A DNA stretch of 64,000 nucleotides from Scenedesmus sp. PABB004 (Eukaryota): assembly GCA_014905635.1 (NCBI GenBank), contig JABVCE010000007.1:1364001-1428000 (forward strand), given 5' to 3'. This document shows positions 1-64,000 of this stretch, in pieces. Numbering within the stretch: the first letter of the stretch is position 1; every line of letters begins with the position of its first letter. The notes under the pieces are model-generated. The model worked only from the letters and a program-made list of their open reading frames with translations. It had not been told where the DNA came from and made no database searches. The position numbers and the translations under genes were made by a program.

Positions 1-72
1 GCCGCCGCCGCTGCGCCGCCGCCACACCCACACCGCCGCCGCGTGTCACCCGCGCGCCGCGCGTCGCCGCAG

Positions 73-1261
73 GTGTGGCAGCTGCGCGGGCGCTACCCCA
101 ACCGCGGGTACCCCAAGATCTTCAACGACGCCGCCGTCGGCGGCGAGGCGCGCAAGCTCTTTGACGAGGCGCAGGCGATGCTGGCCGAGTTTGTGTCGGG
201 CAAGCGCGTGCGCCTCAACGGCGTCGTCGGCTTCTTCCCCGCCAACGCGGTCGGCGACGACATCGAGGTTTACACCGACGAGGCGCGCGACACCGTGGCC
301 GCCAAGTTCTACGGCCTGCGCCAGCAGGCGGAGAAGGACGGCGAGGGCGAGCCCTACCTCTGCGTGAGCGACTTTGTCGCGCCCAAGGGCAGCGGCGTGG
401 CCGACTACGTCGGCGCGTTTGCCTGCTCCGCGGGGCACGGCCTCGAGGATGTCGTCGCGGGGTACAAGGCCGCCGGTGACGACTACAGGCACGCCGCGCG
501 GCGCGGCGCCGAGCGCGCGGCGCGGCGCCGAGCGCGCGGCGCAGCGCCGAGCGGGGCCGCCGCCTCGCCCACTCACCCGCCCGCCCACCCGCCCCGCCGC
601 CCTCGCCCGCTCGCCCGCTCTCTCCCCGCGCTCCCCGCGGCGCAGCTACATCATGGCCGAGGCGCTCGCGGACCGCCTGGCCGAGGCGTTTGCGGAGAAG
701 CTGCACGAGCTCACGCGCCGCGAGCTCTGGGGCTACGCGCCCGACGAGGCGCTGAGCGTGGACGACATGCTCAAGGTCAAGTACAGGGTGAGTGCAGGAA
801 GCAGCCTGTGTGTACATAGTAGTAGTAGCTGTGTGCATGTGCGGCTGGGAGGGAGAGCGTGAGCGAGCCAGCGAGCGCGCGACCCGCTCGGCGGGGCGGC
901 GGCGGCACGCGCGCGGCGCGGCGCCGTCGCGCGGCGCCCGACCCCGCGCGGCACCGCCGACCCCCCGCCGCAGGGCATCCGCCCCGCGCCGGGCTACCCG
1001 AGCCAGCCGGACCACACCGAGAAGCTCACGATGTGGGGGCTGATGGACGTCGAGGCGGCGACGGGCATCACCCTGACCGAGAGCCTCGCGATGATGCCCG
1101 CCGCGAGCGTGAGCGGCCTCTACTTTGGCGGCGCCGGCGCGAGCTACTTTGCGGTCGGCAAGATCACGGCCGAGCAGGTCGCCGACTACGCGCTGCGCAA
1201 GAAGATGGACGGCACGGACGCCGAGCGCTGGCTCGCGACGTCGCTCAACTACGAGCCCTGA
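73..1261 (+). CDS. METH: Cobalamin-dependent methionine synthase, C-terminal activation domain (5' part lies outside the window). Exons 73-488, 646-787, 974-1261.
   Basis: Spliced translation reads [17 protein letters not shown]...GLRQQ...[23 protein letters not shown]...[20 protein letters not shown]...[18 protein letters not shown]...[10 protein letters not shown], the MetH SAM-binding reactivation domain. Intron 489-645 is GC-AG; intron 788-973 is GT-AG. Confidence 0.97.
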
Positions 1262-1344
1262 GCCCGGCGGCGGTGGCGCGGCGCGCGGCGGCGCGGGAGG
1301 CGGCGGGGCGCGCGCTTGGTGCGCGCGGGGCTCGTAGTTGAGCG
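1242..1344. repeat. Perfect 17-bp inverted repeat (1242-1258 / 1328-1344) spanning the METH stop codon
   Basis: cgctcaactacgagccc at 1242-1258 is the exact reverse complement of gggctcgtagttgagcg at 1328-1344. Confidence 0.9.
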
Positions 1345-1595
1345 TCTGCGGGGAGGGGCCGGCCGGCGGGGCCAGCACCATGGTGCGTGGCCGCGACCGC
1401 GTGTGCGGCCGGCAGCGTGTCTGTGCAGCGCGGCGCGGCGGGGGCACTGAATTGGGAGCGCGAGTAGGCAGGCCGCGTGTAGATCGCTGGCGATCTGGCT
1501 GAGCGGAGGCAGTCTCGGGGGCGGCGTCGGCGGGCACGAGGCAACCAGGGCTTTGCAAAGCAGCCTGCCGCCGTTCCCGTCACTCACGCGCGACC

Positions 1596-1663
1596 GAGCC
1601 CGGCCGCACAGTCGCTGGCTGCTGGCGCTGCCTCAGCAATCCAAACGTTGCCACCGGCAGGCT
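1596..1663. repeat. ~70-bp direct repeat, copy 1 (copy 2 at 4348-4417)
   Basis: gagcccggccgcacagtcgctggctgctggcgctgcctcagcaatccaaacgttgccaccggcaggct matches 4348-4417 with a 2-nt indel and a few substitutions. Confidence 0.9.
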
Positions 1664-1986
1664 GTTCGTCGCGCCCCCCGGTGTCAAACCCATGAGCGCC
1701 CGCACTGCCGACCCGCTGACGCTGCCCAAGGCTTGCCCAACCCGCACCGATCCCGACCAGCAAGTGGCAAAAGGTTGATCCACACAAGAGATCCCGGCGA
1801 AAGAGCGTTTAGCAGCTGCCCAAACAGATCCACTTCTGCCACCGCCCGCACTCGCACTGAGCCAGGCCCATCAGACGCCGGGGCGCGGCGCGCGCTCGCT
1901 CGCGGCGGATCCCCACGCGTGCGCAGCCCGCGCACACGAGCCCGCCTAACCTAGGCAATCTGACCGCGCCTCCTACGACTAGACCC

Positions 1987-3902
1987 TCAGCGCCACGCAA
2001 ACGAGGCGCGGCGCTCGTCGGAGTGGCGGCGCGGCGGCGTGCCGGGCAGCGCGACGCCCTCGCCGCTGACCGCCGCCGCCGCGGGCACCGCTGCCGCCTT
2101 GGCGGCCTGCCACCAGTGCACTTGGCCGCCCTGGGCGGCCGGCGGCGCCTCGGCGCGCGCCCCCTGCTGCTGGGCGGTGGCCGCCGACTCGTTGGGCGCG
2201 GCGCCGCGGCTGCAGGCCGGGTGGCCCTTGCGGCCCTTCAGGCCGCCCAGGCTCGCGGCGGCGATGGCCGCTGCCAGCTTGCGCATGGCACGGGCCGGCG
2301 CGCGCGCCGCGCGGCCCGTGCCCACCACCTTCGGCAGGCGCTGCGCGCCGGCCAGCGAGGCCCTGGCCTCAGCCAGCTCGAGCTTGGCGGTGGCCAGCTC
2401 GGCGATCGTGCCCTGCAGGCGCTCGCGCTGCTCGGCCGCCTCGACTGCGTCGGCCTGCGCGTACGCGCGGGCGGGGCAACGCATGGCGGCGTGAGCAGGG
2501 CGGCGCACGAGTCCCCCGGAGCCCAGCAGCGGGCAGGCGTGCTGCAGGCAGACGAGCGCGCGGCGGGCGGGCAACGCACCCAGTTGAGCTTGCACGTGCG
2601 CTCATCGATGGCGTGGAACTCGCGCGCCTTCTCCAGCTGCTCGTGCAGGCCGGCGTTGGCCGCCAGCAGGGCCTGCAGCTGCCGGTCCTTGGCGGCCAGC
2701 GCGCCCTCGGCGGCGTCGGCGCGCGCAGACTCGGTGTTGGTGTGGGCGGTGGCGGTGGCGGTCGAGGCCTCCGCGGCGGCCAGCTGGGCGCGCAGACCAG
2801 CGTTGGCCGCCAGCAGGGCCTGCAGCTGCTGGTCCTTGGCGGCCAGCGCGCCCTCGGCGGTGTCGGCGCGGGCAGCCTCGGTGTCGGCGCGGGCGGCCTC
2901 GGCGTCGGCGCGCGCAGACTCTGTGTCGGCGCGGGCGGTCGCGGCGTCGGCGCGGGCGATGGCGTCGGCGATGGCGGCCTCGGCGGCGATGCGGGCGGTC
3001 GCGGCGTCGGCGTCGGCGCGGGCGGCCTCGGCGGCGCGGGCGCTGGCGGCGGCGGCCTCGTTGGCGTCGGCGGTCGCAGCCTCCGCGGCGGCCAGCCGCG
3101 CGCGCAGGGTCTTGAGCTCAGCGATGGCGTTGGCGCGCTCGAGGTGGCTCTCCGCCAAGGTCGGGAGGGCGGCGGGGCGCTGCACAGGGATGGTGGTGGT
3201 GTTGATGTTGGTGTTGGCGGTGGTGGCGGTGATGTCGGTGGTGTCGGCGGTGGTTGGGGCAGCAGAGGCTGCCGGCTTGATAGTGGGGGTGGGGGTGGTG
3301 GTGGTGGTGGTGGCCTCCCCCGGGGCCAGAGCGACGGCGCGCTGCGCCGAGACGAGGGAGGTGGTGGTGCTGGCGGGGGCAGCGGAGGCCCGGGGCTCGG
3401 TGATGATGGTGACGGCGGAGGCAGGCTTGGCGGCAGAGGGGGCGGCGCGCTCGGTCAGGTGGCTCGCGCGCGCGGCCTCAATGATGGCCGCCATCTTCTC
3501 CGCCTGCGCAGCAGGCGGCGCGCGGGGGGCTCAGGGTGAGCCACGGAGCGTGCGCGGGAGCACTGGCGGGCAGCTCGCGGGCAGCTGCGCCGGCTGCGCG
3601 CGGCGCGGCGCCGTGGCGCTGCTGTCCCGCCGGCGCGGCGCGCTGATAGCACGCAGCGCCGCGGCCGCGGGCGCGGGCGGTGCCTGGGACAGTGTTAGCG
3701 CCTGGGAGCGGGCTGGCCGGGGCTGGGGAGGCCGCACCGCGCCGAAGCGCGCCTTGCCGCCGAGCGCCGCGCCGCGCGACTGCACCTGCTTGGCGCGGTG
3801 CTTCTCGAGCTCCTCAAGACTCTCTGTGATGGCCGCTTGCGCAGCGGCGTTCATGAGGACCGTCAGGAGAGCGTGGCGCTGGGCGAGCTGCTTGCGCGCC
3901 AT
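1987..3902 (-). CDS. Hypothetical Ala-rich coiled-coil protein with internal tandem repeats. Probable exons 3902-3786, 3503-2580, 2454-1987.
   Basis: ATG at 3902 (MARKQLAQRHALLTVLMNAAAQAAITESLEELEKHRAKQ). GT-AG introns join in frame to AEKMAAIIE... and ADAVEAAEQRERLQG.... Heptad-like text with the repeated unit ARADxAEGALAAKDxQLQALLAANAGL. No family recognised. Confidence 0.65.
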
Positions 3903-4249
3903 GTTGAACGGCGTGGAAAGAGCGAGACGCGGGACAGATAGACTCGCTGCAGGTCCTAGAGGTCGCGAAATGGCGGCGCGGTGGGTCCCTGCCCGGCGCT
4001 GGTTGCTGCGAGCGCGGGAAGGCTCGCGGTTCAGCGGCCCGGCTGCTTTGAGCTCCCATTGCGCGCCCAGTGAGCCCGTCCCGCTCGACGAGCAGCGGCG
4101 CGCGCTGCAGCGGCGAGCTGGCGCGCCGCGGGGCCGCGCGGCGGCGGCGAGAGCAGCGCTGCTCGTGCGCGCGCGGCCGCCACCCCGGCGCGCGCGGTGG
4201 CGCGGCGGGCTGCCGCCGCTGCGTTGTCTGCACGCGTCACAGCACGCAG

Positions 4250-4254
4250 TTACA
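4250..4254 (-). promoter_or_regulatory. Putative TGTAA polyadenylation signal of Misato
   Basis: ttaca on the + strand, about 240 nt downstream of the Misato stop. TGTAA is the established chlorophyte poly(A) signal. Confidence 0.5.
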
Positions 4255-4347
4255 GCCGCCGAGCCAGCCGTGTGCAGACCTGCGCCGCAGCTGCCGGTTG
4301 CTGGCTCATCGCGCCCGCACCAGGCTCGCGCACAGACGCCCGTCGCT

Positions 4348-4417
4348 GAGCCCGGCCCCGCACAGTCGCTGGCTGCTGGCGCCGCCGCAGCAATCAAAAC
4401 GTTGCCACCGGCAGGCT
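4348..4417. repeat. ~70-bp direct repeat, copy 2 (in the probable Misato 3' UTR)
   Basis: gagcccggccccgcacagtcgctggctgctggcgccgccgcagcaatcaaaacgttgccaccggcaggct, matching 1596-1663. Confidence 0.9.
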
Positions 4418-4493
4418 AACTGACACTGCTTCGGCGCCAAGAGCACCGCCTGGCAGCAGCTTGCGCGGCCCGCCGTGTCCACGCCCAGAGCGG

Positions 4494-6963
4494 TCAGGCC
4501 TCGTCGTCGCAGTCGTCGCCTGCGTACCGCCCCGCCAGCTGCAGCAGCCGCTCGCGCAGCTCGGCCGCGTCGCCGGCGCCGTAGCCCCACTCCTCCACGC
4601 AGCCGCGGCCCGGGCCGGCGGCGCCGAGGCTGCGCGCCGCGGCCGAGAGCACGCGCTCAAAGCTCGACGTGGCCGTCAGCCGCGACAGCGCGCCCGGCGC
4701 CGGCACCGGCCCGGCGCCCGGCCGGGACAGCAGCGGGACGGGCAGCACACCAGCACTGCGCGCCACGCTGCGCGCCACGCCGCCGCCGGCCAGGCCGCTC
4801 GGAAAGGAGAGCGGCAGCGCGACCGGAACGGGGGTGACGCACGAGTGCGCGACGCACGGCCGGCCCGAGACCTGTCGCTGCCGCTGCAGCAGCTGGGCGT
4901 CCAGCGCCTGCCTGGCCTGGCAGACGCTGGCCAGGCCGCCCGCGCGCGCGGCGGCACCTGCGGGCGGCACGCGGCAGCGGACGCGCAGACGGGGTGCGGT
5001 CAGCAGCTGCGACCCCCAGCAGGCGAGGCGGCGCACGCAGAGAGCCCTCCACGCCCCAACCCCGGCTCACCTCGCAGGGTCAGCGACTCCGCCAGGCACC
5101 GCTCGGGCGCCAGCTCCACGCCGGCGGTGAGCAGCTGCGCTCTGCTGCCGTCCAGGCTGAGCGCCTCGCTGCTGCCGCCGCCTGTGCCGGCGCCGCCGCT
5201 GCCACCGCCGCCGCCGCCAGCCGCGGCGTCTGGCACCAGCCCAGCTGGCAGCTGCAGCGCCAGCGCCGCCAGGTTGGGCGCCTGCCCGGAGAGCAGGTGG
5301 TGGAGCGAGTGCAGGTCGGTGGAGCCCACCGCTGCGCCCGCGGGCGTGTCGGCGCCTGCAGCGCGCCAGCGGTGGCGGCAGTGAGAGCCCGACACGCCAT
5401 CGGCAGCGCACCCCGGGGCTGCGCCCCGTGCGCAGAGGGCCCCGAGCCCCGCCCCACCTGTGCAGCGCAGCGGCAGCGTCGCGCAGTCGATGCCCGCGGC
5501 CAGCAGGGCCGCACGCTGGAAGGCGCCGCCGGCGCCGCCCGGCGCCGTGAGTGGCACGTACAGGCTGGCCAGCTGCGTCACCTCCGACATGCTCACCGCC
5601 TCGCTCAGCAGCCGCCTGCGCGTGGCGGGCGCGGGCACGCGTCACCACGTGGGGTGCCCAACAGGGCGGCCGCCGCTGCCGCGCGAGGGCCCTGCGCACG
5701 GGCCCAGCACCGCGCCCGCACCGCGCGGCACGCCTGCCGTCGCCGCCGCCTGTGCTGGGCGGGGGCTGCTGCTCGCGCAGCGCCCAATAGACCAGCGCGT
5801 GGCTGGGGAACTGCTCCCGCAGCTCCTGAACGACGCCCAGGCTGAAGGCGCCCCAGCCCCCCGTGTCGTCAGCGAGCACCTGCAAGCCTGCCCGCCCGCA
5901 GCGGCGCGGCACGGCACGCGGCGGCGGCTGTGGCAACCGCGGCGGCTGCAGCTGCACGCCCTGCCCTGCCGCAGCTGCTGGTAGCAGGCAGCGCCAGCCC
6001 CGCACCTTGGAGCTTGTCGCACTGCTCCGCCCACCGGCGGACCTGCTCCACCGCGGCCTCGGCCGTGTCGCGGCTGCTGCTGCTCTCCTCCGCGGGCGCC
6101 CAGCCGTCCCACGCGGACAGCCCCTGCCACGCGCCCGGCAGCGTGAGCGTGGCGGCGGCGCGCAGGTCGACCTGCGGGCGCGGCGCGGCGTCGGCGCGGT
6201 CGGACGGACACCCGCGCCGCCGCCTCGGGGCGCACCGCGCGGCACCACTGTTGCGCAGCGCCCCGCCGCCGTGCGTGCCTGCAGATAGTCAGTCCAGAAC
6301 TTTGGCTGCGCCGCCTCCTCCTCGTGCAGCGACAGCGCGGCCGCCTCGAGCGCCGCCGCCGCCGCCGCGAGCGCGCGCGCGTCGCCGCCGTCAGCCGCCG
6401 CCGCGGCCGCCTCGAGCTCGCGCCTGTAGCGGCCCTTTGCCGCGGCGGGGCGCAGGCTGTGCACCTCGACCGCCCCGCCCCACGCGCCGCCGCCGCCCGC
6501 CGCAGGGTCTGCCGCGTGGCCCGCGTCGGGCGAGAAGCTCACGCCTGCGGGTGGCGCGGCGCGGCGCGGCGCAGTGAGGCGCGGCGCGCGGGCGGCCCGC
6601 GCCGGCGCTCGCCGCCGCCGTGCCTCACCGCCCAGCGCGCCGCTGAGGTCGACCACCACGCTTCGGGGGCAGTAGCGCACGCCGCCCTGCGTGGGCGGTG
6701 CGTGCGCGTGGTGTGGGCAGCGGCCGGTGCGCACGGCGCCCCCGCGCCGCGCCGCGGGCCGTGCCGCCGGCCCCGTGCGCCGCTGTGCGCACGTGGCGGT
6801 CCTCGCTCCAGGCGCAAAGCACGGTGTGGTCCACCGCCGCCGACAGGCCGGCCCAGTCGGGCTGCGCCGACTGCGCGATGGCCTCGTCCTGCAGGTTCCA
6901 CAGGTGCGCGCCGACCCAGTTGGCAAAGCTGCCGAGCTGCAGCGTGATCAGCGGCGCCGCCAT
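4494..6963 (-). CDS. MSTO1: Misato/DML1 tubulin-like protein (multi-exon)
   Basis: N-terminus MAAPLITLQLGSFANWVGAHLWNLQDE, then YCPRSVVVDLSGALG, KFWTDYLQ and EQVRRWAEQCDKLQG/LQVLADDTGGWGAF. These are the conserved Misato blocks. Stop at 4494-4496. Confidence 0.9.
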
Positions 6964-7531
6964 CGCTGCGCGCGGGCGCGGCGGCCGGTGGGCCGTGGGC
7001 GGTGAGGGGCTCGCGGCCGGCGGCGCGGCGGGGAGGCGGCGCGCCCGCCACGCGCGGCCGAGCAGCAGCAGCAGCGCCGGTGGCGCCGGAGCAGCGACGG
7101 CCCCGGCCGCGCTGCCAGCGTGAGATCGAGCACCCACCGGGTCTGGGCCACGGCGGGCAGGGCGCGGCCGGGTCGCTGGCAGGCGCGGCGGCCGGGTGCA
7201 AGGCGCGCCGCGCGCTGCTGCTGCTGCTGCTGCCGCTGCTGCAGCCGCCGCGGCGCCGCAGCGGGTGCGCGGTTGGCCCGTGAGGCGCCTTGTGCGGCTG
7301 CGAGCTGTGGCGATGGCGGCGGTGCGCGCAGCGCTTGTTGCCGGCGCCGCGGCGCGCGCCGAGAAGACCGGCGGCCGCCGTGACGGCAGCGCTCCCCGGC
7401 CAGTCCGTCAGAAGCCTCCCGCCCAGGCCGATGCGCCCGATCCCTCCGCGCCAGCGTGCCCCGACCGCGCGACGCGCGCCGCGCTGCCAGACGGCTGACC
7501 GCCGCGGACTGCCGCCGCCGCCGCCGCCGCG

Positions 7532-9914
7532 ATGGAGCTGGAGCTCCACCGCATCGACCTGCTGCAGACCAGCGCCGCGGCGCCGGGCGCGATGGTGGTG
7601 CGCGCGGCGCTCGCGCTCGCTCGGCGGCGGCGGGGCGCGCTGCTGCGGCGGCCGGCCGCGCCCGGGGCGTGCGCGCCGCGGGAGCGCGCCGCGAGCGCGC
7701 CGCCCGCTCCCGCAGGTGCTGCCGCCGGGGGAGAACAAGACGCAGAAGGTGGCGGTCGGCGACCTCGCGGGCGTCGTGCAGTGCTTCTCCATCAAGCGCG
7801 GCGAGGTCGCGCTCAGCTTCAAGACGCTCCCCGCGGCGCACAAGGTGCCGCGCCGCACCGCGCGCCGCTGGCGCTGGCGGCGGCGCCTGCGCCGCGCAGC
7901 GCGCCGTCGGCCGCGGGCCGCGCGCCGCGTCAATTGGCGGCCACGGCTGCGCGCCCGCGCGTCGCAGGTCACTGCGCTCGTGCTCGGCCGCGGCGCGCGG
8001 CAGGCCGACAAGCTCTTTGTCGCCGCCGGCGACACCGTGAGAGCGCGGCGCGCTCGCCGGCGCGCCCGCCCGCGCCGACCGCCGCCCGCGCGGCCGCCGG
8101 CCGCACGCGCGCGCGCGCGCGGCCGCGGCGCCCGAGCCGCCACGGCGCCGCGCCGGCACCACGCACGCAACCGCAGGTGCGTGGCATGACCAAGAAGGGC
8201 CGCGAGTTCTTCCGCCTCACCACGGCGCTGACCGACGCCGTGTGCGCGCTCGCCGTCGCCGACGCGCACATCTGGGCGGCCGCGGCGCACGTGGCCGCGC
8301 GCTACCTCGACGGCGCGGCCCGCGGGCGCTACGTCGCGCCGGACGCAGTCACAGCGATCGAGGCGCGCCGCGGGCGCGGGCACGGCGGGGGAGCCGGCCC
8401 CGCCCGCGCGCCGCATGGCACGACGCGCGCCCCCCGCCCCCGCCGCGGCGCGCCGCCCGCCCGCGCAGCTGCTGCCGCTCGGCGGCGGCGGGCAGCAGCT
8501 GCCGGCGCTCGCGTGCCGGGACTGCTGCATACGCGTGCTCGGGCCGGACGGGCGGCCCCTGTTTGAGGTGCCGACGGGCTCGCCGCCCACCGCGCTCCGG
8601 TGCGTGCCGCGCGGCGCGCGCCGCGCGGCGCGGCGTGACGGCGCGCGCGCGACGCCCGCGCGCTCCCGCCCCGCCCCACGCGCGCAGGCACGTGCCGGAC
8701 CAGCACGCGTCGGCGCAGCGAGCGGCGGGCGCGCAGGAGCTGTTGTACGGCTGCCAGGACGGGCGGCTAGTGCAGCTGCTGGTCGACGGCGCGGCGGTGC
8801 GGCAGGGCCTTGTCATTCCTGGCACATGCGCAGGCACTGGCGGCGGCGGCGGCAGCGGCGAGGGTGGCGGGCAGCCGGCGCAGCAGCAGCGCGCGGCAGT
8901 GACGGCGATCCACTGCGGTGCCGACTACAGCAAGGTGCGGCGGCGCGCTCGCCGCCGGGGCTGGGCTGCGGCCGCCGCGCGGCGCGGCGCACGTGCAGCT
9001 GGGCGGCCAGCGCGCGCGGCACCCACGGCGCCGGGCGCGCCGCCGGGCGCGGCGCCGCCGCAGACGGGCTGCGCCGACATCGTGCTGGGGCGCGAGGACG
9101 GCTCGCTGGAGGTGTGGGACGTCGACGCCGGCGGCGTGCCGCAGCTCGTCGCGTCGCGGTCGCTGCCCGAGTCGATCAGCAGCGTGGGTGGCGGCTTCAT
9201 CACCAGCGCGGCGCGGCCAGACATACTGGTGCACACCTTCACCGGCAAGGCGCGCGCGCCGCCTGGGGGTGGGGCCCAGCGGGCGGGGCCCAGCGGGGCC
9301 CAGCGGGGAGGGCCCAGCGGGGTGGGGCCCGTGTGTGTGTGTGTGGGGGGGGGGGGGGTCTGCTTGGGGGAGAGGCGGGCGGGCGCTCAGCCGCGCGCCC
9401 GCCGCCCCGCGCGCCGCCACTGCAGGTCATCGCGTTTGCCAGCGACCCCGGCGCGCTCGCGCTCGCGGCGGCGGCCGAGGCGCCGGGGCGCGGTGTGCGC
9501 GCGCCGCCGCAGCAGGAGCTGGTGGCGGCGCTCAACGCGCGCATCGCGCGGGAGACGGCGGAGCTGGCAGACCTCCGCGCGCGCGTGGCGCGGGAGCGCG
9601 AGCGGTGCGGGCGCGCCGCCGCGCGCGGGGGAGCGCAGAAGGGAGCGCGCGGCTGCGCAGTGCGCCTGTCGCCCCCGCCGACCCGCTGCCGGCACCGCCA
9701 CGTGCGCACGCCCCGCGCAGGGTGGCCGGCAGCCAGGCGGCGGCGGCGGCCGCGCCGGCGGCGGTCGTGGACGTGCGGCACCGGCTCACGCTGCAGCGCG
9801 ACGAGGGCTGCTATGTGCTCTCGGTCGAGGCGGCGGTGTCGCTCTTTGCGTTGGCACTGCAGGTGGGCAGCCCCGCCCCGCCCCGCCGGCGCTCCGGCAC
9901 GGGGCGCGCGCGCT

Positions 9915-9945
<31 letters not shown>

Positions 9946-11287
9946 AGTGCACGGTGCCGCTGGTGCTGCTGGACCAGCCGGGCAGCACCGCCATCTTCAG
10001 CCGCTCGCCGCCCGACCCCGCCGCCGGCAATGCGACGCTGGCGACGTTCCGGTGCCAGGAGTCGACCAGCCGGCTGAGCGTCAGGTTCAGCGCGCGAGAG
10101 GGCGCGCCGGGGCGGCTGTGCGCGTACGTCATGCCCGCGCTGGAGCCCAAGACCTGCGCCGTGATCGAGGTGCAGCTGCCGCTGCTCTGCATGCACCACG
10201 CCGTGGCGGGGCTCGGGGACGGCGGCGGCGCGCCGCCCGGCGCGCCCGGCGCGGCTGCGGCGCAGCAGCTGCGCGACAGCAGGCCATGCAGCGAGCTCAT
10301 GCTGCAAGGTGCGTGGCGCCGGGGCTGGCAGCCGCCGCCGCCGCCGCGGTCATGCGCGTGCACAGCGCTCGCGCACCTTCCCTGCCCCCTGCCGCCGCAG
10401 GCAGCTTCACAGCCCAGGACATGCACGGCTGGCTACGCGGCGTGCTGCCAGACGTGCCCGCGCACCTGCCCGCCGGCGCGGCCGGCGGCGCGCAGCTGTT
10501 CCGGGAGTGCCGGCTGGGGTCCATGCTGAGCTGCGAGTATGCCGCGGGCGAGGCCACCTTTGTGAGGTGCGCCGGACGCAGGCTGCCCACGGAGCGCAGA
10601 ACGGCTGGGCCGCCGCGTGCCGTGCCCTCACGCGCCGTCGCGCCGTGCTGCGCAGCGACTCGCTCACCACGCTGGCCATCCTGCACGACGCGCTGCTCGC
10701 CACGGCCACGGCGGCCAAGGCGCGCGTGAGCACGCGCTACGCCCTGCACCCCGGCGCGCTGCGCCACTGCTGCGGCCTGCTGTGGCCGCAGCTGGAGCAG
10801 CAGCGCGCCCTCGCGCGCCAGCGCAAGCTCGCGGCCGCGCTGCAGGTGCGGCGCGCGGCGCGCCGCGGCGGCGGGCCCCGTGTGCGCGCGCGCGCTGCCA
10901 CGACGCTGCGGTGGCCCTGCGTGCGCGTGCGTGCCGTAGGAGCTGCAGGCCCAGGAGGGCGACACCTCGTTCCTGGCGCCAGAGTACCAGAGCATGCTGC
11001 AGCAGCTGTCCTGCAAGTCCGCGCACGACGCTGCGCCGCGCCAGCCCCAGCGCGCGGGCGGCGGGTGCGGCGGTGCAGACGCGGACGCGGACGCGCAGCA
11101 GGAGCAGCTGGACGCCGTGGTCGACGCGTTCAAGCAGCTGCTGCGAGACTACGCCCGCCTCGCGTCGGGCGCGGCCGTCGCGCTCAAGGGCGCGGTCGCG
11201 CGGCTGGACTCGCTGCTGCGGCAGGGCGGGCCCGGCTGCACGCTGGCGGCGGCGGTCGACTGCATCGCCGCCGCTGCGGGGGCGTAG
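7532..11287 (+). CDS. BBS7: Bardet-Biedl syndrome 7 protein (BBSome subunit), about 15 exons
   Basis: MELELHRIDLLQT..., TQKVAVGDLAGVVQCFSIKRGEVALSFKTLP, VRGMTKKGREFF, LACRDCCIRVL, LATFRCQESTSRL, PKTC, SDSLTTLAILHDAL. The motifs are colinear with BBS7. Confidence 0.93.
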
Positions 11288-11316
11288 CGCGAGGGGCAGG
11301 GCCCGGGGCGGCTTCA

Positions 11317-12857
11317 TCACCCGCGTTGCCGCCAGTGCAGCTGCAGGTCCTGAAACTTGATCGCCTCGTTGCCCCAGCTCCACACGCCGCGCGCGAGCTC
11401 GCGCGCAAACAGCTCCGCGCACAGCGGCGGCGGCGCGCCCCCCTGCGCCTCCTCCTCCTCCCGCTGCGCCGCCGGCGCCGCGGCGAACGGCAGCAGCAGC
11501 TGCCACAGCTGCGGCTTGCGCGAGTGCTGGCCCGGCAAAGAAATGAGCACGTGGCGGTCCGGCGGCTGCGGCGGCTCTGCCTCGTCGTCGCCGCCGGCGC
11601 CAGGCGGGGCCTCGCCGCCGCTGGGCGGCAGGTGCTGCTGCTCCGGCACCTCGCCCTGCACCGGTCCCTCGCCTGCGGCCACGCGGCGCCGCAGCAGCCA
11701 GACCTGCTCGAAGGGGTGGCGGTGCAGGCTGCCCAGCGGGCTGACGGGCTCGCCGCTGTCCGTGACCTTGAGCCAGTGCCACGTCGCCACGCGCTCCAGG
11801 CCCCACGCGGGCAGGAGCTGCTCCGCCGCAAAGCGGTGCAGGCGCCGCCGGTTGGTCATCCACAGCGCCACCAGCGTGCCGCGGCCCTGCGGCGCGGCGG
11901 CGCGGCGCGGGGCGCCCAGGGTCGGCGGCGCGCGGTGTTGCTGCGCGCGCTGCCGCGGCGCCCCCCCCCCCCCCCCCCCCCCCGCGCGCGGCAGGGCCGC
12001 GGCCGCGGTCACCTGCGCGAGCATCTGCGCGACGGGCAGGTGCAGCAGGTGGTTGGGCGTGAGCGTCCCGTACGCGCCGCTGCGCCTCGCCGACGCGTTC
12101 TCCCATGGTGGGTCGACCACCAGCAGGCTGGCGCCGCCGGCGCTGCGCACGGCTGCGGCGCGGCGCCGCGCGGGCCGAAGGTCGGGCGGCGCGCCTCGGC
12201 CGGCGCCGGGCGCGGCGCGGCGGCGGCCGGCCGCCGGGCCGCACCCTGCGCAAAGGGCTGCACCGCCTTGACGTCTGACATCCAGAACGCGCTGCGCGGC
12301 GGCAGGAGCACGCGGCGGTCAAACGCACACGCGACGACTTCGGCCACCCCCGGGTTGGCCACGAGCGCGCCAAAGAGCCGCGTGTCGACGCTGCGCTGCT
12401 CGCCCGACGCGTCGACGTAGGTGAACGTGCAGCGCGGCTTGACCACGCGCTGCATCGCCGCCAGCGCGGGCCAGTCGGCGGCGGCGCCCGGCAGCGGCGG
12501 CGCGGCTGCTGGCTGCGCGCATGCCGGCGCGGCCGGCGCGGCCGCTGCGTCGCTCGCGTCGCCCAGCACGCTCAGCAGTGCCCGGTGCGCTGCCAGCACC
12601 GTCTGGATGTCCGCCTGCAGCGCCTGCTCCTCCTCGCTCGGCGGCGCCTGCGCCTGGCTGCTGCCGCTGCTGTCGCCGCGCCGCCGCTTCGCGCCCGCCG
12701 CGGCGGCGCGCTGGAACGGTTCTGCAAGCGCCCACTGCCCGGGGTGAGGCTCCCAGAGCGAGCAGCCGGCCGCGGCGAGGGCGCCCGCGTCGACCGCCGT
12801 CGCCGCGCCGCCCGGCAGCGGCCGCACCGGCGCATGCGGACCCACCAGCGCGTGCAT
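11317..12857 (-). CDS. METTL4: MT-A70 family N6-adenosine methyltransferase, METTL4-like (3 exons)
   Basis: LLPPRSAFWMSDV, catalytic VVDPPWENAS, LVALWMTNRRRL, WHWLKVT..GEPV, HSRKP, ELFAREL and WSWGNEAIKFQ are METTL4-clade signatures. Confidence 0.88.
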
Positions 12858-13120
12858 GGCGCGGTAGCTTGATCGCGTTGTGCGTCGCTGCGGCGCGGGC
12901 CGAGCCGACCGGGCGCCAGGTCTTGCGGCGCGCAGAGCCGCCGCTTTGAGGCACGTTCGAACGACCGCTGCCGCCAGTGCGCGCTCCGGCCAGCCCGCCC
13001 ATTCCGCCCGCGCCCTGATCCGGCGACACACGAGCCTGTGTCATACGCAGCTGCGCCACACGACCGCGACAGCCCCCAGCAGCACAGCAGCGGCGCCGGC
13101 GCTCGCCCGGCCGCGGCGCG

Positions 13121-15687
13121 ATGTCTGGCGCGCTGCTGAGCCCCTCCAAGCGCCAGCGCGTCGCTGCCGCGCCCGGGGGCTCGCCCCCGGCGCCGCAGTC
13201 GATGTCGGCCTCGCAGTTCCGCGAGGCGGCGGTCGCCTTCCTCACCGGCCGCCTGGTCGGCGCCGCGGGGCCGCAGGCCGACAGCCTGCGCCTGCGCCCG
13301 GCCCTGCAAAAGGTCGCCGACGACCTGAACAGCGTGCTGGACAACGCGGTGGCGCTCAAGCAGAACGCGTCGCTGCTGGTCGTGGGCGAGCCGGGGATCG
13401 GCAAGACCCTGGTGCGGCGGCGGCGCGCGGCGCCGCGGCGGTAGCGGCGGGATGGGCGGCGGCGCATGGCGCGTGCCGCGAGCGCTGCGCCCCGCGCGCA
13501 GGTGCTGGAGCGCGTCCTGCGCGCGACGCTGGCGGCGCACAACACGGAGCCCGGCAACCCGGCCGTCGGCGTCGTGCGCCTCAGCGGCGTGCTGCACTGC
13601 GAGGAGCGCGCGGCGTTCCAGGAGGTGGCGCACCAGCTCTGCAGGTGCGTGGCGCCGCCGCGTGGCAGCCGCCAGCCCGCGCCGCCCCGCGCGCGCCGAC
13701 GCGCCCCGCCCCACCCCGCCCCGCGCCGCCCGCGCAGCACGTTTTCCATTCCCTTCAGCCGCGGCGCGTCGCTGGACGACAACCTGAACTTCTTCAAGAC
13801 GGTGCTCGCGGAGCTGCAGCGGTGCGCGCCCGCGCCCGCGCGCCGTCGCCCCCGCCGCCACCAAGTTTCGGCGCCGCCGCCGCCGCGACCCCCCCCCCCC
13901 CCCACCCCACCCTCGTGGTCCTACCCCCTCCCGCGGCCGCCGCGGCGCGGTGCTTGCCGCGCGCAGCGCGTTCAAGACGGTCGTGTTTGTGGTGGACCAG
14001 GTCGAGGCGTTTGTGCGCGGCGCGAAGCAGACGCTGCTGTACAACCTGCTGGACGCGCTGCAGCACTCACAGGTCCAGGTGCGCCCGACGTGACGCGCGC
14101 GCCGCGCCCGCGCGCCGCGCCCGCCGTTGGCGCCGACCGGAGCGGCCGCCGGCGAGGCCCCGCGCCGCGCGGCCGACGCGGCGCCGCGCCCGCGGCCGCG
14201 CGGCGTGCAGGCGGTGGTGCTCGGCGTGTCGGCGTGCTTTGACGTGCAGGACCTGATGGAGAAGCGCGTGCGCAGCCGGTTCAGCAACCGCAAAATCTTC
14301 CTGCCGGGCCTCGCCGCGCACAAGGTGCGCTGCTGCTGCTGTCAGCGCAGCCAGCACCCAGCCCCCCCCCCCCGCCACGCCACGCACGCGCGGCGGGGCG
14401 GAGCCGGGGGCGACCGCCGCGGTGCCGCGCGAGGGCCGGCGCGGGCCGGGGCGGGCGCCGACCGACCAAACAGCGGCGGCGCGCGCGGCCGCAGGACGGC
14501 GACGACTCGCCCGGCGCGGTGCTGTGCAGCCTGCTGAAGCTGCCGGACAGCTTCCAGCCGGCCAACCGCACCAAGCAGCACAACGCCTGCGTGCACCGTG
14601 CGCTGGACACGCCCGCCGTCAAGGCGCGCGCGCGCCCGCGCGCCGCGCCGCGCCCGGCTGCGGCGTGCCCTCTGCCTGCGGCGGCGCTGACGCGACCGCG
14701 CCGCCGCCGCCGCCGCCCACGCAGGCCGTGCTGCAGGAGGTCTGCGCCGTGGGCGTGACGCCGCGCGAGCTCGTGGTGGCGTCGCTCAACGCGCTCGCCG
14801 CGTGGGACGCGTCCGGCGCGGCGTCGGCGCAGCAGCTGGGCCTGCAGCCGCCGCACGTGCAGACCGCGCTGCGCGGCCTGCTGGACTGCCACGACAGCAG
14901 GGTGCGCGCCGCGTGCGGGGGCGCGTGCGTGCGGGGGCGCGCCGTGCACCGCGCCGCCGCGCGGTGCCCACGCCGCGCCGCCGCACGCGGCTCGCGCGCA
15001 GGTGACGGCGCTGCTGGGGCTGTCGGTGCTGGAGCTGTGCATGCTCGTCGCGGCGCAGCGCCTCGAGGAGCGCGGCACGGCCGTGTTCAACTTCCAGGTG
15101 CGCGCGTCGCCCGCGCGGCGGCTGCGCGCGCACACCGCCGCCACGGCGTCCGCGCGTGCGCGAGCCCCGCGCGCGCCCACGTGAGCCCCGCGTGAGCCCC
15201 GCGCGCCCCGCGCTGGTGGTGTGGCCCTTCTCCCTCTCCCCTCCCGCAGATGGTGCTCGACGAGTTCATGCGCGTGCAGCAGGCGGCGCTGGGGCACCTG
15301 TGGAGCCGGGCCGCCGCGTGGCGCGCGTTCAGGGACGTGGTGGACCAGGGGTTCATCACCTTCACTGCGCCGCGGTGCGCTCGCGCGGGGCGGCGGCAGC
15401 CGGGGGCCCGCGGGCGGCGGGCAGCGCGCGCGGCGCGCGCCGCGCGCGCTGCGTCGGCGGGCCGCGGCGGCGGGCCGCGGCGCCTGCGCCCACCCGCGCT
15501 CACGGCCGCTCGCCTCCCGCGCCGCGCGCGCAGGCCGGGGAGCAGGGGGCTGATGCAGCGCTTCCTGCCGGCGCAGCTGCGCGTGGCAAAGTCGGAGCTC
15601 GCGCGCGGCCTCGACGCGCACGCGCACTGCCCCGACTTCCTGGCGCGCTGGGCGCGCGGCGACGGCGTGGGCGGGCTGGCGCTGTGA
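13121..15687 (+). CDS. ORC4: Origin recognition complex subunit 4 (multi-exon)
   Basis: NASLLVVGEPGIGKT (Walker A), VRLSGVLH..E..AFQEVAHQL, KQTLLYNLLD, LMEKRVRSRFSNRKI (arginine finger), and the winged-helix region LLGLSVLELCML...FNFQMVLDEF. Confidence 0.95.
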
Positions 15688-15917
15688 CGCGGGGCGGCAG
15701 CGCGCGCCGAGCGGGGCGCGCGCGACGGCGGCGGCGGCAGCGGCAGCGGCGGCCGGCCGCTCGCGTGGCAAGTGTGCGAGGAGCGCGTCCGCCATGCAAT
15801 CGCGGCAGGACAACGCGACCGCCCGGCCCCCGCCCGCACGCCTGCCCCGCCGGCAGCAGTAATGCGGCCCTCCGCCGCTCGGCCCGCCCTCCCAGCGGCA
15901 CGAGTCGCGACGCAACC

Positions 15918-18645
<2,728 letters not shown>

Positions 18646-19084
18646 GGCCGCCGCGGCGGCAGCGCACGGCCGCGTGGGCCCGACGGGGCACGGCGGGCGC
18701 GGCGGCGGCTCGCATTGGCGCCGCCGCGCGCGCCCGCCCGGCGGCGCGGCGTGATCCCACGCGCCAGGGGCGGTGGCGGGTTGCCGCACTCGGCCGGCGG
18801 CAGCGCGCGCACGCGTGCGGCCGACGATCGCCGCGCGGCTCGGGCAGGCGGCCTCGCGCCCGCTGGCTGCGGCGTGCGGCCTGGCCCCGCTGCCGGCGCG
18901 GGTTTGGCGGGGGGCGTTGGGAGGGGCGGGGGTCTGGTTTACGTCCAGCGTTCGTTCGTGGGCAGCAGGTGTCGTGTGCTCTGAGGAGGCTGCGGCCTCG
19001 TCGTCCAAGGCGTGTGTACAGCAGTGGCGCGGCGGCGCAGCGGCGCGCTCTCGGTGGGCTGCGCGGCGCGGCGGTGCTGGCGGT

Positions 19085-21414
19085 GAGGCGCGGGTATTGC
19101 TTCGCGCCAGCGCCGCGGCGCGGCCGTGGCGGTCATCGCTCGAAACGCGTCCAGCGGCGGCTCAGCGAGCGCCCTGGGTTCGCGCGCGGGCCCCATCCTG
19201 TGTTGGTGACCACTGCGCACACCCGCACCAGGCAGCGCCCTGCGCCCGTGCGTGGACGCTCCCGCGCACCGCACGCGACAGAGCAGCAGCAGCGCTCGCC
19301 GCCCGCGCCGCCGCGCCGGGCTGCGCCACGTCGCGGTCGGCTCTGTCCGCCATGGCTACATGCGCGCGCCACACGCCAGCAGTGAGCGGGGCGGGCCAGG
19401 GCGCGCTGCGGCGTCGCCCGCTGCTGCCGCGGGCCGCCGCGCCCCCTGCAGTGGCAGTGGCGCGCGGCGGGCGGCGATCCGGGGCCCTGAGGGGGCTGCA
19501 CGTGCGCCCGAGCTCCCGCACCAGCGCCCTGCCAGCACAGCCGCGGCGGCAGGCGGCAGCGATTGAGCAGCGGCGGGCGCTGCCGCCTGCGGCGCCTGCC
19601 CCCCGCGCGTGCTCACCGCGGCCGCCCTGATGCACGCCTGCGCCCCGCCGCCCGTGCTCTGCAGGCCAGCGCCGACGGTGGCGGCGCACACGAGGCGGGC
19701 GGGCTGCCGCCGGAGCTGTGGGTATGTGTGCTGGCGGAGCTGCCCCTGGCGGAGCGCCTGGGCGCCGCCGCGCTGGTGTGCAGCACGTGGCGCGCCGCCG
19801 CAGACGCCGCCACGACCAGCATCGAGGTCAAGCCCACTGATCTGGTCGGCCTGTCAGCGTGGCTGCCAGGTCGCGCCGGGCAGCTCACGCGGTTGAGCGT
19901 GGGCCCGGGCCCCGCCCCGGGACCCCCCGACGAGCGCCCCGCCCTCGCCCTTCGACGCCTGGCGCGGCTGGAGGAGCTGCAGCTGGACTGGCTGAAGCTG
20001 GAAACGCCGGATGGCGGCGGCCTGGCGCCGCTGGCGGGCCGGCTGAGCAGCCTGGTGCTGAGGTGCTTCCTGCCGGCGCCGGAGCTGGAGTCGCTGGGGG
20101 CGCTGAGCAGCCTGCGGTGCCTGGAGCTGGCCGGCATGTGGGGCGAGGCAGCGGCGGTCGTGGGCGCGGCGCTGGATGAGCTCACGCAGCTCACGCGCCT
20201 GAAGCTGGAGGAAACGCGCGTCCTGCCCGACGCGGCCGTCGCGCCCATCAGCGGGCTCGCGCAGCTGCGGGAGCTGGAGCTCATCGGGCACCAACCAGTG
20301 GATCTCCCAGGGCACCCGGAGTTTGCTGTGGCCGTGCCCGACCTGCCGGCCAGCCTCACATTTCTGCAAGCAAAGGATGTGCAGCTGCCGGCGGGCGCGC
20401 TGGCTGCGTGCGCGGGCCTGCGCGAGCTGTCCTTGAAGCGCGCTGACAACGACGACGCCGCCGCGCTGCTGCGTGCGGTGGGCGCGTGCACTGCTCTGAG
20501 CGCGCTGAGCATGCGTAGCATGGACTGCATGCCCCTGCCGGCTGCCGCCTGCGGGCACCTGGCGGCGCTGAGCGGCCAGCTCGTCAGGATGGCGCTGCTT
20601 GGCGGACAGAACCGCTGAGCTGTGGCGGCGTCCGGCGCCGGGGCGCAGATGTTCCCCGCTGGCCGGAAGTGGTCGCGCCTCGAGCACCTTGAGCTTGGTT
20701 GGTTTCAACATGCCGCCGGGGGGTGCGGACGCCGACGCAGACGCGCTGCGCGCCGCGTGCCAGGCCGACGGACAACCTGGTTGCCGCTTGCCCTGGGCTG
20801 CAGAGTCTGTGCCTGCAATATGCCGGCAGGCTGCGTGGCGGGAGCGCCTCCGTGCGCGGGCTGCGCGCGCTCACCCGCCTCACGCGCCTGGAGTTCAGCG
20901 TGTACGGCAACGCGCTCCGCATGCGGGACGACGACCTGCGGACCGTGCTGGCCCCGCTCACGTCGCTGGAGGCGCTCCTCGTCTCGGCGGACGACCTGAC
21001 CTACCGCGGCGTGCTGCACCTCACCGCGCTGCGCGCGCTGCGCAAGCTGCAGGTCTTGGGCAAGATCTTTGGAGCCAGCGGCGAGGAGGTGACCAGCATC
21101 GAAGTCAACAACAAGGTGATGCCTTGCGCCGGTGGGGGTGCTCCTCTGCGCTCGCCAGCGCTCACCCCGCGGCACTGCTCACCACGCCCGCCCGCGCCGC
21201 GCCGCAGGCCCCCGCCGGCTGCGCGCCCGACGTGTGGCTGCAGCTGCAGGACGTGTGCGCAGAGCGGAGCGCAGAGTGCGCGAAGCTGGTGCAGCGCGCC
21301 GAGGCGGCGGAGTAGCGTGCTGCGGAAGCGGCAGCACGCACGGCGGCGGAGCGTGCGGCGGGGCGGCAGCTGGCGGCGGCACAGGCGGAGCCCGCGGCGC
21401 TGAGGGCAGAGCTC
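19085..21414 (+). repeat. ~2.3-kb duplicated cassette, copy A (inverted copy B at ~48843-51602)
   Basis: Homology starts at gaggcgcgggtattgcttcgcgcc and ends at ...gctgagggcagagctc. It covers upstream non-coding DNA, both introns and the 3' flank. Ends are approximate. Confidence 0.9.
19352..21315 (+). pseudogene. F-box-like/LRR protein gene, copy A, disrupted
   Basis: F-box-like LPPELWVCVLAELPLAERLGAAALVCSTWR followed by LxxLxxLxL repeats. Relative to copy B it has an in-frame TGA at 20616-20618, a ttgg duplication near 20695-20702 and a 2-nt deletion near 20770. Start codon is uncertain. Confidence 0.75.
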
Positions 21415-21808
21415 TTGTGCGTGTGTGGGGGGCGCAGTGAGCTGGAGCTGGCCAGTGCCTGCAGGATCCCCAGTTGCGGCTCGCTCAGAGCCCTGCGTGC
21501 GACAGAGGACGGTTGCACCAGCACCGCTGGCTCCCCGTGCCAGCGCTTCCGCGCGCACCGCAGCCCGCCGCGCAGGGCAGCAGCCTCGTACGCCGATCCA
21601 CGTGCATGCGTGAGGGGTTGCCGGCCCGCGGGCCAACTCGGCCCTCAGACGCGGCCCGGCCCGCAGTACGCTCTCTCGCCACGCTCGGACGGGCGCGGCG
21701 CCACAAGGTGGGCGCGCGGGTCCCTTCATTGCGCGCCGCTGCGCAGCGCTGCCGCGGAACAAACACGAAATGCTGCTACTGCCGTGAGGAAAAAAGCTGG
21801 CGGCGCGC

Positions 21809-23009
21809 TCACGAGGTGAGGGGGCGGTACCTGTAGCCGAGGCGGTGCAGCAGCGGCAGGTGGTGCTCGCCCAGGCGTGCGGCGAAGCAGGGCCAGTCCT
21901 TGACCGCCACGGGTGTCCTGCGCGCGACGCGGGTGCGCGGGCGCGCCGGCGGGGCGGGGGCTTGTAGGCGCAAGGCCGCGGCGGCGGGCACGGGTGCGGG
22001 CGCGGCCCCGCCCGCGCCCCGCGCACCACACGGCCTCCGCGAGCGCGCAGAGGCGCGGCAGCAGCATGTACTCCGCAGTCTCCTCGTCCTGCACGTACTC
22101 GCACCACAGGTTGGCCTGGCTGCCCAGCACGCGCGCCGCCTCGGCCTCCGACAGCACCGCGCCGCCGCCGGGCGCGCGCGGCGCGTCCGCCGCGAGCAGC
22201 AGGTCCGCGCCCGGCGGCTCGCCAGGGAAGTGCGGGCCCGCGGCGGCGGCGGCGGCGGCGGCGGCGGTCGCGGCGGCCGCGGCGCGCGGCGCGCCGCTGC
22301 CGATCTCCCCCGCGCCGCGCGCCGCCGCGGCCGCGACCTCCAGCTCCCCCATCACCGCGTCGCCGCCGCCGCCGAGGCTGCCGCCGCCGCAGCCGCCGCC
22401 GTCGCTCATCGCCGAGCCGCCGCCGCCGCTGCCGGCGCTGCCGGCGCGGCCGAGCTGCGCCGCGCCGCCGCCGGGCCCCGCGCCGCTGCCGCCCGCGTGG
22501 TACGCGGGGTCGGCCAGGGGCTGCGGGATGGGGTCGAAGCCATACACCACGTCCAGCGGGAGGCACGCGTACCACGCGCCCGGCTCCACGGGGCTGCGCG
22601 GCGCGCGGCGCGCGGCGCGCGGCTGGGGCGAGCACGCAGCGCCGGGGCTCCCCGCCTGCGCCGCCGGCGGCCGGGCGGGCACACGCGAGGCGGCGGCGGC
22701 GGCGCGCACCTGGGGGCCTGGCGGTAGTCAAAGTAGCAGTGGCTGGTCGGCGTCATGATGACGTCATGCCCGCGCTTGGCCGCGATGACGCCGCCGACGT
22801 TGCCCTGCGCCGCGGCAGGGCAGCGCGCTCGGCGGCGCGCGCGCGCCGGCGGCGGCGGCGGCGGCGGCGCAGTGCGTGCGCGCGCGCGCGCCGCCCGCCG
22901 GCGCACCCGCCAGCTCATCACGGTCGCGCCCTCGGCGAGGCCGCCCTCCAGGATCTCGTCCCAACCTGGCGGTCGGGCAAGCGCCAGCGGCAAAGGGGGC
23001 ATGGCGGCA

Positions 23010-23047
<38 letters not shown>

Positions 23048-25051
23048 GGAGCCAGCAGCTCGCAGAGCGCGGCGGGCAGCGGGGCAGCGAGGCGGCGCAC
23101 CGCGCGGCGGCGCAGCGCCGCGCCGCGCCGCACCGATCAGCCGCCGCCCGCGCGCGGCCAGCAGCTTGCTCACGCGGCGCACAAACCAGCTCTGCAGCTC
23201 CCCCTCGCTGGCGAGGCCCTCCTGCTCGGCGCGGGCGGCGGCGGCCGCGTTCGGCGCGCCGGCGGCCGCGCTGCAGCGGCCCCGTGCGCCGGCACGCGCG
23301 CGAGAGCGCGCGCTCGCTGCGCCAGCGCCCCCACGCCGTCCGCGCGCCCACCTGCTGCATGCGCGCCTGGCAGCGCTCGCACGCCTCCCAGCGGACCTTT
23401 GGCACCTCGTCGCCGCCGATGTGGACGTATGGCCCCGGAAACTGCGCGGCGACCTGGTCAAACACGGTGCCCAAAAAGTCAAACACCTTGTCGTTGCCCT
23501 GCCGGGGTGAGGCGAGGGATGGGCGGGGCGGGGCGTCGGCCGCGGCGGGCAGGCGCGCGCGCGCGCGCTGCCCGCCGCCGGCACAGCGGCGGCGGCGGCG
23601 GCGGCGCCAGGCCAAGTCCCGGCGGCGCACCGCGCAGTACACGTCTTCGTGGATGCCCCAGTGCGTGGACACCGCGTCGACATCGCCCGTGCCTGCGGCG
23701 CAGCGCGCAGCGCGGCGAGCTCGCGCGCGCGCTGCGAGCGCGCCGCGCGCGGGGCGTTGCCGCGCCCGGGCGGGCGCGCCGCGCGCGCGGCTCACAGGAG
23801 AGGTGCGGGTAGGCGGCCAGGGCTGCGCAGCAGTGCCCCGGCAGCTCCACCTCCGGCACGACCTCGATGCAGCGCGCCGCCGCATACGCGACCACAGTCG
23901 CCACGTCGCCGGGGCTGTAGCAGCCGCCGTGCCGCACCGCGGCGCTCGGCGCGGCGCGGCCGCAGATGCTGGCCGCGGCGGCCGCCGCCGCGTCGGCGGC
24001 CGCCTCCGGACGCTGCGGGCGCCCGCCGCCGCCGGGCGCCTGCCGCGGCGCCGGCTCGGCGTCGGGCCCGGGATCGCCCGGCCCCAGCTGCGCGCCGCTG
24101 CCGCCGTCCTCCGTCTGCCCGCTCGCGGCGGTGCTGCTGCTGCTGTTGCTGTCGGCCGCGGTCTCCGGGGCGCCGCGCCACGCGCCGACCTCCGCGAGGC
24201 GCGGCAGCGCGGGCACCTCCAGCCGCCAGCCCTGCGGGCGCGGGCGGGCGCGGGCGTGCTCACGTGGGCGCCGAGCGCAGCCGCCGCGTCGCCTCGCCCG
24301 CCACGCGCGCAACCAGCGCCCGGCAGCCGCCCAACCGCCGCCGGGTGCCGTGCCTGGTCCTCGGTGAGGTGCCAGTGGAACCTGTTCATCTTATGGAGGG
24401 CCATGAGGTCCAGCAGCTTGAGCACAAAGGGAACGCCAAAGAAGTGGCGCCCCGCGTCGAGCAGGACGCCGCGCCACACAAAGCGCGGCGCATCCACCAC
24501 CTGCGCGCGGCGGCGAAGCGGCGGTGGGCGGGCCGCGGCGCGCCGCCGGACCGGCAGGCCGCCCGGGCCGCCGCGGGCGCCGCGGGCGCGCGCGCGATCA
24601 GCGGCGCCGCTCGCAGCCGCCGCCCTGCCCGCACCCGCGTGTGCGGCAGCGCGAGCCCGCCGCACGGCGTGCCGTGCGCCTGCAGGACCTGCAGGAGCGT
24701 CGAGCAGCCCCAGAAGACGCCCGTGGGCGTGAGGGCGGTGATGGTCACGCCCTCGGGGCCCGCCGTGAGCTCGTAGCCCTCGTCGCGCCAGCGGAAGGCG
24801 GCGAGCGCTGGCAGCTCGTCTGCGAGGGCCAGCCTGATGCCCGGCACGCCCGGATCAGCGATTCCGGAATCCACGATCACCGCCTCGACGCCGAAGCGAT
24901 CCCGCAGGGCCTCCCGCAGCAGCGCGGCCTTGGCGCGCAGGCCATCGCCGCCGCCGGCGCACTGCACCGCGGGGCAGCGCGGCAGCTCCACGCGCTGCGG
25001 CCCCACGAACTCCACCACCGCCGGGTGCGGGATCACCGGCAGCCGCGCCAT
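21809..25051 (-). CDS. GH20 beta-N-acetylhexosaminidase, bacterial type, multi-exon
   Basis: MARLPVIPHP, DEGYEL, DAPRFVWRGVLLDAGRHFF, NRFHWHLTEDQGWRLEV, VVPEVELPGH, catalytic HIGGDEV, IGWDEILEGG, VMSWRG, CYFDYRQ, GSQANLWCEY and YMLLPRLCALAEAVW. Confidence 0.95.
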
Positions 25052-25229
25052 TCGCGCGTTTCCGCTAGGCCATTCGCGCGCCGCCGCTGCTGCTGCGCGC
25101 GCCGACGGTCGCTGCGACGGCGGGCTGCCCAGGCGGCGTGTGAGCGACCGGCGATCGACTTCACGCGCAGCCGCAGCGTAACAGGCCGCCGCTGGGCGGT
25201 TCAGTAGTTGCGGCCGTCGGCGGTTGAGG

Positions 25230-25234
25230 TTACA
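25230..25234 (-). promoter_or_regulatory. Putative TGTAA polyadenylation signal of the epimerase-like gene
   Basis: ttaca on the + strand, about 20 nt downstream of the stop at 25253. Confidence 0.4.
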
Positions 25235-25252
25235 CGCGCGGGGCGTGAGCCG

Positions 25253-25816
25253 TCACTCCCAGTTGAACGGCACGTCGGGGCCGCCGCCGAGCCGGCTGCG
25301 CGCGATGCCCTCCACAGCGGTCGCGTCGGGCAGGCCGTCGTCGTCGTCCGCGTCGTCCGCCCGGGGTGCGAGCGCCGGCATCGGCTGCGGGCCGTCGCGG
25401 TCAAAGATGGGCGGGTCCCAGTAGCGCGGGTGCCAGCGGATCACAAACTCGCCCTTCCACGTCTCCCCGGGCGGCAGCCTGGCGACGGCGGCGGCGCGGC
25501 GGGCGCGGCGGCGAGCTTGGCGCGAGCGCGCGCGCGCGCCCCGCCGCGCGCAAGCGCCCCCGCCGTGCGCGGCGCTCACTTCTTGGGCAGCGCGAGCCGG
25601 CCCGCGCCGACCTGGGCGAAGCGGCGCGGCTCGACCTCGAGCCCCGGCAGGCCGAGCGCGCCGGGGTGCCACAGCACGTGGTCGGGCAGGCCCTCGCGCG
25701 CGAGCAGCTCAAAGTGCGTGCGGCTGCCGGGGCAGAACGACACGTCCGCGTCGTGGCTGCCGACGTACACCGCCTCGCGCCGCACGCCTGCGCGGCGCGC
25801 CGCGTTGCGCATTTCA

Positions 25817-25859
<43 letters not shown>

Positions 25860-28800
25860 CGCGCGTGTCCGGCGGCGCGCCCCGCCGCGAGGCTCAGCGC
25901 TCACACGCCAGCACGCGCCCACACGCCCACACCCACCCGCCCATACGGTGCCCCCGCACACCCACAAACAGCCGCGCGCGCTCACCGTCGAAGTTCACGT
26001 AGTCTTCCATGCACGCCGCGAGGCGCGCCTTGGTGCCGGTGGCGGCGTAGTCAAACGCCATGCACCCGCCCAGCCCCAGCACGCGCACGAGCGACCCCGA
26101 CCGCATCTGGTCGGCCGTCGCAAAGTGGCTGAGCGCGCCGAGCTGGAACGACAGCGGCGCCGACCCGTCGTCGTCTGGCGCGGCGGCGCGCGGCGGCGGG
26201 GGCGGCGGGCGGCGGCCGGTGTGAGCGCACGGGCGGGCCTGGGGCGTGGCAGCGCCGAGCGGGGCCGCGCCCACGCGGGCGCCGCGCTGCGCTCCCTCCC
26301 GCGCTGCAGCGCTGCCCCACCCTTGTTGATGAGCCGCCACTCGAGCTTGACCTGCACCGGCTCCTCCGGCGGGTCGTAGATCTCGCGCGGCAGCTCCTCC
26401 TCCTCGCCCTCGCCCTCGCCGTCGCCGTCGGCGTCGGCGCCGGTGCCGCCGGCGCGGCGCTTGCGCGGCGCCTTGGCGGGCACGCCGGGCTCGCCGCCGA
26501 GCGCCTCGGGCGGCGCGTCGGGCAGCTCGTCGGCGGCGCCGCCGTCGGCGCCGTCGGGCCCGTCGGCCTCGTCGTCGTCGCCGTCCTCCACCACGTTGCC
26601 GTCCTCGTCGGTGTACAGCTGGTACTCGTTATAACTCGTCACGCCGGCGCGGCGCGGCGGCGGGCCGACGCCGGCGTCGGCCGCCTCGGCGCGCGCCGCG
26701 GCGGCCGCGAGCGCGGCGGCCGCCTCCTCGTCGCCGTCGTCGACCGCCTCCAGGAAGGCCTCGTGCTCCGGCCTGTGGCCCCCGGCGGCGGCGGCGGCGG
26801 CGCGCGTGGGGCGGCGCGGCCGCGGGGCGCGCGCGGCGGGTCCGTGCGCGCCATGCCCGCCCCGGCGCACGCGCGCCGCACCGCCAGGGCCGGTCGGAGC
26901 CGACCCAGGCGTGCAGGCCGCGCGGCAGGCCCTCCTTGGGGTCGGGGAAGTCGTCGCTCTCCATAAGGCTGATCTGTGGGTGCGTGGAGGGTGTGCGAGG
27001 GAGGCGGGGTGCGTGAGGAGGGGAGCGGGCGCGCGCCCGGGGTGCGCGCCGCCGCCCGGCCCGCCGCGCCGCTGCGCCGCCCCGGCCGCCCCGCCGCCGC
27101 CGCCGCCGCCGCCGCGCCTTGTAGTAGAGCTCGAAGCGGTGCGGCCACACCGCGCGCGTCTCCTCGCTGTCGGTGAGGCGCAGGATGACGTAAGGCGCGG
27201 GGTCGCCGATCACGCCGTAGCCAAGCTCCACGCCACCCTCCTCGCCCTCCTCGCCCTCCGCCGCCGCCGCTGCCCGCCGCTGCTGCTGCTGCGCCGCCGC
27301 CGCCGCCGCGGCGCCGTCGTCCTCGTCGCTGCTGCTGCCGCCGCGCTCTGCCGCGGCGGCGGCCGCGTCGGCCGCCGCCGCCTCGGCCGCGGCCGTCGCC
27401 GCGTCAGCCGCGGCCGCCTCCGCCGCGGCCTCGGCCTCCTTCTCCGCCGCGGAGCGCTTGCCCCGCCGCTTCTTGGGCGCCGGCTCCTCGCCCTCGTCCT
27501 CGAGCCCGCGGCGCCGCAGCTCTGCGAAGGCGGGCGCGGCGGCGGGCGCGGCGAGCGCACTGGGCTGCGGCGGCGACGGGGACGCCCGCGTGCCCGCCGG
27601 CGGCGGGCCGCCACGGCGCGGGAGCCGCCGCGCGCCGCGCACCCTCCGTGAGCGCCTCTGCCTCCGCCCAGCCCTCGTCCTCGTCGATGATGCCCAGCGG
27701 CCGCGGCGCGGTCGCGGCGCCCGTGACGGGGTCGAGTGCCAGCGCGGCGCTGCCGTCCGCCAAGTCCTCGCGCGACACCAGGGTGTTGGTGAACTCGCAG
27801 CCCAGGTCCTGCCGGCAGCGCGGCGGCGGCGAGGGCTGTGGGCCGAGCCTGGCGGGGCGGCGCGGGCGCCGTCCGGCGCGCGCCACGGCGCGGCGCGGCG
27901 CGGCGCGCTCACCGCGGCGACCACCTCCCACTCCAGCGCGCCGGCAAAGCCGTTGAACGGCAGCGGCCCGTCGCGCCACTGCGGGAAGGCCAGCGGTATG
28001 CCCGAGCTGCGGCGGCGGCGGTGGCGCGGCGGGGTCGGGCCGCGCGGGCGGTCAAGCGACGGGCAGGCGGGCGGCCCCTGGCCCCTCACGGCGCCGCGGC
28101 GCCGGGCAGCGCGCCGCTGCTGCCGCGCACTTGATGGGCACGCCGCGCTCGAACGCCGCGTCGGACCGCGTGTGCAGCAGGTCGCGGCCGTCCTCCTTCA
28201 GCCAGCGCGTGACCGTGGCGCCCTGCGACGGCCGACGGGCGGGCGGGCCCGTCGGCGCCGGGCGCGCCCGCCGCACGCGCGCGCGCGCGCCCGCCGGCGC
28301 TGTGGCCCTGCGGCGGCGCTCGGCTCGCTGCGCGGGGGGGGGGGGGGGGCTCGCCTGCAGGTGGACCTCGAGCGTGTGGCCGCAGGGGTGCATGAGGTAC
28401 ACCGCGGGCAGGCCGCCGCGGGCGGTGTAAAACTCGATAAACCCCTCGATGCCAAACTCCTCATTCAGCTCCCGCACCTGCCTGCAGGGGCGGGGCGCGC
28501 GCGGCGGCGTGGGCCCCGGCGGCGGCGGGCCGGGCGGAGGCGGGCGCGGCGGCGGCGCGGCGGGCGCGGCGGGCGCGGCGGGCGCGGCGGGCGCGCTCAC
28601 TTGCTCCGGCTGCGCTCTGCCAGCAGCGGCCAGGTGCCCACCGCTGCTGCGGCGGCCACGTGTGCCGTCCGGCCGGCGGCGCCGCCGCTGCCGCGCGGCA
28701 GCCGCTGCGGCGGCCGCGCGGCCGCCGGCCTGCTGCCGCCGCGTGGCGCCGCCGCGCCTGCGGCTGCCGTCCGGGCCAGGCGTCGGCCTGTGGAAGTGGG

Positions 28801-28956
28801 AGGGCCAGGGAGTGAGTGAGTGGCCGGCCCCGTGGCCAGGGCGCGCGCGCCGCGCCGCGCGCCCGCCGCCGGCGCACCGCGCCGCTGCTGCGCCGCCGGC
28901 GCCGCCCGCGCCGCGCTGCCGGGCCGCAGCCGCTGCTGCGCCCGCGCCGGCAGCAT
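25253..28956 (-). CDS. Aldose 1-epimerase / glucose-6-phosphate 1-epimerase superfamily protein with long acidic insertions, probably organelle-targeted and non-catalytic
   Basis: Arg/Ala-rich presequence, then LNEEFGIEGFIEF..RGGLPAVYL.HPCG..LEVHLQGATVTRW...DLL, GIPLAFPQW, WPHRFELYYKISL, LEWRLINK, VLWHPG and LPPGETWKGEFVI. Confidence 0.82.
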
Positions 28957-29350
28957 GGCGGGCCCGATCGGGGCCTCCGCGGCCGCAGCTGCTGGCCCGG
29001 GCCGGCGGGCTGTGCGGCGCGCGCCGCGTCTGGGGGTGTCGCTGGGGCGGTGGATGGACGGTGCTGTTCCACAGCGTTGAGAATGTGTGGCGCAACCAAC
29101 TGAGCCGCGGCAGCGCGCCGCCGCGAGGCGCCTGGCGCCGGCAGGCTGCCGGCGGCAGCCAAAACCTGTTTCGAGCCGCGCTCCTGGCCAGTTTGCCGCG
29201 CCGCCCGCCCAGCGCTCGCGCCACTCCGTCAATCGGCCTGCGAGACACGACCGGTATTCACCGCCGCGGCAGCCAGCCAAGCCCCCGCCAGCCGCTGCGC
29301 GCGAGCCGCCGCTGCCGCGCCGCCGCCGCTGCGCTGCCGCCGGCGCGACG

Positions 29351-30384
29351 ATGGACGTGCCGCCCGAGGCGCTGGCGCAGCTGGAGGCCGTCAAGGTGCG
29401 TGTGACGCCTGAGCAGCGGCGCGCCCCGGCGCGCGCTGGCGGGCGCCGCGCAGCAGCCGCCGCGCTGCTCGCGACGGCCGCCGCTGCTCGGCGCGCTGCA
29501 GTGCGCCCTGGACGACCTGGAGACCCACATGACGCCCTTTCTGGAGGCGGCGCCGCGCGACCTCGTCGCCCAGGTGCGGCGGCGGGGCGTGCGCCGCTGC
29601 GCGCGGAGGCGCGAGCGCCGTCGCCGCCCCTGACGCCACGGCCGCCGACGCCCGCTCGCCCGCCCGCCCGCCCGGCTGCGCAGCTGACGCCGCAGGAGCG
29701 CGTGCGTGCGCACCTCGCGCTGGCGCAGGCGGTGATGGTGCTGTTCCAGCTGCACCGCCGCCTCGACGGCGCCGCGCTCGGCGAGGCGCACCCCGCGCAC
29801 AAGGAGCTGGTGCGGCGGCGGCCGCCGCCGCGGCCGCGGCGTGGCGCCGTGGCCCTGCCGCCACCGTGGCTCACGCGCGCGCCGCGCTGCTGGCGCTGCC
29901 GCAGGAGCGGCTGGCGGCGTACGAGCGCAAGGCCAAGAAGGCGCTCACCGCCGACGACCTCGCGCGCACGCGGCCCGGCGCGTCGCTCAACGTGGCGGCC
30001 GCCAACCGTTTCATCGACGCCGCCATCCCCGACCTCACGCCGGAGCAAAAGGCGGCGCTGCGCAGCATGGCGCAGCGCGTGCAGGAGCAGGCGGGCGAGC
30101 GGCAGCAGGGGCAGCAGGGGCAGCAGCAGCAGGAGCAGCCAGCGGCGCCGACGGCCGGCGGCGGCAAGCGCAAGCAGGCGGAGGGCGAGCCGGGCGGCAG
30201 CGGCAGCGACGACGCGTCGTCGGACGGGGGCGGCGGCCCCGTGCTGGCGGGCCAGCAGCAGCGGCGCGTGCAGAAGCGGCAGCGGCAGCGGCAGCGGCCC
30301 GCAGTGGCGGCGGGCGCGGCGCCGGACGAGGCAGCCGGCTTCCTGGCGGAGGTGCTCGCTGATGCTGGGGGCGAGGGGCCGTGA
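29351..30384 (+). CDS. C1D: C1D/Rrp47 nuclear exosome cofactor (Sas10/Utp3/C1D family), 4 exons
   Basis: LTPQERVRAHLALAQAVMVLF..RLDG....HPAHKELERLAAYERK...LNVAAANRFIDAAIPDL, followed by a basic NLS-like tail. Confidence 0.85.
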
Positions 30385-30595
30385 CGGCGCGGGCGTGTGT
30401 GCGGCGGTGCGACGGCGCGCGCAGCTGCCGGAGAGGCAGCGCGCGACGCCGCTCGGGCCGGGGCAAAACGCGCGTCACTCGGGCCGCCGCTCCCCGCGCC
30501 GCGTCGCGCGCACGCGCGCACCCGCCCGCGCTTCTTCCCGCGCCCGCGCTCGCTCGGCCCTCCGCTCTCGGCTCGGCTCACGTGCGCGCGCTCGC

Positions 30596-31486
30596 TCACT
30601 TGAGTGAGTTGTAGAACAGGATGAGCACCGTGGCAGTCACGATGAGCACGGGGATGGCGCTGATGCCGTAGAGCGTGCTGAAGCCCACCCAGTCCGGGAG
30701 CATGTCGGCGAGGCCCTGCGGCTGCTCGCCCTGCGGCGGCGGCGGCGGCGGCGGCGGCTCGCAGGCGGCGCGCGGCGCGCAGGCGGCCAGGGGAAGCCCG
30801 GGGGCGCGGCCGCGGCCGCGGCCGCGCAGCGGTGCGCGCCTTGCGCAGGTCTCCGCCCATGACGTACGGCCGCACGATGCCCGTGGCTGCGGCGCGGCGC
30901 GCGCGCGGTCAGCCGGCCGGCCGGCCAGACGCGCCGGCGGGGCGGGCCCGGCACTCGCCGGCTCACCGGCGGGGCCGGCAGGCCCCGGTCGACTGACCAG
31001 CCCCCCGGCGCCCGCGGGGCGTCACTCACCGTCGTCCACGATTGCCTCGGGCTGCCCGCTGCTGCTCACGGCGATCGGGCCGCCGCTGCCCTCGGCGGCG
31101 GCCGCCGACGTGTCGTCGTCCAGGAACGGCCACGACTGCGCCCCGGCGGCGGCGGCGGGCGGGCGGGCGGGCGGGTGGGCGGGTGGGTGGGCGGCGCCGC
31201 TGCCGGGCGCTGCCGCAGCCGCCACCGCCGCCGCCGCCACCGTGGCTGCTGTGTGGGCGCGCGGGCGGGCACCTGCATGTCCTCGACGAGGCACTTGAGC
31301 GCGAGGCGGTCGCGCGGCACGCGGCCCTCCGCGACGTCCAGCAGCGCGGCGGCCATCTCGTCGCGCGACACGCCGCGCTCGTCCTGCGGCGCGGCGCGGC
31401 GCGAGGCTCGGCCCGCCGCCGCCGCCTTGCAACACGCTCTCGCCCTCGCCCCCGCCCGCGCCCGCGCCCTCGCCCCCCTCCCACCC

Positions 31487-31537
<51 letters not shown>

Positions 31538-32317
31538 CCACAAACCGCGCACCTCGATTCCGAGCTGGCGGCGCTCGCGCGTGCGCGGGTCCTCGATGCC
31601 CACGATCAGCCGCGCCTCGTTCACGCTCATGTCGCGCCGCGCCTTGAGCGTGCGCAGCATGCGCACCACCTCGCGGCACAGCGCCTTGGCGTTCTGCGCG
31701 CGCGTGGATTGTGCGGGCGTGTGCGAGTTGTGTGGAGTGCGCGTGCGTGTGGGCGCGGGCCGGCGGCGCCGCGCGCGCTGCGCTGGCGGCGGCGTGCGCA
31801 CCTCCTCGTCCACCACGTCGGCGCCGATGACCTCGGCGGGGTCCTTGGTGCGCGCAAACGCGGCTGCGGCGCGGCGCGGCACGGGCTGCGGCGTCGGCTC
31901 GAGCCGGGAGCACGCCCGCGCCCTCGCCCGCGCCCGCGCCTGCCGCGCGCCGCGCGCCGCACCCCCGCTCTCCAGCTCCGCTTGCCGCTTCATGAACGCC
32001 TCCACCTGGTCCTCCAGCTGCACCGCCGGCACGGCGCCCGTCTCCTCCGCGGCGGCGCGCCTGCGAGGGCAGCGGCAGCGGCGGCGGCCGCGCGGCGCCG
32101 CGGGGGCGTGTGCGCGGGGCGAGCGTGCGTGGGCTGTGGGTCAGGGCGCGCCTCCACCCGCACGCCGCAATTGGGGCGCCCTGGCGCCCCCCGCGCACCG
32201 CTGGAGGCGACGCAGCGGTGATGGCCGTGCGCCCGGCCGCGCCAGCGCCGCTGCGCCGGCGCGCGCGCGCCGGGCCGGCGCCCGCGGCGCCAACGCGCCG
32301 CGCTGCTGCGCCAGCAT
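30596..32317 (-). CDS. Y3IP1: Ycf3-interacting protein 1 (photosystem I assembly factor, CGL59)
   Basis: Transit-peptide-like start; LKARRDMSVNEARLIVGIEDPRTRERRQLGIED...SRDEMAAALLDVAEGRVPRDRLAL..L.EDMQSWPFL; C-terminal TM GFSTLYGISAIPVLIVTATVLILFYNSLK*. Confidence 0.9.
31488..31531. repeat. (CA)n microsatellite in a Y3IP1 intron
   Basis: Uninterrupted CA run visible in the sequence. Confidence 0.95.
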
Positions 32318-32761
32318 GGCGTCCCTGGACGCGAGATCACGCCCAGCGGGCGCTCCGAAGGCGTGCGGGTGACAGCGACGTGCGGGGACCCTCTTAGCTC
32401 GGGCAGGGACTGCCTGGCCCGCGCGGGGCAGCGGGCGTGGCGAGGAGCCGCAGCAGCAGTCGAGCAAGTTGTCACGTCGCCACACACGGCCTACGCGCGT
32501 CCGGAGCGTCGCGGCAGTCACGTCCGTCGCAGGCCAGGCCCACCCGCCCTCCCAGGCCCGTCCAGGCGCCGCTGCTGCAGCAGGCCATCACAAGGGGCTG
32601 CCTGCTGCGCCAGGCTCGGCTCTGCGCGCCACGCGGCCCCGCCTACGCACCCGCACCACCGCCGGCTAGACACCGGGAGTGCTGGCGAGCGGCAGCCCCC
32701 ACCCCTCGCGCCGGCGGCGGCGCGGCAGCAGCGTCGTGCGGGCCAGCGGGCCTCACGCAGC

Positions 32762-34170
32762 ATGTGGGAGGACCTGCGCAAGGAGGTGCGCGCTGCGGCG
32801 GTGCCGGGGCGCCTCCCCGCGCCTCCGGGCGCGCCGCACCGAGGCGGACGGCCGCCGCAGCGGGGGCGCGGCGCGCCTGCGCTCGCGTCGGTTCGCGCAA
32901 CCGCCGCCGGCGCGCCCTGCGCGCAGGCGCGCAAGCTGGAGGGCCAGCTGGACGTGAAGCTCGCCGGCTACGCCAAGCTGTGCTCGGGCTTCGAGGCCGG
33001 CGGCAAGGGCGGCGGCGCGGCGGCGGAGCAGGTGCGGCGCCCCGCAGCGCGCGCCGCAGCCTGAGCGGTCCGGCCCGCGCAGCCTCGGCGCCCGGTGCCC
33101 AAGCCGCGCCCCACGCGCCCCACACGCGCGCGTGCGCGCGGCCGCCGCAGCTGTCCAAGCAGAAGGCGGCGGAGATTGAGGCGCTGCTGCAGCGGCTGGG
33201 CGACGTCAACCACGACATGGGCGGCGCGATCGCGGGCGCGTCCGACAGCCGCAGCCACACGCTCGCGCGGCACCGCGACATCCTGCAGGACCTCACGCAG
33301 GCGCGCCGCCGCGCGCGGCGCGCTGAGCAGCGGGCGGCGGCGCCGCGGGGCTGCTCGGCGGCAGCTGCCGCGCGGCGGCGGCGGCGGCGGCGGGCCCAGG
33401 CCCCTGCCCCGTGTGCGCGCAGGAGTTTCGGCGCCTGGACCACCAGCTGGGCGCCGCGCGCGACCGCGCGGAGCTGCTGGCGGGCGGGGCGGAGCTGCCG
33501 CTGCTCAGCGTGCAGGCGCGGCGGCGCGCGGCCACGCGCTGCGGGCGCGCTCGCTGTGCCCGCCGGGGGCACGGCGCATGCCGCTGGCAGCCCTCTTTAG
33601 GTTCCTCAACCCGCCCGCTGCTGCTGCCGCAGGTGACGTCCAGCAGCGGCACGGGCGCGCTGCTGCGGGAGCGCGCCACGCTCACCACGTCGACCAACTA
33701 CGTGAGCGGCGGCGGCGGGGGTCACCGCCGCAGGCCGCGGCGCAGCCGCCCGCGGCAGCACGCGCCCGCCCGCGTGCGCCGCCGCCGCCCGCCGACCCCG
33801 CCCGCCTGCCCCCGCCGGCCCCGCGCCCCGCCGCGCAGGTCGACGACATGCTGGCGCAGGCGCAGTCGGTGTCGCGCAGCCTGCTGGAGCAGCGGCGCAT
33901 CTTTGGCGGCGTGCAGGACAAGCTCGTGACCGTCGGCGAGCGGTTCCCGGCCATCAACGGCCTGCTGAACGCCATCCGGCGCAAGAAGAGCAAGGTCGGC
34001 ACCGCGGCGGGGCCGTGCGGGGCGGCGGCGGGCGGCGGGGCCTGGCGGGGCGGGGGGCGAGCGGCCGCCGACGGCGGCCGCGGCCGCGGCGCGCGCAGGA
34101 CACGCTGGTGCTGTCGGGCGTCATCGCGACGTGCATCGTGTTCACGCTCGTCTACATCTTTGCGCGCTGA
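32762..34170 (+). CDS. GOS1: Golgi Qb-SNARE GOS1/GOS28 (7 exons)
   Basis: MWEDLRKEARKLEGQLDVKL..YAKL, HTLARHRDILQDLTQEFRR, LLRER, RFPAINGLLNAIRRKKSKDTLVLSGVIA.C, and a C-terminal TM anchor. Confidence 0.95.
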
Positions 34171-34448
34171 CGCGGCGGAGCATCCGCCGCGGCGGCGCGC
34201 GGCGAGGCGCGGGCGGCGACCAACCGCGGCGGCCACTGAACCGCCGCAAACCGCCGCCGCCCGCGGAGGATGCGCGGCAGCTTGCAGCGCCTGCAGCGGC
34301 ACGGCCCCACAGCAGCCCCCGTCCCAAACACCCGTACCGAGTTGCAGCCCTCACAACCGCGCAGCAAGCGGCGGCAGCGGCGGCAGCAGCTTCAAAACGC
34401 GCCGCGCGCCCGCACCCGCGCCGCCGCCCGGCGCGCCGCGGGCGCGCC

Positions 34449-36438
34449 ATGAGCGGCAAGGCGGGCAGCAAGCGCGATGGCGGGGCCGCGCTCGTGGCGC
34501 AGCAGGCCAAGAAGATCAAGAGCATCGACGTGCGCGGCGGCGCCGCTGTCGCCGCCGCCGCCGGCCGCCCGGGGCCGCGCTCAGCGCCCCCGCCCCGCGC
34601 GCAGGATGTGCTGCGGCTGGTGAAGAAGCTGTCGGAGGCGAGCAAGCGGGAGACGGGCGCCGAGAAGTGAGGGCGCGGGGCGGCAGTGGGCGCGGCGCTG
34701 CCGCCGCGCCGCGCTCGCCCGCCCACGCGCGGCGCCCGCCGCAGGAGCCTGGCGGAGCTGAACATCCCCCACGACGTCAGGGAGGTGCGGTCGCCTGCGA
34801 CGGCGCCGCGCCGCGAGTTGCAGTGCCGGCGGCGCCGCGTGCGCGGGGCCCGGGCGGCCACGCGGCGGCGCCGTTTCGATCGCCCCGGCGGCGCTTCCCA
34901 GCTGCTGCTGCTCCCCGCCCGCCGCGTGTGCAGGTGGTGGACAAGGACGCCGACGCGGTGCTGGACGAGATTGAGGCGGCGATGCTCGAGGTCGCAACCA
35001 CCATCCTCGCGGGCCACGGCTTCAGGCGCGCGCGGGGCTCGCTCACTCACTCACTCACTCACTCACTCACTCACTCACTCACTCACTCACTCACTCACTC
35101 ACTCGCCCCCCGCGCCGCGTGCCGCGCGGCTCGGCCGACCCGCGCAGCCGACCCGCGCCGCGCCGCGCGCGTGCCGACCCGCGCCGCGCGCGTGCTGACC
35201 CGCGCCGCGCCGCGCGCGTGCTGACCCGCGCCAACGCCGCGCGCCGCGCGCAGCTTTGACGTCCCCTCGCGCGCCAAGGGCAACCAGCTGTACGTCCCCG
35301 AGCTCGACCGCATCGTGCTCAAGGACAGCGCCGCGAAGCGCTCGTTCGCGTCGACGCAGCAGTGCCGCAAGACGACCGTCACCGCGCGCATCCTGGGGCT
35401 CGTGCACGAGCTCTGCCTCAAGCACATCAACGTCACCAAGCGCGACCTCTTCTACACAGACGTCAAGCTCTTCGAGGCAAGCGGCGCGCGCCGTGTGGCG
35501 CGCCGCGCGGCGCAGCGCGGCTTGCCCGTGCGCGGCGAGGCGGCGAGGCGGCGAGGCAGGGCGGCGGCGGCGCGGCCCCTGACGTGCTCGCCGCGCCGCG
35601 CCGCGCGCGCGCAGGACCAGACCCAGTCGGACGCCGTGCTGGACGACCTCTCCTGCATGCTCGGCTGCACGCGCTCCAGCCTGCACGGTGCGCGCGCCGC
35701 CGCCCGCCCCGCCGCCCCTCCGCCGCGCCGCGCCCACGCTCCGTCGCCGCCGCCGCCTCTGCTGCCGCCGCGCCGCGCAGTCGTGGCGTCGGAGAAGGGC
35801 GTCGTCGTGGGGCGGCTCACGTTCACGGAGGACGGCGACCACATCGACTGCCGCAAGATGGGCGTCGGCGGCAAGGCCATCCCACCCAACATCAGCAAGG
35901 CGCGCCTCGCGCCTTGCGCAGCACGCCTCGCGCCGCCGCACGCGGTCGCCAGCACCTCTCGCGCATCCGCGTCCGCGCTCGCGCGCTCTCACACACACAC
36001 ACACCCGCGCGCCCGCGCGCTCACACGCCCGTCCACGCCGCCGGCGCCGGCGCCGCCGCCGTCCGGCGCAGGTGTCTGGCATCGCGAGCGACGCGCTGTT
36101 CATCCTGCTGGTTGAGAAGGACGCCGCGTTCATGCGCCTCGCGGAGGACCGCTTCTACAACGACTACCCGAGCATCATCATCACCGCAAAGGGGCAGCCA
36201 GACGTCGCGACGCGGTGCGCGCTGTGTGGGTGTGGGTGGGTGGGTGGGTGGGCGAGTGAGTGGGTGTGGGTGTGGGTGTGGGTGTGGGTGTGGGTGTGGG
36301 TGTGGGTGTGGGTGTGTGGGTGTGTGTGTGTGGGTGTGAGCGTGGGCGTGTCGGGGGGAGGCGCGGCGGAGCGAGAGGCCGTCGCGCGGTGCGTGGAAGG
36401 CGCGGCGCGCGCGCCGCTGCCGCGCGCACGTCCCCACC

Positions 36439-36481
<43 letters not shown>

Positions 36482-37243
36482 GCGGCGCGCGGCGCGTGGG
36501 CAGGCTCTTCCTGCGCAAGCTGAAGCTCACGCTGAAGATCCCGGTGCTCGCGCTCGTGGACAGCGACCCGTACGGGCTGAAGATCCTCAGCGTCTACATG
36601 AAGGGCAGCATGAACATGAGCTACGACAGCAGCAACCTCACCACGCCAGACATCAAGTGCGCGCCGCCGCGCCGCGAGCCGCCGGCGCGGGCCGCCGCCG
36701 GCGCCGCCGGCGGCAGCAGCGCGGCGGCGGCGCGCGGGGCGGGGCTGGCTGGGCGCGGCGGCGGCGCGAGGGGCAGGGCTGGGCCCGGCGCCCGGCGGGC
36801 GCTCGGCTGGCCGACCGCGCGCCGCTGCCGCCGCTGCTGCCGCCGCGGCGCGCGCAGGTGGCTGGGCGTGCGGCCCAGCGACCTCGACCGCTTCAGCATC
36901 CCCGCGCAGTGCCGGCTGGAGATGACGGACGAGGACATCAAGACCGGGCGCAAGCTGGTGCGCCGGCGCGCCCGCCCGCGCGGCGCCGCGCCGCCCGCCC
37001 CGCCCCAAACCCGCCGCGTGCGCTGCGTGCTGACCGCCCACCCCGACTGCCGCTGCTGCGCCGGCGCCGGCGGCGCAGCTGGAGGAGGACTTCATTCGCT
37101 CCAACCCCGAGTGGGTCGCCGAGCTGGAGCTGATGCTCAAGACTCGGGAGAAGGCTGAGATCCAGGCGCTCAGCAGCTTCGGCTTCCAGTACCTCAGCCA
37201 GGTCTACCTCCCGCGCAAGCTGCAGGAGGGCGACTGGATCTGA
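34449..37243 (+). CDS. TOP6A: DNA topoisomerase VI subunit A (SPO11-3/RHL2 clade), about 12 exons
   Basis: [34 protein letters not shown] (catalytic Tyr), [28 protein letters not shown], and [30 protein letters not shown]. Confidence 0.96.
35042..35104. repeat. (TCAC)n microsatellite in a TOP6A intron
   Basis: About 15 tandem TCAC units are visible. Confidence 0.95.
36261..36320. repeat. (GTGTGG)n microsatellite in a TOP6A intron
   Basis: Tandem tgggtg units are visible. Confidence 0.9.
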
Positions 37244-37881
37244 GAGGCGGTGCGGGCTCGGCGGCCAGGCTGTGCTGGAGTCGCGCGCACGCGAAAGTCG
37301 CGGCAGGGGCCACGGCAAAGTCGCGCGGAGGCGTCGCTGCCGCCGGGCGGCGCGCCCGCGCGCGTTTGGACCGCCGCCGGCGCTGCGATACGCGCCGCGG
37401 CGGGCTGATTGATGATGCAACGCAGCAGTTGCCGCGCGCGGGGGCTCGCGGCGCCGCCGCCAGCGGGCGCCGCGCGCGCGCAGCAGCAGCAGCTGCCCGT
37501 TGGGCGGCGCGCGCGGCCGCCGCCGGCCGCGGGGCCCTGCCCGATCGTGCGGCGGTGCCGCGGGGAGGGCTGGGGGGCGGTCTGGGTGCGCGGGGGCTGC
37601 GTGGGGAGCCGGCGCTGCGCTCGCGGCGAAGTCGTGCGACAGCAGCGCGGTTCGGGCGGGCCCCGCGACCGGCCGCTCGCCTCCCGGGCTTCTCCACCGC
37701 CGCCCGGGGGCCGGGCCCGCCATCGCCGCGCCGTCGCCGTCCCTCGCTCGTGCCGCCGGCAACAACACGCCTTACGCCCCCATCACCCCGGCCGCTCTCC
37801 CCGCGCCGGCGCGCCCCGCCCGCCCCCCGCGCGGCGCCCACGCGTAGCCCGGACCGCGAGCGCGCGCCCCCGCCGGCAGCC

Positions 37882-38993
37882 ATGGCGTCCACGCCGCGCG
37901 AGCTGGCGCTCTTCTCCGCAAAGATAAGCGAGCAGGCAGAACGCTACCAGGACATGGTGGAGGAGATGAAGCGCATCGCCCAGATGGCGGGCGAGCAGGA
38001 GCTGAGCGTGGAGGAGCGAAACCTGCTCAGCGTCGGTGCGCGCCGGCGCGTGCGGGAGGCGCATGCGCGCGCGATGGGCCCCGCCCCGCCAGCTGGCGGT
38101 CAGCGGGGCCGCCCCGCGCCCGGCCCGGGGCCCGGGGCGGCGCCGAGCGGCGCCCGACACGCCGCCCGCAGGCTACAAGAACCTGGTGGGCGCGCGGCGG
38201 GCGTCGTGGCGCATCCTGCAGAGCGTGGAGCAGAGCGAGGTCGCCAAGGGCAACGAGAAGCGCGTGGCGCTGATCCAGAAGTACCGCGCCACGGTGGAGA
38301 AGGAGCTGGACGGCGTGTGCGGCGAAATCCTGGAGCTTCTCGACGGCCACCTCATCCCCAGCGCCTCCACGTGCGAGGCGAGCGTGTTCTACCTCAAGAT
38401 GAAGGCCGACTACCACCGCTACCTCTCCGAGTTCAAGACCGAGGACGACCGCAAGGACGCGGCGGAGAAGACGCTGCTCGCGTACAACGCGGCGCAGGAG
38501 AAGGCGCTCGCCGAGCTGCCGAGCACCAACCCCATCCGCCTCGGCCTCGCGCTCAACTTCTCCGTCTTCTACTACGAGGTCATGAACCAGCCTGAGAAGG
38601 CCTGCAACCTCGCAAAGCAGGCGCGCACGCGCGCGCGCGCGCGCGCGGGCGCGGGGCCGGGCGGCGCGCGCGCCGCGGCGCGGCGGGACGGCGCCGCGAC
38701 CGCGCCGCGGCAGCAGCGGCGGCGCGGCGGCGCGACGGCGGCGCGCGGCGCGCACGTGCTGGGCGGCCGCGCAGGCCGTCGATCGGGCTGGGCGGCACGC
38801 CGACGCGCGCCCGCCGCCGCCGCCGCCGGCGCGCCCGCAGGCGTTTGACGAGGCGATCAGCGACCTCGACACGCTCGGCGAGGACAGCTACAAGGACAGC
38901 GCCCTCATCATGCAGCTGCTGCGCGACAACCTCACCCTCTGGACCAGCGAGATGCAGGACCAGGAGAAGGGCGCCGAGCCCGCCAAGGCCTGA
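37882..38993 (+). CDS. 14-3-3 protein (3 exons)
   Basis: [72 protein letters not shown] and [21 protein letters not shown]. Confidence 0.98.
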
Positions 38994-39872
38994 GCGCGCG
39001 TGCACGGCGGCGGCCGCCGCCGCCGCGCGCGGGGCGCGCCGCGCGCGGCGCGCTCGCGGCGGCGGCGGCGGCGCCAGCAGCAGCGCCGCGCGGGCGGCGC
39101 TGCCGCGTGGGGGGCGGGGCGGGCCGCACGGCAGGGCGCTCGGCCCGCGGCCGCGCACTCGTGGGGTATGCGGGGCGGCGGGGCGACGGCCGTCGACGGG
39201 GCGGGGCGGGGCGCGGGGGGACCGTGAATGGGCGGGCGGGCGGGCGTGGCCGGTTCGTCTGCTCTGCTCGAGAAGAGGATCGGCTCGTTATTGGTGTGCG
39301 TTGGGTGGCGGCCGGCCGCGGCGTGTGCGTGCGAATGCCCGGGCGCCGGCCGCCCCCGGGCTGCGCGGCCGGCGCGCGGGGCGGGGCGAACGATGGCGGC
39401 GCGCGTCGCGCACCCCACCGCCGCGCATGCTGGCGCACGCGCATCCCGCACGACCACACCACCCGCACTGCAATTGGCGCGCTGCTGCCCGGCGCGCTGG
39501 CCGCCGCCGCGGCGCCCGGCCGTGCGGCGGTGGCCACCGCCGCGCGGCCGGCCGGCGCGCGCTGCATCCCATGCATGCACGTGCACGGTCTGTGGGCGGG
39601 CGGGCGGTGCCGGAGGCGGCGGCGGGGCGCGTGTGCGGCGTCGTGTGCAACCGGGTGGCGGCGAGCGAGCGCGGCGGCAGTGGCAGCGCGGCGGGCAGCG
39701 CGGCGGCGGCGGCAGCGCCGTGCGCGACAGGCGACAGGCGCGCGCAGCCGCGTAAGCGAGCGCCGGCGCGGAGCAAGGTTTTAGCATCGCTCGGCCCTCC
39801 GCGCGCACAAGCGCCGGCGCGGGCCCCCGGCCCGCCCTCTCTGCAGCCGAGCCGTTCCTGTGCGCGTTCACG

Positions 39873-40925
39873 ATGGTGAGCGACAAGAAGCCGCCGCGCC
39901 GCAGCCGGGGGCGCGGCGGGCGGGGGCGCGGGCGGGCCCGCGGGGCCTCGCGGCGGCCGGCCATGGCCGTGGCAGCGGCGGGGGCACGGCCCCGGCGGCG
40001 CGCCCCGGCGGGCGGTGGCGCGGGGGGCGGCTGATGGCAAGGGGCCCGCGCCCGCCCCGCGCCGCAGTCGAAGCGCACCAAGAAGGTCGGCATCGTCGGC
40101 AAGTACGGGACTCGCTATGGCGCGAGTCTGCGTAAGCAGATCAAGAAGATGGAGGTCAGCCAGCACTCCAAGTACTTCTGCAACTTCTGCGGCAAGGTGC
40201 GCGCCGCACGGGCCCCGCCCCCGCCCGCCCCGCCGCCAGGGGCGCGCCCGCGGGCCGGTCCACGCGCGGCCGCCGCGGCGGCGCGGCGCGGGCAGCGCGC
40301 GCGCCGCGGCGCCCGGCAGCAGCCGGCAGCGCCGGGCGCCGCTGCTGCTCCGCGCGCGCGCCGACGCCGCACCGACGCCGCGCCGCGCCGCGCAGTTTGC
40401 CGTGAAGCGCGTGGCTGTCGGCATCTGGGGCTGCAAGGCCTGCAAGAAGGTCACCGCCGGCGGCGCCTACGTGATGCAGTGAGCAGCGGCGCGCGCGGCG
40501 CGCGCGGCAGCGGGGCTCTGGCGGCGGCGGGGGCGGCAGTGGCGGCGGCAGCGAGGAGGCTCTGGCGGCAGCGGCGGCAGGGGGGCGGCAGCGATGCGGC
40601 AGTGGTGGGGCAGCGGCTGCACCGTTCGGAGCGGCAGCGGCGGCCGCCGCTCTGGGAGCGGCGGCGGTGGCAGCGGCGGCGGTGGCAGCAGGGACCAGCC
40701 CCGCGCCCGGCGCCGCGCGCCGGCAGGCCTGCGCGCTGCTCGCACCGGCGCCGACGCCGACGCCGACGCCGCCCTGCCCCGCCCCGCCCCGCCCCGCCCC
40801 GCCCCGCCCCGCCCCGCCCCGCCCCGCCCCGCCCCGCCGTGCCCGTCGTCGCCGCCCGCAGCACCGCGTCCTCTGTGACCGTGCGCAGCACCATCCGCCG
40901 CCTGCGCGAGCAGGTGGAGGCCTAA
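39873..40925 (+). CDS. RPL37A: 60S ribosomal protein L37a (eL43). The first coding exon is the ATG alone.
   Basis: [62 protein letters not shown]...|[16 protein letters not shown]. Confidence 0.98.
40776..40838. repeat. (GCCCC)n microsatellite in the last RPL37A intron
   Basis: About 12 tandem GCCCC units; G-quadruplex-prone on the opposite strand. Confidence 0.9.
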
Positions 40926-41319
40926 GCTGCTGCTGCTGGCTGTGCTGCGGGAGCCTCGCGGGGCCGCGGCGGGCGGCGCGCGTTGCAGGGGCAGCGCGCG
41001 CCGCCGTGCCCGCGCCGCCGCCGCGCGGCGGGGGGCCGCCGCACGCAGCGCGCTGTGGGGCGGCACCTCGGCGTGCGGTCGGTAACTCCGTGACGCGCCT
41101 CCGCGACGCGCCTCCGCTGGCCGGGCGCGCGGATGGGGCTGGGCCGATCCACCTCCCACGCATTCGAGCCCTGCCCCGCGACCAGGGCACCCCGCACGCC
41201 CCTGCCGCCAATCCCGGCCCGTCGTGCGTCGCCCGCCGCCACGCGCCCGCGCCAGGCCTCACGCGCCCCCAGGCGCGGCAGCAGCAGCAGCAGAGCGCGA
41301 GCCAGCAGGCGCCAGCGCA

Positions 41320-43451
41320 ATGGTGGCGTCCAGCGGCGGCCCGCAGCTGCCGTTCGTCAACCTCTTTGCAGCCAGCGCCGTGTCGGCGTGCACAGCAGAG
41401 GCGCGTGGCGCCGGCGGGCCGGGGCTGGGCGGCGCCGCTGCCGACGCCACCGCCGCACCGCACGGCGCCCGCAGGCGCTGACGCTGCCGCTGGACACGGC
41501 CAAGGTCAAGCTCCAGCTGCAGGGCAGCGGCGGCAAGTACAGGCGAGCGCAGCGGCGCCGCCAGCGCCGCCGCCGGGCCGGCGCCCGCGGCCTGGCCGGC
41601 GCCGCAGGCCGCCGCTGCTCACGCCCGCACTCGCGCCGCGCCGCGCAGGGGCCTGCTGGGGACGTGCCTCACCATCGCCCGCGAGGAGGGCGCCGGCGCG
41701 CTGTGGAAGGGGCTGGAGCCGGGTACGGCGGCGCCGGGGTCGGCGCGCGGCACGCCTTGACCCCCCCCCCTCCCCGCAGTCGCGGCGGCCGAGCGCCCGC
41801 GCCGCCGCGCCCGCCCCCGCCAGGCCTGCACAGACAAGTGATGTACGGCGGCCTCCGCATCGGCCTCTATGAGCCGGTGCGGCGCGCCGGACGAGGCGGG
41901 CGCGGCGCGCAGGGCGCGCGCCTCGCCAGCGGCGGCCGGAGGCCGGGCGCGCCGCGGTGTGCGGCGCGCGCGGCGACCGACCGGTCGCCGCCGCGACTGC
42001 GGCCGCGCCCTGGCGCGCGCCCTGCAGGTGAAGCAGTTTTTTGTGGGCAAGGACCACGTCGGCGACGTGCCGCTGCACCTCAAGATCGCGTCCGGCCTCG
42101 CGACCGGCGCGATCGCCATCACCGTGGCCAGCCCCACCGACCTCGTCAAGGCACGGCGCCGCCGGCACCCGCGGCGGCAGCGGGCGGCCGCAGCGGCAGG
42201 GGGGCGCGGCGGCGGCGGCGGCGGACGCGTCAGCGGCGGCGCCAGGAGCAGGGCGCGGCGTCGACTCGCCCCCGCCCCGCCCGCCCCGCCCGGCCCGCGC
42301 GTGCGCCGCGCAGGTGCGCATGCAGAGCGAGGGCAAGAAGGCGCCGGGTGAGGCCAAGAAGTACCCCAACGCGGTGCGCGCCTACGGCATCATCCGGCGG
42401 TGAGCGAGCACCCGCCGCCGCGGGCCCTGCCGCGCCGCGCGACGCGCCGCCGCGTGAGCGCCTGCCGCGCCCGCACCCGCGCCCGCGCGCGCCCCGCGCG
42501 CGCGCGCAGCGAGGAGGGCATGCTGGGGCTGTGGAAGGGCCTGGGGCCCAACATCGCGCGCAACGCGATCATCAACGCCGCGGAGCTGGCCAGCTACGAC
42601 CAGATCAAGGTAGCGGCAGCGGCAGCGACACAGACGCGGCAGCGCCGCAGGCCCTTGTGTTCGGACCTCGGCGGGGGCCGCGCGCGGCGGTGGCGCGCCG
42701 CGCCGCGCCGCGCCGTGCCGACCCCTAGACCCTTGGCCTGGCGCGCAGGTGTCGCTGCTCGCGAGCGGGTACTTTTCGGACAACGTCGTCACGCACCTCG
42801 TCGCCGGCCTCGGCGCGGGGTTCTTCGCCGTCTGCGTCGGCTCGCCCGTGGACGTCGTCAAGTCGCGCGTCATGGGTGCGCGCCGCGCGGGCGGCCGCCG
42901 CGCGCGGGCACGGCGCGCGGCGGGCGGCGGGCGCGGCGGGCGGCAGGCGGCAGGCGGCGGCGTGGGGGTGTGGACCCGGCCCGGCCGACGCGGCTGGCCG
43001 GCGCGCGGCCGCCCCCCGCGCGCGCGCAGGCGACCGCAGCGGCAAGTACTCTGGCGTGCTCGACTGCTTCGTCAAGACGGCGCGCAACGACGGCCTGCTG
43101 GTGCGCGCCGCACCGCGCCGCGCGCCCGCGGCGGCGGCGGCGGGCCCGTCGCGGCGCAGTATGTGCCGCCACCAACCGCCGAATCGCCGCCGCGCCGCGC
43201 CCCGCCCCCGCCAGGCCTTCTACAACGGCTTCATGCCCAACTTTGCCCGCCTGGGCAGCTGGAACGTCGCCATGTTCCTCATGCTGGAGCAGGTGCGCGC
43301 GCGCTGCTGGGGGCGGCGGCCGGCGGTCAGCAGCGGGAGCAGCGGCGGCAGCGGCCGGCGGTCAGCGGCCGGCGGTCAGCGGCCGACGCCCACGCGCTGC
43401 CGCCGCTGCTGCCGCGTACAGATGAAGATCGTCATGGCGCCGCGGTCGTGA
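41320..43451 (+). CDS. UCP1: Mitochondrial uncoupling protein (plant UCP1/2 type), about 11 exons
   Basis: Three carrier signatures ([30 protein letters not shown]), plus [41 protein letters not shown] and [11 protein letters not shown]. Confidence 0.93.
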
Positions 43452-43778
43452 GGGGCTGTGCGTGGACGGCGGCGCGGCGGCGCAGCGTGTGACCCGGTTC
43501 GACGGTCAAAGCACGCGCACAGCTCCGCCCAGCACGCCCGCACCACTCGCCGTCGCAGCGACTCGCTTAGTCGACTCACAGCGCACGGCCGCAGCCCCGC
43601 GCACAGCAGCGCCCCAGCAGCGCCGGCGGCGGGGACCGCCGCTGCTGCTCCGCTGATGGCCGCGCCGCGGCGCCAGGCGTCGCCATCAGGCGCCAGCATC
43701 GCGCCTGCTGCTGAGCGGTGCATGTAGCTTGTTGTCCCCGCAGCGGCAGGCCGCCGCCGCGCACGCGGCCGCGGCGCG

Positions 43779-46700
43779 ATGGGCGCCAAGCGCGTGCACC
43801 TCCCGCTGCTCTTCTTCCTGCTCAAGTGGCTCTTCCTTGTCGTGTGAGCTGGGAGCGCGCGGCTGCAGCCGCCCCCGTCGCGCAGCGGGCGCCGCCGCGC
43901 CAGCAACTCGGCCGCCCCGCTTGCGCGCCGTCGCAGCGTGGCCGTGGCGACGGCCTTCCTGGGCTTTGCGCAGTCGATGCTGGTGGCGTGGCTGTACCAC
44001 GCGCGCAGCCAGCTGGTGATCAACATCGTGGTGAGCCGGCACGAGGAGCCGCGCGTAGCCACCTGCGCTGCGCGCGCCGAGCCCACGCCGCGCCGCCCAC
44101 GCCGCCGCGCCGCGCCGCCGCCGCGCAGTCGCTGCACGAGGCCTGGGTCCCGCGGTTCTTCCAGTTTGCGGGCTTCAACCTCGCGCTCGCGGGCGGCGCG
44201 GCGGTGGCGCTCTTCCTCATCTCCCCCGCGGCCGCGGGCAGCGGCATCCCCGACGTCAAGGCCTACCTCAACGGCGTGGAGGCGCCCGCGTTCCGCCAGT
44301 TCTTCACGGCCAAGACCTTTGTCGCCAAGGTCATCGGCAGCGCGCTCGCGGTCGGGAGCTCGCTCGTGCTCGGCAAGGAGGGGCCGATGGTGCGGCGCGG
44401 CGCAGCGCTCGCGCGCGCGCGCAAGGCGGGCGTGCGCGCGCAACCACTCCCGCGCGCCTCGCGCCCGAGGCCGCGGGGAGCGAGGCGGCCGCTAACACCG
44501 CCGCCGCCGCGCGCGCGCCACTCCGCTGGCGCGCAGCTGCACGCGGGCTCCATCCTGGCCGTCATCCTGGGTGCGGCGCCGCGCGGCGCGCTGCTTGCAG
44601 GACGCGGCCGGGCGGGCCCGACGCGGCCGCGCGGACGTGCCGCCCCCGCCCGCGCCGCGTTGCCGCCGCAGGCAGCAGCCGCTGGTTCCAGCAGAAGACC
44701 ACGGCGGCGAGCCACTGGGGCAGCTACACGTACAACCGAGACATGCGCGACCTGGTGGCCTGCGGCGCGGCGTGCGGCGTGTGCGCCGCGTTCAAGGCGC
44801 CCGTCGGCGGCGTGCTCTTCGCGATGGAGATGTCCACGCGGTGCGTGTGTGTGTTTGGGGGGGGAGGGAGGGGGCACGGCGTGTGTGACTGGGAGGCCGG
44901 GCTGGGTGGGTGCGCGGCAGCTGACGGGAGGGAGGGCTGAGCTGAGCGGCGGCGGTGGCGTGGTCGGGGAGCCGTTCGCCGCTGAGCCTCCCGCCGCCGC
45001 CGCCGCATCCCCGCGACCGCGCGCCAGGTGGCGCAAGGAGCTGACGTGGCGCTGCTTCCTCGTGAGCGCCATCACGATCGTCGTCGTGCGCGCGAGCATC
45101 AGCGGCTGCGTTGCGCGTGGGCATTGCGCGTACCTGCAGTGGGGCAGCCTCGCCTGGTTCCAGCAGGCATACCCCACGCCATACGGCCAGGCGCGGCGCG
45201 GCACGGCGCGGCGCGGCGCGGCGCGGCGCGCGGGGCCCTCTCGCCGTCTGGCGCGCGCGTGCCGCGGCGGCGGCGCCGCCCCGCCGACACCAGGCGCGCG
45301 CGCGCCGCGCGTCGCGCCAGGTGTGGGCGTTTGTGCTGCTCGCGGTGGTGGGCGGGTGGGTCGCCTCGGTGTTCACCGCGTTCAACACCTGGGTCTGCCT
45401 CCTGCGCAAGCGCTGGTCGCGGTGGTTTAGCTTCCGCATCGCAGAGGTGCTGCCGCCCCGCGCCCGCGGCGCCCCAAGCCGCAACGGGCGGCGCGTGCGC
45501 CGGCGGCGTGGCCTGGCGCTCGCAGCGCGCGCGCTCGACCGCGCCGCCGCCGCCGCCGCCGCGCGGCCAGGTGTGCGTGCTGTCGATCGTCACGTCCATC
45601 ATCCTCTTCGCGCTGCCGCTCGGCGGGCGCTGCCACAAGTGCGAGACCTCGGACCCGACGCACTGCGTCACAGGTGCGCCGCGCGCGCGGTCTCCTCTCT
45701 CCCACGCCCCCTCTCTCGCCCCCCCCCCCCCGCTCGCTCGCGCTCGCACGCTCGTGCGCTCCGCCGCCAACCCGGCCGCCACCTCCCGCCGCCACCCGCC
45801 TGGCAGGGGCGTCGATGTTCATGACCTTTGGCGGCTACGGCTGCGGCGGCGGCGAGTACAACGACCTCGCCGTCCTCGCGTTCAACCCGCAGGCGCGGCG
45901 CGCCCCACCCCGGGCACCCGACCGACCGCGGCGCCGTGCTGCGCCAGCGCAGCGGGCACCGCGCAGGCCCGAGCCGCCCCGCGCCGCGCCGGCGCCGCGC
46001 CGCGCAGGGGTTCAAGATCCAGGCGCTCTTTGCGGCGCCGTCGGGCGCGTTCCACGTCAGCAGCCTCCTGCTCTACAGCGCGCTGTACTACTTCCTCGCG
46101 GCCATCACGTACGGTGAGGCGGCTGCGGCGGCGGCGGAAGTTGGAGGGGCGGGGCGGGGCGGTCGCCACGCGGACCGGCCGGCGCGGGCACGCGTCAGGA
46201 GGAGACCGCTTGACCGCGGCGGCGCTCGCTCGCTCGACGGCGCACGCCGGCCCCATGCGCTGTGTCGCCCGCGCCAGGCGCGTTCATCCCGAGCGGCCTC
46301 TTCACGGTGAGCCTGATCTTTGGCGGCTGCTTCGGCCGCATCTGGGCGGAGCTGCTGCTGCGCGCGGGGCTCATCGACGGCGCCGCGCCCGGCCTGGTCG
46401 GCATCTACGCCCTGCTCGGCGCGGGTGCGCCCCGCACGCTGCGGCCTGGCCTACCTGGCCGCTGCGCGCCGCGGCCTACCTGGCCGCTGGGCGCCGCGGC
46501 CTACCTGGCCGCTGGGCGCCGCCGCCCGGCCGCCGCCGCGCGCGGCTCCGACCCCGACCCCCCCCCCCCCCCCGCGCGCGCGCGCGCGCAGCCTCGTTCC
46601 TTGGCGGCCTGATGCGCATGAGCGCGAGCATGTGCCTGGTGCTGATGGAGATGACGGGCGCGCCGCACACGCTGCCCTTCCTCATGATGGTGCGCGCAGC

Positions 46701-48619
46701 ACGCGCAGCGCGGGGCCGCGCGCGCGCGTCACGTTACGTCACACCGCGCGCCGCGCCGCGCGTACACGCAGGTGCTGATCATCAGCAAGGGCGTGGGCGA
46801 CCGCTTCAACTACAGGCGCGCCACCAGCCCCGGCGCAGCAGCAGCACCAGCCCCGCGCGCGCGCCGCCCCGCCCTGCCCCGCGCCCGCTCGCAGCCGAGC
46901 GGCGCGGCGGCGCGGCTCACGACCATCGCCACTGCCCGTGATGGTTGACCGCTGCCCGCTGCCGCGTATGGCCGCGCGCCGCAGCGTGTTTGACCACCAG
47001 ATCATGCTCAAGGGCTTCCCCTTTGTCGGTGGCATCCCCGAGCACGTCATGCGCCGCGCGCACCTCGACGTGCGCCCTGCGCGCGCGTGGGGCGCGCGCG
47101 CGCTGCCGCGGCCGCGGCGTGGAGGCGCGGCCACGCGGGCGCGCACCGCCGCGCCGCCGCCGCCCGGCCGCGGCGCACAGGCCGAGGACGTCATGAGCCG
47201 CCCGCAGCCGGGCGCGACGCTCGGCGTCGCCGAGCCGCCCGCGGCGCTGCTGGAGGCGCTCGCGGCGCACAAGACGACGGCCGCGTTCCCCGTGCTCGGC
47301 CCGCCGCCGCTGGGGCAGCCCGGGGCGGCAGGGAGCTTTTTGGGGATCATCAGCCGGGCCAGGTGCGGTGCTCGCTAGCTCCGAGCCCGCCTGAGCCTCT
47401 GGGCTGCGCGCGCGGGGCCGGGCCCGTGACGCGCGGCGGCCCGCACCACGGCACCGAGCGCGCGCGCTTCACTCGCCCGCCCGCCCGCGCCCGCGCCGCC
47501 CGCAGCATCCTGGAGCTGCTCGCGACGCACGAGCGCGGCGGCGCCGCTGCCGACGGCGCCGGCGCGGACGGCGGCGCGGTGGACCTGCGGCCCAAGGTGG
47601 AGGTCGCGCCCGTGGTCATCCCGCCGGGCATGCCCCTCACCTTCATCGCCGCGCTCATGCAGGAGCAGGTGGGCCGCCGCCGCCGCGACCGCCGCCGCGA
47701 CCGCCGCCGCCGCCGCACAGCGCAGCGCAGCGCAGCGCCTTCGCGGCGCGCCGCGCGCCGCGCAGCGCCGCGCGCCGGGGCCGGGCGCCGGCGGAGCGCG
47801 CGGGCGCGCATTGAGGCCGCGGCGCGCTGCCGTGGGCGGCGCGCAGGGGCTGAACTTCGTGCCTGTCATCCGCCAGCACGGCCCGCTGGAGGGCATGGTC
47901 AGCCGGTGCGCGCGCGCGCGCGCGCGCGCGCGGCGCCAGCCGCGCGCGCCGCGGCCGGCCGGCAACGCGCGCCGCCCCTGCGCGCAGCGCCGACGTGGTG
48001 GGCGTGCAGGCGGCGCGGCTGGACCGGCTGCAGGTCAAGGCGGCCATGGCGCAGGCGGCCGCGGACATCGACGGCGGCCGCATCCTGGCCAGCATGGCCC
48101 TCGACCGCCAGACCGCGGCGCTGCGCGACGCCATCGCCGCGCCGCTGGTGCGCGCCGCGCGGCCAGCCCCGGCGCGCGCAGCGCGCGCCCGGCGCGCCGC
48201 CGACCTGCCCCACCCCCGCCTGCGCTGCTGGCTGGCCCAGCTCAAGGCCAAGGAGCTGCTGGTCAGCGACGCGGGCGAGCTCGGCGAGGCCGCCGCCGAG
48301 TGCGTGCGCCGCGCAGCTGCTGGGCTGGTCCTTGGCCCCTGCGCGCTGCGCCCGCTGCGCGTGAGCCGCCGCCGCCGCCGCTGTTGGCCGCCCGCTCGCC
48401 AGGGAGCGGGGGCCCGTGATGTACATGCACCAGGCGCCGCTCGAGGGCCTCCGGCGCACCGCCTCGTCGCGGCCGCACACGCGGCAGCCCTCGCGCCAGG
48501 CGTCGGACGGCGGCGCGGGCGCGGGCGCGCCGCGCACGGCGGCTGGCATCGCGGTCGCGCGGGAGGAGCCGCCCGGGCCGCCGCAGCGCTTCCACACCGG
48601 CTATGACCGCCTGCAGTGA
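43779..48619 (+). CDS. CLC-family anion channel/transporter with CBS domains (many exons; an alternative start at 43656 is possible)
   Basis: LKWLF, AAGSGIPDVKAYLNG, GKEGPM, RDMRDLVACG, FKAPVGGVLFAME, YNDLA, PSGLF, FLGGLMRMSASMCLVLMEMT, and CBS-like FPV and V.IPPGM segments. Confidence 0.93.
46448..46522. repeat. Three tandem 25-bp units in a CLC intron
   Basis: ggcctacctggccgctg(c/g)gcgccgc occurs three times. Confidence 0.9.
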
Positions 48620-48929
48620 GACCCCGCGGCAGGCGGTGCCGCGGGCGTGCGGCGGCCGCGCGCGGAGGCTGCAGAGGTGGGCAGGCCTGCTGGCGGCGGC
48701 GCGGCAGACGGAAGAAAGCAATGGGCCGCCTCGCGTCGTTGCCCCCCTCCGCAAGTAAACAGGCGCCGCGGCCAGCGCGCCCACCAGCAAACAAGCACGC
48801 CCCCCCCCAGCGACCTCCTCACAGCACGCCCCTCAGCCGCGCGAGTTCTGCCCTCAGTGCCGCGGCGTCCGCCTCCGCCGCTGCCGCGCGCTGCTCCGCC
48901 GCCGTGCGTGCTCCCGCTTCCGCAGCACG

Positions 48930-50919
48930 TTACTCCGCCGCCTCGGCGCGCTGCTCCTGCACCAGCTTCGCGCACTCCACGCACCGTGCCGCGCACACTT
49001 GCTGCAGCTGCAGCCACACGTCGGGCGCGCAGCCGGGGGGCGCCTGCGGCCAGGCGCGCGAGCGGGCGTGGGCGAGCGGCGCCGCGGGGTGGGCCGGTCG
49101 GCACAGGGAGGCGCTGGGCACCCAACCGCCGCCGCCAGCGGCGGAAGGTGCGCCGCCTCGCATCACCTTGTTGTTTATTTCGATGCTGGCCACCTCCTCG
49201 TGTTCGTCGTCATAGCTGCAGCCGTGGACCTCCAGCCTGCGCAGCGTGCGCAGCGCGGTGAGGTGCAGCACGCTGCGGTAGGTTAGGCCAACGTCGGTCG
49301 ACATGATCAGCACCTCCAGCGCCAGGAGCTGGGCCAGCTCCGTCCGCAGGCCATCACCAAGCAGGGAGAGCACGTTGCCGTACACGCTGAACTCCAGGCG
49401 CGTGAGGGGGGTGAGCGTGCGCAGCCCGCGCACGGAGACGCTCCCGCCACGCAGCCTGCCGGCATATTGCAGGCACTGACTCTGCAGCCCCGGGCAGGCG
49501 GCAAACAGGCTGTCCACGTCGGCCTGGCACGCGGCGCGCAGCGCGTCCGGGTCGGGGTGTCGTGGCACATCAAAGGCAAGCTCAAGGCGCTCGAGGCGCG
49601 ACCATGTGCGGCCAGTGGGGAAGAGCTGCGCGCCGGCGCCGGGCGCGACAGCGATGGGCTTGAGACCGCCAAGCAGCGCCATCTCGACGAGCCGGCCGCT
49701 CAGCGCGGCCAGGTGCCCGCAGGCGGCAGCGGGCAGGGGCATGCAGTCCATGCTACGCATGCTCAGCGCGCTCAGAGCAGTGCACGCGCCCACCGCACGC
49801 AGCAGCGCGGCGCCGTCGCCGCTCTCAGCGGCCATCAAACGCAGCTCCGCAGGCCCGTGCACGCAGCCAGCGCGCCTGCCGGCAGCTGCACATAATCTGC
49901 TTGCAGATTTGTGAGGCTGACCGGCAGCTTGGGCACAAGCTTGGCGGTCGTCGCTTGCCAGCGCTCTAGCACCAGCTCCCGCAGCTGCGCGAGCCCGCTG
50001 ATGGGCGCGATGGCTGCGGTGGTGATGACCTCGCCGATCAGCTTCAGGGCTGTCAGCTGCGTGAGCTCATCCAGCGCCGCGCCCACGCCCACGTCCACGC
50101 CCACCGCTGCCTTGCCCCACCTGTTCTGCAGCTCCAGCCGCCGCAGGCCGCTCAGCGCGCGCAGCGACTCCAGCACCGGTGCCGGCAGGAAGCACCTCAG
50201 CACCAGGCTGCTCAGCCGGCCCGCCAGCGGTGCTAGGCCGCCGCCATCCGGCGTTTCCAGCTTCAGCCAGTCCAGCTGCAGCTCCTCCAGCCGCGCCAGG
50301 CGCTGGCAGGGCAGGGCAAGGGTCGGGCACCTGTCACAACTCCAGCCGAGGGACGGGGCAACGCTCAACCTCGTGAGCTGCCCAGCGCGACGTGCCAGCC
50401 ACGCACACAGGCGGTCCAAGCGCTGCTGTTCAGCGGCCTTGACCTCGACGCTGGTCGTGGCGGCGTCTGCGGCGGCGCGCCACGTGCTGCACACCAGCGC
50501 GGCGACGCCCAGGCGCTCCGCTAGCGGCAGCTCCGCCAGCACACACACCCACAGCTCCGCCGGCAGCCCGCCTGCGACGCGCGCACCGCCGCCGTCGGCG
50601 CTGGCCTGCTGAGCGCGGGCGGCGGGGCGCAGGCGTGCATCAGGGCGGCCGCGGTGAGCACGCGCGGGGGGCAGGCGCCGCAGGCGGCAGCGCCCGCCGC
50701 TGCTCAATCGCTGCCGCCTGCCGCCGCGGCTGTGCTGGCAGGGCGCTGGTGCGGGCGCTCGGGCGCACGGGCAGCCCCCTCAGGGCCCCGAATCGCCGCC
50801 CGCCGCTCCGCCACCGCCGCTGCAGGGGGCGCGGCGGCCCGCGGCAGCAGCGGGCGGCGCCGCAGCGCGCCCTGGCCCGCCCCGCTCACCGCTGGCGTGT
50901 GGCGCGCGCCGGTGGCCAC
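48930..50919 (-). pseudogene. F-box-like/LRR protein gene, copy B, with one frameshift (could be a sequencing error)
   Basis: LPAELWVCVLAELPLAERLGVAALVCSTWR followed by LRRs. A 1-nt deletion at ~49847 gives CTG CGG AG where CTG CGG GAG is expected. The copy A ATG (19352) corresponds to GTG at 50919. Confidence 0.65.
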
Positions 50920-50952
50920 GGCGGACAGAGCCGGCGCGCCTCGGCCGCGCCG

Positions 50953-51107
50953 GGGCGAAAGCCAAGCCCCCTTGGGCGAAAGCCAAGCCCCCAGCGGCAA
51001 AAGCCGGCACGCCTCGGCCGCGCCGGGGCGAAAGCCAAGCCCCCTTGGGCGAAAGCCAAGCCCCCATGGGCGAAAGCCAAGCCCCCATGGGCGAAAGCCA
51101 AGCCCCC
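50953..51107. repeat. 21-bp minisatellite, six copies in two blocks (2+4)
   Basis: Unit gggcgaaagccaagccccc(tt/at). Each block is preceded by gccggc(g/a)cgcctcggccgcgccg. Confidence 0.93.
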
Positions 51108-51623
51108 AGCGAAGCAGCCGGCGCCAGCGAATGCTTCTCCGCACGGCAGCGCCACGCCGCGCGGCGGCGCCCGCGGCGCAGCGCAGGACCGGCGCCGCCG
51201 GCAGCAGCGACCCGCGCGCGCTCGCGGGCGTCCTCGCGGCGCTGCAGCTGGCGCTCAGCCCGCTGAACGCACAGGCGGCGCCACGAAGCGCGGCATCCTC
51301 GGCGCGCCGCGCTACGAGAGCGACGTGGCGCCGCCCGGGGGGCTTGGCGCAGCCCGGCGCGGCGGCGCGGGCGGCGAGCGCTGCTGCTGTCGCGTGCGGT
51401 GCGCGGGAGCGTCGGCGGTCGGGCGCAGGGCGCTGGCTGGTGCGGGCGTGCGCAGTGGTCGCCGACGCAGGTTGGGTGCTGCACGCCGGGCCCCGCGCGG
51501 GAACCCAGGGCGCGCTGAGCCGCCGCCGCAGGACGCGTCTCGAGCGATTACCGCCACGGCCGCCGCGCCGCGGCGCAGGCGCGAAGCAATACCCGCGCCT
51601 CGCTGCAAGGCGCGACGGCGGCG

Positions 51624-53279
51624 TCAGTCGTCGTCCAGCCACAGCACGCCCGTCTCGCCCGACGCGCTCGCCAGGCGCCAGCCGCTGCCGGCGTCCGCGT
51701 CGGCGGCGGCGCCGCCGTCCGCGGGCTGCCGCTGCAGCACCACAAACCCGGTGTGCTTGACCTCAAACACCTCACTCTGCGGCTCCGCCAGCAGCACCGC
51801 GGCGCGCACGCACTGCGAGCGTGCAAATAGGCGGCGAGAGAGGGGTGGTGTCACCGTGACACCCGTCGCGCCCGCCTAGCGCGGCGCTGCCGGCGCGCGG
51901 GCGCCGCCGGCGCGCGGGCCGCCCCGCCCGCCGGCCGCCCCGCCCGCCGGCTGCCGCCCACCTCGCCGTGCGTGACGACCAGCACCGTCTGCCCGGCGTA
52001 GCTGCGCGCGATCTCCTGCGTGCGTGTGCATGCGGGCGGCGCGCGCGCGGCGCGTCGGCAGCGGCCGCTGGGTTTGGGCGCGCGCAGCGCCCGCGCGGCG
52101 TGTGTGTGTGTGTGTGTGCGGCGCGTGCTCCGCCCCCCGCACCGTGAGCGCGGCCGCGTAGCGCGCCAGTCCCTGCTCCAGGCGCTCAGGGAAGGGCGGC
52201 GGCGCACTGCCCGGGCGCGCGCGCGGCGACACGGCCAGCTTGGACAGCTTGCAGTCTGGCGGCCGCCGCGTCGTCGACGGCGGCGGGGCGCCGCGTCAGC
52301 CGCGGGGGACACCCCCCCCACACACACACACCACCACCACCGCACACACACACAAAGGGCTGCTGCCAGGCCCGCCGGGCCGGCCGGCCCGCGGCGGCCG
52401 GCAGCCCCCGCCCCCGGCGGCCGCTCACCGTCGCGCACAAACTTTTCGAGCGCCGCGTCCAGCGCCAGCCCGCCCCACATCCACGTCGCGACGCCGGCGC
52501 GGCCCGCCGCGTCGCGCGCGTCGTGCCGGTTGGCGAAGAGCACGCGCGGGTCGCAGATCTGGGGCGGCAGCGGCGCGGCGGCAGCGGCGCCGCGGCGCCG
52601 CGCGTGGGGGCAGCGCAGGCGCGCCGCGCGCGTGCGGCCCGGCCCGCGCGCACCCGCCCCGGCCGCACGCGCGCGCGGCCGCACCTCTGCGAGCTGCCAG
52701 TCCGCCAGCCAGCGCCCCGCGGGCGTCTCCAGCTGCTTGACCAGCCCCGCGCTCGTCTGGAGGCAGCGCCGGAACGGCGACGTCAGCACGGCGTCTACGG
52801 CATAGTCCGCCAGGTGCTCAAACGCGGCGTTGGCCTGCACGCGGCCCTTGACCGACAGCGGCGGGTCCCACGGCCGCGCCGCCGCCTGGCTCCAGCAGGG
52901 GTCCTCCTCGTCCTGCCTGCGGCGGGGCCGGGCACCAGCGGCGGGGTCGCGCGCGGCGAGCGGCGCGCTGCGGCCGAGGCGCGCGCGCGCGGCCGCCGCC
53001 GCCCGCTCGCCTGTGGCCGTGCCGCATGACGATGATGGTGGTGGGGCCGGTCGGCGCAGCCGCGCCGGCCCCGAGCGCCGCTGGCTGCACACCAACGTCG
53101 GGCGGAGCCGCTGCCCCGCCCGCGCCGCCGCTGCTGGGCTGTGCGCCCGGCCCCAGCAGCCGCTGCTGCGCTGCGGCATCGTCGTCGGCTGTGCTGCGCC
53201 GCTGCCGCGCCCCGCCGCGGCCGCCGCAGAGGGCGCGCAGCAGGCGGCGCAGCAGCTCGAGCAGCGGCCCGCAGCACAT
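51624..53279 (-). CDS. Histidine phosphatase superfamily (phosphoglycerate-mutase-like) protein
   Basis: IIVMRHGHRQD, RPWDPPLS..GR.QA, VLTSPFRRCLQTS and VLVVTHGE: the RHG...R...H catalytic core. Confidence 0.9.
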
Positions 53280-54048
53280 GCCTAGAGCACAAGTGCAGGG
53301 GGAGAGGCAGCGGAGCGTCCGGCCGAGCTCGGGCGGCACGATCGGCAGCTGCGGGGGGCACGCCGGGCGCCTGGCGCGGCGAGCAGCGGCGCGCGGCGGT
53401 TGGCGGGGTGCGCGCGGCTGCGAAGGCGGGCGGTCCGGGCAGCTGGCGTTCGCGTGAGGACCTGGGCTCGAGCCGCGGCTCGCGATAATCGTGCAAGGGC
53501 TCGCCGCCAGACCGCGCCGTCACAGACGCCTCTGTTGCAGCCCTGCCGCGTCCCACGCGCGTCTCCCGGCGACGCCAGTCAGTGAGGGCGACACCAGCCC
53601 TCCCTCCCCCCTGAGCCGCCTGCTGCGCCAATCACAGCGAGCAAATCACAGCGCGCGCGTGCCGGCGAGTGCGCCGGCGCCTGCGGCGGCGCGGGCGCGC
53701 GGCCCTGCAGCCGCGCAGCTGCAGGGAGGCGGCGAGGCTCCCCGCCTCCTAGGGGGCGGTGGCAACCAGCCGCCCGCCGCGGCGGCTGGGCCTGCTGCCC
53801 CGCAGCGCTGCACACGCCCCGGGCGGCAGCGGCGCCGGGGCGCGCCGCGCGCGCCCGACACAAGGCAGAGGGGGCGGCCCGCCCGCGCAGGCCCTGGCCG
53901 CGCCGCGGCGCACGGCGCGGCGGGTGCGCCGCGCCGTCGCCGCAAGTCAAGTGCGCGCCGCAGCTAGCCGCGCTAGCCGCGCTGGTCCGCGCCGCGCGCT
54001 GCGTCGGCCAGCTCGCGCTCGCTGCGCGGGTCGACGCCGAGGCGCTCG

Positions 54049-56289
54049 CTAGCTTCGCGGGTCGACGCCAAGGAGCATCTTTGTCTCCTCAAAGACGTAC
54101 CAGCTGATGCCCGCGGCGGGGGCGAGCTTGATGAGGTTGGGCAGCAGGCCCTGGGCGCGCGCGGCGCGCGGCGGGGGGGGGGGGGGGGGGGCGTCGGCGT
54201 CGGCGTCGGCGGGCTGCTCCTGCGCCCCGCGGCGGCGGCCCCGCCACTGCCCCCTCCGCCCTCCTGCTATCCACCCCCGCCCACCCACCCACCCCCGCCC
54301 ACCCACCCACACACGCCCACCCACCCACGCCCACACGCCCCCACCTTGTAGAAGCCCTTGACGCCCTCGTGCACCAGCGTCTGGCGCACCACGTCGGCCA
54401 TGCCGCTGTACTTGACCGGCCGGCCCCCACGCCCTGCGCCTGCGCGGGGCGGGGCGGGGCGGCGCGGCGAGGGAGGGCGGGGCGGGCGAGCGAGGGCGGC
54501 AGGTGAGCGAGGGCGGCGTGACGGCGGCGCGGGCGGAGGGCGCGGGGCGCGCTCGTCAGGGCGTGCCGCGCCGCGGGCGGGGCCTCCAGCGCGCCCGCGC
54601 CCGCGCGCCCGCCGCGCGCGCGCCGTCACCTGCAGCCGCGTGCGCACGAGCGCGAGGGGGTACGACACAAACTGCGCGATGCTGCTGCTCGCCATGCCGG
54701 TCGCGACGATGCCTATGTGGGGCGGCTCGCCGTCGTAGGCCTCGAGCAGCCTGTCCTTGAGCAGCTCAAAGAGGCAGATGTCGACGCCGGCGTAGGGCAG
54801 GATGCCGCACTGGGCGTGTGGGGGGGGGAGCGGGTGTGTGGGTGTGGGTGTGGTGTGAGTGGGGGGTGGGTGGGGGTGGGGGGGGGGGGGGGGGGGGGGG
54901 GGGAGTGAGCGGGTGTGGGTGTGGTGGGTGGGTGTGGGCGGGTGTGGGTGTGGGCGTGGGTGTGGGCGCGGCGGAGAGGGAGGGAGAGAGAGGGGGAGAG
55001 AGGAGAGAGGGGACGCGCAGGCGCCGCGCCGCGTGCACCGCGCCGCCGCCGCCGCCGCGCGTCACCATGGATGGCACGAGCCCCCTGTAGAAGGGCGCGA
55101 CGCCGCCGGCGCGCCAGAGCTCCGCCGCGGTGGGGAGGATGCCGCGGTACTCGGCCGCGCTGCAGACGGCGAGGCGCGTGCGCACGGTGTCGAGCGGGTA
55201 CACCAGGCCCTGGGGGGGGGTGGAGGGGGGGTGGGGGGGGTGCGGAGGGGGGGGGTGCGGAGGGCGCGAGGGTGAGAGAGGGGGCGGAGAGAGAGGGAGG
55301 GAGGGAGGGAGAGAGAGAGAGAGAGCGAGAGAGGGAGGGAGAGCGAGAGAGAGAGGGAGGGAGGGAGAGAGGGAGAGAGCGAGAGGGAGGGGACGAGAGG
55401 CGCGCGCGGCGCGCACCTGGCCGACCGCGCCGGACACGCCGCCGCAGACCATGCGCTCCCAGGGCGTGATGTCTGCGTGGTCGCGCTGCAGCGCGTGGCG
55501 CAGGTGGTCGTTGAGCGCGAGCTTGATGCTCGTCTCGGGCGCGATCTTCAGCACGTTGGTGCCGTTGCCCTTGAAGTAGGACCGCACGCTGCCTGGGGGG
55601 TGCGGAGGGGGAGGGCGGGGGCAGGTCAGGCCCACGGCGGCGGCGGCGGCGGGGGGCGGTGGGCGCGGGGGGCGCGGGCGCGGCCGCGCGGGCTGCTGCG
55701 CCGCAGCGGCGCGGGGGGCGGCCGCGCGGGCTGCTGCGGCGTCGCGGCGGCGTCGCGGCGGGCCGCACCCTCTGCCGACATGAGCCGCATGCCCTCACGG
55801 ATGGTGAGGCGCTGCCCCTCCTGCACCTGCAGCAGCATCTTCAGCCGGTCGACCGGCGCGGTCGCGGTGCGGCTGATCGCGCCCGCCAGGCCTGCGCGCG
55901 CGGCGGCGCGGCGGCGGGTCGCTGGCACGCCCGGCCGCGCGCCGCGCGCGTGAGGCAGGGCCTGCCGGGCGGCGCGCCGCACCGCCGGCGAAGAAGAACT
56001 TTGGTACGCGCCAGGGGTCGCCCACGTCCTCGTCGTCGTCGCCCCGCGACCGCGACGCCGCGTGCCGCGCGTCGTCGTCCTGCTGCGCCACGTTCACCGG
56101 CGCCGACAGGGCGTGGTACTGCAGCACCACGGTGCCGCCGCCGCCGCCGCCGCCGCCGCTGCCGCCGCGCTCCGCGCCGCCGGTGCTGCTGCTGCCGCCG
56201 CTGCGCTGGCCGCCGCCCGCCCAGGGCGGCCGCTGCGCTGCTGCGTGCCCTGCCTCCATGCCCATCCCATAGCCGAGCCCACCCAGCAT
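54049..56289 (-). CDS. Mitochondrial carrier of the ATP-Mg/Pi (SCaMC/APC) type; start codon uncertain
   Basis: FFAGGLAGAISRTATAPVDRLKMLLQV, FKGNGTNVLKIAPETSIK, YPLDTVRTRL, GILPYAGVDI..FELLK, YPLALVRTRLQA and PNLIKLAPAAGISWYVFE. Confidence 0.9.
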
Positions 56290-56915
56290 GCCTCAGGGCA
56301 TGCCGGGCGGCCGCGGCGCCGGCCGGCGCCCCCGCAGCCCTGGCCGATGCGTGCGGTCTGTGCCTGCGGCTGGCGGGCTGGCTGCGGGCGCCCGAGCTCC
56401 GTTCCGGGCGCCCCGAGCGCGGAGCGCACCGGGCCGCAACGGCTGGCGCTGGAGCAGGGTGCGGCAGGGCTGGCGGGCGCTGCGGTGGGCGCTGCGGTGT
56501 CGCGGCCAGCCCGCCGCTCGCCCTGGTCTCGGGGGCGTGTGTGTCGGGCGCGGGCGAGCGTCGCGGAGGCGCGCGGGCCTGCCGCCGGCGGTGCACAACC
56601 GCCGCTGCGCGCCGCAAAGCGCCGCTGGCGCTCAGGGCCTGAGCCTCAGGCCCATCCCGGCCGCCCTTCGACAGTCTCGCCACTGTCACGCAGCCCGCCC
56701 CCGCGACGAGAGAGTCGGTCGCCGCCGCCGCAGACTGCGGCAGCGCGCCGGCCGCGCCCGATCGACGCCCGGCGCGTGCGACCGCCGCCGAGGGCGCGCA
56801 TGCCTCCCTCATCGGCACCGCGCCGTCCTGGGCGTGCCGGCGCCCTGGCGCCGCCGCGGCGCGGCTGATCGGCGCGGCAGGGCTGCGGCACGCTGCTCCG
56901 GCCCCTCCCTGCGCG

Positions 56916-59104
56916 ATGGCGGGCGGGCCGCCCGCGCCGCCGGGGGCGCCGCCGCCGGCGGCGCGGCAGGCGGAGCCGGACGAGGGCGCGTGGCTGGCGG
57001 CCATCGACCAGCTGAGCAGGTACACCGTGCACGCGTGCACGCAGCTGGACCACGACGGCTGGCGGCAGCTCTCCCGCGTCATGCTCGACGTCCAGGCCCT
57101 CTGCCGCCGCGCGGCCGCGGCCGGGCCGGGCGCGCGCCCGCCCGCGCGCGGCGCGACGCCGCTCGTGCTGGCGCTGGAGCTGCTGCGCGCGCTGGGCGGC
57201 GTCGTCAGCTGCCTGCTGAGCCTCAATGGCGACGACCCCGGTGCGCGGGAGGGGAGGGGAGCAGGGAGGCGCAGGGGGGTGCGCCCTGCGCAACCTCTGC
57301 GCGAGCGCCGCGCGAGCGCCGCGCGCTGACCCGCGCCGCCCGGCCGCGCGCGCAGCCTTCAGCGTGGCGCGCGTCGCGCAGGCGATCAGCACGACGACCT
57401 GCGCGCTGCGCGCGGTCGAGGCGGCCGCGCCGGGCGCGGGCGTGACGGACGAGGTCGCTGACGCGCTCGCGCTGCAGCGCTGCGAGGCGACGCCGCTGCT
57501 GTCGGCGGTGGCCTGGGCGCTGCGCCAGGTGCGCGCCGCGCGGCGCGCGCGCCGCGGCGCGCAGCCGCGCGCAGCCGCCCGCCCGCTGCCCCAAACGCCC
57601 GCCGCCGCCCGCGCTGTTTGCAGGAGGCGCGCGCGCTGCTGTTCAACCCCCGCCCGACCGCGCTGTCGCTGGCCACGGCGCTGCTGGAGCTGGTTGAGGT
57701 GCTCACGCGGATGTGCCCCGCCGACGTGTTTGCGCTGCCCCGCGGCAGCGCCCGCGGCAGCGGCGGCGGCAGCGGCGCGAGCCCCGGCGGCGCGGCGCCC
57801 GGGACGAGCCCTGGCGCGCGCGCCGCGGCGGCCCGCGGCCGCGCCGATCCCGCGGCGGTGCGCCTGGCCGACCCCGCGGCGGCGCTGGCGCTGGCGATGC
57901 TGCGCTGCGCGGGCACCGCCGCGGCGCAGGTCGGCGCGGGGCAGGCGCGGCAGATCATGCTCGCGGGGCTGCGCGTCGCGTGGCAGCTGCAGGGCGAGCT
58001 GCTCGACCTGTCGCGCCGCGCCGTCGCGCCGGCGGCGGCGGAGCCGCTCGTGCGGCAGCTGCTGCGCAGCCCCAGCGTGCTCCAGCTCATGGTCAGCCTG
58101 CTCGCGCTGCAGGCGCAGCGCCTCGCGGCGCAGCTGGGGCTGGGCGACGACGACGACAGCTGCAGCTTCACGCTGGCCCACCCGGTCGAGGCGCCGCCGC
58201 TGTCATCGTCGTCGTCAGAGGAGGAGGACGAGGACGGGGACGAGGGGCGGGCCTCGTCAGCGGCGCATGACGGCGCGCGGCCGGCCGCGGCCCCGGGCGG
58301 CGCGGCGCCCGCCCCTGGCCAGCACCACGACGACGACTCGGACGACGGCGAGGACGGCGGCGGCGCGCTGCACCAAATGTGGAACCTCGCGCTCGGCATG
58401 GCGCGGCGGCAGGCAGCGGCGGCGCCGCCGCCCGACGCACCCGCGCCGCCGCCCGCCACGCCGCTGCGGCAGCTCTGGGCCGTGCTGGGGCTGCACGACT
58501 CGATGCTGGAGCTCGCGGCCGGCGCCGAGCCGCCGCCCGCCGCGCCCACGTCCGCGAGCGGGCCGGAGCGCAGCCTGGCGGACTTTCTGGGCGCCTGCGC
58601 GGTCGTGCGCTTCCTGCTGCAGGGCTCGTCGCACCTGCAGCCGGCGCGTGAGACGCCCGCGGCGCGTGTCGCGGCGGCTGCGGCCGCGGCGGGGCCGCCG
58701 TCGCGCGCGCCGCCGCCGCCTACCGGCGACGCGCTCGGTTCGCTCGGCTCGGGCGAGCTGCCGCAGGGCCTGGCGCCGCTGGGGTCGGGCGAGCTGTCGC
58801 CATCGTCGGCGCTCACGCCCATTTCGCCCGACGCGCTCACGCACCCGCCGCCGGCGGGCGCGGACGGCGCGGGCTCGCCCACCGCCGCCGCCGCGGAGCA
58901 CCTCGTGCACGGTCTCTGTGATTTCGGAGCAAAGGGCGCCGAGGAGCTCGAAGCGCTGCGCCTGCAGCGCCTGCTGCCGCTGGCGCTGCTCGACGTTGCG
59001 GCGGGCCTGGCGCCGCGCCTGGCGGCGTTCGTGGCGTGGCAGGGCCAGCAGCAGCAGGTGCTGCAGGAGCAGCAGGTGCTGCAGCAGCAGCAGCAGGAGC
59101 AGCA

Positions 59105-59138
<34 letters not shown>

Positions 59139-61147
59139 GGGCCTGCGTGCGGCCCAGACCTGGCGCGGCCGGCGGCCCTGGCGCTGATCGACGCAGCCGC
59201 AGCAGCGGCCGCCGCGTCGGCGCGCTCCTGGCCGGTGCTGCAGCGGGTGGCCGCGGTGCAGGGCTCGCGGCGCGGCAGCCTCGACGGCGGCGCGCCGCCG
59301 GCCGGCGTGTTTTTTGCTGGCCTGACCAGCGTGCGCTGGCAGGAGGAGCACGCGCCGCCTGACGACGCGCACCTGCCGGTGCAGGAAGTGCTGCAGCTGC
59401 TCTGCCACCTCACCCACGAGCTGCTCGCGCCCCAGCAGCGGACGGCCCCCGCGGCGGCTGCCGCGGCCGCGGCGGCCGCCGAGCGGGATGCGGCCGGCGG
59501 CGACGGGGGCGAGGGCCAGCAGCAGCAGCAGGTGATGGGCCCTGTCACGCGCAGCGCGCTCATCCACCTGCTGGAGGTGCTGACCGCGGCGTCCAAGCTC
59601 CCCTGGGAGGCCGGCGCGCAGCCGCACAGCGACAGCGACGACGACCACCACGCCGCCCACCACCGCCACCACCACCACAAGCCTGCCGGCGCGTGCGAGC
59701 GCGACATGCGCCACGTGGCGGCGGCGTGGCGCGCGATGTGCCGGCCCGTCGCGGCCGCGGTCGAGGCGTGCCTCCGCGCCGCCGGCGCGTCGTCCGCCGC
59801 GGCGGCAGCGGCGACGGCGGCGGCGGCTGCGGCGGCGCCGCCGCCGCCGCGGTCGCAGCTGACCGCGCTGCTTGGCGGCGCCTCGCCGTTTGCGCCCGCG
59901 GCGGCGGCCCTGCCGCCCGGCGTCGGGGCGGCGCCCAGCGCGCGGGGCACCGTGGTGCTCGGCTCCTGCCTGGCCGCGCTCTGCGCGCCGCTCGGCCGCG
60001 CCGGGCCGCTCGTCGCCGCCGCCGCGGACGCGCCCGTCGGCGGCGCGGCGCAGCTCGAGCTCTTTGCGCTGCTGCTCAGCGAAATCAAGCTGCTGCTGGC
60101 GGACGCGAGCAGGCGCGAGCTGATAGCAATGCACCCCATTGAGCAGAGCCCCGTTTTCGTGATGGAGCGGCTGTGCCAGGCGCGCGGCCTGCTGCCGCCC
60201 GGCGGCGGCGCGGGCGCGCCGGCGGCGGCGCTGGCGGACACGGAGACCGCCGCCGCGGCGGTGCCGTGGCTGTTGCTGCTGGCGCGGCTGCTCATGCTGC
60301 GCGGCAGGCTGCTGGGTGCGCGCGCGGGGGCGCGGGGCGCGCGGCGCGGCGGCGGCTGGCAGCGCGCACGCGCGGCCGCGCCCGGCCGCCCACGTGCGCC
60401 CGCCCACGCGCGCGCCGCCCCGCAGGCGAGCTGCTCCAGCGCGACGCGGCGCGCGCGCCTGGGCGACGCGGGAGCGGCAGCGGCAGCGGCGACGGCGGCG
60501 GCACCAGCGTGCTGCACGCGGCGTTCTGGCATCTCGCGATGGCGGTGGCATCCGCCAGCATGCTGGAGGCGAACCTCGCGCAGTTCGCCTGCTTCGTCCG
60601 CGCCGACGAGGCGGGCGGCGACGTGGTGGTGGTCGCGGGCTTTGACCTCGCCGCGGCGGCGGCGCAGGTCGCGGGGGAGCTGCTGCCCGCGCTGCGCCAC
60701 GCCGTGCAGCTGGTCAAGGCGTGCATGCGCCTGGCCCGCCACGCCGGCGACGGGGGGCTGTGGGCGGCCGGCTTCCAGGCCGGCTTTGCAGCCGGCTACG
60801 CGGCCGCGCAGGCCGCCGCGGCAGGCGCGCCCGCCGGCACCGTGAGCTGCGCCGACCCCTGGGGCGTGCTGCAGCAGCCGAGCGTGCGCGGCCTGCCCGC
60901 CCGGCTGCAGGCGTTTGGCGCGGCACTGAGCAGCCAGCTCGTGATGTCGCACGGCTGCTGCGCACACCCCGGCTGCACCAACCTCGCGCGCGCCAGCGAG
61001 GCGGCGCTGGTGGCGGGCGAGGGCGCTGTCGTGTGCGCCAGCTGCGGCGTCGTGCGCTACTGCAGCGGCAGCTGCCTCGACGCGCACCGCGCGCGCCACG
61101 CCAAGCACGCGTGCAGGCGGCTGCAGGCGCACGCCGCCGCGGGCTGA
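56916..61147 (+). CDS. Large low-complexity protein with a C-terminal MYND-type zinc finger (4 exons)
   Basis: Long in-frame exons with coding-like codon usage, including polyQ and poly-His tracts. C-terminus CCAHPGCTNL...VCASCGVVRYCSGSCLDAHRARHAKHAC. Confidence 0.8.
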
Positions 61148-62268
61148 GCCGACGCGCGGCGTCAGGCCCCGGGGGCGGCAGTCAGCGCGGCTGCGTGCCT
61201 TCAGCTCTGGGGTCTGTCTGTCTGTGCTGCTGAGCGCGTGGGGCGCGCGTGGAATGGCGCCCGTGACCGCGGCGGCGCGGGGTGCAAATCATTGCAGTCT
61301 GTCAAATCTGGCAGTTGCAAATATCTTCGGACCTCGCCCCTCGCGACCGCCCAGCGCGCCGCCGCCCCGGTGGACGTTGCGGTCGGCGCTGCGCGGCGGG
61401 GGCCTCGACGCAGGCCCGGCGTGACGGCGGGCGCTGCGTTCGCGTGGCGCGCGCGGGCGCGTCGGCGGCGGCGCGCGCCGGGGCCGCTGGCCGGTGCGGG
61501 CGCGCGCGCTGGCCTGCCGCCGAGCGGGGCGTGCCTGGCAGCTGCACGCCGGACCCGTGCGCTCTGCGTGAGCCGCCGGCCCACGAGCGCGGCGCTGCTG
61601 GCAGCGGCTGGGCTGGGACTGGCGCGGCTTGCGGACGACGGGCGCACCACCGCGCGTGACGTCGCCGTTAACCGGCTCAACGCGTCCGCTGCGCAACGCC
61701 CAGGCCGCGTGCGCGGCCACACCCCCCGGCCGCCCCCAGGCGGCGCGCCGAGCTTGGGCCCGCGCTGCCGAAAAGTGCCGCCACCGCCGCCACAGTGCGC
61801 CATCAACCACGTTTTGACCGCATCCCGCCATGCGCCGCCTACCGCCCACGCCCCAGCGCGGGCGGCGCGCCGCCGCACGCGCCCCGCCTGACAGCGGGGG
61901 CGGCGGCGCGCCGCGCCACACCAGCATCGCCTATAGCCCGCTGCTTGTACACATGTGCGCCCGCCATTCAACGGGGCAGGCAGAAGACGGATGCCCGGGC
62001 GCGCGGCAGCGGCTCGGGGAGCCGCCGCCGCGCGCCGCTCCCAGCACCGGCGCGCGCACGCGTGGTTATCACGCGGGCCGGCGCTGTTGATTGACCGAGG
62101 CCCCCGGCGTACTTATGGTCCAGTCCGGGTTTGGGCGGGCGGCGCGGGGGCTGCTGGAGCGCGCCCCGCGCGCCGCGAGTGCCGGGCCGCACGCTGCTGC
62201 AAGTTTGGAAGCTCTGGGGAGCCGCCCAAAAGGGAGAGGAAGAACAACGGCGCGGCGCGGCCGCCGCC

Positions 62269-64000
62269 TCACATGTCGCTGTGGCCCGCCGACAGGGAGA
62301 GCAGAATGCCGGCCGCCGACTTGGCGCTGGCAAAGCCGGCCGCCGACTTGGCGGTGCCGTGCCCGCACACCGCCGACGCCGCGCCGCCCGTGTCGCACGT
62401 CAGCGCGCCGCCGCTGCTGTGCGCGCCGCCCCTGCCGCCGCCGCGGCCGAGCTGGCGGCCCACCGACAGCAGCAGCGACACGCCGTCGGCGTCGGGGCCG
62501 AGCTCCGCGCCGCCGGGCGCGTGGCTGGGGTTGTCGATGCTCGACGCGCTGTTGTCGCTGCACACCGAGGCGCTGCCGCCGCGCGACGACGCGCCGCCCA
62601 TGCGGTTGCTGCGCACGCGGCTCGCCTGCTTGGACGGCGACGGGCGCGGCGGCGGCTGCGCGGCGCGAGGGCGGGGGCGGCGCGGGCAGGCGGGGGCGTC
62701 AGCGGCGCCGCACGGCGAGCGAGCGCGGGGGGCGGCGCTGCGCACCGACAGTCAGTCGGTCAGGCCGCGCGCGCGCGGCGCTCACCCTGAACGCGCCGCC
62801 CTCGTAGCTGCCGCCCGCGCCGCCGGTCCAGGCCCAGGCCTCGCCGCCGTCGCGGCCCTCCGACCGCGCGGCGTGGTGGCCGCTGCTGCTGCCGCCGCCG
62901 CCCCGCGCCCGCTTGTGGGGCGGCTGCGGGTACCCGGGCGGGAGGCTGCTGCCGTGCTTGGCGCCGCGGGGCGCGCGGGCGTTGGGGTCGAGCAGCCCCA
63001 CCTCGCCAAACGTGGCCGCCGCGTCCTGCCACCAGTGCACGACCGGGCGCGGAGCCGCGGCCGCCGCCGCGCGGTCCACCACCTCCTCGCCGCCGCCGCC
63101 CACGGGCGCCGCCGCCGCGGCCGCGGCGTCGGGCGCGGCGGCGCGCGCCGGCCCCGCGCCGGCGAGCATGCCCGGCACGGCCGCGCCCGCCGCGTCGGCG
63201 CCCGCGCGCGCCGCGCCGCCGGCGGCGCCGTAGTGCGTGGCCATCCAGTATGCGTGCGCGTCAAACGGCGCGCCCGGCAGCGCCCCGCCCCCGCCGCCGG
63301 CGAGGAAGCGCGAGGCAAAGCCGGGCGCGATCTGGGGCATGGGGCGGAACATGTTGAGCCCTGCGGCCGCCGCGGCGGCGAGGCCCGCCGCCGTGGCGTC
63401 CACGGCCGCGACCGCCTCCTGCTGCTGCTGCTGCTGGAGCTGGTGATACTGCTGCTGCTGCTGCTGGTGCTGCGCGGCCGCGGCCGCCGCGTGCTGCGCC
63501 GCCTGCTCCGGCAGCATGGGCGGCGGCGGCGGCATCGCGAGCTGCTGCTGCGCGGCCGCGCCGCGCCAGCTGCCCGGCGCGGCCGCCAGCGGCGGCCGCC
63601 CCGAGCGCTGGCCGGGGCTGCCGCCCGCGTGCCGTGCCGCGCCGGCGTCGCCCGCCACTGCGGGCCCGCCCAGCAGCCCGCTGGCGCGGCGCTTGGGCGG
63701 CTGCCGCCGCTGCCGCTGCTGCTGCTGCTGCTGCTGCGACGCGGGCGCGTCGTCGTCTCCGCCAACCTGCACCGTCTCCTCGCCCGACAGCGCCGGCGCG
63801 GCGCCGCCGCCGCCCGCCGCCGCTGCCGCGCCGGCGGTGCCGCCGCCGCTGCGCTTGCCGCCGGCGAAGCACATGGGCGTCGGGCGGAGCAGCCCCGGCG
63901 CCGCCCCCGCGCGCAGGTAGTAGCGCGCCGGGTTGAGCGCGGCGCAGTCGCAGCTCGCCGGCGGCGGCACCGCGCCGCGCACCGTCGCGGGCAGGTTGGC
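62269..64000 (-). CDS. 3' part of an unknown low-complexity (Gln/Ala/Gly-rich) protein; the 5' end lies beyond the window
   Basis: Open frame from 64000 to a GTGAG donor at ~62785, with polyQ tracts and basic PPKRR/PHKRAR motifs. Probable last exon ends ...AAGILLSLSAGHSDM* at 62269. Confidence 0.65.

Follow-up and report, generated by a model that had tools for sequence, protein, structure and literature searches.

An inverted pair of interrupted F-box/LRR paralogs showing a mosaic of near-identical blocks and divergent patches

The whole stretch of DNA analyzed here (64 kb, hereinafter the window) contains two duplicated units that lie in inverted orientation approximately 29 kb apart. Copy A, a gene with short flanks, occupies positions 19338–21352 of the forward strand, and copy B occupies positions 48893–50933 of the reverse strand. 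Both were delimited by alignment and by inverted-repeat arms, with BLASTN as additional evidence for copy A: arm pairs I1–I10, I12, and I17 of the repeat search join 19182–21352 to 48893–51486, and a weaker homologous stretch upstream of copy A (19182–19281, forward strand) was recovered by the same three methods. Comparison of the copies in the BLASTN program gave 2565 columns with 78.3% identity and 56 gap openings. The MAFFT alignment of positions 19338–21352 with copy B comprised 2087 columns (1704 identical, 263 mismatches, and 120 gap columns; 81.6% identity), and the identity of its 30-column windows ranged from 0.10 to 1.00. No loci other than A and B were found by TBLASTN across the window. 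According to a Pfam scan of the 73 long stop-to-stop ORFs of the window, the neighbors of the two copies are ordinary nuclear genes, and no transposon or viral domains were detected in these ORFs; a SKP1 gene was likewise not found in the window. The host appears to be a very GC-rich chlorophycean, Scenedesmaceae-like alga.

The exon model of both copies was read from the genomic sequence and is putative. Putative exon 1 of copy A (19352–19381, forward strand) consists of an ATG and nine codons followed by a GTGAGC donor at 19382, and its phase matches that of the frame beginning at 19665; in the alignment, the putative start is ATG in A and GTG in B. The frame upstream of the F-box of copy A itself contains no in-frame ATG. 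The intervening segment (19382–19664), a putative intron 1 or non-coding leader, is 96.5% identical to that of B and includes an identical run of 140 nt (19515–19654). The F-box of copy A (19704–19805; residues 14–47 of the translation from 19665) forms three helices in the AF2 (AlphaFold) model and is recognized by the Pfam models F-box-like (E = 7.9e-6, 26.0 bits, cut-off 24.3) and F-box (22.7 bits, cut-off 20.5). The F-box of copy B, which begins at approximately 50566 on the reverse strand, scores just under both cut-offs (22.4 bits vs. 24.3 and 20.1 bits vs. 20.5, respectively). In copy A, the F-box is followed by an LRR region (19884–21115) of about 15 repeats of 21–39 residues, delimited by repeat alignment, AF2, and Foldseek. 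Intron 2 of A (21116–21207, 92 nt, GTGATG...CAG) is 57% identical to that of B with 35 gap columns, and the proteins of Scenedesmus sp. PABB004 described below align across it without that stretch; its counterpart in B (49044–49166, reverse strand, 123 nt by alignment) is open by chance. The last exon of A (21208–21315) ends with a TAG stop codon (21313–21315), and B ends with TAA (48930–48932, reverse strand).

The AF2 model (pLDDT 88.5, pTM 0.88) is a solenoid of strands alternating with helices. Its best match in the PDB according to Foldseek is SKP2 in the SKP1-SKP2-CKS1 complex (8byl_B, E = 2.4e-7, TMq 0.59), one of 176 PDB matches at E ≤ 0.001; MAX2, D3, FBXL3, TIR1, COI1, and FBXL17 are all within the top 45. 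No Pfam LRR model reaches its cut-off on A or B. The assignment of both copies to F-box/LRR paralogs of the FBXL type is thus supported.

Neither copy retains an intact coding sequence. Copy A contains an in-frame TGA (20616–20618), which is a sense codon in B and also occurs in two short contigs from freshwater metagenomes (X3 record 18 and X5 record 26). It further carries, relative to B, a 4-nt insertion (20694–20700) shifting frame 0 to frame 1 and a 2-nt deletion (20767–20768) shifting frame 1 to frame 2. Both frameshifts recur in X5 record 27, which spans 20688–20838 with 0 gaps and one other letter. The motif interrupted by the 2-nt deletion belongs to the coding sequence of B and is also read in both PABB004 proteins, and the B-like contig X1 record 5 reads GT at this site. 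Copy B has a 1-nt deletion relative to A (49847–49849, reverse strand) that divides it into ORFs 49835–50707 and 48930–49862; this deletion was seen in the assembly of B only and could be an assembly error. The first-pass annotation had already described the copies as disrupted, and these lesions confirm it. All of them fall in windows of low A–B identity, those of A in one patch. Both loci are probably pseudogenes. In a relative-rate comparison, substitutions were symmetric between A and B (17 vs. 16), and the derived indels were mostly those of A, with the state of B matching both outgroups in 16 of 18 columns, which represent few events.

The differences between the copies are strongly clumped. 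When the 263 mismatches were shuffled 5000 times over the 1967 ungapped columns, the longest identical run reached 42 ± 8 (maximum 120), compared with the observed 140, and the dispersion index of 30-column counts was 0.85 ± 0.15, compared with the observed 3.76; neither observed value was reached in any permutation (0/5000 each). Formal alignment and permutation therefore reject uniform divergence, in agreement with the mosaic proposed in the first-pass annotation, although with only two DNA sequences the conversion tracts, donors, and polarity are beyond reach, and the permutation does not name the process. The particular blocks and patches that had been pointed out were recovered as well: identical runs were found at 19956–20023 (68 nt) and 20028–20077 (50 nt), the alignment contains the three substitutions counted in 19960–20080, the block at about 20460–20575 corresponds to an 81-nt identical run (20459–20539), and all six quoted peptide pairs are present in the translations of A and B. 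The clumping is real, but the longest and cleanest identical stretch, 19515–19654, lies upstream of the F-box in putatively intronic or non-coding sequence.

In an alignment of 15 LRR repeats anchored at the first L of LxxLxL, A–B identity was 83% (75/90) in columns 1–6, 50% (60/120) in columns 7–14, and 68% (154/226) in the rest. In most repeats of copy A, a divergent patch comes just after the LxxLxL strand; in the secondary structure of the AlphaFold model, the patches are coils between this strand and the following helix, so their placement just after the strand, as claimed earlier, holds in both analyses. Within the strands, differences counted by eye affect 11 of 30 residues at positions 3 and 5 vs. 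3 of 60 at positions 1, 2, 4, and 6 (Fisher p = 2e-4). The 12-nt extra length of the B patch in LRR 4 is a hexamer microsatellite of 4.2 copies (50080–50104, reverse strand, Tandem Repeats Finder), and a recognizable tandem repeat is present in just one of about ten patches. This microsatellite is 90% alike over 30 nt to a TG-rich microsatellite at 54944–54973. An intronic nature of the patches was ruled out, since they are too short and lack GT..AG ends in either copy, and a match search gave no support for their being frame-shifted versions of each other. No patch donors were found elsewhere in the window, where off-locus matches were only 14–30-nt GC-rich chance hits.

The same mosaic is carried by silent and non-coding sites. 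Mismatches number 9 over the 283 ungapped columns of putative intron 1 and 19 over the 90 of intron 2 (Fisher p = 3.9e-7; identity of 96.5% and 56.8%, respectively). Synonymous differences amount to 10 per 185.7 sites in the blocks and 30.2 per 105.7 sites in the patches (p = 1.7e-7), that is, to dS values of 0.056 and 0.359, a six-fold contrast. Four-fold sites were additionally classed by divergence at neighboring codon positions 1 and 2: the most divergent class has 9 differing sites out of 29 and the other classes together have 24 out of 231 (p = 0.005). This signal is modest, divergence being 9–11% in the three lower classes and higher in the top class alone; patch alignments are unreliable. 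Since silent and non-coding sites follow the pattern, selection on amino acids cannot have made the mosaic. The dN/dS ratio was 0.98 overall (493 codon pairs), 0.58 in the blocks, and 1.28 in the patches, with neither class significantly different from 1 (patches, Fisher p = 0.28). The first-pass annotation had offered positive selection or gene conversion as the diversifying process. With a patch ratio not above 1, an overall ratio of about 1, and a dS that is itself non-uniform, positive selection loses its footing, and gene conversion is retained as the best explanation.

The search for relatives returned only two proteins at E ≤ 1e-30 among 1.84 billion representative proteins, both of Scenedesmus sp. 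PABB004, and the same two only at E ≤ 1e-8 in a set of 5.8 billion proteins. These proteins, P0001 and P0003 (KAF8058468 and KAF8058473; P0001 carries PF12937), are five accession numbers apart, and each is listed on a single contig, 559,020 long; this proximity indicates a nearby pair in both algae, PABB004 being treated as a relative of the alga carrying A and B. Protein identity is 75.3% for A–B, 74.3% for P0001–P0003, and 48–51% for the four cross pairs. Reading the two algae as two species, within-species paralogs are closer to each other than between-species ones. The P0001–P0003 pair shows the same mosaic at the same positions: columns that differ in A–B also differ in P0001–P0003, with an odds ratio of 5.3 over all columns (p = 1e-15; 0/459 circular shifts as high) and of 3.4 over ungapped columns only (p = 3.8e-6; 0/383 shifts). 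Identity to the PABB004 proteins is 58.8% where A and B agree and 28.3% where they differ, which identifies the blocks as a constrained scaffold. The GH20 gene beside copy A has three matches at E ≤ 1e-20, from Tetradesmus obliquus and Scenedesmus sp. NREL 46B-D3 only and not from PABB004, and the window has no match at E ≤ 1e-3 to the RPL37 that forms a fusion with P0003. Since no synteny with the PABB004 pair was found for these genes, independent duplications in each lineage are possible. Proteins of T. obliquus and Scenedesmus sp. NREL 46B-D3 are in the database, and none of them is a close relative of A or B.

Environmental sequences were also compared with the locus. Six freshwater-metagenome sequencing runs, none of them RNA, share words with it (0.08–0.14 each), and four of them were compared. 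Most of the 85 pieces obtained from the four runs are short, less than 90% alike, and only partly on the stretch, and they are probably GC-rich noise. Patches 5 and 6 in their A-type form occur in X1 record 3, which shows 9 differences and no gaps over 245 nt, and X1 record 1 has 6 gap letters in patch 1. X1 record 3 would fit stable inheritance of these two patches without re-diversification, but such contigs are too few for a verdict. In JGI metagenome contigs, a protein-pattern scan yielded 412 pattern matches, 0 of which were confirmed by TBLASTN, and an exact 26-nt pattern from a block common to A and B gave 0 matches.

Taken together, these data are explained somewhat better than evenly by an old, lineage-restricted FBXL-type pair whose scaffold has been homogenized by gene conversion, whose loops drift, and which is decaying at this locus. 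Under this explanation, interlocus gene conversion would repeatedly homogenize the stretches still alike, namely the 5' part (leader or intron), the F-box, and, within the repeats, the scaffold of strands and helices. The loops that follow the strands, being weakly constrained, would gather substitutions and slippage indels and would stay unconverted, probably as heterology halts conversion tracts. Silent, non-coding, and amino-acid sites would in the end share one periodic mosaic. The pair would have begun to decay here, A having acquired a nonsense codon and two frameshifts in an unconverted patch, and B lacking one nucleotide as well as an ATG at its putative start.

The possibility that A and B are a functional pair with different substrate specificities is considerably less likely. 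Both would then be expressed SCF adaptors whose scaffolds are kept alike by conversion or purifying selection, the loops and concave x positions being selected apart and the lesions bypassed, in A by splicing and in B because its deletion would be an assembly error. Selection for divergent specificities would be compatible with two observations: variable columns coincide in the two pairs, and strand differences are concentrated at positions 3 and 5. In addition, one GT..AG pair (GTCAGG...CAG, 221 nt, phase 0; 20583–20803) would excise the TGA and both frameshifts of A without disturbing the frame, part of this segment is also missing from the P0001 gene model, and a single base would suffice to open B. 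However, the segment to be spliced is open and LRR-like in B and is read as protein in P0003 and partly in P0001, the intron donor in A is weak, B lacks the ATG of putative exon 1, and dN/dS of the patches is not significantly above 1.

Rather improbable are recent independent duplications in each alga, with the loops diverging rapidly by local slippage and indels in GC-rich tracts and no conversion. The far greater similarity of within-species paralogs, the missing synteny with the PABB004 pair, the hexamer microsatellite in one patch, and the predominance of A among the derived indel columns (few events) agree with it, but patches near saturation adjoin sequence that is 95–100% identical, intron 2 and intron 1 differ as sharply, only one of about ten patches is a recognizable tandem repeat, and the A and B substitutions are symmetric. 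Comparably doubtful is a combined reading, a "shared scaffold, private rim" pair in at least two scenedesmacean algae, in which conversion would keep the scaffold alike, selection would keep the loops and concave positions 3 and 5 apart for different targets, and A would splice out two damaged repeats.

Very improbable is the original proposal of a larger birth-and-death family, with A and B as its members or donor cassettes and with patches swapped or positively selected as an immune-like repertoire for intracellular recognition. The mosaic is real, its patches lie on one rim of the solenoid, and an immune-related adaptor role has been proposed for F-box families (Thomas 2006, via PMC3030570). 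However, TBLASTN found only two loci in the 64 kb, the searches of both protein sets gave only two relatives, both from one species, T. obliquus and Scenedesmus sp. NREL 46B-D3 contributed no close relative, no patch donor occurs in the window, an environmental contig carries patches 5 and 6 of A with hardly any change, and dN/dS is about 1.

If the preferred explanation, gene conversion over the scaffold with drifting loops, is true, the pair is a clean small case of concerted evolution on a repeat-protein scaffold, in an alga whose GC content is extreme and in which conversion may be strong; it does not constitute a novel biological system. Its importance would grow if many paralogs exchanged loop modules, or if both genes proved to be expressed and to have distinct substrates. 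Lineage-specific SCF adaptors of green algae are poorly known. Under the preferred explanation, annotators would do well to mark A and B as probable pseudogenes and to re-examine those gene models of the relative that are fused or shortened.

Among known proteins, the closest in architecture are those of the FBXL type (SKP2, FBXL3, FBXL17, and plant TIR1, COI1, and MAX2/D3), in which an N-terminal F-box directly precedes an LRR solenoid, as in A and B. However, sequence identity to them is just 12–18%; in contrast to these proteins, the repeats of A and B are irregular and without a Pfam LRR match at cut-off, no ortholog was found by protein search outside one related alga, and both copies are interrupted. 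In the accessible part of Hua et al. (2011, PMC3030570), young or lineage-restricted F-box genes of plants, many of them pseudogenes, are attributed to "genomic drift", that is, to relaxed or neutral evolution rather than positive selection, and gene conversion has 0 occurrences there. Such drift agrees with the damage seen in A and B and with their dN/dS ratio near 1, although the plant families described in that part have hundreds of members and here a pair is seen. The model of Thomas (2006, Genome Res 16:1017), as presented in the same part of PMC3030570, regards F-box and BTB adaptors as immune-related, adaptively evolving receptors. Like the first-pass idea, it places variable sites in the substrate-recruitment domain; as presented there, it rests on large unstable families and site dN/dS above 1, which are not shown for A and B.

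Two further systems invite comparison, both built on LRRs. The lamprey VLR system consists of an incomplete germline gene and hundreds of flanking cassettes, from which LRR modules are assembled somatically. A and B have in common with it only the idea of LRR modules as units of variation: an incomplete gene, cassettes, and somatic assembly were not seen, and the patches are the same in environmental contigs. In LRR gene clusters, for example those of plant resistance genes, chimeric paralogs combine a homogenized scaffold with divergent solvent-exposed parts of the LRRs. A and B resemble such clusters in the contrast between scaffold and rim but differ in being two copies, in having an F-box and not NB-ARC, in being both disabled, and in the absence of a selection signal. 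If the "shared scaffold, private rim" reading were true, the pair would be a minimal algal counterpart of resistance-gene-cluster evolution.

According to the first-pass annotation, two F-box/LRR gene copies, A and B, are mosaics of near-identical blocks and divergent patches. Copy A (19338–21352, forward strand) and copy B (48893–50933, reverse strand) are inverted relative to each other at a spacing of ~29 kb, and weaker homology continues upstream of both units. BLASTN analysis showed 78.3% identity over 2565 columns. Global alignment of A (19338–21352) with B comprised 2087 columns: the copies agree in 1704, mismatch in 263 and have a gap in 120. Identity in 30-column windows varied from 0.10 to 1.00. 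The 263 mismatches were then shuffled over the 1967 ungapped columns (n = 5000). Neither the longest identical run (140 nt; 42 ± 8 permuted) nor the mismatch dispersion index (3.76; 0.85 ± 0.15 permuted) was reached in any of the 5000 permutations. Thus, the divergence proposed for checking by formal alignment is non-uniform and the mosaic is real; the example blocks and all six quoted peptide pairs also proved to be as described in the A–B alignment and translations.

The G+C content is 73–82% across the whole window, which contains multi-exon nuclear genes of BBS7, class-II DAHP synthase, GH20 hexosaminidase, V-SNARE and Spo11/TopVIA, as well as 14-3-3, two mitochondrial carriers, a CLC channel and a histidine phosphatase. 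The best database matches of the GH20 gene belong to Tetradesmus obliquus and Scenedesmus sp. NREL 46B-D3, and that of the F-box gene to Scenedesmus sp. PABB004. By these matches, the source is a chlorophycean alga related closely to Scenedesmaceae. The exons of BBS7 (8041–10726, forward strand; beta-propeller, GAE and platform domains) and Spo11/TopVIA (35583–37130, forward strand) suggest that the alga has kept ciliary and meiotic genes. Long G/T-rich microsatellite-like arrays of GGGTGT and GGGTGG units are located at 36203–36376 and 54777–55012, the latter with a poly-G run near 54880. In addition, a tandem array at 50929–51108 (4.0 copies of 21-nt units with 98% matches, lying within a 73-nt repeat of 2.1 copies) lies directly upstream of B, where it breaks up the upstream homology; none is present at A. 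Copies A and B form ~2-kb inverted repeats with stretches of 95–100% identity (377 nt at 95%) flanking a 29-kb block of housekeeping genes, and this block could be inverted through them. Metagenome contigs aligned to A and B showed nothing for or against such an inversion.

No in-frame ATG was found upstream of the F-box in the long frame of A. The putative exon 1 starts with ATG at 19352 and has ten codons followed by GTGAGC, and the putative intron 1 would end with CAG (19662–19664) in phase with the F-box frame from 19665. A putative intron 2 (21116–21207, forward strand, GTGATG...CAG) would account for the different frame of the last exon, and two PABB004 database proteins align across this region without that stretch. 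As had been proposed, the predicted protein combines an F-box with LRRs; the latter come after the F-box and comprise ~15 irregular repeats of 21–39 residues each. The Pfam F-box-like domain scored 26.0 bits in A (cut-off 24.3) and slightly below the cut-off in B. The AlphaFold model of the first 317 residues of A is confident (pLDDT 88.5, pTM 0.88); its top PDB match is SKP2 in the SKP1–SKP2–CKS1 complex, followed by MAX2/D3, FBXL3, TIR1, COI1 and FBXL17. By this model, the architecture is that of FBXL proteins.

When the copies are aligned on LxxLxL, they are 83% identical within the strand, 50% in the eight columns that follow it and 68% elsewhere in the repeat, in agreement with the earlier placement of the patches after the strand. 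The patches are modelled as coils connecting each strand to the helix after it, and by LRR geometry they would line a single rim of the solenoid. Within strands, A and B differ at positions 3 and 5 in 11/30 cases versus 3/60 at positions 1, 2, 4 and 6 (counted by eye; Fisher p = 2e-4). Positions 3 and 5 are exposed, but they are also simply those without structural leucines.

What decides the matter is that the same mosaic is seen at sites on which protein-level selection cannot act. The longest identical run (19515–19654) falls in the putative intron 1, whose overall identity is 96.5% versus 56.8% with 35 gap columns in the putative intron 2 (ungapped mismatches 9/283 versus 19/90, Fisher p = 3.9e-7). 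Nei–Gojobori counts over 493 gap-free codon pairs gave a dS of 0.056 where local identity is ≥0.9 (blocks) and 0.359 where it is <0.75 (patches), with 10 synonymous differences per 185.7 sites versus 30.2 per 105.7 (p = 1.7e-7). Since these classes are partly circular for the dS contrast, 4-fold sites were also classed solely by the divergence of neighbouring first and second codon positions. In the highest class, 31% of the 4-fold sites differ (9/29 versus 24/231 elsewhere, p = 0.005), compared with 9–11% in each of the three others; the direction is the same, with a weaker signal.

Either the blocks were recently homogenised or the patches were imported. As for import, a donor-like match to any patch was sought elsewhere in the 64-kb window and none was found, which does not favour the suggested module swapping. 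In one patch, the copies differ in length by a hexamer microsatellite of B (50080–50104); this insertion, in LRR 4, resembles the G/T-rich arrays (90% over 30 nt). Positive selection on the patches was also not borne out: dN/dS was 0.98 over all codon pairs, and the separate values for blocks (0.58) and patches (1.28) do not differ significantly from 1 (p = 0.18 and p = 0.28, respectively). A single divergence time combined with amino-acid selection is ruled out by near-saturated patches beside 95–100% identical sequence.

A HMMER search of 1.84 billion representative proteins returned 293 matches at E ≤ 0.001, only two of them at E ≤ 1e-30. The same two were found at E ≤ 1e-8 in a word-indexed 5.8-billion set, among the 8000 candidates sharing most words that were scored in both word-indexed searches. 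These are KAF8058468 (P0001, 528 aa) and KAF8058473 (P0003, 615 aa) of Scenedesmus sp. PABB004, treated here as a relative's pair. They are the only close matches, and the contig given for each has a length of 559,020 bases; therefore, the relative too contains two such genes near each other and no others. In BLASTP, they are 64% identical (318/498) and form a mosaic of the same kind, with LxxLxL-aligned identities of 77% (strand), 38% (next eight columns) and 61% (remainder). In the four-way alignment, identity is 75.3% for A–B, 74.3% for P0001–P0003 and 48–51% for the four cross-species pairs. Columns differing between A and B tend to differ between P0001 and P0003 (odds ratio 5.3, p = 1e-15; 3.4, p = 3.8e-6 in the 403 gap-free columns), and the observed correlation was reached by 0/459 circular shifts over all columns and 0/383 over gap-free ones. 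Identity to the PABB004 proteins is 58.8% where A equals B and 28.3% where they differ. Both public gene models look imperfect: in P0003, named 'RpL37a', an F-box/LRR protein (about residues 1–505) is fused to a tail resembling ribosomal protein L37 (Pfam PF01907), and P0001 is without ~45 residues (one to two LRRs) present in B and P0003.

Both copies are disrupted, as previously noted. Relative to B, A (forward strand) carries an in-frame TGA (20616–20618), a 4-nt insertion (about 20694–20700) and a 2-nt deletion (20767/20768), the last inside a motif translated in B and both PABB004 proteins. In the window sequence, B shows an apparent 1-nt deletion near 49848, and it reads GTG in place of the putative ATG of A. 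The lesion states of A also occur in short contigs of freshwater metagenome runs: X5 record 27 (20688–20838; one other letter, no gap), X5 record 26 (ending on the TGA, no difference) and X3 record 18 (20611–20851; no other letter, three gap letters). In none of the listed runs did the share of sampled words exceed 14%, so they are probably not the source of the window, and the lesions of A are therefore unlikely to be assembly errors. A GT..AG pair (20583–20803, 221 nt, phase 0) would, if spliced out, excise all three lesions in frame; this is a minority possibility, as its donor is weak and the B counterpart is open and LRR-like. One environmental contig has A-type patches 5 and 6 (nine differences in 245 nt, no gaps) and another from the same run has B-type indels; these few contigs suggest that in a related population both copies, and at least these patches, are passed on stably. 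In X1 record 1 (A-like, 19883–20063), six extra letters are present in patch 1, where A of the window is 6 nt shorter than B; this deletion may be recent or polymorphic.

On the simplest account, A and B would be neighbouring FBXL-type genes of old origin, and interlocus gene conversion would keep their constrained scaffold and 5' end alike. The loops would drift, gain slippage indels and, having lost their likeness, escape conversion. Conversion with drift would explain why the mosaic is periodic and extends to silent sites, why copies resemble each other more within a species than across species, and why the variable positions of the two species coincide. Of the earlier interpretation, gene conversion alone has support. 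The dN/dS near 1 and the lesions of A and B, which all fall in low-identity windows that have escaped conversion, indicate ongoing decay of the pair in this genome. This decay matches the relaxed or neutral evolution reported for lineage-specific plant F-box genes and pseudogenes (PMC3030570). The proposed recognition system is not new in kind, since an innate-immunity role for variable F-box families is already in print (Thomas 2006, as cited in PMC3030570).
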